A stretch of DNA of 38,535 nucleotides, from NCBI GenBank assembly GCA_902793315.1, contig CADBCT010000006.1, positions 1-38,535 on the forward strand. Direction: 5' to 3'. The notes beneath the pieces were generated by a model. That model searched no databases. It saw nothing but the letters and a program-made list of their open reading frames with translations, and was not told the DNA's origin. Positions 1 through 38,535 of this stretch are shown here, piece after piece. Position numbers and translations under genes: made by a program. Position 1 is the first letter of the stretch, and every line of letters starts with the position of its first letter. The stretch is from an uncultured Erysipelotrichaceae bacterium. GTDB lineage: Bacteria > Bacillota_I > Bacilli_A > RF39 > UBA660.

Positions 1-1547
1 GGTTCATCTGGATGCTTTTTATTATACTTTTCTACATATTCATTATATCCTTCAATTTTTTTAGTACCTGAATTAGCAAACATTTGATATCTCTTTTCCA
101 TCTCAGCTACCATTTTTTGTAATAATACTGCAGCTTCTTTTGGATCAGATACAACTGGTCGCATTAAATGTGGAATACCATTATAAACAGATAATTCAAC
201 TACTTTTGGATCAATCATTGCTAATTTTACCTCATCTGGTTTGGCTCTCATTAAAATAGAACAAATTATTCCATTTACACAAACTGATTTACCAGAACCA
301 GTAGTACCAGCTATAAGTAAATGAGGCATTTTATTAATCTCACAAACACCAATCTCACCCATTATTGATTTACCTAATGGTACCATTAACTTCTTATCTT
401 TAGCTTGTTGCATTGTTCTACTAGCTAAGATTTCATAGAAACTTACTGGTAATGGTTTATCATTAGCAAATTCAACACCAACAGTACTCTTACCAGGAAT
501 TGGCGCCTCAATACGAACATCTTTCTTAGATAAAGCTAAAGCTATTTCTCTACTCAATGTTGTAATTTTATTAACCCTTGTACCACTAGCTATTTCTAAT
601 TCATATTGAGCAACTGTAGGTCCAACATGAACTTCTACTACTTTAGCAATTACACCAAAGCTTTCTAAGACTTTTTCTAGCTTTTCAATATTAGCTTCAA
701 TTGCTGAATTATCAGTTGCTGTATTTTTATTTTGTGGTTTATTTAATAAATCTAAAGATGGTAATTTATAACTTGGATTAACTATTGAACCTTGATTAGA
801 AGATTCTTTTTCTTCTTTAGACTCATTATTTTGAACAGATAATTTCTTTAATTCATCAATATTCTTAACAACTTGTTTTTCTGCCTCTTCAATTTCATTA
901 CCATTACTAATTTTTACCTTTTTATTAGGTAGTTCATCTTCGTCAGTGACTCTATTATTTCTTGATTCTTCAATATCTTCAAATCTATTCTTTATAAACT
1001 CAACAATTGAAAAACCAGTAAACATACAAATACCAACTACAATAAAGATAACAGTAACTATTTGCATTCCTAAATATGAGAATAATTTAGCAAAAGCAAT
1101 AGCAAAAGCTCCACCAATTAATCCTCCTCCAACTGCGACAGTTTCTCCAATACTACCAGTTGTCATAATATTTTGAAATCCTAAATTCAATTGACGCATT
1201 GTTTCTTTAAATACCAAACTAGCATTACCACTATTTTGAGAAACAAATTCCCAATGCATAACTGTTAAAACTCCAATAATAAATAAGTAAAGTCCTAACA
1301 TCTTTGTAGAAAAGAAATCAGGCCAATCTCCTTTAAACAAAACATATATTCCTAATATTAATAAAACAAATAAGAAAATCATATAGGTAGATCCAGTTAA
1401 AAACAAACTAAAAGAGGCAATCATTCGACCCGCAGGTCCAAATTTACCTATACCTAAAATAGCTACAATAATAAATAATACAGCATATAAACCAATTGAA
1501 ATTTCAAATTTTTGTTTCTTAGATCTTCTTCTCTTTCTCTTTGCCAT
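1..1547 (-). CDS. ftsK: DNA translocase FtsK/SpoIIIE, N-terminal ~515 codons (3' end runs off the window)
   Basis: Absent from the ORF track because it is open at position 1. Reading the minus strand from the ATG at 1547 gives MAKRKRRRSKKQKFEISIGLYAVLFIIVAILG... with several TM helices. Later it reads MPHLLIAGTTGSGKSVCVNGIICSILMRAKPDEVKLAMIDPK (Walker A plus FtsK motor core). An AGGAG SD lies 7 nt upstream. Confidence 0.9.
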   Translation of the reverse strand, partial: MAKRKRRRSKKQKFEISIGLYAVLFIIVAILGIGKFGPAGRMIASFSLFLTGSTYMIFLFVLLILGIYVLFKGDWPDFFSTKMLGLYLFIIGVLTVMHWEFVSQNSGNASLVFKETMRQLNLGFQNIMTTGSIGETVAVGGGLIGGAFAIAFAKLFSYLGMQIVTVIFIVVGICMFTGFSIVEFIKNRFEDIEESRNNRVTDEDELPNKKVKISNGNEIEEAEKQVVKNIDELKKLSVQNNESKEEKESSNQGSIVNPSYKLPSLDLLNKPQNKNTATDNSAIEANIEKLEKVLESFGVIAKVVEVHVGPTVAQYELEIASGTRVNKITTLSREIALALSKKDVRIEAPIPGKSTVGVEFANDKPLPVSFYEILASRTMQQAKDKKLMVPLGKSIMGEIGVCEINKMPHLLIAGTTGSGKSVCVNGIICSILMRAKPDEVKLAMIDPKVVELSVYNGIPHLMRPVVSDPKEAAVLLQKMVAEMEKRYQMFANSGTKKIEGYNEYVEKYNKKHPDE

Positions 1548-1628
1548 ACAACTTCTCCTATCTTCCTAACTATATTATACTATAAAAAAGTGTCTAGCAA
1601 TTAAACATTTACAATAAATTTACATTAT

Positions 1629-2132
1629 TTATGTTAAATTAACTATTCTATCTTCTACTTCTCCTGTATCAACTGCATATTCTTTAGGATTTTGCATATT
1701 AACATATACTGGTAATTCATCAATACCTAGCTCTTTACAAGCATATAAAGAATACCTAGGAACACTTGAACTTATAAACTCATATGATATACCGTTAATC
1801 TCAGCATTGCAAATCAATTGAGTACCTTCCAGCATAGTATATTTTTCATCTACTACTTTAGCTCTGATTATTTCCCCAATATTTTTTAAAACTTCCGTTT
1901 TCTTTTTTATACCTTCCAATTTTATCAAGCCTTTTATGTTCATTATTAATGTAACTCCGCCAATGATAAAACATAAAATAACACCTACTAAATAACTCTC
2001 TCTATCAATAGAATTTATTTCTAAATATAAATATAGAAAGAAGATACCAAAGGCTAAAAAAACAAAACTTAAAATTGTAGAAAGTAAAACTTCTTGTTTT
2101 TTCTTATTAAAAGAACTATTTGCTTTGTTCAT
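1629..2132 (-). CDS. small membrane protein, type A paralog 1: two N-terminal TM helices plus a ~90-aa beta-rich C-terminal domain (possibly DUF3592-like)
   Basis: 167-aa ORF with an AAGGAG SD before the ATG. It has two hydrophobic helices. The C-terminus ELPVYVN..Y.VD....IVNLT matches ORF 2601..3104. Its start overlaps the upstream ORF by 17 nt. Confidence 0.6.
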   Translation of the reverse strand: MNKANSSFNKKKQEVLLSTILSFVFLAFGIFFLYLYLEINSIDRESYLVGVILCFIIGGVTLIMNIKGLIKLEGIKKKTEVLKNIGEIIRAKVVDEKYTMLEGTQLICNAEINGISYEFISSSVPRYSLYACKELGIDELPVYVNMQNPKEYAVDTGEVEDRIVNLT

Positions 2133-2592
2133 AATTAATCTCCTTTAATATACTTATATCCATTTTATAATTTTCTATATTACCAGCTTCATATGTAACA
2201 GGCAATTTTATATCATTTTTTTTAATAATTTCAGTATAATCAGAGCCAACGTAACCACTATTAAAAAAGTATATTTTCTTATCATCAGGATTAACCCATG
2301 AGGTTATAATATAATAATCAGAGCCATTATCACGGTCATAATGTTCTCTAACTTCTACGAATTTTGTATTAATAATTATAGGAGCAGTTTCCATTTTATT
2401 TTCATTTTTAATTACTGTTTTTCCTCCATTTAATACAAAAATTCCATATATCATAGAAAAGCATCCTGGAAAAAACATAAAAAATATAAATTCATTAACA
2501 GCTTCTCCACTTATAATAACTTTTATAATTAGAAAAACAACTAATATAAACCCAATTATTATTAGAATCCAGCCCTTATTTTTATTATCCAT
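2116..2592 (-). CDS. small membrane protein, type B paralog 1: two TM helices plus a C-terminal domain
   Basis: 158-aa ORF with an AGGTGA SD. The C-terminal YYIITSWVNPDDKKIYFFNSG...VTYEAGNIENYKMD is clearly paralogous to ORF 3101..3613. Confidence 0.6.
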   Translation of the reverse strand: MDNKNKGWILIIIGFILVVFLIIKVIISGEAVNEFIFFMFFPGCFSMIYGIFVLNGGKTVIKNENKMETAPIIINTKFVEVREHYDRDNGSDYYIITSWVNPDDKKIYFFNSGYVGSDYTEIIKKNDIKLPVTYEAGNIENYKMDISILKEINYEQSK

Positions 2593-2600
2593 CTTATCAC

Positions 2601-3104
2601 CTACTTAGTTAAGTCTACAACAGAATCATATATTATTCTTATATCAACAAAATAATCAGTATCATTATAATAAACCGGTATTTTTTTTATTTTTAACTTT
2701 TCAATTATAGCATTAACGTTTTCATGTATATCATCACTAATATAATCTTTTTTATTTCCATATGAATCAGAATATGAGCATTCTATTCTATTTGCTAGAA
2801 TTCTTCTATCAAGTATTACACCTGTTATATCCGCTTCAATACATTTACTATTCTTAATTAAATCATCTATTATTTTAGCCCTTTTAGAACTAGCTATTAT
2901 AGTAATAATTGATGTAGAAAAAACAAAGGCACCTACTAGTGCAAAAAAGATTGCAAAAATTTGCTTACCTAATTCCTTAATAACAAAAAATAATACTACA
3001 CCAGTAATTAGAAAAACTAATCCTACAAGAATTCCTGCAACCATAGCACTTTTATTTGATTTTCCACCTTTTTCTGTATAGAAATCTAATACATATTTAT
3101 TCAT
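2601..3104 (-). CDS. small membrane protein, type A paralog 2
   Basis: 167-aa ORF with a GGAGGAA SD. An ATGA start/stop overlap joins it to the upstream ORF. It has two TM helices and the C-terminus KIPVYYNDTDYFVD...VVDLTK. Confidence 0.6.
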   Translation of the reverse strand: MNKYVLDFYTEKGGKSNKSAMVAGILVGLVFLITGVVLFFVIKELGKQIFAIFFALVGAFVFSTSIITIIASSKRAKIIDDLIKNSKCIEADITGVILDRRILANRIECSYSDSYGNKKDYISDDIHENVNAIIEKLKIKKIPVYYNDTDYFVDIRIIYDSVVDLTK

Positions 3105-3613
3105 TTACATTCCTCCACATCACTTAGGTCAACTTCATAATTCTTAATATTACCAACTTCATAAGTCACCTTAAATTTTGTAATATTTTTTTCTATTATT
3201 AATTCGTTTGGATCATCATATAATGAACCGCTCTCAAAATAGTATAGTTTATTATCATCAGGGTTTACCCAAGAACATATAATTGTATAATATGTATGAT
3301 TATGGCTTCTATCATCAATGCCACCACCTCTGGTTATCATCCTAACACTATCAAAATCAGCATCTATTGTTACACCATTATATTTTCTTTTTTCACTGTT
3401 TTCTTTATCTTTCTTATCAGATTTAATTAGCCAAATTCCAAATATAATAAAAGTAAGTGACCATAAAGATACAAAAACAACAAATCCAATTATATCCGAA
3501 TCCATAGAACCATTATTGTTATAAAAAAAATCTTTAAGAGCAAAATATCCAACAATAGATCCAAACAAAACAAGAATAATTCCAACAACCTTTTTACTAA
3601 CTTCTCCATGCAT
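3101..3613 (-). CDS. small membrane protein, type B paralog 2
   Basis: The GTG start in the ORF track (3622) lies inside the SD GAAGGTGA. The ATG at 3613 (MHGEVSKK...) is the plausible start. It has two TM helices and the C-terminal YYTIICSWVNPDDNKLYYFESG...VTYEVGNIKNYEVD. Confidence 0.6.
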   Translation of the reverse strand: MHGEVSKKVVGIILVLFGSIVGYFALKDFFYNNNGSMDSDIIGFVVFVSLWSLTFIIFGIWLIKSDKKDKENSEKRKYNGVTIDADFDSVRMITRGGGIDDRSHNHTYYTIICSWVNPDDNKLYYFESGSLYDDPNELIIEKNITKFKVTYEVGNIKNYEVDLSDVEECK

Positions 3614-3663
3614 AATTATCACCTTCTATAATAATTATAGTTATAATTCTTAATACTTTCAAT

Positions 3664-3688
3664 AACAAAAAAAGAGCTTTACGCTCTT
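3664..3688 (-). terminator. rho-independent terminator after efp
   Basis: The minus strand reads AAGAGC-GTAAA-GCTCTT followed by TTTTTTTGT. The efp stop codon sits in the loop. Confidence 0.6.
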
Positions 3689-4236
3689 GATACATATTTA
3701 CCATCTGAAGTAGATACAATAATTGTTTCTCCTTCTTCAATAAATAAAGGTACTCTTACTAATAATCCTGTTTCTACAGTAGCATCTTTTAAAGCATTCT
3801 GAGTAGTATTTCCTTTAACAGCTGGTTCTGTATGAGTTACTACTAATTCTACTTTATCTGGTAGTGCTACTCCTAGAATTTCTCCTTCATAACTAGTAAT
3901 ATATACTTCTAAATTTTCCTTTAAAAGTTTAGCTTGATCAGCAATCTTACTAGCAGGTATTTCTAATTGTTCATAACTTTCCATATTCATGAAATAATAA
4001 ACATCATTCATATTATATAGATATTGCATTAATTGCTTTTCAATATGAGCAGTAGCTACTTTAACTCCAGCATTAAAAGTTTGTTCAATAATAGCCCCTG
4101 TTCTTAAATTCTTTAACTTTGCCTTAACTATAGCTGCTCCTTTACCAGGTTTAACATGTTGAGTATCCATTACTACATAAATATTTCCTTCATATTCAAT
4201 AGTAATTCCATTTTTTAAATCATTTGTACTTATCAT
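3679..4236 (-). CDS. efp: translation elongation factor P
   Basis: 185 aa. MISTNDLKNGITIEYEGNIYVVMDTQHVKPGKGAAIVKAKLKNLRTG is a canonical EF-P N-terminus. Confidence 0.95.
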   Translation of the reverse strand: MISTNDLKNGITIEYEGNIYVVMDTQHVKPGKGAAIVKAKLKNLRTGAIIEQTFNAGVKVATAHIEKQLMQYLYNMNDVYYFMNMESYEQLEIPASKIADQAKLLKENLEVYITSYEGEILGVALPDKVELVVTHTEPAVKGNTTQNALKDATVETGLLVRVPLFIEEGETIIVSTSDGKYVSRA

Positions 4237-4276
4237 TCTATCACTCCTAAATTAAAAAATAAGTTTTAGACTTATT

Positions 4277-4441
4277 TTATTTCTTTTCCTTATGTACAGT
4301 GTGTTTTCTACATCTAGGACAGTATTTATTCATTTCAAGACGGTCTGTTGTATTTCTAACATTTTTTTGTTCTCTATAATTTTCTTCTTTGCATTCACTA
4401 CATACTAGAGTTTTATATTGTCTATTTCCTACTTTAGCCAT
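4277..4441 (-). CDS. rpmG: 50S ribosomal protein L33 (zinc-ribbon form)
   Basis: Not in the ORF track (54 aa). The minus strand reads [54 protein letters not shown]. The CxxC...CxxC pattern and the [15 protein letters not shown] signature are typical of L33. A GGAGGGA SD lies upstream. Confidence 0.9.
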
Positions 4442-4500
4442 GTTCTAATCCCTCCTTACACGTCTATCGGTATTATAACAAACTTTTCCAATTTAATCAA

Positions 4501-6546
4501 CTAATAACCATACATTTCACTATATTTAGCCGTTATTGCCTGCGTAATATGATAAGTAACTAATGAAGCATAATTAGTACTTGAATTAGGATGAGATGAA
4601 TCAGGAGAAGTGACCATTATACTCATTTTAGGGTTATCATAAGGAGCATAACCCAAAAATGAACTAGTAATTGTCTCAGTATCAATCTTACCATCATTAT
4701 TAGTATCTATAAAACTTTGAGAAGTACCAGTCTTACCTGCTGGTCTCATTGCAGGATTCATATAACCAACTCCATAACCTCCTGGAGAATTTAATACGGC
4801 GATGAAACCTTCTTTTACTCTATTCATATATTCTGGTTTAGTATCTACTTTATTTAATACTTTTCTTTCTACTTTAAAATCTAATGCTCCTATTTCATCA
4901 TTATCACTAGATTTATGAACTTCTTTTAAAAGATGAGGTTCTACTCTTTCTCCACTATTCGCAATAGTAGAAATATATTGTGATAACTGAATTGGAGTAT
5001 AAGTTTCATATTGACCCATAACAAAATCTAACAAATTACCTGCTGCTTTATCTTTAGAAGTATAACCATTACTTTCTACTGGTAAATCAATTCCTGTTTT
5101 TACACCCAAGCCAAAGGAATGATACATATTACGATAAGTATCAAATGAAGATTGTTTAAATATTAATGGCATATTATAGTAATACTCTTGTCCATTAACT
5201 CTAATAGCTGTTTTAAATTGATAAACATTACTACTTTTAGCTAAAGCAGTTATATCATTAATAGTACCTAAATTATCAACAGATGAACATTTGGCTTTTT
5301 CAATACCAGCTATTTTAACACATTCATCACGCATATACTCTCCAATATGAATAGCTCCTGTATTATAACCAACTAACATTGAAGCTCCTTTAACTACACT
5401 TCCTGGAGTAATTGGAGATATTAACAAACTAGTAGTATTATCTATAATACTTCCATTAACTATTCTCTTACTAGCCATAGCTAATATTTCTCCAGTTTTT
5501 GGATCTTGAATTATTACACCAGAATGATCATAATAATCAGTATTAGCTTCTCCTTTAGCCATAGCCACTTGTTCACTTAAAATTCTTTCTACTTCACTTT
5601 GTAAATTAATATCAATAGTTAAAACAATATCTTTTCCTCTACTACCTTCTTTTAATAACTTGGTCTCATGAGAATTAACTATCTCATAAACATCTTTTTC
5701 TCCATGTAAATACTCTTCATATTGCTTTTCTAAATAACTAATTCCTACTCGATCATTCAAATTATAACCCTTAGCTAAATAATAATCTTTATCTTCTGCA
5801 GGAATACCTTGAGTACTAGTAGATACTTTACCTAAAATAGTTTTAAAAACATCTCCATATGGATAAACTCTTTCCCAATCTATCTTAGTATTAAATCCAG
5901 TTAATTCTTCATTATTTTCAGATACATAAGCATACTCTTTATCACTAACATTACTCTTAATTATTTTTTCTTCATAAGTATATCCTTTATTCATTAAATA
6001 GTATAAATAAGCTACTTTTTGTTCTTCAGGAGAAAAATTTAAATTTTCTTCTTTAATTCGACTTATTTTTAATTCATCTAATTCATTTTGAGTCATCTTC
6101 ATCTGTTTAACTTTTTCTTTTTCTCCTTTAGTAACTAATTTATCACACAAGTTTTTATTCTTTGCAAAATAGTATTCTCTTTTAGCTCTATCAGTTAATT
6201 TTTGATAATTCAAATCTATATGTGGTACTAATTCACTAGCAACCTTAATCATTTCTAAATTAGTAATACCTTTTTGTTTACGATAGGTAATTGTCTTTAA
6301 AGATTTATTATCAACTAAAATATTATAATTACGATCATAGATTCTTCCTCGAGGACTACTAGTTCCACTAACAGTACTATATGTTAAAATTGATAAATCT
6401 TCAGTATAAGTCTTTTTATCAATAATCATTACCTTAAATACTTTTATTAAAACAATACAAAACAAAAACAACATTACAACTAAAAATAGTGTAAATCTAG
6501 CACTAATTACTTTGTCATAATTAATTTTCTTTTTGTTTTTACTCAT
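4501..6546 (-). CDS. class B penicillin-binding protein (PBP2/PBP2B-type transpeptidase)
   Basis: It has an N-terminal TM anchor and the motifs SVVK (SxxK), SSN (SxN) and KTGTS (KTG). The GTG start in the track (6555) lies in the SD AGGTGGA, so the ATG at 6546 (MSKNKKK) is preferred. Confidence 0.9.
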   Translation of the reverse strand: MSKNKKKINYDKVISARFTLFLVVMLFLFCIVLIKVFKVMIIDKKTYTEDLSILTYSTVSGTSSPRGRIYDRNYNILVDNKSLKTITYRKQKGITNLEMIKVASELVPHIDLNYQKLTDRAKREYYFAKNKNLCDKLVTKGEKEKVKQMKMTQNELDELKISRIKEENLNFSPEEQKVAYLYYLMNKGYTYEEKIIKSNVSDKEYAYVSENNEELTGFNTKIDWERVYPYGDVFKTILGKVSTSTQGIPAEDKDYYLAKGYNLNDRVGISYLEKQYEEYLHGEKDVYEIVNSHETKLLKEGSRGKDIVLTIDINLQSEVERILSEQVAMAKGEANTDYYDHSGVIIQDPKTGEILAMASKRIVNGSIIDNTTSLLISPITPGSVVKGASMLVGYNTGAIHIGEYMRDECVKIAGIEKAKCSSVDNLGTINDITALAKSSNVYQFKTAIRVNGQEYYYNMPLIFKQSSFDTYRNMYHSFGLGVKTGIDLPVESNGYTSKDKAAGNLLDFVMGQYETYTPIQLSQYISTIANSGERVEPHLLKEVHKSSDNDEIGALDFKVERKVLNKVDTKPEYMNRVKEGFIAVLNSPGGYGVGYMNPAMRPAGKTGTSQSFIDTNNDGKIDTETITSSFLGYAPYDNPKMSIMVTSPDSSHPNSSTNYASLVTYHITQAITAKYSEMYGY

Positions 6547-6608
6547 GAAATCCACCTACTACTAGTTTATCACATATTTTCATACTTAATTCATATATTT
6601 TTTTAGAG

Positions 6609-6869
6609 GTGATATTTATTTATAAAGATTTAGTTAAAAGATATATTCATATTCTTAAAAAAGAAGATTTAGAAGAATTTGCTTCTAAAAATAACATAAA
6701 ATATACAAAAAAAGAATTAGATATTACATATAATTTTATTATGAAATACTATGAAGAATTATTAAATGAAAATATCAAAGTATTTGAAATATTAAAACCG
6801 CAGATAAGTAATACTCTATATAAAAGACTAATAAACTTATATATTGATTATAAGCAAAAATATATTTAA
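6609..6869 (+). CDS. small hypothetical protein (possibly YqfT/DUF2624-like; start codon uncertain)
   Basis: 86-codon open frame with no ATG until codon 45. The GTG at 6609 overlaps the SD AGAGG (6605-6609), and an ATT at 6618 lies 8 nt after the SD. Its position near nfo mirrors yqfS-yqfT in B. subtilis. The family call is from memory only. Confidence 0.5.
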   Translation: MIFIYKDLVKRYIHILKKEDLEEFASKNNIKYTKKELDITYNFIMKYYEELLNENIKVFEILKPQISNTLYKRLINLYIDYKQKYI

Positions 6870-6875
6870 AAAGAA

Positions 6876-7832
6876 TCATTTCTGATTCTTTACTTTTTTA
6901 TTTATTTGCTCAGCAACTGGAACTTTTTTAGCTAATCTTGTACCAAAATAGCAATGATCACAAGCTTTAATGTATTTCTTTTTTAATAATTGATTAATTC
7001 TATTTCTCTTTTCTTCAATTGTCATTGTTGAATCCAAAAGATCTAAATAATCATCTTCATTATCTTTTACAATTCCTAAATCTGTTCCATGAGAAGATCT
7101 AGGGCACAAATGAAATTGTCCATTTACTAAACTTCTACATATTTGATTGCAGTTTCGATATTGTCTAGCTAATTGTTTAACAGTTTTATTTTGCTTTTTT
7201 GCATCACCAAAATCTAGCCAAAAAGTCATTTTATCAATATGATATTTTATTTCTTCCTTTATTAAGAATTCTTCCAATTTATGATAATTAACAAAAGGAT
7301 ATTGACTAATTGAAATAACGACTCTAGGATTCTTTAACAGTTTAATTAATTTTTTATCTTTAGGTATTATAGTACCATTAGTAACTACTTCTATTCGCTG
7401 AATTTTATCACTCTTTAAAAGAATTTGTAAAACTCTAATGATATTACCGCCTAAGAATGGTTCTCCTCCTAATACTCTAACAAATACAATATTATTAATA
7501 CATTTCAAAAACTCTTTTATACTCTTCTCTAATACACTAATTTCATAATCACTTTGCTTCTTATAAAATGGTATGAGATTAGAGCAATGTTTACATCTTA
7601 AACTACATTTTGTAGTAATAGGTATTTCTAAATATTCATAATAACCATATTTATAGTTAAAAATTTTTAAATAACGAAAAACAGCTTTAAAAAAACAAAG
7701 AATAATATTGTTGTTTTCCTTATTATCTTGAACATAAAATTTAACTGAATAATAATAAAATCCCAATCTATGAAAAATATGAGTTATTTTGTAAAGCAAA
7801 TAACTTCTCATTAAATCACATCCCATCAACAA
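6876..7832 (-). CDS. radical SAM protein with a Cys-rich C-terminal region (possible auxiliary cluster)
   Basis: CSLRCKHCSN is the CxxxCxxC radical SAM motif, followed by GGEPFL. C-terminal cysteines occur in CNQICRS..HLCPRS and CDHCYFG. The start is uncertain (TTG 7832, ATG 7826 or ATG 7811) and there is no clear SD. Confidence 0.75.
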   Translation of the reverse strand: MLMGCDLMRSYLLYKITHIFHRLGFYYYSVKFYVQDNKENNNIILCFFKAVFRYLKIFNYKYGYYEYLEIPITTKCSLRCKHCSNLIPFYKKQSDYEISVLEKSIKEFLKCINNIVFVRVLGGEPFLGGNIIRVLQILLKSDKIQRIEVVTNGTIIPKDKKLIKLLKNPRVVISISQYPFVNYHKLEEFLIKEEIKYHIDKMTFWLDFGDAKKQNKTVKQLARQYRNCNQICRSLVNGQFHLCPRSSHGTDLGIVKDNEDDYLDLLDSTMTIEEKRNRINQLLKKKYIKACDHCYFGTRLAKKVPVAEQINKKVKNQK

Positions 7833-7851
7833 TATACTTAATTATACCACA

Positions 7852-8706
7852 CTAGTTATTATATTTTGTAAATCTTTTGTTCTTTATCATTTCTATTTCA
7901 TATTTATATGGTGGTTTATCATCAACATATGGTGTTTCTAGAATTTTAGGAATATCAACTAACTTATCATTATAAATAACATTAAGTAAAGTATCAAAAC
8001 CAATTTTACCAAAACCAATATTTTCATGACGATCTTTATGTGAACCAATTACATTTTTAGAATCATTTATATGGATACACTTTATCTTATCAATTCCAAT
8101 TATATTATCAAATTCATTCAAAAATTCATCAAACTTAGTTAAATCATATCCAGCATCATGCAAATGACAAGTATCTAAGCATACTCCTAGTCTTTCATTA
8201 TTAACACTATCTATAATAGTTTTTATTTCTTCAAGATTTCTCCCTATTTCAGTACCCTTACCAGCCATAGTCTCAAGTAAAATAGTAACATTACAACTAG
8301 TACTCTCAAATACTTTTTTAAGACCTAAAATGATATTAGAAATGCCTTTTTCTACTCCTAATCCTACATGCGACCCTGGATGAAGTACTAAGTATTTAAC
8401 TCCTAAATCTGATACCCTTTTTACTTCTTCAGTTAGGAATTTAACTGAAAAATCAAACTTTTCTGGATTACATAAATTAATAATATATGGTGCATGAACA
8501 ATTACTTTAGATATATCAATATTATTAGATTTCATTAATTTTATTGCTTCTTGAGTTAAATTATAATCAATATTAGATCTATTGGTATTTTGTGGAGCTC
8601 CAGTATAAAACATAAAAGTATTGGCTCCATAGCTTAAAGCTTCTTCTAAACTACCAAGCAATTGACTATTCTTTGTAAAACTTACATGACTACCTATATA
8701 CAACAT
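7852..8706 (-). CDS. nfo: endonuclease IV (AP endonuclease)
   Basis: 284 aa. MLYIGSHVS...GANTFMFYTGAPQNT...HAPYIINL...LHPG..., CLDTCH and HINDS are typical of Nfo. Confidence 0.93.
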   Translation of the reverse strand: MLYIGSHVSFTKNSQLLGSLEEALSYGANTFMFYTGAPQNTNRSNIDYNLTQEAIKLMKSNNIDISKVIVHAPYIINLCNPEKFDFSVKFLTEEVKRVSDLGVKYLVLHPGSHVGLGVEKGISNIILGLKKVFESTSCNVTILLETMAGKGTEIGRNLEEIKTIIDSVNNERLGVCLDTCHLHDAGYDLTKFDEFLNEFDNIIGIDKIKCIHINDSKNVIGSHKDRHENIGFGKIGFDTLLNVIYNDKLVDIPKILETPYVDDKPPYKYEIEMIKNKRFTKYNN

Positions 8707-8740
8707 AATACCACCATCTATATTATAACAAGTTTAAAGC

Positions 8741-8768
8741 AAAAGAAAAAGGATGATTCCTCATCCTT
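8741..8768 (-). terminator. rho-independent terminator after the pilin-like gene
   Basis: The minus strand reads AAGGATGA-GGAA-TCATCCTT followed by TTTCTTTT. Confidence 0.6.
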
Positions 8769-8777
8769 AATATTCTA

Positions 8778-9425
8778 TTACATTACTACGTGACAAACTA
8801 CTGGATTATCAGTTGCAGCAGTACCAATTGCTGAACCTGATGAAGCATCATCTATTTTAGTAGCATAAGTTACTTCTTTAAATTCTTCATAGAATTTAGA
8901 TCTACCATCAGCATCTGTAGTTGCTACATTAGATCTATTTAGTGTATCATCATTATTAATAATTAATGTTGGAACACCAGTACTTCCATTAGCAGCACCA
9001 ATTCCGCGTCCAACTGAATCTACCATCATAACATAGTATTTATAACTATTTCTGTTATCTTGAACAGTTTTTTCAATTACTACTATTCCTTTTACTTCAG
9101 CATTACCCCAAGAAGATTTTCCTCCTTGTTCCATTAAATCCTTTCCAGTATCATTAGAACTATCAAATTTAAGTTGATAGAATCCTGTACCTTCAGCAGA
9201 AATGATTTTTGCATCAGTTCCAGAACCACATTTTAATTCATCTGCAGCAACTGCATTCTTTACTGCATTAACATATGCTTTTGCAGTATCCATAAATGTA
9301 TCACGACGTGAGTTCTCAATTGTTCTTGAAACTGCTGGGATAGCAACTAACATTAAGATACCCATGATTGTGATAACAGCAAGCAACTCAATTAATGTAA
9401 AACCTTTACTATTTATTTTTTTCAT
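8778..9425 (-). CDS. prepilin-type N-terminal cleavage/methylation domain protein (type IV pilin/pseudopilin-like)
   Basis: MKKINSKG|FTLIELLAVITIMGILMLVAIPAV shows the G/F cleavage site, Glu at +5 and a hydrophobic helix. Two distal Cys residues are present. Confidence 0.85.
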   Translation of the reverse strand: MKKINSKGFTLIELLAVITIMGILMLVAIPAVSRTIENSRRDTFMDTAKAYVNAVKNAVAADELKCGSGTDAKIISAEGTGFYQLKFDSSNDTGKDLMEQGGKSSWGNAEVKGIVVIEKTVQDNRNSYKYYVMMVDSVGRGIGAANGSTGVPTLIINNDDTLNRSNVATTDADGRSKFYEEFKEVTYATKIDDASSGSAIGTAATDNPVVCHVVM

Positions 9426-9531
9426 TTTTTTCTTTCCTCTCTCTCCTTATTTTATAAATCAATCTTATCATTGTTTATTTTTATTTACAATACCTTTTTT
9501 TTTAAATTACAATTTATTTACACTTTACATA

Positions 9532-10107
9532 TTATTCTTCTGCATACGCTTTTCCAACGTCATATGAAATAACGCTAGTACATACGCCTGCATCACTTAA
9601 GTATTCTGTTAGCTTTGCTTTTCCCTCCTCTGCTTTACCTGTGGATTCTTCATCCATTACTTCAGAAGTAATTTCCTTAATATAATCAATTTTACCTTCT
9701 GACAAACCAGAACTCTCTTTTAATTCTATTCCAATCTTTTTAGTGTCATCATATAATTCTACTAAACGAATATAATATTCATATCTATTTGCCTTTCTAG
9801 TAACCGCTACAAATGATTCATATTGTAAATACTGTCCACCATTAGGCCCTTTAGTTATGTCACCAGTATTATTTAATGAATTTAGTGAATACACTACACA
9901 TTCATTTACCTTTGGTTTATTTACTGGCTTAAGTTGTGAAAATCTTATCTTAGCAGTATCTACTGTTTTATCAGCATCTGCCTTCATAACTTTAAATTTA
10001 TTATTAGCTAAAATTCCTGTGACATTAGGTATAGTAATAACCATTAATATTCCTAATACTACTAACATTGCTAGTATTTCTACTAATGTAAAACCTTTAT
10101 TATTCAT
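9532..10107 (-). CDS. prepilin-type N-terminal cleavage/methylation domain protein (second pilin-like gene)
   Basis: MNNKG|FTLVEILAMLVVLGILMVITIPNV. The ATG at 10107 is preceded by a GAGGTAGA SD. The start in the track (10128) adds 7 unlikely codons. Confidence 0.85.
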   Translation of the reverse strand: MNNKGFTLVEILAMLVVLGILMVITIPNVTGILANNKFKVMKADADKTVDTAKIRFSQLKPVNKPKVNECVVYSLNSLNNTGDITKGPNGGQYLQYESFVAVTRKANRYEYYIRLVELYDDTKKIGIELKESSGLSEGKIDYIKEITSEVMDEESTGKAEEGKAKLTEYLSDAGVCTSVISYDVGKAYAEE

Positions 10108-10153
10108 ATCATCTACCTCTATCATCATTATAGCATATATTTTTAAATTGCAA

Positions 10154-11287
10154 CTATTTTATTACTTTTTTTAAATTACTTATTTCGATAGTATTATTAT
10201 TTGTAAATGTATCTTTATTAAATAAATTATCATATCTAAAAATAACAAATCCTTTATAATTATTAATATTTCTAGCTAGTATAACTTCTTTCATTAAAAT
10301 ATTATTGTTCTCAATCCATTCCTTTCTTCCACCTTTTGCATATATATCCTCTTTTCCTATCTTATAAGCAGCTAATCCTATCAACATTTCTAAATCATCA
10401 TTTCTAATTAATTTTTGCCATTCTGCTATAGCTTTAGGATAACTCTTAGCTTCATTATTAAAACCATAATAAAGTTGAGGAATAATAAAATCTATGTAAT
10501 TATCTTCACTCATCCAAGAACGAATATCAGCCATGTTTTTTTGATAATTATTATCAATATTGCCATCTGGAGATATGCCAAATTTAATATTCTTTTCTTT
10601 ACACTTACTATACACTGTCTTTACTAAATTATTTACATTATTTAAACGATATTCTTCAAGAGATATGTTTGGATGCTTTATCAAATATTTTTTATAATCA
10701 TTATAATCAATATTAGTATTTTGATAAAAATAATCATCAAATAATAATCCATCTATATTATAGTTTAATACTTCTTCTACACCATCAACTATTAAATTAA
10801 CTACTTCTTTCTTAGCTGGATTATAATAAATACCATTATTAATATAAATATTATCTGTTCCAATATATTTATAGGCTGGATTATCTTTAGTAATTAAATC
10901 AATATTATTAGTTGTTTCTACTCGATAAGGATTGATCCAAGCATATAACCTTAGATTACTATTATGAGCTTCTTTAATAAAATAATCTAACACATCATAA
11001 GACTTACCATCATTAGTAATATATTTACTATAGGGAAATATATTAGAATCATATATAGCATCACTAGATACTCGTACCTGAAGAATAATAGTATTTAAAT
11101 TATAACCTTTAATATTATTAATCATTTTCTTAATATTATTTTTACTAGTCTCTTCACTATAATCTTTAATATATTCACTTAATTCAATATAACTAATAAA
11201 AACTCCTCTGGTTTCATTTGCTGTTTCCAAATCATTAATATTACTAAGTATTAGTAATAGTATAAAAATTATTAATAGCTTTTTCAT
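10154..11287 (-). CDS. secreted glycoside-hydrolase-like family 10 protein (GHL10/DUF187, YngK-like)
   Basis: It has a signal peptide (MKKLLIIFILLLILS). RGVFISYIE...NTIILQVR...DAIYDS.IFPYS, YAWINPYR and DGLLFDDYFY fit the GHL10 pattern as I remember it. Confidence 0.65.
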   Translation of the reverse strand: MKKLLIIFILLLILSNINDLETANETRGVFISYIELSEYIKDYSEETSKNNIKKMINNIKGYNLNTIILQVRVSSDAIYDSNIFPYSKYITNDGKSYDVLDYFIKEAHNSNLRLYAWINPYRVETTNNIDLITKDNPAYKYIGTDNIYINNGIYYNPAKKEVVNLIVDGVEEVLNYNIDGLLFDDYFYQNTNIDYNDYKKYLIKHPNISLEEYRLNNVNNLVKTVYSKCKEKNIKFGISPDGNIDNNYQKNMADIRSWMSEDNYIDFIIPQLYYGFNNEAKSYPKAIAEWQKLIRNDDLEMLIGLAAYKIGKEDIYAKGGRKEWIENNNILMKEVILARNINNYKGFVIFRYDNLFNKDTFTNNNTIEISNLKKVIK

Positions 11288-11331
11288 AATATCACCATTA
11301 ATAATTTAACTTATTAAATATAAGAAAATTG

Positions 11332-11973
11332 TCACTTTATTTTATCTTTTTCAATTAAAAATAAATTATCATCTTTATAAAAACCATAGAATATATTTTC
11401 TAAATCTATTTTTTCTTTAGCAAGTTCTTCTTCTAACCAAATACTTGTCTTATTAATGGCTCTTAAAACATCTTTATTTACTTTACTATCGACAATTAAT
11501 GGTAATGGATAATCTCCTTCTGTTTGATCTTTTTTAAATATTGATAATTTACCACTCGTTTCTAAAATAGCATAATCTACTTCAGAAATTGATTTAATTG
11601 AATTTATTCTAAGTTGAGCTAACAAATCATCTAAATTATAACGTTGTTTTTTCATTTCTTTAAAATTAACTTTTCCTTTTTCAATAATAATAGATGGCTC
11701 TCCATCAATAATTTTTCTAAAAGTATAATTATGCAATGATACTCTAGCAAGCACTATTTGTAATAATACTAAGATAGTTATTGGTAATAAAGAAACCAAA
11801 ATACTTTTTTCATAGTTTTCAATAGAAATAGCTACCATCTCTGCAATAAAAATAGAAACTATAAAATCCATTATTGATAATTCACCTATTTCTCTCTTAC
11901 CCATTATTCGATAAAAGATTGCTACTATAGAATAAAAGAAAACACATCTAAATAAGATAATAAAATATTTCAT
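11332..11973 (-). CDS. DUF421 (YetF-like) membrane protein
   Basis: GKREIGELSIMDFIVSIFIAEMVA plus the C-terminal soluble domain are typical of YetF/YdfS-type proteins. Confidence 0.75.
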   Translation of the reverse strand: MKYFIILFRCVFFYSIVAIFYRIMGKREIGELSIMDFIVSIFIAEMVAISIENYEKSILVSLLPITILVLLQIVLARVSLHNYTFRKIIDGEPSIIIEKGKVNFKEMKKQRYNLDDLLAQLRINSIKSISEVDYAILETSGKLSIFKKDQTEGDYPLPLIVDSKVNKDVLRAINKTSIWLEEELAKEKIDLENIFYGFYKDDNLFLIEKDKIK

Positions 11974-12048
11974 TAAATCACCTAATTATATTATGAACTT
12001 AATCATAATTTTTTATGCTAAAGCATACTTTTTTATAGAGGTGATATT

Positions 12049-12396
12049 ATCAAATATCTTAAATACTTATTATTAACCATAATTACTATTACACTATTAT
12101 TATTTATAATTACTATTCTTAATTATTATAATATTATTGATAATAATTTCTTCAAACTATTGAAACTATTACTATTATTAATAGCTATCTCTATTAATAG
12201 CTATTTACTAGGTAATAATTATCAAAAGAAAAAATACCTTATAGGTATTAAATTTGGTTTACTAATTACTACTTTACTATTTATTATTACTCTTATTACT
12301 AATAGTTTTAAAATTAAATTATTGCTTTACTATTTAATAATTATAAGTACAACTACTATTAGTAGTATTATTAGTAAAAGAAAAAATACGTCTTAG
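12049..12396 (+). CDS. small polytopic membrane protein (TIGR04086/YrzE-like guess); start probably non-canonical
   Basis: The frame is open from 12022. The track gives only 12160..12396, with a TTG start and no SD. A strong SD AGAGGTGAT lies at 12037-12045, and the only in-frame candidates after it are ATT 12046 and ATC 12049 (7 nt after GAGG). The extension adds one more hydrophobic helix. Confidence 0.45.
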   Translation: MKYLKYLLLTIITITLLLFIITILNYYNIIDNNFFKLLKLLLLLIAISINSYLLGNNYQKKKYLIGIKFGLLITTLLFIITLITNSFKIKLLLYYLIIISTTTISSIISKRKNTS

Positions 12397-13724
12397 GCGT
12401 ATTTTAAACTTCTTTTTCTTCTAATTATAATTGTACCGATAATCATAATTATAAAGATACCAGTAACAATTAAAATATTTCTGCTATCATTATCTTTTAC
12501 TTCAATAACTTTTTCTTCATCACTCACTAAGAATAATGAATTAGAATCATATTCACAAGTATCATCTTTAGGGCAGTTAATTTGTCCTACTAAATAAAGA
12601 ATATCATTAGAAAATATATAATCTGATACATCATAGTACTCATCATAAATCTTTTTAATTTTATTTTTTATTTCTCCTTCTAAACCAATCTTTACAATCT
12701 CTAGATTAGTATCAATATTATCATTAGAATACAATAATAAGTATTCTTTTATTTTATTATCTTTTTTTAATGGTAATAACTTGATTATTTTATTATTATC
12801 AATTGCAATATCTCCAAAAGTTTCCCAATAATTTTCATTATTAGAATTATAATTAGCTAAATAATAACTAGTAGTTCCTTTATTTAGTTTAACTTGTTTA
12901 GTATCCCCATAAAGAATAAAACCATCATTTGCTTCAGCCAAGTGATATGAACAAGATTCTTCTAAATCATTCTTAATAACAATAGGTTCCTCTCCATAAA
13001 CATTGAATCTAATTAATTCGCTCATTAAGTTATCACTATTTTGTCTAAGTACTACATAACCAATTATCTTTTGATCTTTAATTATATTTTCAATATCTAA
13101 ATATTGAAAATTATCATACTCTCTTGACCACATGATATTTAAATCACGATCAAATTTTAAAACATAACTAGTATAAGTATCAAAATTATTCCCAATAGCT
13201 ACATATCCATCTATAATACCTTCATCTGTATAAGTTTCTTTTATTTTAGAAAGCATTATCTTATTACTAGCCTCAAGATTTTTTTCAAAAATAACTTTCC
13301 CATCAAAAGAAAGTTTAATAAAAATAGTATTTTCAGTTATACTTTCTTGAGTTGTACAATGCATTGTAATTAGATATCCATCAATCATACCAGTATTATC
13401 ATAACTATAATTCAATGAATCTATTTTATCACCAGTTTTATTACCATAAATATATTTCCAAGTAATTTTATTATTATTATCATACTTAGTAACAATAACA
13501 CGATAATCTTTAGTATCGGAGTTATCTTCTTGACTATTATCTTTTAAAATATAACCCCCAATAATTTTTCCATCTTTTTTTCCTTCTATATTATAAGAAT
13601 CAATAATATAATTGAATTTTTCTTCTTTATATTTATTCATAGAAATTACTGTATCTTTAGCAAAAACACTATTATTACATAGCATAATAATCAATAGTAT
13701 TAATAACAAATTAAACTTTTTCAT
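12393..13724 (-). CDS. surface protein with signal peptide, repeated beta-rich modules and a C-terminal TM anchor
   Basis: It has the signal peptide MKKFNLLLILLIIMLCNNSVFA. IDGY/IIGY-type motifs recur (GMIDGYLIT, GIIDGYVAIG, IIGYVVL). The C-terminus is ILIVTGIFIIMIIGTIIIRRKR. Confidence 0.55.
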   Translation of the reverse strand: MKKFNLLLILLIIMLCNNSVFAKDTVISMNKYKEEKFNYIIDSYNIEGKKDGKIIGGYILKDNSQEDNSDTKDYRVIVTKYDNNNKITWKYIYGNKTGDKIDSLNYSYDNTGMIDGYLITMHCTTQESITENTIFIKLSFDGKVIFEKNLEASNKIMLSKIKETYTDEGIIDGYVAIGNNFDTYTSYVLKFDRDLNIMWSREYDNFQYLDIENIIKDQKIIGYVVLRQNSDNLMSELIRFNVYGEEPIVIKNDLEESCSYHLAEANDGFILYGDTKQVKLNKGTTSYYLANYNSNNENYWETFGDIAIDNNKIIKLLPLKKDNKIKEYLLLYSNDNIDTNLEIVKIGLEGEIKNKIKKIYDEYYDVSDYIFSNDILYLVGQINCPKDDTCEYDSNSLFLVSDEEKVIEVKDNDSRNILIVTGIFIIMIIGTIIIRRKRSLKYA

Positions 13725-13750
13725 AATACACCTCTAGGTACTTATATTAT

Positions 13751-13780
13751 AAAATAAAAGAAGACTAAATACTAGTCTTC
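13751..13780 (-). terminator. rho-independent terminator after trmK
   Basis: The minus strand reads GAAGACTA-GTATT-TAGTCTTC followed by TTTTATTTT. Confidence 0.6.
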
Positions 13781-14440
13781 TATTTCTTTTTTTATCATTT
13801 CTATTTCTTTTCGAGTTTGATATTTTTTATACCTGTAATTTTTAGGTAAAAGAGAAAGTAATATTTCACGTGATTTAATTTCTCTCTCATAATATTCTCT
13901 AAATAAAGGACCTTTTTTTATTAAAAATATTGGTCCAAAGAAATATTCCTTTTTAGTATATTTCTTCTTACCTTTTTTTAGAATTATTATTTGATAAATG
14001 AACTTTTTATCACGAACAAATTCTTCATTATGAATATAAAAACCATTTTTACATAAATATTTTTTTACATCTTCTTGATAATTATTAGGACTTACTATTA
14101 AAGATTTTATTTCCTTTAACACTTTGGGATTGTCTTTACAAATACCAATGATATTTCTACCACCCATACCAGATATTATAACAGTATCTATTTCATCTGA
14201 ATATGTATCTAATCCTGCGCCTAAGCGTATTTCAATTTTTCCATCTAATCTTTCTCTTTTTATATTATTTTTAGCTTGCTCTAATGGTCCTTCAGCAATA
14301 TCACTAGCAATTGCTTTAATATTTTTATTTAATCTTACTAGATAAATATCAAGTAAAGCATGATCACAACCGACATCTAGACATACAGAGTTAGCTTCTA
14401 CCAAATCACCTATTTTTTTTAATCTCTCATTAATTTTCAT
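13772..14440 (-). CDS. trmK: tRNA (adenine22-N1)-methyltransferase
   Basis: LDVGCDHALLDIYLV...ASDIAEGPL..A..N are seen. Its position directly downstream of sigA matches Bacillus (yqfN). Confidence 0.8.
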   Translation of the reverse strand: MKINERLKKIGDLVEANSVCLDVGCDHALLDIYLVRLNKNIKAIASDIAEGPLEQAKNNIKRERLDGKIEIRLGAGLDTYSDEIDTVIISGMGGRNIIGICKDNPKVLKEIKSLIVSPNNYQEDVKKYLCKNGFYIHNEEFVRDKKFIYQIIILKKGKKKYTKKEYFFGPIFLIKKGPLFREYYEREIKSREILLSLLPKNYRYKKYQTRKEIEMIKKEIED

Positions 14441-15531
14441 TAGTCTGTTAAAAAATCCTTTAATTTACGAGAACGAGATGGATGTCTTAATTTTCTTAAA
14501 GCCTTTGCTTCAATTTGACGAATACGTTCACGAGTAACTCCAAAAATTTGTCCTACTTCCTCTAGAGTTCTACATTGACCATCATCTAAACCAAATCTAA
14601 GTCTTAATACTTTTTCTTCTCTTTCAGTAAGAGTAGCAAGTACTCCTCTTAATTCTTCTTTTAACATTTCTACTGTTGCGTATTCTTCAGGCCCCATAGT
14701 TCTTTCATCTTTTATAAAGTCTCCTAAATGAGAATCATCTTCTTCTCCAATTGGAGTTTCTAAAGATACCGGATCTTGACTTATTTTATATACTTCACGA
14801 ACCTTTTCGACAGTAATACCTAATTTCTTAGCTATTTCTTCATCAGTTGGTTCTCTGTTTAATTCCTGTGTTAATTGTCTTTGAACACGAGCTAATTTAT
14901 TAATTGTTTCAACCATATGAACTGGAACACGAATAGTTCTAGCCTGATCAGCAATTGCTCTTGTAATAGCTTGTCTTATCCACCAAGTCGCATAAGTAGA
15001 AAACTTATAACCTTTAGTTGGATCAAATTTATCAACTGCTTTCATTAAACCAATATTTCCTTCTTGAATTAAATCCAAAAATAACATTCCACGTCCAACA
15101 TATCTCTTAGCTATAGAAACAACCAAACGAAGATTAGATTCAGCTAACATTCTTTTAGCCTCTTCATCACCTTGCTCTGCTCTTACAGCATATTCAAATT
15201 CTTCATCTGAAGTAAGTAAGTTAATACGACCTATTTCTTTTAAGTACATTCTAACTGGATCATTAATTTTAACATCTTTAGTAAGTGTTAAATTTTCAAC
15301 TGCCATATCTTCAGTTATTTCTTCACCGTTAGCATCATCAGTACCATCTTCAGATACAATATCAATATTAGCTTCTACCAAAAAATTATATAATTCATCT
15401 AGTGAATCACTGTCTACTTCTAACCCTTTTAATTGTTCAGCTAGTTGTTCATAAGTAACATAACCTTGTTTTTGACCAATTTTTAATAACTTCTCTTTTC
15501 TTTCATCAAGAGTTTTTATTTCTTCAACCAT
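14440..15531 (-). CDS. sigA: primary RNA polymerase sigma factor (sigma-70/SigA)
   Basis: [61 protein letters not shown] and [28 protein letters not shown] are canonical regions 1.2 to 4.2. Confidence 0.97.
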
Positions 15532-15533
15532 AC

Positions 15534-17255
15534 CTAATTATCTCCTAACTTAAGCTTTCTAATCTTCTCAGCTATTTTAGCTTGTTCTAATGGATCTATT
15601 TCTTTTTTCATTAAACCTGTAAGTCTTTTAATTTCTTCTTTAGTAGCAAATTCTCTAGCTACTTTAAAGTATTCCTCTAACTCCTTATTATCAGTAGTCT
15701 CATTATACTCTTCAGCTAAAATACCATTGATTAGTAACATAATATCTTCTTTATCCCCAATTGAAGTATAGAAATCAGCAACATTAATATTACCATACTT
15801 CTTATAATAATAGATTATTTCACTACAGGTCTTTCTCATTGCATTTGTTGGAAAAATTAGTTTTCCTTCTTCTACCTCAGTAATAACCCAATCATTATTC
15901 AACATAAAGTAAATAATTTGTTCAAAAGCTTTTGTGTATTTATCCTTCTTTGTTACTTCTTTCTTAGGAATTACAATCTCTTTCTTATCCTCTTTTTTTA
16001 GAAGGCTATTCATACGCATTTCCAGTGTATTATAACCTATATCAAACTCTTTTGCAAGTCTTTTTAGGACAACTTCTCTTCTTATTTCATCAGATAGTTT
16101 TGCTGTTTCTTCAATAACTTTATTAATATAATTAGCTTTTTCTTCATCACTTCGAAAATCTACTGTATCACGTAGTTTTTTTAATTTAAAATCAGAGTAA
16201 TTTAAAGCATTATCTATTAATCCTTGAAAACGTTCTTTACCATGTTTCAAAATAAAACTATCTGGATCATCATTATCAGGAATTTCTACTACTTTAACTT
16301 CGATACCATTATTAAATAATAATTCTCCATTAGTTAAAGCTGCGTGTACTCCTGGAGCATCTCCATCTAAACACAAAATAATATTATTAGATAACCTCTT
16401 AAGTAAATTAATTTGTTCTTTTGTTAAAGCTGTTCCCATTAAAGCTACAGTATTCTTAATACCAATTGAACTAGCTCTAATAACATCCATGAATCCTTCC
16501 ATTACAATAACACTTTTACTTAAACGGCATTCTTCTCGTGCTATATGATAATGGTACAGAGTTTCCCCTTTTTTAAATATTTCTGTTTCTTTAGTATTTA
16601 CATATTTATTACTACCATTATCCTTATAGATTCTACCACTAAAGCCTACAACTTTTCCGGTAACATCATATAAAGGAAACATAATTCTTTCATTATAAAC
16701 ATCATGATTATCAGAAGTTAAACCTATTTTATTTAATGTAGCTAAATCATAATCTTTACCAGTTAATAACTTAGTTAAATCATCTTTACTTTCCAATGAA
16801 AGACCTATTTCAAATTCTTTAATAATAGACTCATCTATTTTTCTATTTAATAAATATTTCTTTGCTAATTTACCAGCTGTACTATTTAAATTATTCTGAT
16901 AATATTTCAAAGCCAACTTATAAGCATCATATAATTTATCATATTTAGTACTTTTCTTTGTTACTTTAATACTACCAGTATCTATACCTACTTTATCTCC
17001 TAAATACTTTAATGCTTCTTTGAAATCGATATGTTCATAATTCATTAAAAAAGTAAAAACATTACCAGTAGCATGACAAGAAAAACAAGTATAAATCTGT
17101 TTTTCTCTAGATACACTCATTGAAGGATTTGTATCATCATGAAAAGGGCACACTCCAAAAAAGTTCTTGCCCTTTGCAACTAATGGTATTCTCTCTCCGA
17201 TGATATCAACTATATCTACTTTACTACGTATTTCATTAGCTAAGTCATGATTCAT
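15534..17255 (-). CDS. dnaG: DNA primase
   Basis: It has the zinc finger [13 protein letters not shown]....FSCHATGN and the TOPRIM motifs MEGFMDV and DGDAPG. The GTG in the track (17267) lies inside the SD AAGGTGGTGG, so the ATG at 17255 is preferred. Confidence 0.95.
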
Positions 17256-17289
17256 TGATACCACCACCTTTACCTACCTATATATAATA

Positions 17290-17715
17290 TCATATTTTTA
17301 GTTTTTTTTCTACTGTTTTTACACTTCTAAACATATTAATTTTAGTTTCTATAAATTCATTGAAAACAAGTTGTTTATCATTAAAACTCTCTTTATCATG
17401 ATAAATTTCTATATAATCCTCATTTAAAGGATTCTTAGTTGCTTCTAAATGAACTAATTCTTGTTGATAAGAAAATACTAAAAAATCAATTAATCTAGCC
17501 ACTTCATTAAAATTATTATCATCTAGTATTTCTAATATCTTTTCTAAATGATTATTATAAGAATCCTTAAGTAACTTGATTTCATCTATACTATTAGAAT
17601 AATCAATATCATTTATTTCTCTTAATACATATTTAATTATATCTTCTTTAGTATACTCAGGATGATCCCTATCATAAGCATCATATTCATCAATTATTTC
17701 TTCTAATGCATTCAT
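17290..17715 (-). CDS. acidic hypothetical protein
   Basis: 141-143 aa ORF between thrS and dnaG. The ATG at 17715 is 6 nt after GAAGGT. I recognise no motif. Confidence 0.5.
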   Translation of the reverse strand: MNALEEIIDEYDAYDRDHPEYTKEDIIKYVLREINDIDYSNSIDEIKLLKDSYNNHLEKILEILDDNNFNEVARLIDFLVFSYQQELVHLEATKNPLNEDYIEIYHDKESFNDKQLVFNEFIETKINMFRSVKTVEKKLKI

Positions 17716-17763
17716 ATACATACCTTCTTGAATATTTATCTTAGACTAAATAAATTTATTAGT

Positions 17764-17792
17764 CAATAAAAGAAGTAACAATGTTACTTCTT
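17764..17792 (-). terminator. terminator-like hairpin after thrS
   Basis: The minus strand reads AGAAGTAAC-ATT-GTTACTTCT followed by TTTATT (a weak T tract). Confidence 0.45.
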
Positions 17793-19550
17793 AAATAATT
17801 TTCTTTGATCTACTTCTTCTCTTACTAATTTAATAAAATCTTTTTGACTTAAAGTTGTAGTATCCTTTTCTCCAAATAAACGATAACTAATAGTTTTATC
17901 ATTCTTTTCATTATCTCCTAAGATAAGAGTATATGGAATCTTCTTAGTCTGTGCTTCTCTTAAACGATAACCCAGTTTTTCATTACGATCATCTAAGAAT
18001 ACCCTAAAACCTTCTTCTTGTAGCATTTCTGTTACTTCTTTAGCATAATCTGCTTGGAATTCAGAGTTTACTGGCATAACAACCATTTGTTTAGGAGCTA
18101 ACCATAATGGTAATATTCCTTTAGTTTCTTCTAAATAATAAGCTATTGTTCTATCAATAGAACCAAATACTGCTCTATGAAGAACTACTGGAGTTTTCTT
18201 AGAACCATCTTTATCTACATAAGTTAAATCAAATTTAGCTGGCAAACAGAAATCTATTTGACAAGTTGATAAAGCAAATGAATTACCAACAGCTGGTTTA
18301 ACTATAACATCTAACTTAGGTCCATAGAAAGCAGCTTCTCCAATCATTTCTTCATATGGTACTCCATAATCAGACATAATCTTTCTTAAAGCATCTTCAG
18401 CTTTATTCCACATTTCATCATCTTGATGATATTTAACTTTATCTTCAGGATCTCTTAGGCTTAATTCAAATTTATAATCAGTAATACCTAATTCTTCATA
18501 TACTTCTAATATTAAATCAACAACATTTTTGAATTCTTCACCTATTTGATCTGGAGTACAGAAAATATGTGAATCATTTTGACAGAAAGTACGTACTCTT
18601 TCTACTCCTTTTAAAGAACCACTAGTTTCATAACGACAATCTCTAGCAATCTCTGCTATTCTAAGTGGTAAATCACGATATGAATGTAATTCATTACCAT
18701 ACATTACCATATGATGTGGACAATTCATTGGACGTAGTACATATTCTTCATCTTCTACTTGCATAATTGGGAACATTGCATCTTTATAATGAGCTAAATG
18801 TCCTGATGTTTTATATAATTCAACATTTCCTAAAGGTGGAGTTTGTACATGATGATATCCTCTTTTTATTTCTTTATCTCTAATATATTCTTCTAATTCA
18901 TGCCATAGAATAAATCCATTAGGTAAGTACATAGGAAGTCCTCTACCTACTAAATCACTCATCATATAGATACCTAAATCTTTACCAATCTTACGATGAT
19001 CTCTTTCTTTAGCTTCTTCTAATGCTTGTAAATGAGCTTCTAAATCTTCTGGATTATCAAAACAAATTCCATAGATTCTTTGAAGCATCTTATTCTTCGC
19101 ATCACCTTTCCAGTAAGCTCCACTAACCTTTAATAATTTAAAATTCTTTAATAACTTAGTAGACTCAACATGTGGTCCACGACAAAGATCAGTAAAATCT
19201 CCTTGAGTATACATAGAAATAACTACTTCATTTTCATCCATACGAGATATTAAATCTACTTTATATGGATCATCTTTAAATCTTTCTAAAGCTTCCTTCT
19301 TAGATATTTCTTCACGAACAATACGTTTATTATCTTTAGAACACTTTTTCATTTCTTTTTCAATCTTAGGTAAATCTTCTTCTGTAAGAACTTCATCACC
19401 TAAATCAATATCATAATAAAATCCCTCTTCAATAACTGGTCCTACCCAAAATTTAGCATTTGGATATAAATGCTTTACTGCCTGAGCAAGTAAGTGTGCA
19501 CAAGAGTGATTCATTACACTTAATTTTTCATCTTCTTTAATATTTATCAT
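17784..19550 (-). CDS. thrS: threonine--tRNA ligase lacking the N-terminal TGS domain
   Basis: 588 aa. It starts about 10 aa before the editing-domain motif HSCAHLLAQAVKHLY. It then shows RDHRKIG, LRPMNCPHH and the class II core and anticodon-binding domain. About 58 N-terminal residues present in B. subtilis/E. coli ThrRS are absent. Confidence 0.95.
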   Translation of the reverse strand: MINIKEDEKLSVMNHSCAHLLAQAVKHLYPNAKFWVGPVIEEGFYYDIDLGDEVLTEEDLPKIEKEMKKCSKDNKRIVREEISKKEALERFKDDPYKVDLISRMDENEVVISMYTQGDFTDLCRGPHVESTKLLKNFKLLKVSGAYWKGDAKNKMLQRIYGICFDNPEDLEAHLQALEEAKERDHRKIGKDLGIYMMSDLVGRGLPMYLPNGFILWHELEEYIRDKEIKRGYHHVQTPPLGNVELYKTSGHLAHYKDAMFPIMQVEDEEYVLRPMNCPHHMVMYGNELHSYRDLPLRIAEIARDCRYETSGSLKGVERVRTFCQNDSHIFCTPDQIGEEFKNVVDLILEVYEELGITDYKFELSLRDPEDKVKYHQDDEMWNKAEDALRKIMSDYGVPYEEMIGEAAFYGPKLDVIVKPAVGNSFALSTCQIDFCLPAKFDLTYVDKDGSKKTPVVLHRAVFGSIDRTIAYYLEETKGILPLWLAPKQMVVMPVNSEFQADYAKEVTEMLQEEGFRVFLDDRNEKLGYRLREAQTKKIPYTLILGDNEKNDKTISYRLFGEKDTTTLSQKDFIKLVREEVDQRKLFKK

Positions 19551-20269
19551 TTTCTCATTCCTTCCTTTTCTGCTTTTTCTTTTATAAATTCTTTTCTAGC
19601 TAATTTTATTTTTTCTTCTATTATTAATAACCTTTCTTCATAATCTTTAATAACATCATAGTCTTTTTCTTCTCTTAATAAATACTGTAACATTATCTGT
19701 TCACTTCTAAGATTATGTAATAATTCTCCACTATTATAGTTTTCCATATCTAAAGAAATTTTAGGTTTCTTGATAGTACTTCTAATTATATTTCTGGTAG
19801 TGTCTTGCTTACTTCTAAGAAGTTTATTAATAAACATAATTACTTCTTCTTCCTCTATACCAATAACTTGTCTATTCTTTTTAATGAATTTACAAATATA
19901 AGAAATATCTGAATCTATTCTACTAAAGTATTCATAAAACCCAGTATCTTCTGTAGGCATACTGGTACGAAGATAAACTGTATTATCTATTTTAATAAAA
20001 CCTTCTACTGTAGTTGTATATTTCCTAATAGTTTTTAATTCTTGACTATATCTATCTATAGAAATATTTTTTTCTTTAACACTAGCAAATGACCTTAATA
20101 ATTTTTTAAATTCTTTGTGTAAAGCATTTAAGTTTTTATGATATTCTTTTGATCCTTTAAAGTTCTTACTTTCAGTACGTTTCTTCAATAAATCAAACTG
20201 ATTCTTTAATGATTTTTCAAAGATAACTTTCTGTTCCTTATACTTGGTAAAGGTATCATTACTGGTCAT
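19547..20269 (-). CDS. Lys/Glu-rich hypothetical protein, translationally coupled to thrS (occupies the ytxC position)
   Basis: 240 aa with a strong SD (AAGGAGGTGG). Its stop overlaps the thrS start (ATGA). I recognise no motif. Confidence 0.6.
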   Translation of the reverse strand: MTSNDTFTKYKEQKVIFEKSLKNQFDLLKKRTESKNFKGSKEYHKNLNALHKEFKKLLRSFASVKEKNISIDRYSQELKTIRKYTTTVEGFIKIDNTVYLRTSMPTEDTGFYEYFSRIDSDISYICKFIKKNRQVIGIEEEEVIMFINKLLRSKQDTTRNIIRSTIKKPKISLDMENYNSGELLHNLRSEQIMLQYLLREEKDYDVIKDYEERLLIIEEKIKLARKEFIKEKAEKEGMRK

Positions 20270-20284
20270 TTAACCACCTCCTTA

Positions 20285-20485
20285 AAAAATAAAAAGGACA
20301 GTACAGGAGTGCATAGGCACGGTACCATCCTTTGTTTTTCTCATATAATTAACGGCTATCGCCGGAACTACTTTTAATAGTTCTACTCGAAAGGTAGTAA
20401 TTATTAATATATCTATTCATTTCCACCTACCATGAACTCTCTTAAAGACTCTATTAATAATCTTGTCCTTTGTCAATGTATTTCC
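20285..20485 (-). promoter_or_regulatory. T-box riboswitch leader, threonine specifier (ACU)
   Basis: On the minus strand, Stem I shows an AGAGAG bulge and a GGUAGGUGGAA distal loop between UUCAU and AUGAA. The helix UUAUUAAUA/UAUUAAUAA and the base AAAGG/CCUUU leave UUACUA in the specifier loop, so ACU (plus-strand 20396-20398) is followed by A. The T-box sequence is AAAGGAUGGUACCGUGC (20317-20333). The terminator is GGAUGGUAC/GUACUGUCC followed by UUUUUAUUUUUU. Confidence 0.85.
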
Positions 20486-20491
20486 TAAATC

Positions 20492-20520
20492 AATATATCA
20501 CTAAATTTTAATTTTTGCAA
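20492..20520 (-). promoter_or_regulatory. sigma-A type promoter for the T-box leader
   Basis: -35 TTGCAA (20515-20520), a 17-nt spacer and -10 TATATT (20492-20497). Confidence 0.5.
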
Positions 20521-20521
20521 G

Positions 20522-21316
20522 TTATCTTTTTGTCCAACTACCAGGTACCCACATCATTGTACCAAGTCCAATGTAATCTTGCCCTAAACGATAATTAGCA
20601 TATCTAAAGAATCCATTTAAATCACGACAGTTATTATCATTAGGATCAAACAAAGCACAATCTAGGACTGCTAAATGAAGATGAACTCCGGTTGAATAAC
20701 CAGTTGAACCCATTCTTCCTAAACAATCATTAATAGTAACTGGTTTTCCTACATATAAGCCATTTGCATAACTAGACAAGTGTACATATTGCGATGTATA
20801 TTTCTTACCATTAATATTATGTAAAACGGTTACAATTAAAGCTCCAGCACTATCTCTATAAATACTTGAAATTGTACCATTGGCAACCGGAAAAATTAAC
20901 TCTCCTGTACCTCTAGGACTAGTAATATCTAATGCCACATGACCATAATGAGGATTTTGAGTAACAGTACCAATCTCAGTTGGCAAATACCAAATTCTTT
21001 TAGGAACAGTTGGGGTATTTTCAATCTTTCTAACACCAGTAAACTTAACTTCTTGAAATCCTTGACTGTTAGGAAGACTAACTTCCTCAATTTCTGAATT
21101 AGTAGAACCAGTGAATACTGAATCAATTAAACTAAGTTTACTAGTTTCTTTTTTATTAGATACTTTAGTTGCTGCCATATCTTTAATATTTATATATTCA
21201 AAGCTAAGATTATATGTTTGTTCTTTTTTTAAATTATTAACAATCTGTAGCATAACTGCACTTATTACAAATATCAAAGAAATAATTTTAATAATTGTCT
21301 TCTTCTTTTCTTTCAT
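20522..21316 (-). CDS. membrane-anchored M23 family metallopeptidase
   Basis: It has an N-terminal TM helix plus HYGHVALDI and GSTGYSTGVHLHLAV (M23 HxxxD and HxH motifs). The GTG in the track (21325) lies inside the SD AGGTGA, so the ATG at 21316 is preferred. Confidence 0.85.
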   Translation of the reverse strand: MKEKKKTIIKIISLIFVISAVMLQIVNNLKKEQTYNLSFEYINIKDMAATKVSNKKETSKLSLIDSVFTGSTNSEIEEVSLPNSQGFQEVKFTGVRKIENTPTVPKRIWYLPTEIGTVTQNPHYGHVALDITSPRGTGELIFPVANGTISSIYRDSAGALIVTVLHNINGKKYTSQYVHLSSYANGLYVGKPVTINDCLGRMGSTGYSTGVHLHLAVLDCALFDPNDNNCRDLNGFFRYANYRLGQDYIGLGTMMWVPGSWTKR

Positions 21317-21383
21317 ACTAATCACCTAAAAAGTGATGCTTATTATACTAAAAGAAACTTTATTTGTCAATTTAAGAAAGAGC

Positions 21384-23318
21384 TTATCTTCTTTTTTGAT
21401 AAGCTCTTTTATAATCTCTACCAAACCATTCAATTGGATCTTGCTTGTTATTAATATCTGCCTTTCTTCTATTAATTTCTTCTTCTAGTCTTACTAGTTC
21501 CCTATCTTTAGGATTATTGTCATAACAAACTTCTAATGCATGTTCAACTACAATATCTGCTGCTCTTCTCAAAGCTGATGTACAATGGCAATAATGATCT
21601 AATCCCAAACCATCATGAGAGCCTTCTATATCATACCAACCTTTTGGATATAATCCATCAATTAATTGATATAGTTTATTATATTGTTCTCCGCCATAAG
21701 TCTTAGTTAAATTAGCTATTAAAGCCTGTAATTTTTTACTATCAGATTGGCTAACACTATGAACACGATACAAGCAAGGGTAATCATTATCAGCAAAGTA
21801 TTCAGCTACTCTATTACCAGTTAATAACATAGTTTGATAAACTATCTTTTCTGCTCCAATTCGTTGAACTCTTAAGTCTGATAAATCATCAGTACTAGCC
21901 TTAATACTTTCATAAACCTGATCACCTTTATAACGTTTATCCAAAAGATCAGTAACATCATGTAAATTAAAAACTAACTCTTGTAATTCTTTATCTTGAG
22001 TACCATGATTTAATATTTTATCTATTTCTTTATAAGTAGTTTGTTTATTACTTTCAATAATTGTCTTTTGAAATGTTTCATTAACAATATTACCTGTACT
22101 ATCTATCTCAAAAAAATAACTTCTAGCTAATTTAGGCATACCAGTAATCAATGATCCAGTCTTAGCAGAAAACTCATATGGAAAAATAGGAATTGTACGA
22201 TTATAATCATTTTCCTTACTCTGATATTTATTAGATAAATAAATAGATCTACCTCTATTTATAGCTTCTTCTACTATTTGATCATCATAAGAAAAATAAC
22301 CTAGAACTGAAGCTATGTGCACACCTAACAAATAATTTCCATTAGGTAGTTTTCTACAACTTAAAGCATCATCTATTTCAATAGCATTTTCTCCATCAAT
22401 AGTAATAATATAATCATCAACATACATTCTATTTTCTATATTTTGATCATTAATCTTAATTAATCTAGCTTTTTCTAAAATATCTTCATTAAAATATACA
22501 TTAATATTATATTTATTAGCTAACATTTCTATTCGAGTATCTTTAGAAGTATCACCTTTAATAATATCAACTAAACTATTTAACCATTCAATCTTAATTT
22601 TATTCTTTTTAGCATAACTTTTTTTAACACTAAGTTTATCGATAGCTGCGTATATCAAATCTAAAGTTTTTCTCTTTTCTTTTTCAGTTAAATTCAAACT
22701 TCTTTGAGATAATAATAAAGAAATTAAATTACTAAAATAAAGAGCTTTTTCTTCTTCATTATCTTTAACACTTTTAATATATTTTTTAACTATATTTCTA
22801 AATAATGAAATATCTTCTTTATCTTTAGCATTTACTAAAGTTGGCATTTTATTAAAAGTATATTCTAAATAATTAATATCTTGTTTCTCTTCTACCAAAT
22901 AATTAACTAAATCATATTGTTTAGTATCTTTAATTACTGCTTGCTCATCTATTCCTTCTAGTTCTTCTCTTACCGATTCTAATTCTTGAATAGCATTTTT
23001 TACATTTTGAAATTTATTTTTATTTTCTAATTCAATACGATCAATTCTCTCATCTAATTTATTAATTTTACGAGCTACTTTTTTACGATCTACTGTATCA
23101 TTAGTACTTAAAACTATACTAATACATTTAAACAAATCTCTTACTCGTTCTAATGATTCCAATCCAGTAACTAAATCTAATTCTTTATTTATTACACGAA
23201 AAATAATATCGATAGTTTCATCAGCATTTTTTGAAGCATAGGTACAAAGCATTTCTTCGCTTATCATTGGCCCTTTGCCCTTAACAAAATTTACTAATGT
23301 CTTTTCGATATTACTCAT
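21384..23318 (-). CDS. RNB-domain (RNase II/R family) exoribonuclease with an atypical helical N-terminal half
   Basis: TIDGENAIEIDDALSC, GVHIASV and TSALRRAADIVVEH match RNB motifs. I recognised no cold-shock or S1 domains. Its SD lies inside the last codons of dnaI. Confidence 0.75.
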   Translation of the reverse strand: MSNIEKTLVNFVKGKGPMISEEMLCTYASKNADETIDIIFRVINKELDLVTGLESLERVRDLFKCISIVLSTNDTVDRKKVARKINKLDERIDRIELENKNKFQNVKNAIQELESVREELEGIDEQAVIKDTKQYDLVNYLVEEKQDINYLEYTFNKMPTLVNAKDKEDISLFRNIVKKYIKSVKDNEEEKALYFSNLISLLLSQRSLNLTEKEKRKTLDLIYAAIDKLSVKKSYAKKNKIKIEWLNSLVDIIKGDTSKDTRIEMLANKYNINVYFNEDILEKARLIKINDQNIENRMYVDDYIITIDGENAIEIDDALSCRKLPNGNYLLGVHIASVLGYFSYDDQIVEEAINRGRSIYLSNKYQSKENDYNRTIPIFPYEFSAKTGSLITGMPKLARSYFFEIDSTGNIVNETFQKTIIESNKQTTYKEIDKILNHGTQDKELQELVFNLHDVTDLLDKRYKGDQVYESIKASTDDLSDLRVQRIGAEKIVYQTMLLTGNRVAEYFADNDYPCLYRVHSVSQSDSKKLQALIANLTKTYGGEQYNKLYQLIDGLYPKGWYDIEGSHDGLGLDHYCHCTSALRRAADIVVEHALEVCYDNNPKDRELVRLEEEINRRKADINNKQDPIEWFGRDYKRAYQKRR

Positions 23319-23322
23319 TTTA

Positions 23323-24225
23323 TCAATCCCTCCTGTTTTTACTAATTAGTTCTAATGGAACTGTCAATTGTTTAATTCGTTCAATTATTCTTCGAGCTTT
23401 AACTTTATCAACACCAGATGATGTAATAGAAAGGGATTTTTCCAATTCACTTAAAGTTAAATTTGAAGTAAAGAATGTTGGTAAGTGATTTTCCATTCGA
23501 TATTGTAATAATGGCCCTAATATTTCATCTCTTGACCAATTACTACAGTTCTCTGCACCTATATCATCTAATAGTAATAAAGGTACTCTTCTAATATATT
23601 CAAATCTCTCATTAAAATCTATTCCAAATGAAGCTTTTAAACTTCTTAAGAATTCCGGATAATAAATTAACACAGATTTTTCTCCTTTCTTGGCCATTTC
23701 ATTAAATAAAGCTGCGATTAAATAAGTTTTACCAGAACCAAAAGATCCAGTAAGATAAATACCTTTAGGTTTCTCAGGTTTTTTATAATCTTCCATAAAT
23801 TCTTTAAAATATTTAACAATTGGAAGTCTAGCTTTATCATCTTTATAAATATCTTTAAAAGATGCTTCTTTTATTTCAATTGGCAATTCATATAAATCTA
23901 AATTATCCTTATAAGAATTACTCTCTCTAACTTTTCTTTCTTTAGAACATTCATCATAACTAAAACTAATAATACTACCTTCTGGATTAGGTGTATATTT
24001 ATAACCTCTAATTCTGTTTTTACAAGAACTAAGTCCTTTACAATTACTACAATTTTTACATTCCAAAAAAGCATCTTGTAAGGAAGATGTATATTTAATA
24101 AGAATTTCTTCTTTAATATTTAATCCGTAAACAAAATCTTTAAAATCTTTATCTGCGCAAGCATCTTGAAAAGAATGGGTAAGTTCAGTTAAATCTTCTT
24201 TAAACATATCTTTTTTATTTTTCAT
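23323..24225 (-). CDS. dnaI: primosomal helicase loader DnaI
   Basis: It has an N-terminal Cys cluster (CKNCSNCKGLSSC), Walker A GSFGSGKTYL and Walker B LLLDDIGAE. Confidence 0.85.
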   Translation of the reverse strand: MKNKKDMFKEDLTELTHSFQDACADKDFKDFVYGLNIKEEILIKYTSSLQDAFLECKNCSNCKGLSSCKNRIRGYKYTPNPEGSIISFSYDECSKERKVRESNSYKDNLDLYELPIEIKEASFKDIYKDDKARLPIVKYFKEFMEDYKKPEKPKGIYLTGSFGSGKTYLIAALFNEMAKKGEKSVLIYYPEFLRSLKASFGIDFNERFEYIRRVPLLLLDDIGAENCSNWSRDEILGPLLQYRMENHLPTFFTSNLTLSELEKSLSITSSGVDKVKARRIIERIKQLTVPLELISKNRRD

Positions 24226-24278
24226 AAACTCACCACCTATACTTTATTTTACACAATTGTAGTGTAAAAGTCCACCTT

Positions 24279-24761
24279 TTAATTACTTGAATTATCTTTA
24301 AAATCACTTGGTAGTGCTACTATTTTAGCAATTATTAAAACAATCATTTTTTTATCAGGATCTAGTATACTAACTTCACACTTTCTATTTGCCGAAAGTA
24401 TCTCTTTGGTAATTATACTAATTTGCTTATTAGTCTCATCAAATATAGTAAAATGTAATCCCCTAGCATCTCCTTCTACTCTATAACCATTACTTAACGT
24501 ATAAAGATATTGTCCAACTTTTACTTCCATCTTAATAGTAAAAGCCAAAGTATTATTCATATAAACATCATATTTTGGCAAAAAATTTAATAATTTTCTT
24601 TCAATTTTAGCTACTTCATTACCATCAGTATCAATCATTGTTGCCTTTGGTGTGATTGTTATAATAGGACTAGAAAATCTATATTCTTCAATATTATTTT
24701 CGTTTTTTATAGAAAATCCACTATTTAAAGAAACTAAATCTTTTACAATATAATATTTCAT
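24279..24761 (-). CDS. LURP-one-related / YxjI family protein (tubby C-terminal-like fold)
   Basis: MKYYIVKDLVSLNSGFSIKNENN...AKIERKLLNFLPKYDVYMNN... closely follows the B. subtilis YxjI pattern (MK.YI.QK..SL.DKF.V.DE.G..). It has its own extended -10 (TGGTATAAT, 24780-24788). Confidence 0.75.
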   Translation of the reverse strand: MKYYIVKDLVSLNSGFSIKNENNIEEYRFSSPIITITPKATMIDTDGNEVAKIERKLLNFLPKYDVYMNNTLAFTIKMEVKVGQYLYTLSNGYRVEGDARGLHFTIFDETNKQISIITKEILSANRKCEVSILDPDKKMIVLIIAKIVALPSDFKDNSSN

Positions 24762-24809
24762 CTTATCAACTCCCTATTTATTATACCACAATAAAAAAAA
24801 GTCTATAAA

Positions 24810-25577
24810 CTATTGTCTATAAACTTTCTTTAATATCTTTACATAGTCATTAGGTAAATTTGAGATTGTATCTTTCTTTTGAATATCATTCATTCCATAT
24901 AAACTTTCGGTAACTGATCCAACTATACAACAATTAGTATCTGTATCGCCACCCATTAATAATGTTTTTCTAATTGAATCTTCAAATGAATTAGAATTAT
25001 ATATAGCATAAAGACAATTACTTAATGTTTCCTTACATGTTGTATTAAACTTTTTAAATGGTTCATATTTTACTAATAAATTTAATTTTCTAAATACTTC
25101 TTCTTTAGATAATCCATTTCTAAAATAAAATATCATTAAAGCTATAATAGTTGCTGAATCAATTGCTTCTTTTGAATTATGTGAAGGAATTGTTACTAAT
25201 TTGGCATTTTCGATTACTTCTTCTTCACTATTGAATAAATATCCTGTTGGTGAAACTCTCATCATAGCTCCATTTCCAATACTGTCATTTCTTCCAATTC
25301 CTTTTGCCCATTTTATTGTTCCAGGTGAAAAAGGATTCTTAAAGTATGGTTTGAAATTAGGTTTATAATCAATATTATCTAATATATATTTTCTTAAAGT
25401 TTGTTCATAATCTTTATTATTAATAATCGCATCTATCACTGCAATAGTTTCAATAGTATCATCACTATAAAATGAATTGGGTAATATTAATTCTTTAGGA
25501 TTAATACTCGTTATTTCTTTTAATTGTTCAAATTCATATATGCTTCCTGCTTTATCTCCATATATAGCTCCTAACAT
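24810..25577 (-). CDS. ADP-ribosylglycohydrolase family protein
   Basis: GAIYGDKAGS.YEF, GNGAMMRVSP and GGDTDTNCCIVGS are ARH/DraG family signatures. Confidence 0.85.
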   Translation of the reverse strand: MLGAIYGDKAGSIYEFEQLKEITSINPKELILPNSFYSDDTIETIAVIDAIINNKDYEQTLRKYILDNIDYKPNFKPYFKNPFSPGTIKWAKGIGRNDSIGNGAMMRVSPTGYLFNSEEEVIENAKLVTIPSHNSKEAIDSATIIALMIFYFRNGLSKEEVFRKLNLLVKYEPFKKFNTTCKETLSNCLYAIYNSNSFEDSIRKTLLMGGDTDTNCCIVGSVTESLYGMNDIQKKDTISNLPNDYVKILKKVYRQ

Positions 25578-25603
25578 ACTATCACCACCTATTTAGACTA
25601 TTA

Positions 25604-26110
25604 TTATTTTACCAATTTCTTATTCTCAACAACTGGTCTTATCATAGAAGTAGTATCAATTATTTCTGCATTATCTATTTTTCTTATAATTTTATATCTA
25701 GAATTTTCATCAAATAAATAAGAAAATAGTTCTTCTTCAGTAGGAATTATATCGTAAAATAATATTTCATGATCAAAAGAAGATGATTCTATTTTTTCTT
25801 GACCATTTTTAATACCATTACCTGATTCTAAGATAATTTCATATGCACTATTCTCACAATATAGACATTTTAAAATATCACATGTTTCATTTGAACAATC
25901 ATTTAGCTGTTTATATCTAAATAGTGCCCTAGCTTTTATTTCATTGCTATTAACATCCATCAAATCACTCAATGTACCAGCGTTTGGATGAGATACCATA
26001 TAATATAAAACCTGTTTTTTCCTAGATTCCCTAGATTTTTTTCTTTCCAATTCCTCAAGTTCTAATCTTATTTTTTCTAAGTATTGCTCCCATGTTAAAT
26101 CATTATCCAT
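25604..26110 (-). CDS. hypothetical protein (N-terminal coiled coil, central Cys cluster), first gene of a two-gene unit with the ARH
   Basis: 168 aa with a GGGGAGAAAG SD. It lies 26 nt upstream of the ARH gene. I recognise no motif. Confidence 0.55.
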   Translation of the reverse strand: MDNDLTWEQYLEKIRLELEELERKKSRESRKKQVLYYMVSHPNAGTLSDLMDVNSNEIKARALFRYKQLNDCSNETCDILKCLYCENSAYEIILESGNGIKNGQEKIESSSFDHEILFYDIIPTEEELFSYLFDENSRYKIIRKIDNAEIIDTTSMIRPVVENKKLVK

Positions 26111-26145
26111 AAACTTTCTCCCCTAATTGCTTTTATACGACGCAT

Positions 26146-26174
26146 ATTATAACACATAAGTTAATTTTTCACAA
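26146..26174 (-). promoter_or_regulatory. promoter for the 168-aa ORF/ARH pair
   Basis: -35 TTGTGA (26169-26174), a 17-nt spacer and an extended -10 TGTTATAAT (-10 hexamer at 26146-26151). Confidence 0.55.
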
Positions 26175-26213
26175 CGTTTTTGTTTTTATGAATTTTCCTA
26201 TAAACAATAACAA

Positions 26214-26243
26214 TTAATAAAAAAGATTACAAAATGCAATCTT
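26214..26243 (-). terminator. rho-independent terminator after the 72-aa gene
   Basis: The minus strand reads AAGATTGC-ATTT-TGTAATCTT (one mismatch) followed by TTTTTATT. Confidence 0.5.
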
Positions 26244-26302
26244 CTTTTGAACAGGTTTTATTTTTTTTATATACTTATATGATTTACAATTAGATATTAC
26301 TA

Positions 26303-26521
26303 TCATAGATCTGGAAAAAGTTTTTTTAAAACTTCAATTGTTTCTTCTAAAAACTCATTTTCAAATAAAGGGATGTTCTTGTCTATTTCAAAATCATAAG
26401 AACTATCTTTAATACTATCTAAATACATCACAAAATTCTCGGGAATACTTTTTTTAAGTTCACTATCTAAATATTTTATTATTTCTAGTAGTTCGACAGC
26501 ACTCATTGAACTAACATTCAT
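26303..26521 (-). CDS. small acidic hypothetical protein (72 aa), coupled to the transglutaminase-like gene
   Basis: The ATG at 26521 lies 1 nt after the upstream TAA. The SD AGGAGGAAA sits inside the upstream gene's last codons. The start in the track (26566) is an unsupported extension. Confidence 0.6.
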   Translation of the reverse strand: MNVSSMSAVELLEIIKYLDSELKKSIPENFVMYLDSIKDSSYDFEIDKNIPLFENEFLEETIEVLKKLFPDL

Positions 26522-26522
26522 A

Positions 26523-27929
26523 TTATTTCCTCCTTGGTATTGCATCTTCAATTCTTTCCGCAACACTCTTCTTTATTTTCAATGCATATTTTTTAAACAA
26601 ATCACGTAAAGATTGAGCATGAATTACATAATTGCTATTCCATTCTATAACTCTATTTGTAGAATCATTTATTTCTTGTCTATCATAATTTTCACATTGA
26701 AATTGACTTATGATATCCTTGTAGTCATCATGCCCAAATGTTTCATTTGAAGTTAAAAAATCACTAGATTCAGCTAATGAATGAATCATTCCTCTTTGCA
26801 TTCTTTCAACTATCCATGTATTATCAATAAAATATTGTTTACCCTCTATTGTAACAAGATTAAAAGAATGTCCTTCAAAATCATTATCCATTAGACTATC
26901 ATCAGATGAATCCAATTTTTCACATTCTATTCCTAATGAATCAAGTATATACTTTGTAAATCCCGCAAAGTGTCTACACACTCCTTCTCCTCTTGAAATA
27001 AATTGAGTCAAATTAATATCTTCTGTATCTTGATTTGCTTTAGATTTTTCATACATGTCATAATCATATTTAAAATAATTAATCATAAACAATGTAACAT
27101 AAGTTATAATATCCAATTCACTTGCATCTGAAGGAATATGTGATTTTATTAATTCAATATTTTTTTCTAAATCATATAATTGTTCAAAGGAATCATATTT
27201 TATATCTCTGAATTGTATATTTAATTTTTTATTACTCGAATTTTGTACCGATGTATTTTGAACAATTAATTCTCTAGCGTTCTTAGGATACTTTTCATTA
27301 AACAGATTATCATCTACCACAATTAATATTTCATCTTCAGGTATATATGGAATAATACTATCCAAATTTTGTAATGACTCAGCATCTTTAATCTCAATTC
27401 TAAATCTTATGTTTTTTATTCTTTTACATAATTCAACTATTTTTTCGTATGTATTTGAATCTATTCTATTAATTATAACTACAGGTGATGAATCATCACT
27501 AAATGTAAATTTTCTTACTAGTTCATGTATCATGTCTATATCCATCCATCCATAGCAAGCAAACTGAAGATTTACATGTGATAATTTAAATAGTAAATTC
27601 ATTTTTTCCATGTCTAAATTATTACTAATCATAATTTCAACAAAAACATTATCATCTAATTGATTAATTATATCTACTGTTTCTTCATCGAAGCTATTTA
27701 ACAGTACTCTTAAATAATATGGTTTTTCAAATAATTCTGGATTTAATTGATACACTTTTATCACATCATAAACATCATTAACAGATTTTATATCATCACA
27801 AGGAATACAACAATCATATAGAATACTAATTATTTGTATTTCATCTTTTGTGGGAATTGAAATAGGCAATATAATAGTTTCTTTATTTTGATCTTGTTCA
27901 ATAATTTCTTTTAACTCTTTAAAAGTCAT
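26523..27929 (-). CDS. cytoplasmic protein with a C-terminal transglutaminase-like cysteine protease core
   Basis: GEGVCRHFAGF (Cys), EGHSFN (His) and FIDNTW (Asp) form the transglutaminase-core triad in the usual order. The N-terminal ~300 aa is unassigned. A GGAGGA SD precedes the ATG at 27929 (MTFKELKEII), and there is no signal peptide. Confidence 0.7.
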   Translation of the reverse strand: MTFKELKEIIEQDQNKETIILPISIPTKDEIQIISILYDCCIPCDDIKSVNDVYDVIKVYQLNPELFEKPYYLRVLLNSFDEETVDIINQLDDNVFVEIMISNNLDMEKMNLLFKLSHVNLQFACYGWMDIDMIHELVRKFTFSDDSSPVVIINRIDSNTYEKIVELCKRIKNIRFRIEIKDAESLQNLDSIIPYIPEDEILIVVDDNLFNEKYPKNARELIVQNTSVQNSSNKKLNIQFRDIKYDSFEQLYDLEKNIELIKSHIPSDASELDIITYVTLFMINYFKYDYDMYEKSKANQDTEDINLTQFISRGEGVCRHFAGFTKYILDSLGIECEKLDSSDDSLMDNDFEGHSFNLVTIEGKQYFIDNTWIVERMQRGMIHSLAESSDFLTSNETFGHDDYKDIISQFQCENYDRQEINDSTNRVIEWNSNYVIHAQSLRDLFKKYALKIKKSVAERIEDAIPRRK

Positions 27930-27948
27930 ATTACATCCTCCTATATGC

Positions 27949-27976
27949 ATTATATCACACAAATTTCATTTTCTAA
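27949..27976 (-). promoter_or_regulatory. promoter for the transglutaminase-like operon
   Basis: -35 TTAGAA (27971-27976), a 16-nt spacer and an extended -10 TGATATAAT (-10 hexamer at 27949-27954). Confidence 0.5.
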
Positions 27977-27986
27977 CTACACTCCT

Positions 27987-28112
27987 TTCTTTTTCTAAAT
28001 AATTATATGATCCACAATTAAAGATAACTTTATCTACTCTAAAATTATTTACTAAAGTAAGGGATTTTCCCATATGATCACTATCCCCACGTGGTGGCAT
28101 ACGTTTATGCAT
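27987..28112 (-). pseudogene. displaced comEC 3'-end remnant (copy 3), truncated after 42 codons
   Basis: It reads MHKRMPPRGDSDHMGKSLTLVNNFRVDKVIFNCGSYNYLEKE. From GDSDH onward, 31 of 34 aa are identical to resident ComEC, and the nucleotide sequence is near-identical to 31902..32000. Homology stops abruptly at 27987. Confidence 0.85.
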
Positions 28113-28123
28113 ATGAATAAAAT

Positions 28124-28153
28124 AATAAAAAAACTATCTTTCAAGATAGTTTT
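28124..28153 (-). terminator. rho-independent terminator after the HD hydrolase gene
   Basis: The minus strand reads AAACTATCTT..AAGATAGTTT followed by TTTTTTATTATTTT. Confidence 0.6.
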
Positions 28154-28697
28154 AAGATTCAAAATATTCATAAACAATTTCATTATATCTTTTTAATAAT
28201 TGATTGTTACTTATTCTTGAATTAAATAATTTCTTTAATTCAAGATAATACCATTTTAACTCATCAAAATTACTTGCCTCAGTAACAAGAAAATCTTTAC
28301 CATATATTTTATATTGTTCATAATCAGAAATAAGATTTTGTAACTTATCTGCAATTTCTACAATAAGTATATCATCATTTATTTTTTCTAGTCGATTTAG
28401 AAATTCTTTTTTTCTTTCAACATAATTTGCAATATTTTGATTTTCACTTAATACTAATACACCATCAGCTATTTTTTTACCATATCTATTCAATAAATCT
28501 TCATACGTATATTTTGTATCTTCAATAATATCATGTAAATAGCCGATATATACAATTTCTTCATCGCATCCTAAATTTTTTAGCATATTTCCAACCATTA
28601 TACTGTGAAATGCCAAACTTATATCTTCTTTTGCTCTTTTTAAATTATTAAAAGCCATAAAAACAAAATGAATTATATCTTCTTCCAATTCATACAT
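28152..28697 (-). CDS. stand-alone RelA/SpoT-type HD hydrolase (small alarmone hydrolase-like)
   Basis: HSIMVGNMLKNLGCDEEIVYIGYLHDIIEDTKYTYEDLLNRYGKKIADGVLVLSE follows the RSH hydrolase pattern H.I.V...L....D......LHD..EDT......FG......V. The ATG at 28697 follows the SD GGAAGTGA. Confidence 0.75.
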   Translation of the reverse strand: MYELEEDIIHFVFMAFNNLKRAKEDISLAFHSIMVGNMLKNLGCDEEIVYIGYLHDIIEDTKYTYEDLLNRYGKKIADGVLVLSENQNIANYVERKKEFLNRLEKINDDILIVEIADKLQNLISDYEQYKIYGKDFLVTEASNFDELKWYYLELKKLFNSRISNNQLLKRYNEIVYEYFES

Positions 28698-28723
28698 TAT
28701 TATCACTTCCTATAAATATTATA

Positions 28724-29631
28724 TCATACTAATTCATATTCTCTGGCAATTATCCTATCATCTGAACAATATTTAATTACATATTCATTATCCTGTTTAC
28801 AAATGATAATTCCTACTGTGTCATTTTCTTCAATAGTTTTAATATTTTTATTAATATAATTCATATATGTCATAATTTGACCTGTATGTTCTTTCTTTAG
28901 TTCAGTTACTTTTAATTCGACAACTACATAACATTTATATTTAATGTTATACAAAAGTAAATCTATATAATTATACTTACTACCTATTTTTATTTTATAT
29001 TCATTACCAACATAAGTAAAACCAATACCTAACTGTCTTAAAAATTCATCAATATTATTTAATAAAGCTTGCTTTAATGCATATTCTGATAAATTTTCTT
29101 TTGACATATTTGATCTTATGACAATTGGATTTGGAATTAAATCATCAACTTTCAATTCTTTTGATTCAATAAGTTTAGTTTTTGTTTCATTACTTAATCT
29201 ATCATATTCCTTGCTTTTTATTCGTTCTTGTAATTGTCTTCTTGTCAAATTATTTCTTTCACATATATCAATATAATACATGATTGCATCAATATTTTTG
29301 ACTATTAACAATTCTCTAAAATGACTCCAACTTAATTTGGAACCCATTGGGTTCCATTTTATACTTGAGAAAACTTCATAAAATTGCCTCATACATAAAA
29401 TTGCCTCATATATCTAAGATTTCTTTCATTATATTTTTTACCAACTTCAATTATTAAGCTTTCAGAGTATTATTTAATTATATTTTTACCATATTCTTTT
29501 CCTGCTTCACTTAATAGTTTTCCAGTTTCAAAATATACACTAACTTTATGTCTATCTTTTGAATAATCTTTTGCTCTGTCGTATATTTCACTTTTTATTA
29601 ATCTCTCTTTTATCTCATTATAATAATTCAT
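28724..29631 (-). pseudogene. YhcG/DUF1016-type PD-(D/E)xK nuclease gene, disrupted
   Basis: The N-terminal piece (29473..29631, MNYYNEIKERL...GKEYGKNIIK) ends at an in-frame TAA (29470-29472). The frame continues as YSESLIIEVGKKYNERNLRYMRQFYV and is then shifted by a perfect 17-nt tandem duplication. The remaining ORF 28724..29392 (MRQFYEVF...KLSWSHFRELL...VVELK) is the nuclease body. Confidence 0.8.
29377..29410. repeat. perfect 17-bp tandem duplication (cataaaattgcctcata x2) causing the frameshift in the YhcG-like gene
   Basis: 29377-29393 equals 29394-29410 exactly. Both units encode MRQFY. Removing one unit fuses the two reading frames. Confidence 0.95.
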
Positions 29632-29643
29632 GCCTACTCCTTT

Positions 29644-30234
29644 CTATGGACTACAAGTCTCAATCATTAATTTACTATTTTTAATCTTAAACACAATACT
29701 TCCATCTTGATCTGTTCTATATATTTTAGAATTTTTCAAGTTATCTAACACTTCTTTATTAGGATGACTAAATTTATTATCTTTACCTACACTAATAATA
29801 GAATACTTAGGATTAATAGTATTGATAAACTCTTCACTACTACTTGTCTTAGAACCATGATGTCCTACTTTTAAAACATCTATTTGAGGTAAATCATATT
29901 CTTTTAATATTTCTTTTTCAGTATCAATTGATGCATCCCCCATAAAGAGAAATTTATAATTATTTAACTCCATATAAATAACATTACTATTATCATTCTC
30001 ATCATTAAAATCTTTTGTTTGTAAAAAATAGAATTTATTATTATCTAAGTTTAATTCATTAATACAAGTATAGTATTTAATCCTTTTTTTCTTTAGTACT
30101 TTAATTAATTCTTTTTCTAAATAATTGTATTCTCCACAATTAAATATAACTTTATCTACTTTAAAGTTTTCTACTATATTAATAGCTTCTCCCATATGAT
30201 CATAATCTCCATGTGGTGACATACGTTTATGCAT
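29644..30234 (-). pseudogene. displaced comEC 3'-end copy (copy 2): intact 196-codon ORF covering only the distal part of the metallo-beta-lactamase domain
   Basis: After the foreign leader MHKRMSPH it aligns without gaps to the last 188 aa of resident ComEC (141/188 identical by hand count), ending in the same IETCSP*. No SD precedes its ATG, and the N-terminal strands of the MBL fold are missing. Confidence 0.8.
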
Positions 30235-30235
30235 A

Positions 30236-30260
30236 CGAAAAAATGCCTTAATTAGGCATT
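30236..30260 (-). terminator. rho-independent terminator after the 102-aa gene
   Basis: The minus strand reads AATGCCT-AATTA-AGGCATT followed by TTTTT. Confidence 0.6.
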
Positions 30261-30560
30261 GTCTTCTTTATATGAATATGATTTAACACGTTTTAAAATT
30301 TTTAAATCTTCACTTAACAATCTATCAGTTGGGGGATATTTAGTATTAATTTGATTAAAGTACTCAGCAATAGATAATCCTGTTTCTCTATCTACAAAGT
30401 AACCATTTTCAGTAGCAAAACCTTGTGTGGCCTTTCTTAATACTCCAATTGGCTCCATTGGAAAGATAGCATAGTGCCCTTTTTTTGACATATAAATGCA
30501 ATTATCATGTAATAATGCAGCACAAACAATTCTTCCATACTTCTCATAATCAATACTCAT
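30252..30560 (-). CDS. hypothetical protein (102 aa)
   Basis: AGAGGTGAGATA SD followed by ATG. I recognise no motif with confidence. Confidence 0.55.
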   Translation of the reverse strand: MSIDYEKYGRIVCAALLHDNCIYMSKKGHYAIFPMEPIGVLRKATQGFATENGYFVDRETGLSIAEYFNQINTKYPPTDRLLSEDLKILKRVKSYSYKEDNA

Positions 30561-30600
30561 TATCTCACCTCTTTAGTTGATTATTATATCACATTTTTAT

Positions 30601-31422
30601 CTATTCTTTTAGTTTCATTACTTCTTTTTCTAATTCTTTTAAACTTCTTTTGGGTGTTGGTAAATTTTCTGGCATTGTTCCGTCTAGTCTTTCAATACTA
30701 TTTCTTACTTCTTTGCCTACTTCATAATGAACAGAATTTGCAGTATATTCATTATCTACATTATCTCTTTTTAATTTAGCATCTGTTTGAGCAATCCTAA
30801 ATATATTATCTGCAAGTTCTTCACTACCCATATTATCTAATATATCTTCTCTATATCTTAATTTCTTTCTTTTAAATATATCATCAGCGGTTTCACCATT
30901 ATAAAGTCCTTTATATCCAGCATTATGAAATCTAGCTAAGTCTTTTACTCCACTTTTAACTGCTGTTTTATTTAAATTATAATTACCTTTTCTTGCTTGA
31001 TTTCTTCTATATAGACGTTTCTCATCTTCAGTTAGTTCATTATACTCTTTTTCACTTAATTCTTGTTTTCTTGTTTGGATTGCAAAATATGTTTGTCCAA
31101 GAGCCACTACTGGTTTTGAAGAATCAGAGTTTTGAACTATTAAATAACATGCATATCTAGTTAATCCATAATCTTTTAGCTTTCTTTTTGCATTTGAACC
31201 TATATTCACCATTACGTCCATTTGGGCGAAATGGTTATCAACATTTTGACCACTCTTTTCACAGGAAATCATTGCTTTTTTTATTGAAGGTAAAAACTTT
31301 CTATATTCACCATATTCTAAAATTTTTCCTAATTCTCTTGCTAGCCAGTACTCATTATTTTCTTCATCTATATGTTTAATATCTTCAAATACTTTTTCAG
31401 TATATTCTTTTATTTCATTCAT
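30601..31422 (-). CDS. dinD: DNA damage-inducible protein D homolog
   Basis: It appears collinear over its full length with E. coli DinD as I recall it, e.g. ARELGKILEY.EYRKF.P, GSNAKR.LKD..L.RYACYLIVQN.D..KPV.A.GQTYFAIQTR.QE and LPTP..S.K.LE. Confidence 0.85.
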   Translation of the reverse strand: MNEIKEYTEKVFEDIKHIDEENNEYWLARELGKILEYGEYRKFLPSIKKAMISCEKSGQNVDNHFAQMDVMVNIGSNAKRKLKDYGLTRYACYLIVQNSDSSKPVVALGQTYFAIQTRKQELSEKEYNELTEDEKRLYRRNQARKGNYNLNKTAVKSGVKDLARFHNAGYKGLYNGETADDIFKRKKLRYREDILDNMGSEELADNIFRIAQTDAKLKRDNVDNEYTANSVHYEVGKEVRNSIERLDGTMPENLPTPKRSLKELEKEVMKLKE

Positions 31423-31426
31423 TTTA

Positions 31427-32006
31427 ATTCTCCTTTCTATGGACTACATGTCTCTATTTTTAATTTGTTATTTTTGATCTTAAACATAATACTACCATTC
31501 TGATCTGTCCTATATATTTTTGAATCTTCTAGATTATCTAATACTTCTTTATTTGGATGACCATACCTATTATTCTTGCCAACACTAATAATGGAATATT
31601 TAGGATTGATTTCATTTATAAATTCAATACCACTACTTGTTTTACTTCCATGATGTCCAACTTTTAATACATCTATATCTGGTAAGTTATATTTATTCAT
31701 TATTTCTTTTTCAGTGGTAATAGATGCATCTCCCATAAGCATAAATTTATAACCATTTAAATCTGTATAAATAACATTACTATTATCATTTTCATTATCA
31801 TAAAGTTTTGTTTGTAAAAAATATAACTTGTTATTATCTATTTTTATTTTTTCTATACACGAATAATACTTTATTTTCTTTTTATCTAAATCTTCAATTA
31901 ATTCTTTTTCTAAATAATTACATGATCCACAATTAAAGATAACTTTATCTACTTTAAAATTATTGACTAAAGTAAGGGATTCTCCCATATGATCACTATC
32001 ACCATG
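31427..32006 (-). repeat. resident copy (copy 1) of the ~580-nt comEC 3' block (includes the stop codon and following SD)
   Basis: It is homologous to 29634..30213 and, in part, to 27987..28090. Homology ends at the codons for the H-G-D-x-D-H motif on one side and just after TAGAAAGGAG on the other. Confidence 0.85.
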
Positions 32007-33473
32007 ACTTAGAATTAAATAATTAATTTTTTGAACACCTAAACTTTTAAGAGCTGGATTAATAGTATTAAAAAATATTACTCCATTTGAATTATCTTTA
32101 CCACCAGTGTCAATCAATATAGCTTTGTTCCTATAATGAATTAAAATTGAATCTCCTTGTCCTACATCAATTATTTCCATATAAGTTGAGTAGTCACAAT
32201 ACGGAATCAAATAATGAATTAGTAATAAAGAAAAGAACATATATATAAATATTTTCTTAGGTTTATAAAGATAAATAAATACTAATAAAAAATAAATTAT
32301 ATAAATATAGATAGGTAATCTTTTAAAAATTAATTTACCAAAATTAATATTACTAAAGAACAAAGATAATCTTTCTACTCCAATAATTAAATAATTATAT
32401 ATTGGTAATAATGGTTTTATAATTAATACTAATAAACTCATTGGAAAGATTATTATACTAATTATAGGAATAAAGATTAAATTATAAAAAATACTTAAGA
32501 TATTTATTTCATAAAAGTTATATAAAGTAATTGGTAGACTTACTAATAATGAAATAATAGATGTTTTAAAAATAGTTTTAAAATAATTTCCTTTAAGATA
32601 ATCAGACATTTTAATTAAACTAAAACTAATTGAATAAGAATATAAATAACCAATATCATAGACATAATTAGGATTAATAATTAATGAAATAGAAAATACT
32701 ATTAAAAATAAATTAGTTGGTTTAATATAAAAATATTTAATTTGATTAATAGAAAAAATAATATAAAAAAGAACAGCTCTTACTATAGATGGAGATAACC
32801 CCACTAACAATAAATAGATTATTAAAATACTACTAGTTATTATAAATAGATTCATTTCATTCAATTTAAATCTTTTTAATAACCTATTAATAATCATAAT
32901 TAATAAAGCTGTATGCATACCACTGATACAAAACAAATGACTAATACCATTACTTTGATATGATCTTTTAACACTACTATCCAAATAACTTTTATCCCCT
33001 AAAACAAATGTATAGAGATATGGATTATCACTTAAATTATTAATTAGTTTTTGTTTTAAAAAATAATAAATATTTCTATTATTTCTTATTTTTTCTATAG
33101 AAGATACTTCTACCAAATAAAAGATATTTCTTCTTTTTAAATACTTTTGATAATTAAATAAATATTCAGTTGTATTACTACTAGGTAATTTGAAGATACC
33201 CATTATTTTTACTTTATCACCTAATTTTAAATTAGAATAATCTAATTGATTTAAATAATAAGAAGCAATTATTATTTCTTTATTTTTAACATATATTGTT
33301 ACTTTATCATTCTTAACAATAATTTTATTAATAGTACCAATAAAAGTAGTAGATGATTCATTATAATTCGATATTACAGGAATAGATAATCTATAAATAG
33401 TTATTAATATGACTAAGATAGTTACTATAAAATAAACATAATCACACAGTAATATTTTCCTTAATCTGAGCAA
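31437..33473 (-). CDS. comEC: DNA internalization competence protein ComEC/Rec2 (N-terminal OB region, polytopic channel domain, C-terminal metallo-beta-lactamase domain)
   Basis: 678 aa with many TM helices and GISHLFCISGMHTALL. The MBL motifs are IDVGQGDS, SHGDSDH and VGHHGS. A TTG start at 33473 lies 8 nt after AGGGGA, and the gene overlaps the end of comEA. Confidence 0.92.
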   Translation of the reverse strand: MLRLRKILLCDYVYFIVTILVILITIYRLSIPVISNYNESSTTFIGTINKIIVKNDKVTIYVKNKEIIIASYYLNQLDYSNLKLGDKVKIMGIFKLPSSNTTEYLFNYQKYLKRRNIFYLVEVSSIEKIRNNRNIYYFLKQKLINNLSDNPYLYTFVLGDKSYLDSSVKRSYQSNGISHLFCISGMHTALLIMIINRLLKRFKLNEMNLFIITSSILIIYLLLVGLSPSIVRAVLFYIIFSINQIKYFYIKPTNLFLIVFSISLIINPNYVYDIGYLYSYSISFSLIKMSDYLKGNYFKTIFKTSIISLLVSLPITLYNFYEINILSIFYNLIFIPIISIIIFPMSLLVLIIKPLLPIYNYLIIGVERLSLFFSNINFGKLIFKRLPIYIYIIYFLLVFIYLYKPKKIFIYMFFSLLLIHYLIPYCDYSTYMEIIDVGQGDSILIHYRNKAILIDTGGKDNSNGVIFFNTINPALKSLGVQKINYLILSHGDSDHMGESLTLVNNFKVDKVIFNCGSCNYLEKELIEDLDKKKIKYYSCIEKIKIDNNKLYFLQTKLYDNENDNSNVIYTDLNGYKFMLMGDASITTEKEIMNKYNLPDIDVLKVGHHGSKTSSGIEFINEINPKYSIISVGKNNRYGHPNKEVLDNLEDSKIYRTDQNGSIMFKIKNNKLKIETCSP

Positions 33474-34113
33474 AAATACTATCCCCTACACCAGTAACTT
33501 TCTTTATATCTTCAACAGATTTAAAAGGACCATTCTTTTCACGATAGCTAATAATATCTTTAGCTTTAGATTCACCAATACCTGGTAAAATCATAAGTTC
33601 TTCTTTGCTAGCAGTATTAATTGATATCTTACCAGTTTTTTTTACTTCTACTTCTGAACTTATACAAGCATTATTTACTAAAGCTTCTTCATCCTGTTGA
33701 ATACACTTTTCTTGAACTTGTTCTTCGATTTGTTTAGTTTTATGAAAATCAGCAACCTCAGTTTTACTATAAACAATAATCACCATTTCATCTGTAATTT
33801 TCTTACTTAAATTAATAACTGATGTATCTGCTTCTCCAGTTAATCCTCCAGCAGCTGCAATTACATCAATTACTCTTGAATCAGCATTTAAAGAATAAAT
33901 ACCAGGATTAATTACTTGACCTTTAATATCAACTTTTAGTTTATCTGGTATTTCAACTTTTTCTTTATGTTCATCTTTTTTCTGCAAAATTATCTCTTCT
34001 TTTGGTTCTTCTTTATCTATATTAATTATAGAAATTACTATTAAACTAGCAATTACAATTACTGAAATAATTCCTATAATAATTTGTTTACGATACCGAT
34101 ATTTGAATGTAAT
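33442..34113 (-). CDS. comEA: competence protein ComEA (TM anchor, SLBB-like domain, helix-hairpin-helix DNA-binding domain)
   Basis: VDIKGQVINPGIY...RVIDVIAAAGG and INTASKEELMILPGIGESKAKDIISYREKNGPFKSVEDIKKVTGVG are seen. The GTG in the track (34122) overlaps the SD GGAGG. No ATG, GTG or TTG follows, and an ATT at 34113 lies 8 nt after the SD. Confidence 0.88.
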   Translation of the reverse strand: MTFKYRYRKQIIIGIISVIVIASLIVISIINIDKEEPKEEIILQKKDEHKEKVEIPDKLKVDIKGQVINPGIYSLNADSRVIDVIAAAGGLTGEADTSVINLSKKITDEMVIIVYSKTEVADFHKTKQIEEQVQEKCIQQDEEALVNNACISSEVEVKKTGKISINTASKEELMILPGIGESKAKDIISYREKNGPFKSVEDIKKVTGVGDSIFAQIKENITV

Positions 34114-34138
34114 AGAAAACACCTCCTATAGTATTATT

Positions 34139-34169
34139 CAAAAAAAAAGAAAAGTTCTACAACTTTTCT
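34139..34169 (-). terminator. rho-independent terminator after the DHH gene
   Basis: The minus strand reads AGAAAAGTT-GTAG-AACTTTTCT followed by TTTTTTTT. Confidence 0.65.
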
Positions 34170-35268
34170 ATTTATTATTAAATCTTTTAATTTGTTTTTT
34201 CTTAATAACAGGAGGCTCTTCAATAATAGGTTCCTCTGAAGAAATACCTAACCTTACTTTTTCTATCAATTCTTCTTCAACTTTAAAGATATCATTTGTG
34301 TAGACTGTACCACCAGCCATTTGAGTTGTTCCTCCACATTTGCCACTCATAGCTTCCATAATTTTTAAAGAATTTACTTTTTTACCACTTCTAACCGATA
34401 TTTGAACGCAACCCTCGTCTACCAATCCTAAAACTATGGAAGCATCAATTCCTTTGAATGTCAGCATTTTATCAGCTGCTTTAGCATAATCTTCTTTAGC
34501 CATAATTACATCAGGTTGATTTCTATTCAAAGTAAATGATACTTGAATTGGTGATAATAAATCATCACTATATTTTCTAATAATAGTACCATTGATTATT
34601 AAGTTACTAATACGACAGAAACTTTCAAAATCTTCAAAGAACAATCTATTTACATAATCAATATCTGCACCTTTATCAATTAAGTGCTCTGCGATATCAT
34701 GAGTTTTAGAAGTAGTATTCTGTTTAAATCTCTTGGTATCCAAACAAATACCAGCAAGTAAATAATTGGCTACATCTTCAGAATACTTTACTCTGAAAGA
34801 ATTTAATAACCAGCTAACTATTTCTGATGCACTAGATGCTTCATTTGTAATATATTTTTTATTTGTTTTAATAGTATGTTCATCTTCAGCATGATGATCA
34901 ATAATAACTATACTATTCATTTCATCTAAATAATCAGTTACAGAAACCAAATAATCTTTATTAACATCTGTTGTTATAAGTAAAGATTTAGAATCTTTTA
35001 ATCTTAAGAATTCTTCATTAGTAATAAAAGAAAATTGATCTCTATTATCATCTATTATTTTTTTAACACCGGGTTCCATTCTTATTATCTTATCATTAAC
35101 AATAATATAGGCATCTTTATGGAAATGTTCAGCTAAAACAGCTAATCCAATACAAGCTCCTATAGAATCAAAGTCAGGTCCATTATGGCCGATAATAAAA
35201 ACATTAGAACTTTTTTTGATTTCTGATTCTAACAAGTTTTTAAAATTCTTAAACTCTAGTATACTCAT
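34168..35268 (-). CDS. stand-alone DHH/DHHA1 family phosphoesterase (GdpP/NrnA-like)
   Basis: IIGHNGPDFDSIGACIG (DxD), IIDHHAED (DHH) and the DHHA1-like CGGTTQMAGG are seen. There are no TM, PAS or GGDEF parts. Confidence 0.75.
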   Translation of the reverse strand: MSILEFKNFKNLLESEIKKSSNVFIIGHNGPDFDSIGACIGLAVLAEHFHKDAYIIVNDKIIRMEPGVKKIIDDNRDQFSFITNEEFLRLKDSKSLLITTDVNKDYLVSVTDYLDEMNSIVIIDHHAEDEHTIKTNKKYITNEASSASEIVSWLLNSFRVKYSEDVANYLLAGICLDTKRFKQNTTSKTHDIAEHLIDKGADIDYVNRLFFEDFESFCRISNLIINGTIIRKYSDDLLSPIQVSFTLNRNQPDVIMAKEDYAKAADKMLTFKGIDASIVLGLVDEGCVQISVRSGKKVNSLKIMEAMSGKCGGTTQMAGGTVYTNDIFKVEEELIEKVRLGISSEEPIIEEPPVIKKKQIKRFNNK

Positions 35269-35321
35269 ACCCTCACCTACGAAATTAGCAATATACTACC
35301 ACAAAATCAAAAAAAAAGCAA

Positions 35322-36467
35322 TTACTTGCCTTTTAATTCTCTTTCTCTAGTTCTACCATTTTCAACACTTACTCTTTGAACTATTGTCAAAGCTGCGATT
35401 AAACAAATAGTAAAACTACCACCATAACTCATAAATGGAAGTGGTACTCCAGTCATTGGCATCATACCCATAATTCCTAATAAGTTAATTGCAATATGTA
35501 AGAAAATATAGATAGCAACTCCATAACATAAAATAGTTCCCATATTATTTGAAGATCTTCTACCAATCAGTAATATTCTATAAAGTACAAACATATACAT
35601 TAAAACTATTAATACTCCAGTAATTACTCCTAATTCTTCAACTATAATAGCAAAAATGAAATCAGTATATGGTTCAGGTAAATACAAATACTTTTGTGTA
35701 GAATTACCCAATCCTACTCCTGTAAGTCCTCCATTATTCATAGCAATATAACAATTACATACTTGATTACCATCTTTTAAAATTCGATCACAAGGTCTTT
35801 TAAAATTAAATCTTTCCATTTGCCTTTCTAATAATATCCCTTTTCCAGTACCAAAAATACTAAGCAAAGCAAAACATACTATTCCTAAAGCAGCAAAAAC
35901 AGTTTTATATTTAATTTCTGGGATAATTGGAACTGCTAAAAAAATAATTCCTACCATAACTGTATATATTATAGTTGTTCCTAAATCTGGCTGAATAAAA
36001 ATTAAACCTGCTACTATAGCACAAACACCGATAGGAAATAAACTTCTACCCCAACTAGTTAGTTTGTTTTTATTTCGATCATAATAATAAGCTAAAAATA
36101 TTATTGTAATTACTTTAACAAATTCACTTGGCTGAATACTAATAAATCCTAAGTCAAACCAGCTGACGGCTTTATTCTTCGCAGTTCCTATTATTAAGAG
36201 AACAGCTAAACCAGCAATCGATATTAATAATAATCCCCAAGAAAATACTCCATAAGTTTTAGTATTCATATTAATCATAAATAAAAAGACAAATAAACCT
36301 GCAAGTAAGAATAAACCTTGCTTAATAAAATAATTATAAGGACTAACTGCATAAGACATATAAGCAGTAACATTAGACGCTGAAAAAACCATAACTAATC
36401 CAATTAAGAAAAGAATTACGGTTGTAACAAGTAATGGCTTATCTAAGTACTTAAATATCTTTTTCAT
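35322..36467 (-). CDS. SEDS family peptidoglycan polymerase (FtsW/RodA/SpoVE)
   Basis: 381 aa with about 10 TM helices. QPSEF.K, PDLGT and GVPLPFMSYGGS are seen. Confidence 0.9.
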   Translation of the reverse strand: MKKIFKYLDKPLLVTTVILFLIGLVMVFSASNVTAYMSYAVSPYNYFIKQGLFLLAGLFVFLFMINMNTKTYGVFSWGLLLISIAGLAVLLIIGTAKNKAVSWFDLGFISIQPSEFVKVITIIFLAYYYDRNKNKLTSWGRSLFPIGVCAIVAGLIFIQPDLGTTIIYTVMVGIIFLAVPIIPEIKYKTVFAALGIVCFALLSIFGTGKGILLERQMERFNFKRPCDRILKDGNQVCNCYIAMNNGGLTGVGLGNSTQKYLYLPEPYTDFIFAIIVEELGVITGVLIVLMYMFVLYRILLIGRRSSNNMGTILCYGVAIYIFLHIAINLLGIMGMMPMTGVPLPFMSYGGSFTICLIAALTIVQRVSVENGRTRERELKGK

Positions 36468-36589
36468 ACAATTCCTCCTCTACTATAAATATAACATATT
36501 ATTCAATAAATAATCATTTATAGGACAATAAAATTCACAAAAACTGTAAACTTACATACTTTATATTAGAATAGTAAAGGAGGAATTAT

Positions 36590-36736
36590 ATGTACTATTA
36601 TGGCGGAGGAACATCTTGTCCTAATCAAACATCTTATTATTATCCTATGTATACTAATAATAATTCTAATTATGCTATTGTCTTAGTTTTATTCATTCTT
36701 TTAGTAATTATTATTGGTACTAGATGGGCTAATTAA
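36590..36736 (+). CDS. tiny Tyr/Gly/Asn-rich single-TM protein (YjcZ-like family guess)
   Basis: Not in the ORF track (48 aa): MYYYGGGTSCPNQTSYYYPMYTNNNSNYAIVLVLFILLVIIIGTRWAN. An AAGGAGGAA SD lies 6 nt upstream and a terminator follows immediately. Confidence 0.6.
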   Translation: MYYYGGGTSCPNQTSYYYPMYTNNNSNYAIVLVLFILLVIIIGTRWAN

Positions 36737-36760
36737 GAACTTCGGTTCTTTTTTTCTTTT
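36735..36760 (+). terminator. rho-independent terminator
   Basis: AAGAAC-TTCG-GTTCTT followed by TTTTTTC. Confidence 0.65.
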
Positions 36761-36798
36761 CAAACTAAATAATTTTTGATAAAATATAAGAGGTCGAG

Positions 36799-37371
36799 GT
36801 GGTAGTAGTGTTAAAGACTAAAGACATATTAGATGAAAAAGACAAAAGACTTAGACTTATTAGTAAAGAAGTAAAATTTCCTTTAACTAAAAAAGATAAA
36901 GATTTAATTGATACAATGATTAAGTATTTACACGATAGTCAAATTGATGAATTAGCTGAAAAATATGATTTAAGACCAGGTATGGGAATGAGTGCTATTC
37001 AATTAGGTGTTCCAAAAAGATATTTTGTAGTTGTTAATGAGATTACTGAAGAAGATGATGAAGAACAGAAATTTGATACATATATTTTAATTAATCCAAA
37101 AATAATTAGTAATTCAATGGAACAAATCTATGTTGATGAAGGAGAAGGCTGTCTAAGTGTTAATAGACCAGTAGAAGGTATAGTACCTAGATATGCTAGA
37201 GTTACTATGGAAGCATATGATATAGAAGGTAGAAAAATTCATATTAGAGGGCGTGAAGAATTAGCTATTTGTTTTCAACATGAGTTAGATCATTTAAATG
37301 GTATTTTATTTACTGATCATATTGATCCTAAAAATCCATTTAAAGGGAAAGACCAAATGAGAGGAATTTAA
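36799..37371 (+). CDS. def: peptide deformylase
   Basis: GMGMSAIQLG, EGCLS and QHELDH are the three Def motifs. The start is either GTG 36799 or, with better spacing to GAGG, GTG 36808. Confidence 0.93.
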   Translation: MVVVLKTKDILDEKDKRLRLISKEVKFPLTKKDKDLIDTMIKYLHDSQIDELAEKYDLRPGMGMSAIQLGVPKRYFVVVNEITEEDDEEQKFDTYILINPKIISNSMEQIYVDEGEGCLSVNRPVEGIVPRYARVTMEAYDIEGRKIHIRGREELAICFQHELDHLNGILFTDHIDPKNPFKGKDQMRGI

Positions 37372-37400
37372 AAAGAGAAGTTATCTTCTCTTTTTCTTTT
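37371..37400. terminator. bidirectional terminator hairpin between the convergent def and carboxypeptidase genes
   Basis: AAAAGAGAAG-TTAT-CTTCTCTTTT is flanked by A and T tracts. It overlaps the carboxypeptidase stop codon. Confidence 0.55.
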
Positions 37401-38535
37401 TAACTTTAATTTTTATTTTCTTTTGTTTCTTCTTGCTAAATATGATTACTAATAATAGTAAGACTATTCCTACTAATAATTTATGATCTAATAAATATTT
37501 TACTATTGAAAACTTAGGTTTATCTTTTAAGATAATGTCTACTGTTGCTAATTTATCTTTATCATAATAAATATCTACTTTACCCAACTTTTCCCCTTTT
37601 TTATTTTTTCTAGTAATAAGTTTAATACCAGTATACTTATATTTTAAATTATTTTTATCAAAGTCATTTTCCAGATACATATTAATATTCTTATCGCCAG
37701 TAAAATCTATTGTATCTTCTTTTAAATACTTAGTTGGTAATGTTACTAAAATATCTTTTTTATTAACCACTTCTGTATAATCAAAATTATCTCTTACATA
37801 TTCATATACTTCTTTATGATCTAAAAAATTACCCAGTTTATCTTCAGCTCCAGCAGTAACTAAAATAAAATCAGTATCATCATAATTAGCTAATGTAGCA
37901 AGACAAAGACCAGCATCACCTGTAGTACCTGTTTTTCCACCTTTAATATATTCTATATCTAGTGTTGAAGCTTTAGATAAAGTGCTTGTAAAAGTCATAC
38001 TTCCATCACTAATGGTATATTTAGAAGTAGTGATTATCTTTTTAAACTCTTCATTTTTTAATGCATATTTAAATACTTTTAAAACATCTTTAACTGTAGA
38101 ATAATGATTAGAATCATCTAAACCAGTGGAATTAGCATAATGAGTATTTTCTAATTTTAATTCTTTTGCTTTGTCATTCATTAAATCAATAAATTTATCA
38201 TTAGAACCAGATATATTACTAGTTAGAGCTTGAGCTGCATCTGCTCCACTTGGTAACATTAAACCATATAATAAATCTCTATATGTTACTTCTTGTCCTA
38301 TTCTAAATCCTGCTACCGAAGCATTAGCTTCTGCTAATCCTTTAAAGTCTGTTCTAGTTAAAGTTACTTTTTCATCTAAATCTTTGATATTTTCTAAAGC
38401 TACTATTGCCGTAGTTATCTTAGTAAGAGATGCAATACTTACTTTGTCAGTACTATTTTTTTCATACATAACTTTATCTTCTTTAGTATTATAAAGAATA
38501 GCATTCTTAGAATAAATATCAAAATCCAATGAATA
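37381..38535 (-). CDS. D-alanyl-D-alanine carboxypeptidase (low-MW PBP, S11 family), N-terminus outside the window; C-terminal TM anchor and Lys-rich tail
   Basis: SIASLTKITT (SxxK), LPSGADAA (SxN-type position) and KGGKTGTTGDAG (KTG) are seen. The track start is a TTG 6 nt from the window edge, and no signal peptide is visible, so the ORF probably continues upstream. Confidence 0.85.
   Translation of the reverse strand, partial: YSLDFDIYSKNAILYNTKEDKVMYEKNSTDKVSIASLTKITTAIVALENIKDLDEKVTLTRTDFKGLAEANASVAGFRIGQEVTYRDLLYGLMLPSGADAAQALTSNISGSNDKFIDLMNDKAKELKLENTHYANSTGLDDSNHYSTVKDVLKVFKYALKNEEFKKIITTSKYTISDGSMTFTSTLSKASTLDIEYIKGGKTGTTGDAGLCLATLANYDDTDFILVTAGAEDKLGNFLDHKEVYEYVRDNFDYTEVVNKKDILVTLPTKYLKEDTIDFTGDKNINMYLENDFDKNNLKYKYTGIKLITRKNKKGEKLGKVDIYYDKDKLATVDIILKDKPKFSIVKYLLDHKLLVGIVLLLLVIIFSKKKQKKIKIKVKKKKRR

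Follow-up and report, generated by a model that had tools for sequence, protein, structure and literature searches.

The end of the competence gene comEC has become a mobile part, common to several species, in the gut bacterium studied here and most of its relatives. We consider it likely that the arrays found behind comEC are cassettes without a recombinase, each ending in half of the attP site of phages with a large serine recombinase (LSR) gene, stacked one after another. The anatomy of the arrays, their precise junctions and the attP, attL and attR sites of the phages can be read directly from the DNA. We infer that the phage LSR moves the cassettes, either in cis or in trans.

Three copies of the comEC 3' end in the window

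The window (the whole 38,535-nucleotide stretch of DNA analysed) carries one intact comEC gene, whose 678-aa product scores 263 bits against the ComEC_Rec2 equivalog (NCBIfam). The initial annotation had reported that the 3' end of this gene recurs twice, and the ORF list, BLASTP and blastn bear this out: all three copies of the replaceable module R are present and lie on the minus strand as direct repeats (Table 1). Copy B matches the resident copy A at 142/189 aa (75%; BLASTP E=2e-106) and at 482/609 nt (79%). Copy C, cut down by a later deletion or insertion, matches A at 31/34 aa (91%) and, by blastn, at 98/103 nt (95%), with 94% identity across the first 105 nt. As had been claimed, homology to A begins at the HGDxDH codons in both displaced copies, and it does so exactly at the CAT (His) codon. 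Copies A and C are HGDSDH alleles that are 89-94% identical to each other and to the allele of a close relative (L017), and are thus lineage-native-like; B is the sole foreign-type allele among the three. Hence, the newest cassette (A with dinD) probably came from a close relative. The annotation was also right to see distinct alleles in the copies rather than a local duplication.

Table 1. Features of the comEC array and its surroundings in the window.
Feature	Position	Strand	Basis or remark
comEC, intact, 678 aa	31437..33473	(-)	ORF list; Pfam DUF4131, Competence and metallo-beta-lactamase domains; NCBIfam
Resident attB-like site, ...TTAATTCTAAGT-CA-TGGTGATAGTGATCAT	31977..32032	(-)	Identity step and prophage attL/attR junctions
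R copy A, resident last 189 codons plus stop; replaceable 3' module	31437..32006	(-)
Cassette 1 cargo: dinD, DNA damage-inducible protein D	30601..31422	(-)	Bro-N domain; PADLOC candidate PDC-S13
Cassette 1 cargo: 102-aa ORF	30252..30560	(-)	Precomputed Pfam T4_Y16D; phrog_839
Terminator-like hairpin and T-run, end of cassette 1	30238..30260 (hairpin 30242..30260)	(-)
Arm 1, type a1: TTCGTATGCATAAACGTATGTCACCA	30214..30239	(-)
R copy B, full-length displaced 3' end	29644..30213	(-)	Open ORF of 196 codons (29644..30234) begins inside the arm
Cassette 2 cargo: YhcG/DUF1016 PD-(D/E)XK nuclease gene	28724..29631	(-)	PADLOC PDC-S02
Cassette 2 cargo: HD-domain (SpoT-like) hydrolase, 184 aa	28152..28706	(-)
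AT-rich hairpin and T-run, end of cassette 2	28127..28153	(-)
Arm 2, type a1: TTCATATGCATAAACGTATGCCACCA	28092..28117	(-)
R copy C, 35-codon remnant of a displaced, lineage-native-like 3' end	~27987..28091	(-)
More accessory DNA: 479-aa transglutaminase-like (DUF553) ORF and 87-aa ORF	26303..27962	(-)

Domain and equivalog matches agree with the cargo labels given earlier: dinD with a 102-aa ORF, and a decayed YhcG-type nuclease with an HD hydrolase. The 273-aa cargo ORF matches the DinD equivalog (NF008573, 348 bits). Read against an intact 296-aa copy in a related locus (L010), the YhcG gene is inactivated by a CAA-to-TAA change at 29470..29472 and by a 17-nt tandem duplication within 29377..29410. 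Each cargo set had been described as closed by its own terminator, and each ends in a hairpin with a T-run. A terminator scan (three sites against 0.4 expected) called the first hairpin; the AT-rich second one was overlooked owing to the G+C rule of the scan. The additional accessory DNA is missing in the closest relative, L017.

The initial annotation overlooked a common 26-nt arm that stands 5' of the comEC homology in both B and C. At three or fewer mismatches the arm has two matches in the window, against zero expected. It encodes the MHKRM(S/P)P start of the displaced ORFs. A hairpin with T-run and a conserved arm precede each displaced copy. Arm 1 appears to be the P half-site of a serine-integrase attP, and with the CA-TGG that follows it would make an attR-type junction; the codon at the crossover after arm 2 is CGT, not CAT. 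The prophage junctions and the identity step described below put the crossover at the CA dinucleotide that opens the His490 codon (32005..32006).

Arrays and circulating 3' ends in related genomes

At least one displaced comEC copy is found in 41/54 species-level relatives. The displaced copies number one to six per locus (copy number up to 7) and are all co-oriented, with cargo between them; in 58 relatives, as in the window, the resident comEC is an uninterrupted, full-length gene. The locus is flanked by comEA, a DHH-family gene and ftsW upstream, and by holA, dnaI or dnaG downstream. Cargo types over the loci include DinD, YhcG, HD, NUDIX, Fic and similar proteins, and small cargo sets reappear intact across different species. 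The YhcG and DinD cargo accompanies the comEC copy upstream of it, which occupies the resident position in some species and a displaced one in others. In the listed species-level loci, the window's two copies included, all displaced copies begin at one and the same codon, preceded by either of two homologous arms (28 of type a1, 16 of type a2) that are alike in length, position and flanks. A second site, at codon ~140 within R, is recognisable by a third type of arm (a3).

It had been remarked that no recombinase is in sight, and this holds beyond the window. No LSR was detected by tblastn in the window or in 92 related loci (L001-L092), no recombinase is among the 25 top Pfam families listed for 64 representative cargo proteins, and none appears in the precomputed Pfam annotation of L001-L012, L093 and L094. 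The absence is no mystery, however: the arms appear to be half attachment sites of phage LSRs, as described below.

Among 58 ComECs, mean pairwise identity rises from about 0.36 to about 0.83, stepping from 0.2-0.6 to at least 0.85 exactly at His490. Identities of the C- and N-terminal parts are uncorrelated (Spearman -0.07, 1653 pairs), and in close relatives the C-termini are less similar than the N-termini. Synonymous codon identity is 0.70 in R versus 0.58 in the N-terminal part, the C-terminal synonymous sites being less saturated. These sequence comparisons demonstrate that R circulates horizontally. The divergent terminal copies retain an open reading frame. Their relatedness mirrors the N-terminal phylogeny (rho 0.67, p=8e-6), and because these copies track the species they look like displaced native ends. 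They depart from the pool R sequence from codon 4-7 on, which confines the crossover. R alleles are not structured by the cargo downstream of them (0.828 within groups versus 0.822 between), which suggests that homologous recombination has been frequent in addition to any site-specific step; exchange between R copies probably shuffles alleles and cargo afterwards.

The initial annotation had proposed that modules enter comEC with their own replacement 3' end and push the old end downstream. The arrays of the relatives, the cargo they share and the step at His490 all support this, as do the native-like terminal copies that follow the species tree and L017, from which the whole stack is absent.

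Phages that use comEC as their attachment site

The a2 arm is the P half of the attP of a phage contig (L097/L099): seven arms match it at 29/29 and the rest at 24-28/29. This attP, ATTCGACTTACTTTTTGACAATCACCA-CA-TGGAGGTATGTGGTTAGTAAGTCGAAT, is a 56-bp imperfect palindrome centred on CA, with a perfect inverted repeat as its outer 12 nt, and lies 24 nt from the stop of the LSR gene (int), beside a CI-like repressor. The L097 LSR has 473 aa and contains Resolvase PF00239 (1e-32), Recombinase PF07508 and Zn_ribbon_recom PF13408 domains. All related LSR phages share the attP core ...CCA-CA-TGG..., and five more phages have the same attP layout. Integrated forms are present as well. The attL junction, with the 5' part of comEC against P' and int, is seen in L098, L104 and L107, and one phage sits at the His490 site in at least six host backgrounds (L128-L133, attL). 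In L138-L140 the attR junction is preserved: as far as the crossover the phage end matches the free form at 99.8% identity, and R, cargo and an a3-type copy follow in that order. The arm-R junctions of the arrays have this attR form, and the right end of the LSR phages (endolysin gene, hairpin, P arm) has the terminator-plus-arm layout of the cassettes. For the window's a1 arms the best match is the P half-site of the P0169/L100 phage, at 19-22/28.

Several results count against this explanation. No phage with the exact a1 attP was found in IMG/VR. Neither an R copy nor a cassette was found on a phage genome in ~6 attP-form contigs or in two IMG/VR scans, and there were no circular cassette contigs among the short loci, which is weak evidence. 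The lack of cargo structure among R alleles, noted above, counts the same way. The resident copy A of the window, moreover, is native-like and not foreign.

In the model that we favour, a cassette consists of R (570 nt, running from the HGDxDH His codon through the stop), one to a few same-strand cargo genes, a terminator and a 26-29-nt arm, the arm being the putative attP P half-site of temperate LSR phages. These phages have their attB in the part of comEC that encodes HGD, and strands cross over at the CA of the CAT codon. On its own, a phage splits comEC. A cassette joined at the same site would instead supply its R as an in-frame continuation of the resident 5' part, regenerating comEC and attB, and would leave the former 3' end downstream behind the arm, in an attR-type junction (P-CA-R). 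Repeated arrivals would stack cassettes, with the oldest (native) end last. In the cis route, a prophage at the resident attB would excise via a downstream attR, taking R, cargo and arm with it; in the new host it would integrate and then excise via the internal attR, and the cassette would stay. In the trans route, the LSR would act on a cassette circle. To our knowledge, recombination between attR and attB lies outside the repertoire of canonical phage LSRs, so that the trans route would need relaxed pairing rules.

Could homologous recombination have built the arrays unaided? One or a few ancient phage scars would have made the first arm-R junctions, and RecA-dependent exchange across the 570-nt R, by natural transformation or Campbell-type integration of circles, would have done the rest with the arms as passengers. 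R copies are indeed ~82% identical in any pairing, with no structure by cargo or context; the arrays lack a recombinase, the host has competence genes, and flanking homology within a species would move entire arrays. However, the arms meet divergent native ends (42-59% aa) at the identical nucleotide, with divergence within 18 nt or less, so that crossovers do not scatter along R. There are two sites and three types of arm, a2 arms are held at full identity to the attP half-site of a living phage while the neighbouring sequence varies, and the identity step at His490 in resident genes is sharp. We regard recombination of this kind alone as unlikely. Each unit might otherwise descend from a full-size phage or island, once equipped with an integrase and a comEC 3' end of its own, of which internal deletion spared just the two ends. 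The terminator and arm of a cassette do match the right end of the LSR phages, and DinD (Bro-N) and YhcG have PHROG relatives. Yet the LSR phage contigs have no R copy and their P' half abuts int, no phage structural or integrase fragments are among the 25 top Pfam families listed for the 64 representative cargo proteins, and the same small cargo sets are intact in different species; decay of prophages is a distinctly improbable origin.

YhcG is the first gene after R in 36/79 copies and DinD in 19/79, and many genomes have pool-type R and YhcG but no displaced copy. This would suit a homing-type spread, in which YhcG, and possibly DinD, cuts a naive comEC and repair from incoming DNA co-converts the adjacent 3' end. 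Such spread accounts for neither tandem displaced copies nor phage-derived arms, and its co-conversion tracts should fade on both sides of the cut, yet the boundary falls as a step right at the LSR crossover. Since YhcG and DinD also match candidate defence families (PADLOC) and not known homing enzymes, we find homing very improbable. Direct repeats can come from duplication or from mis-assembly, but an ancient, vertically inherited local duplication with a functionally conserved C-terminal part is scarcely credible, and an assembly artefact equally so. The arrangement is identical in four independent assemblies (L007, L008, L009, L012), and the same architecture recurs in dozens of species. 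Under duplication, the N- and C-terminal identities should not be decoupled, with C-termini of close relatives the less similar, nor should the excess of synonymous identity be limited to R or a close relative lack displaced copies.

Comparison with known systems

The nearest analogue of the arrays is the SCC/psiSCC composite islands. SCC and psiSCC at rlmH (orfX) of staphylococci, like the enterococcal cassette chromosome, use large serine recombinases and an attB in the 3' part of a conserved gene; the incoming element keeps the gene intact, tandem cassettes are each bounded by the gene-end repeat, many cassettes have no recombinase and depend for movement on one supplied from outside, and the cargo is enriched in phage-defence genes (PMC11470126; bioRxiv 10.1101/336396; PMC6222049). 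The comEC arrays resemble them in insertion into the 3' part that leaves the gene intact, in tandem cassettes between direct repeats of the integration site, in stacking without a recombinase, in defence-type cargo and in the probable involvement of large serine recombinases. In SCC the repeat is short, spanning just a few codons of the integration site, whereas comEC cassettes replace 189 codons, half a metallo-beta-lactamase domain. Unlike the ccr of SCC, the recombinases here are phage integrases beside a CI repressor; neither a ccr-type nor any other recombinase gene was found on a cassette in 92 loci. The target, a DNA-uptake channel gene, also differs. Mobilisation has been shown experimentally for SCC; for the comEC cassettes we infer it.

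Streptococcal temperate elements (Phi1207.3/Tn1207.3, Phi10394.4, and Tn1207.1 in celB) have serine recombinases and integrate at a specific dinucleotide inside comEC (PMC4260502). The LSR phages here likewise integrate at one dinucleotide within the comEC coding sequence. The streptococcal elements interrupt comEC, however, and restoring cassettes and displaced 3' ends are not described there; the dinucleotide is GA in those elements versus CA here, and the host clade is different.

In Streptococcus thermophilus, CIME/ICE accretion-mobilisation takes place at the fda 3' end. The elements are att-flanked; CIMEs lack an integrase, occur in tandem and can be co-excised with an autonomous element. 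In islands that target tRNA, tmRNA or icd, the element supplies the displaced gene end. All of these systems use tyrosine recombinases, and the replaced segments are tens of nt, or 165 nt for icd. The comEC units, too, are att-bounded, in tandem, without an integrase and supplied with a gene end, but they would involve a serine recombinase and have a 189-codon segment, and we know of no report of order-wide homogenisation of a protein domain in the CIME, tRNA or icd systems. Of the two analogies drawn by the initial annotation, that with tRNA islands fits the better. The one with orphan C-terminal modules at rhs/cdiA is merely a formal resemblance, the displaced parts being comEC metallo-beta-lactamase half-domains and the cargo not toxin/immunity pairs; the SCC composite islands fit best.

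Like integron arrays, the comEC arrays consist of small, co-oriented, mostly single-gene cassettes without a recombinase, each ending in a recombination site, and newcomers enter at the promoter-proximal end. They are not integrons: they lack the IntI tyrosine integrase, attI and attC hairpins, and the element between cassettes is a terminator plus a serine-integrase half-site. Unlike in integrons, the repeated unit is a coding gene end joined to that half-site.

Displaced comEC ends and their junction arms

In the window (38.5 kb, 26% G+C), the last 189 codons of comEC, called R here, recur twice downstream of the intact gene, in unchanged orientation, as copies B and C (see table). Between the resident end, A, and copy B lie dinD and a 102-aa ORF; between B and C lie a YhcG nuclease gene, recently inactivated by a nonsense change together with a 17-nt duplication, and an HD hydrolase gene. 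The initial annotation had described these three ends, and their positions, identities and intervening cargo are as we found them. They are not likely to be an assembly artefact: the arrangement is identical in four independent assemblies. That description was correct about the comEC homology of the displaced copies but had overlooked a further 26 nt that B and C share just 5' of it, TTC(G/A)TATGCATAAACGTATG(T/C)CACCA. This arm is missing from resident comEC, follows a hairpin and T-run at each copy and provides the ATG of the 196-aa ORF. In a protein search, stand-alone proteins of about 196 aa formed more than 100 clusters among the best 120 matches, and nearly all start MHKR(M/I)SPHGD. Hence, the arm-R junction is conserved far beyond this genome.

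Features and arms of the window and of related loci (L numbers); hyphens in a3 set off the central dinucleotide
Feature	Location	Strand	Description	Identity to A
Intact comEC	31437..33473	minus	678 aa	
Copy B	29644..30234		open 196-codon ORF	75% aa, 79% nt
Copy C	about 27987..28091		35-codon remnant	91% aa, 94-95% nt
Crossover codon of C	28090-28091	minus	CGT, not CAT	
In-frame ATG from arm	30232-30234		a1	
Genes beyond C	24279-27962			
Arm a1			TTCGTATGCATAAACGTATGTCACCA	
Arm a2			TTCGACTTACTTTTTGACAATCACCA	
Arm a3			...TATGTAYTAACTACTCA(A/G)TACCA-GT-TGG	
Second site (a3)	L001:3071-3124 and 11433-11591; L033, L060, L061, L072, L076			
Promoter-like a2 junction	L001:7480-7530			
Mob_Pre cassette	L001-L006:11433-19316			
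Interrupted comEC end	L027:11492-17407			
P0169 outside comEC	L134:11436-11600; L135/L136:11436-11606			
RVT_1 gene	L100:10140-11198; L103:9844-10902; L137:14141-15199		352 aa	

Across related loci, every 5'-complete displaced copy begins at the CAT of HGDxDH; ahead of it stand a hairpin/T-run (often ...TTTTTCTTTG) and an arm, either a1 or a2, the two arms being homologous. Arm a3 precedes copies of the last ~50 codons only and thus marks a second site. This second integration site lies inside the comEC end at about codon 140 of the 189, with its own conserved arm; a3 resembles the P arm (an attP half) of a distant large-serine-recombinase phage, L118, whose integrase is 37% identical.

What might these arms be? 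As a mere promoter the arm fares poorly: a generic scan of promoter-like sites found 39 against 38.8 expected, and only a2 gives a good TTGACA-16-TATGAT match. Nor are the conserved arm and hairpin a known RNA, since Rfam at gathering thresholds returned no RNA family in the whole window. We also weighed a dif/Xer-like or integron-like site and dropped it because the arm matched the attP of a serine integrase.

Arrays, cargo and exchange of the comEC end

The window's organism belongs to an uncultured low-G+C lineage of Bacilli known from ruminant and human gut metagenomes, and the records nearest to it are MAGs RGIG2506 and RGIG5711; 'CAG' genomes of this kind we take to be the order RF39. 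Of 54 loci from species representatives that extend 3 kb or more past comEC, 41 carry at least one displaced copy, and one metagenomic lineage reaches the maximum of seven copies within 20 kb. All displaced copies are co-oriented. In L017, the closest relative, displaced copies are absent, as is the window's cargo. The stacking of modules behind comEC that had been proposed from the window alone is thus borne out among relatives, with diverse cargo sets and a stack-free counterpart. Displaced full-length copies almost always keep their reading frame open. From remnant C to a conserved dnaI-like gene, the window encodes a 479-aa transglutaminase-like protein, 87-aa and 168-aa ORFs, an ADP-ribosylglycohydrolase and a LURP-one-related protein, of which L017 has only the 168-aa ORF and the ADP-ribosylglycohydrolase.

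Cargo is small and diverse (YhcG, DinD, HD, NUDIX, Fic, His_Phos, GTP cyclohydrolase I, deaminase, MFS and others) and keeps its linkage to the comEC copy that lies upstream of it, resident or displaced alike. No integrase, resolvase or transposase was detected among the families listed for 64 representative cargo proteins. A Mob_Pre relaxase in one L001 cassette was rejected as the recombinase, being present in just 1 of 64 cargo families. Its large cassette, behind an a3-type copy, also encodes an HTH regulator, GTP cyclohydrolase I, deaminase, methyltransferase and PNPOx, and may be an integrated mobilisable plasmid-like element. In L027, a 220-aa minus-strand ORF interrupts the comEC end twice and is flanked by a duplication of codons 32-108; it may be an IS or some other element inserted in R. 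The gene directly after a full-length R copy is YhcG in 36 of 79 cases and DinD in 19 of 79. These are the two commonest cargo genes, and both match candidate families of phage defence (PADLOC candidates PDC-S02 and PDC-S13, respectively); the array may therefore be a defence hotspot exactly at a phage attachment site.

We compared 58 full-length ComECs column by column. Mean pairwise identity is 0.2-0.6 up to residue 489 and at least 0.85 from His490 on; the N-terminal (mean 0.36) and C-terminal (0.83) identities are uncorrelated over 1653 pairs (Spearman -0.07). In the closest genome pairs, C-termini are less alike than N-termini (N 93 vs C 88%; N 78 vs C 75%). Codon identity at identical residues equals the codon-usage expectation in the N-terminal part (0.58 and 0.57) and stands at 0.70 vs 0.61 expected in the C-terminal part, exceeding the N-terminal value in 97% of pairs. 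In nine arrays, the terminal copy is 42-68% identical to the pool of widespread R alleles, yet still open. The more closely their hosts are related by N-terminal sequence, the more these divergent copies resemble each other (rho 0.67, p=8e-6), a trend that resident C-termini do not show (rho 0.15). We read the divergent copies as probable displaced native ends. They diverge from the pool within 4-7 codons of the arm, which confines joining to at most 18 nt. Cargo does not structure R alleles; hence, homologous recombination between copies must be frequent too. One half of this protein-coding gene belongs to mobile elements, and so the two halves differ in evolutionary history.

Attachment sites of serine-integrase phages

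Prophages with serine recombinases inside comEC are known from streptococci (PMC4260502). The a2 arm is present in IMG/VR phage contigs. In phage contigs L097 and L099 it makes up the left side of an imperfect palindrome of 56 bp, ATTCGACTTACTTTTTGACAATCACCA-CA-TGGAGGTATGTGGTTAGTAAGTCGAAT, that adjoins a CI-type repressor and lies 24 nt downstream of the gene for a 473-aa large serine recombinase (LSR). Relatives at 65-93% identity have attP sites of like design, all centred on CCA-CA-TGG. At the attL of L098, L104 and L107, comEC 5' coding sequence (...YLI(I/L)T) runs into CA-TGG, the attP half P' and int. This P' half is not a comEC end, and ComEC is therefore truncated at HGD.

The LSR phage P0169, with an identical integrase and 185 collection blocks on record, sits at the His490 codon, next to comEA and the truncated comEC, in six or more distinct chromosomal backgrounds. 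Its attR was recovered via R ORFs in which the phage arm is translated as the N-terminus; a small phage protein, tried as another route to that prophage end, pointed instead to phages that are unrelated and use different integrases. Up to the crossover, the phage end in L138-L140 shares 99.8% identity with the free form; beyond it lie R, a 278-aa cargo gene and an a3-type copy. LSR phages thus integrate into hosts already bearing arrays.

Of the 29 positions in the L097 P half-site, the a2 arms share 24-29, and seven of these arms are exact; the a1 arms, both window arms included, agree with the P0169 half-site at 19-22 of 28. Searches of IMG/VR for a3 and for an attP of exact a1 type gave nothing or chance matches only. 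We regard the arm-R junctions as putative attR-type sites that probably originate from serine-integrase recombination. Neither the window nor the 92 related loci contain an integrase; the earlier remark that no recombinase was in sight holds to that extent and fails in that LSRs reside on phages whose half-sites match the a2 arms and resemble the a1 arms. The crossover codon of remnant C has CG for the central CA, so this old attR-type site should be inert for a serine integrase.

P0169 also lies inside unrelated small MBL-fold genes, near clpP or rhuM-uvrB-uvrA, at the equivalent ...(I/L)T-HG(H/D) motif; its integrase seems to target MBL motif-2 coding sequence, not comEC as such. The comEC-targeting LSR phages carry, beside tail genes, a reverse transcriptase (RVT_1) gene that looks like a diversity-generating retroelement.

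A possible route for cassettes

Recombination of P-CA-R with the resident site B-CA-R would leave a cassette laid out R-cargo-terminator-P; the same event would restore intact comEC and its attB and push the old end away. In cis, a prophage excising through a downstream attR would take the cassette along; in a new host, integration and then excision via the internal attR would leave it behind, all by canonical attP x attB and attL x attR reactions only. In trans, the integrase would work on a cassette circle, which requires relaxed pairing rules. Rules of this kind are known for Ccr. No cassette-loaded phage was found among about six attP-form phage contigs or in IMG/VR scans, where a single-protein scan also found no comEC end and an alignment scan just two secreted MBL proteins, encoded by phages and unrelated. 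Of the short contigs represented by many cluster members, checked as cassette circles, none had terminal overlaps. We tentatively suggest, as a possibility we would not favour strongly, that the cassettes hitch-hike on serine-integrase phages: prophages at the regenerated attB might pick up and drop comEC end, cargo and half-attP via alternative attR sites.

SCC/psiSCC composite islands, in which Ccr mobilises tandem defence cassettes (PMC11470126; bioRxiv 10.1101/336396), likewise stack recombinase-less cassettes at an LSR attB at the 3' end of a conserved gene. Unlike in SCC, the target gene is comEC, the module replaced and carried is 189 codons, one half of the protein is homogenised between species, the sites derive from phages and none of the cassettes in the window or the 92 loci bears a recombinase. 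Our literature searches found no account of tandem comEC ends or comEC-restoring cassettes.

A serine-integrase origin would explain how recombinase-less gene cassettes build up at a single place in the chromosome across a large group of gut bacteria that are uncultured and have small genomes. It connects this place with a family of temperate phages that are very common, and mobile-element traffic with a gene required for natural transformation. Phages that split comEC are predicted to block DNA uptake, and cassettes to restore it while recreating the phage landing site. The 56-bp attP, the comEC attB and the compact integrases are short, well-defined elements open to direct testing. If cassettes do hitch-hike, the process would amount to specialised transduction of a site-specific kind; comEC would be an integron-like cross-species platform for accessory genes, candidate anti-phage genes included, and the 189 terminal codons of an essential competence protein would be kept as a single gene pool in an order-level clade.

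The junctions may also carry expression signals. Arm a1 gives the in-frame ATG that opens the widespread 196-aa ORF. At a2 junctions, TTGACA of the arm and the comEC codons GAT-TAT-GAT 16 nt downstream together form a promoter-like TTGACA-16-TATGAT, found at attR-type junctions only and absent from phage attP. Possibly, the a1 start codon or this a2 hybrid promoter lets lysogens express the split-off C-terminal half.
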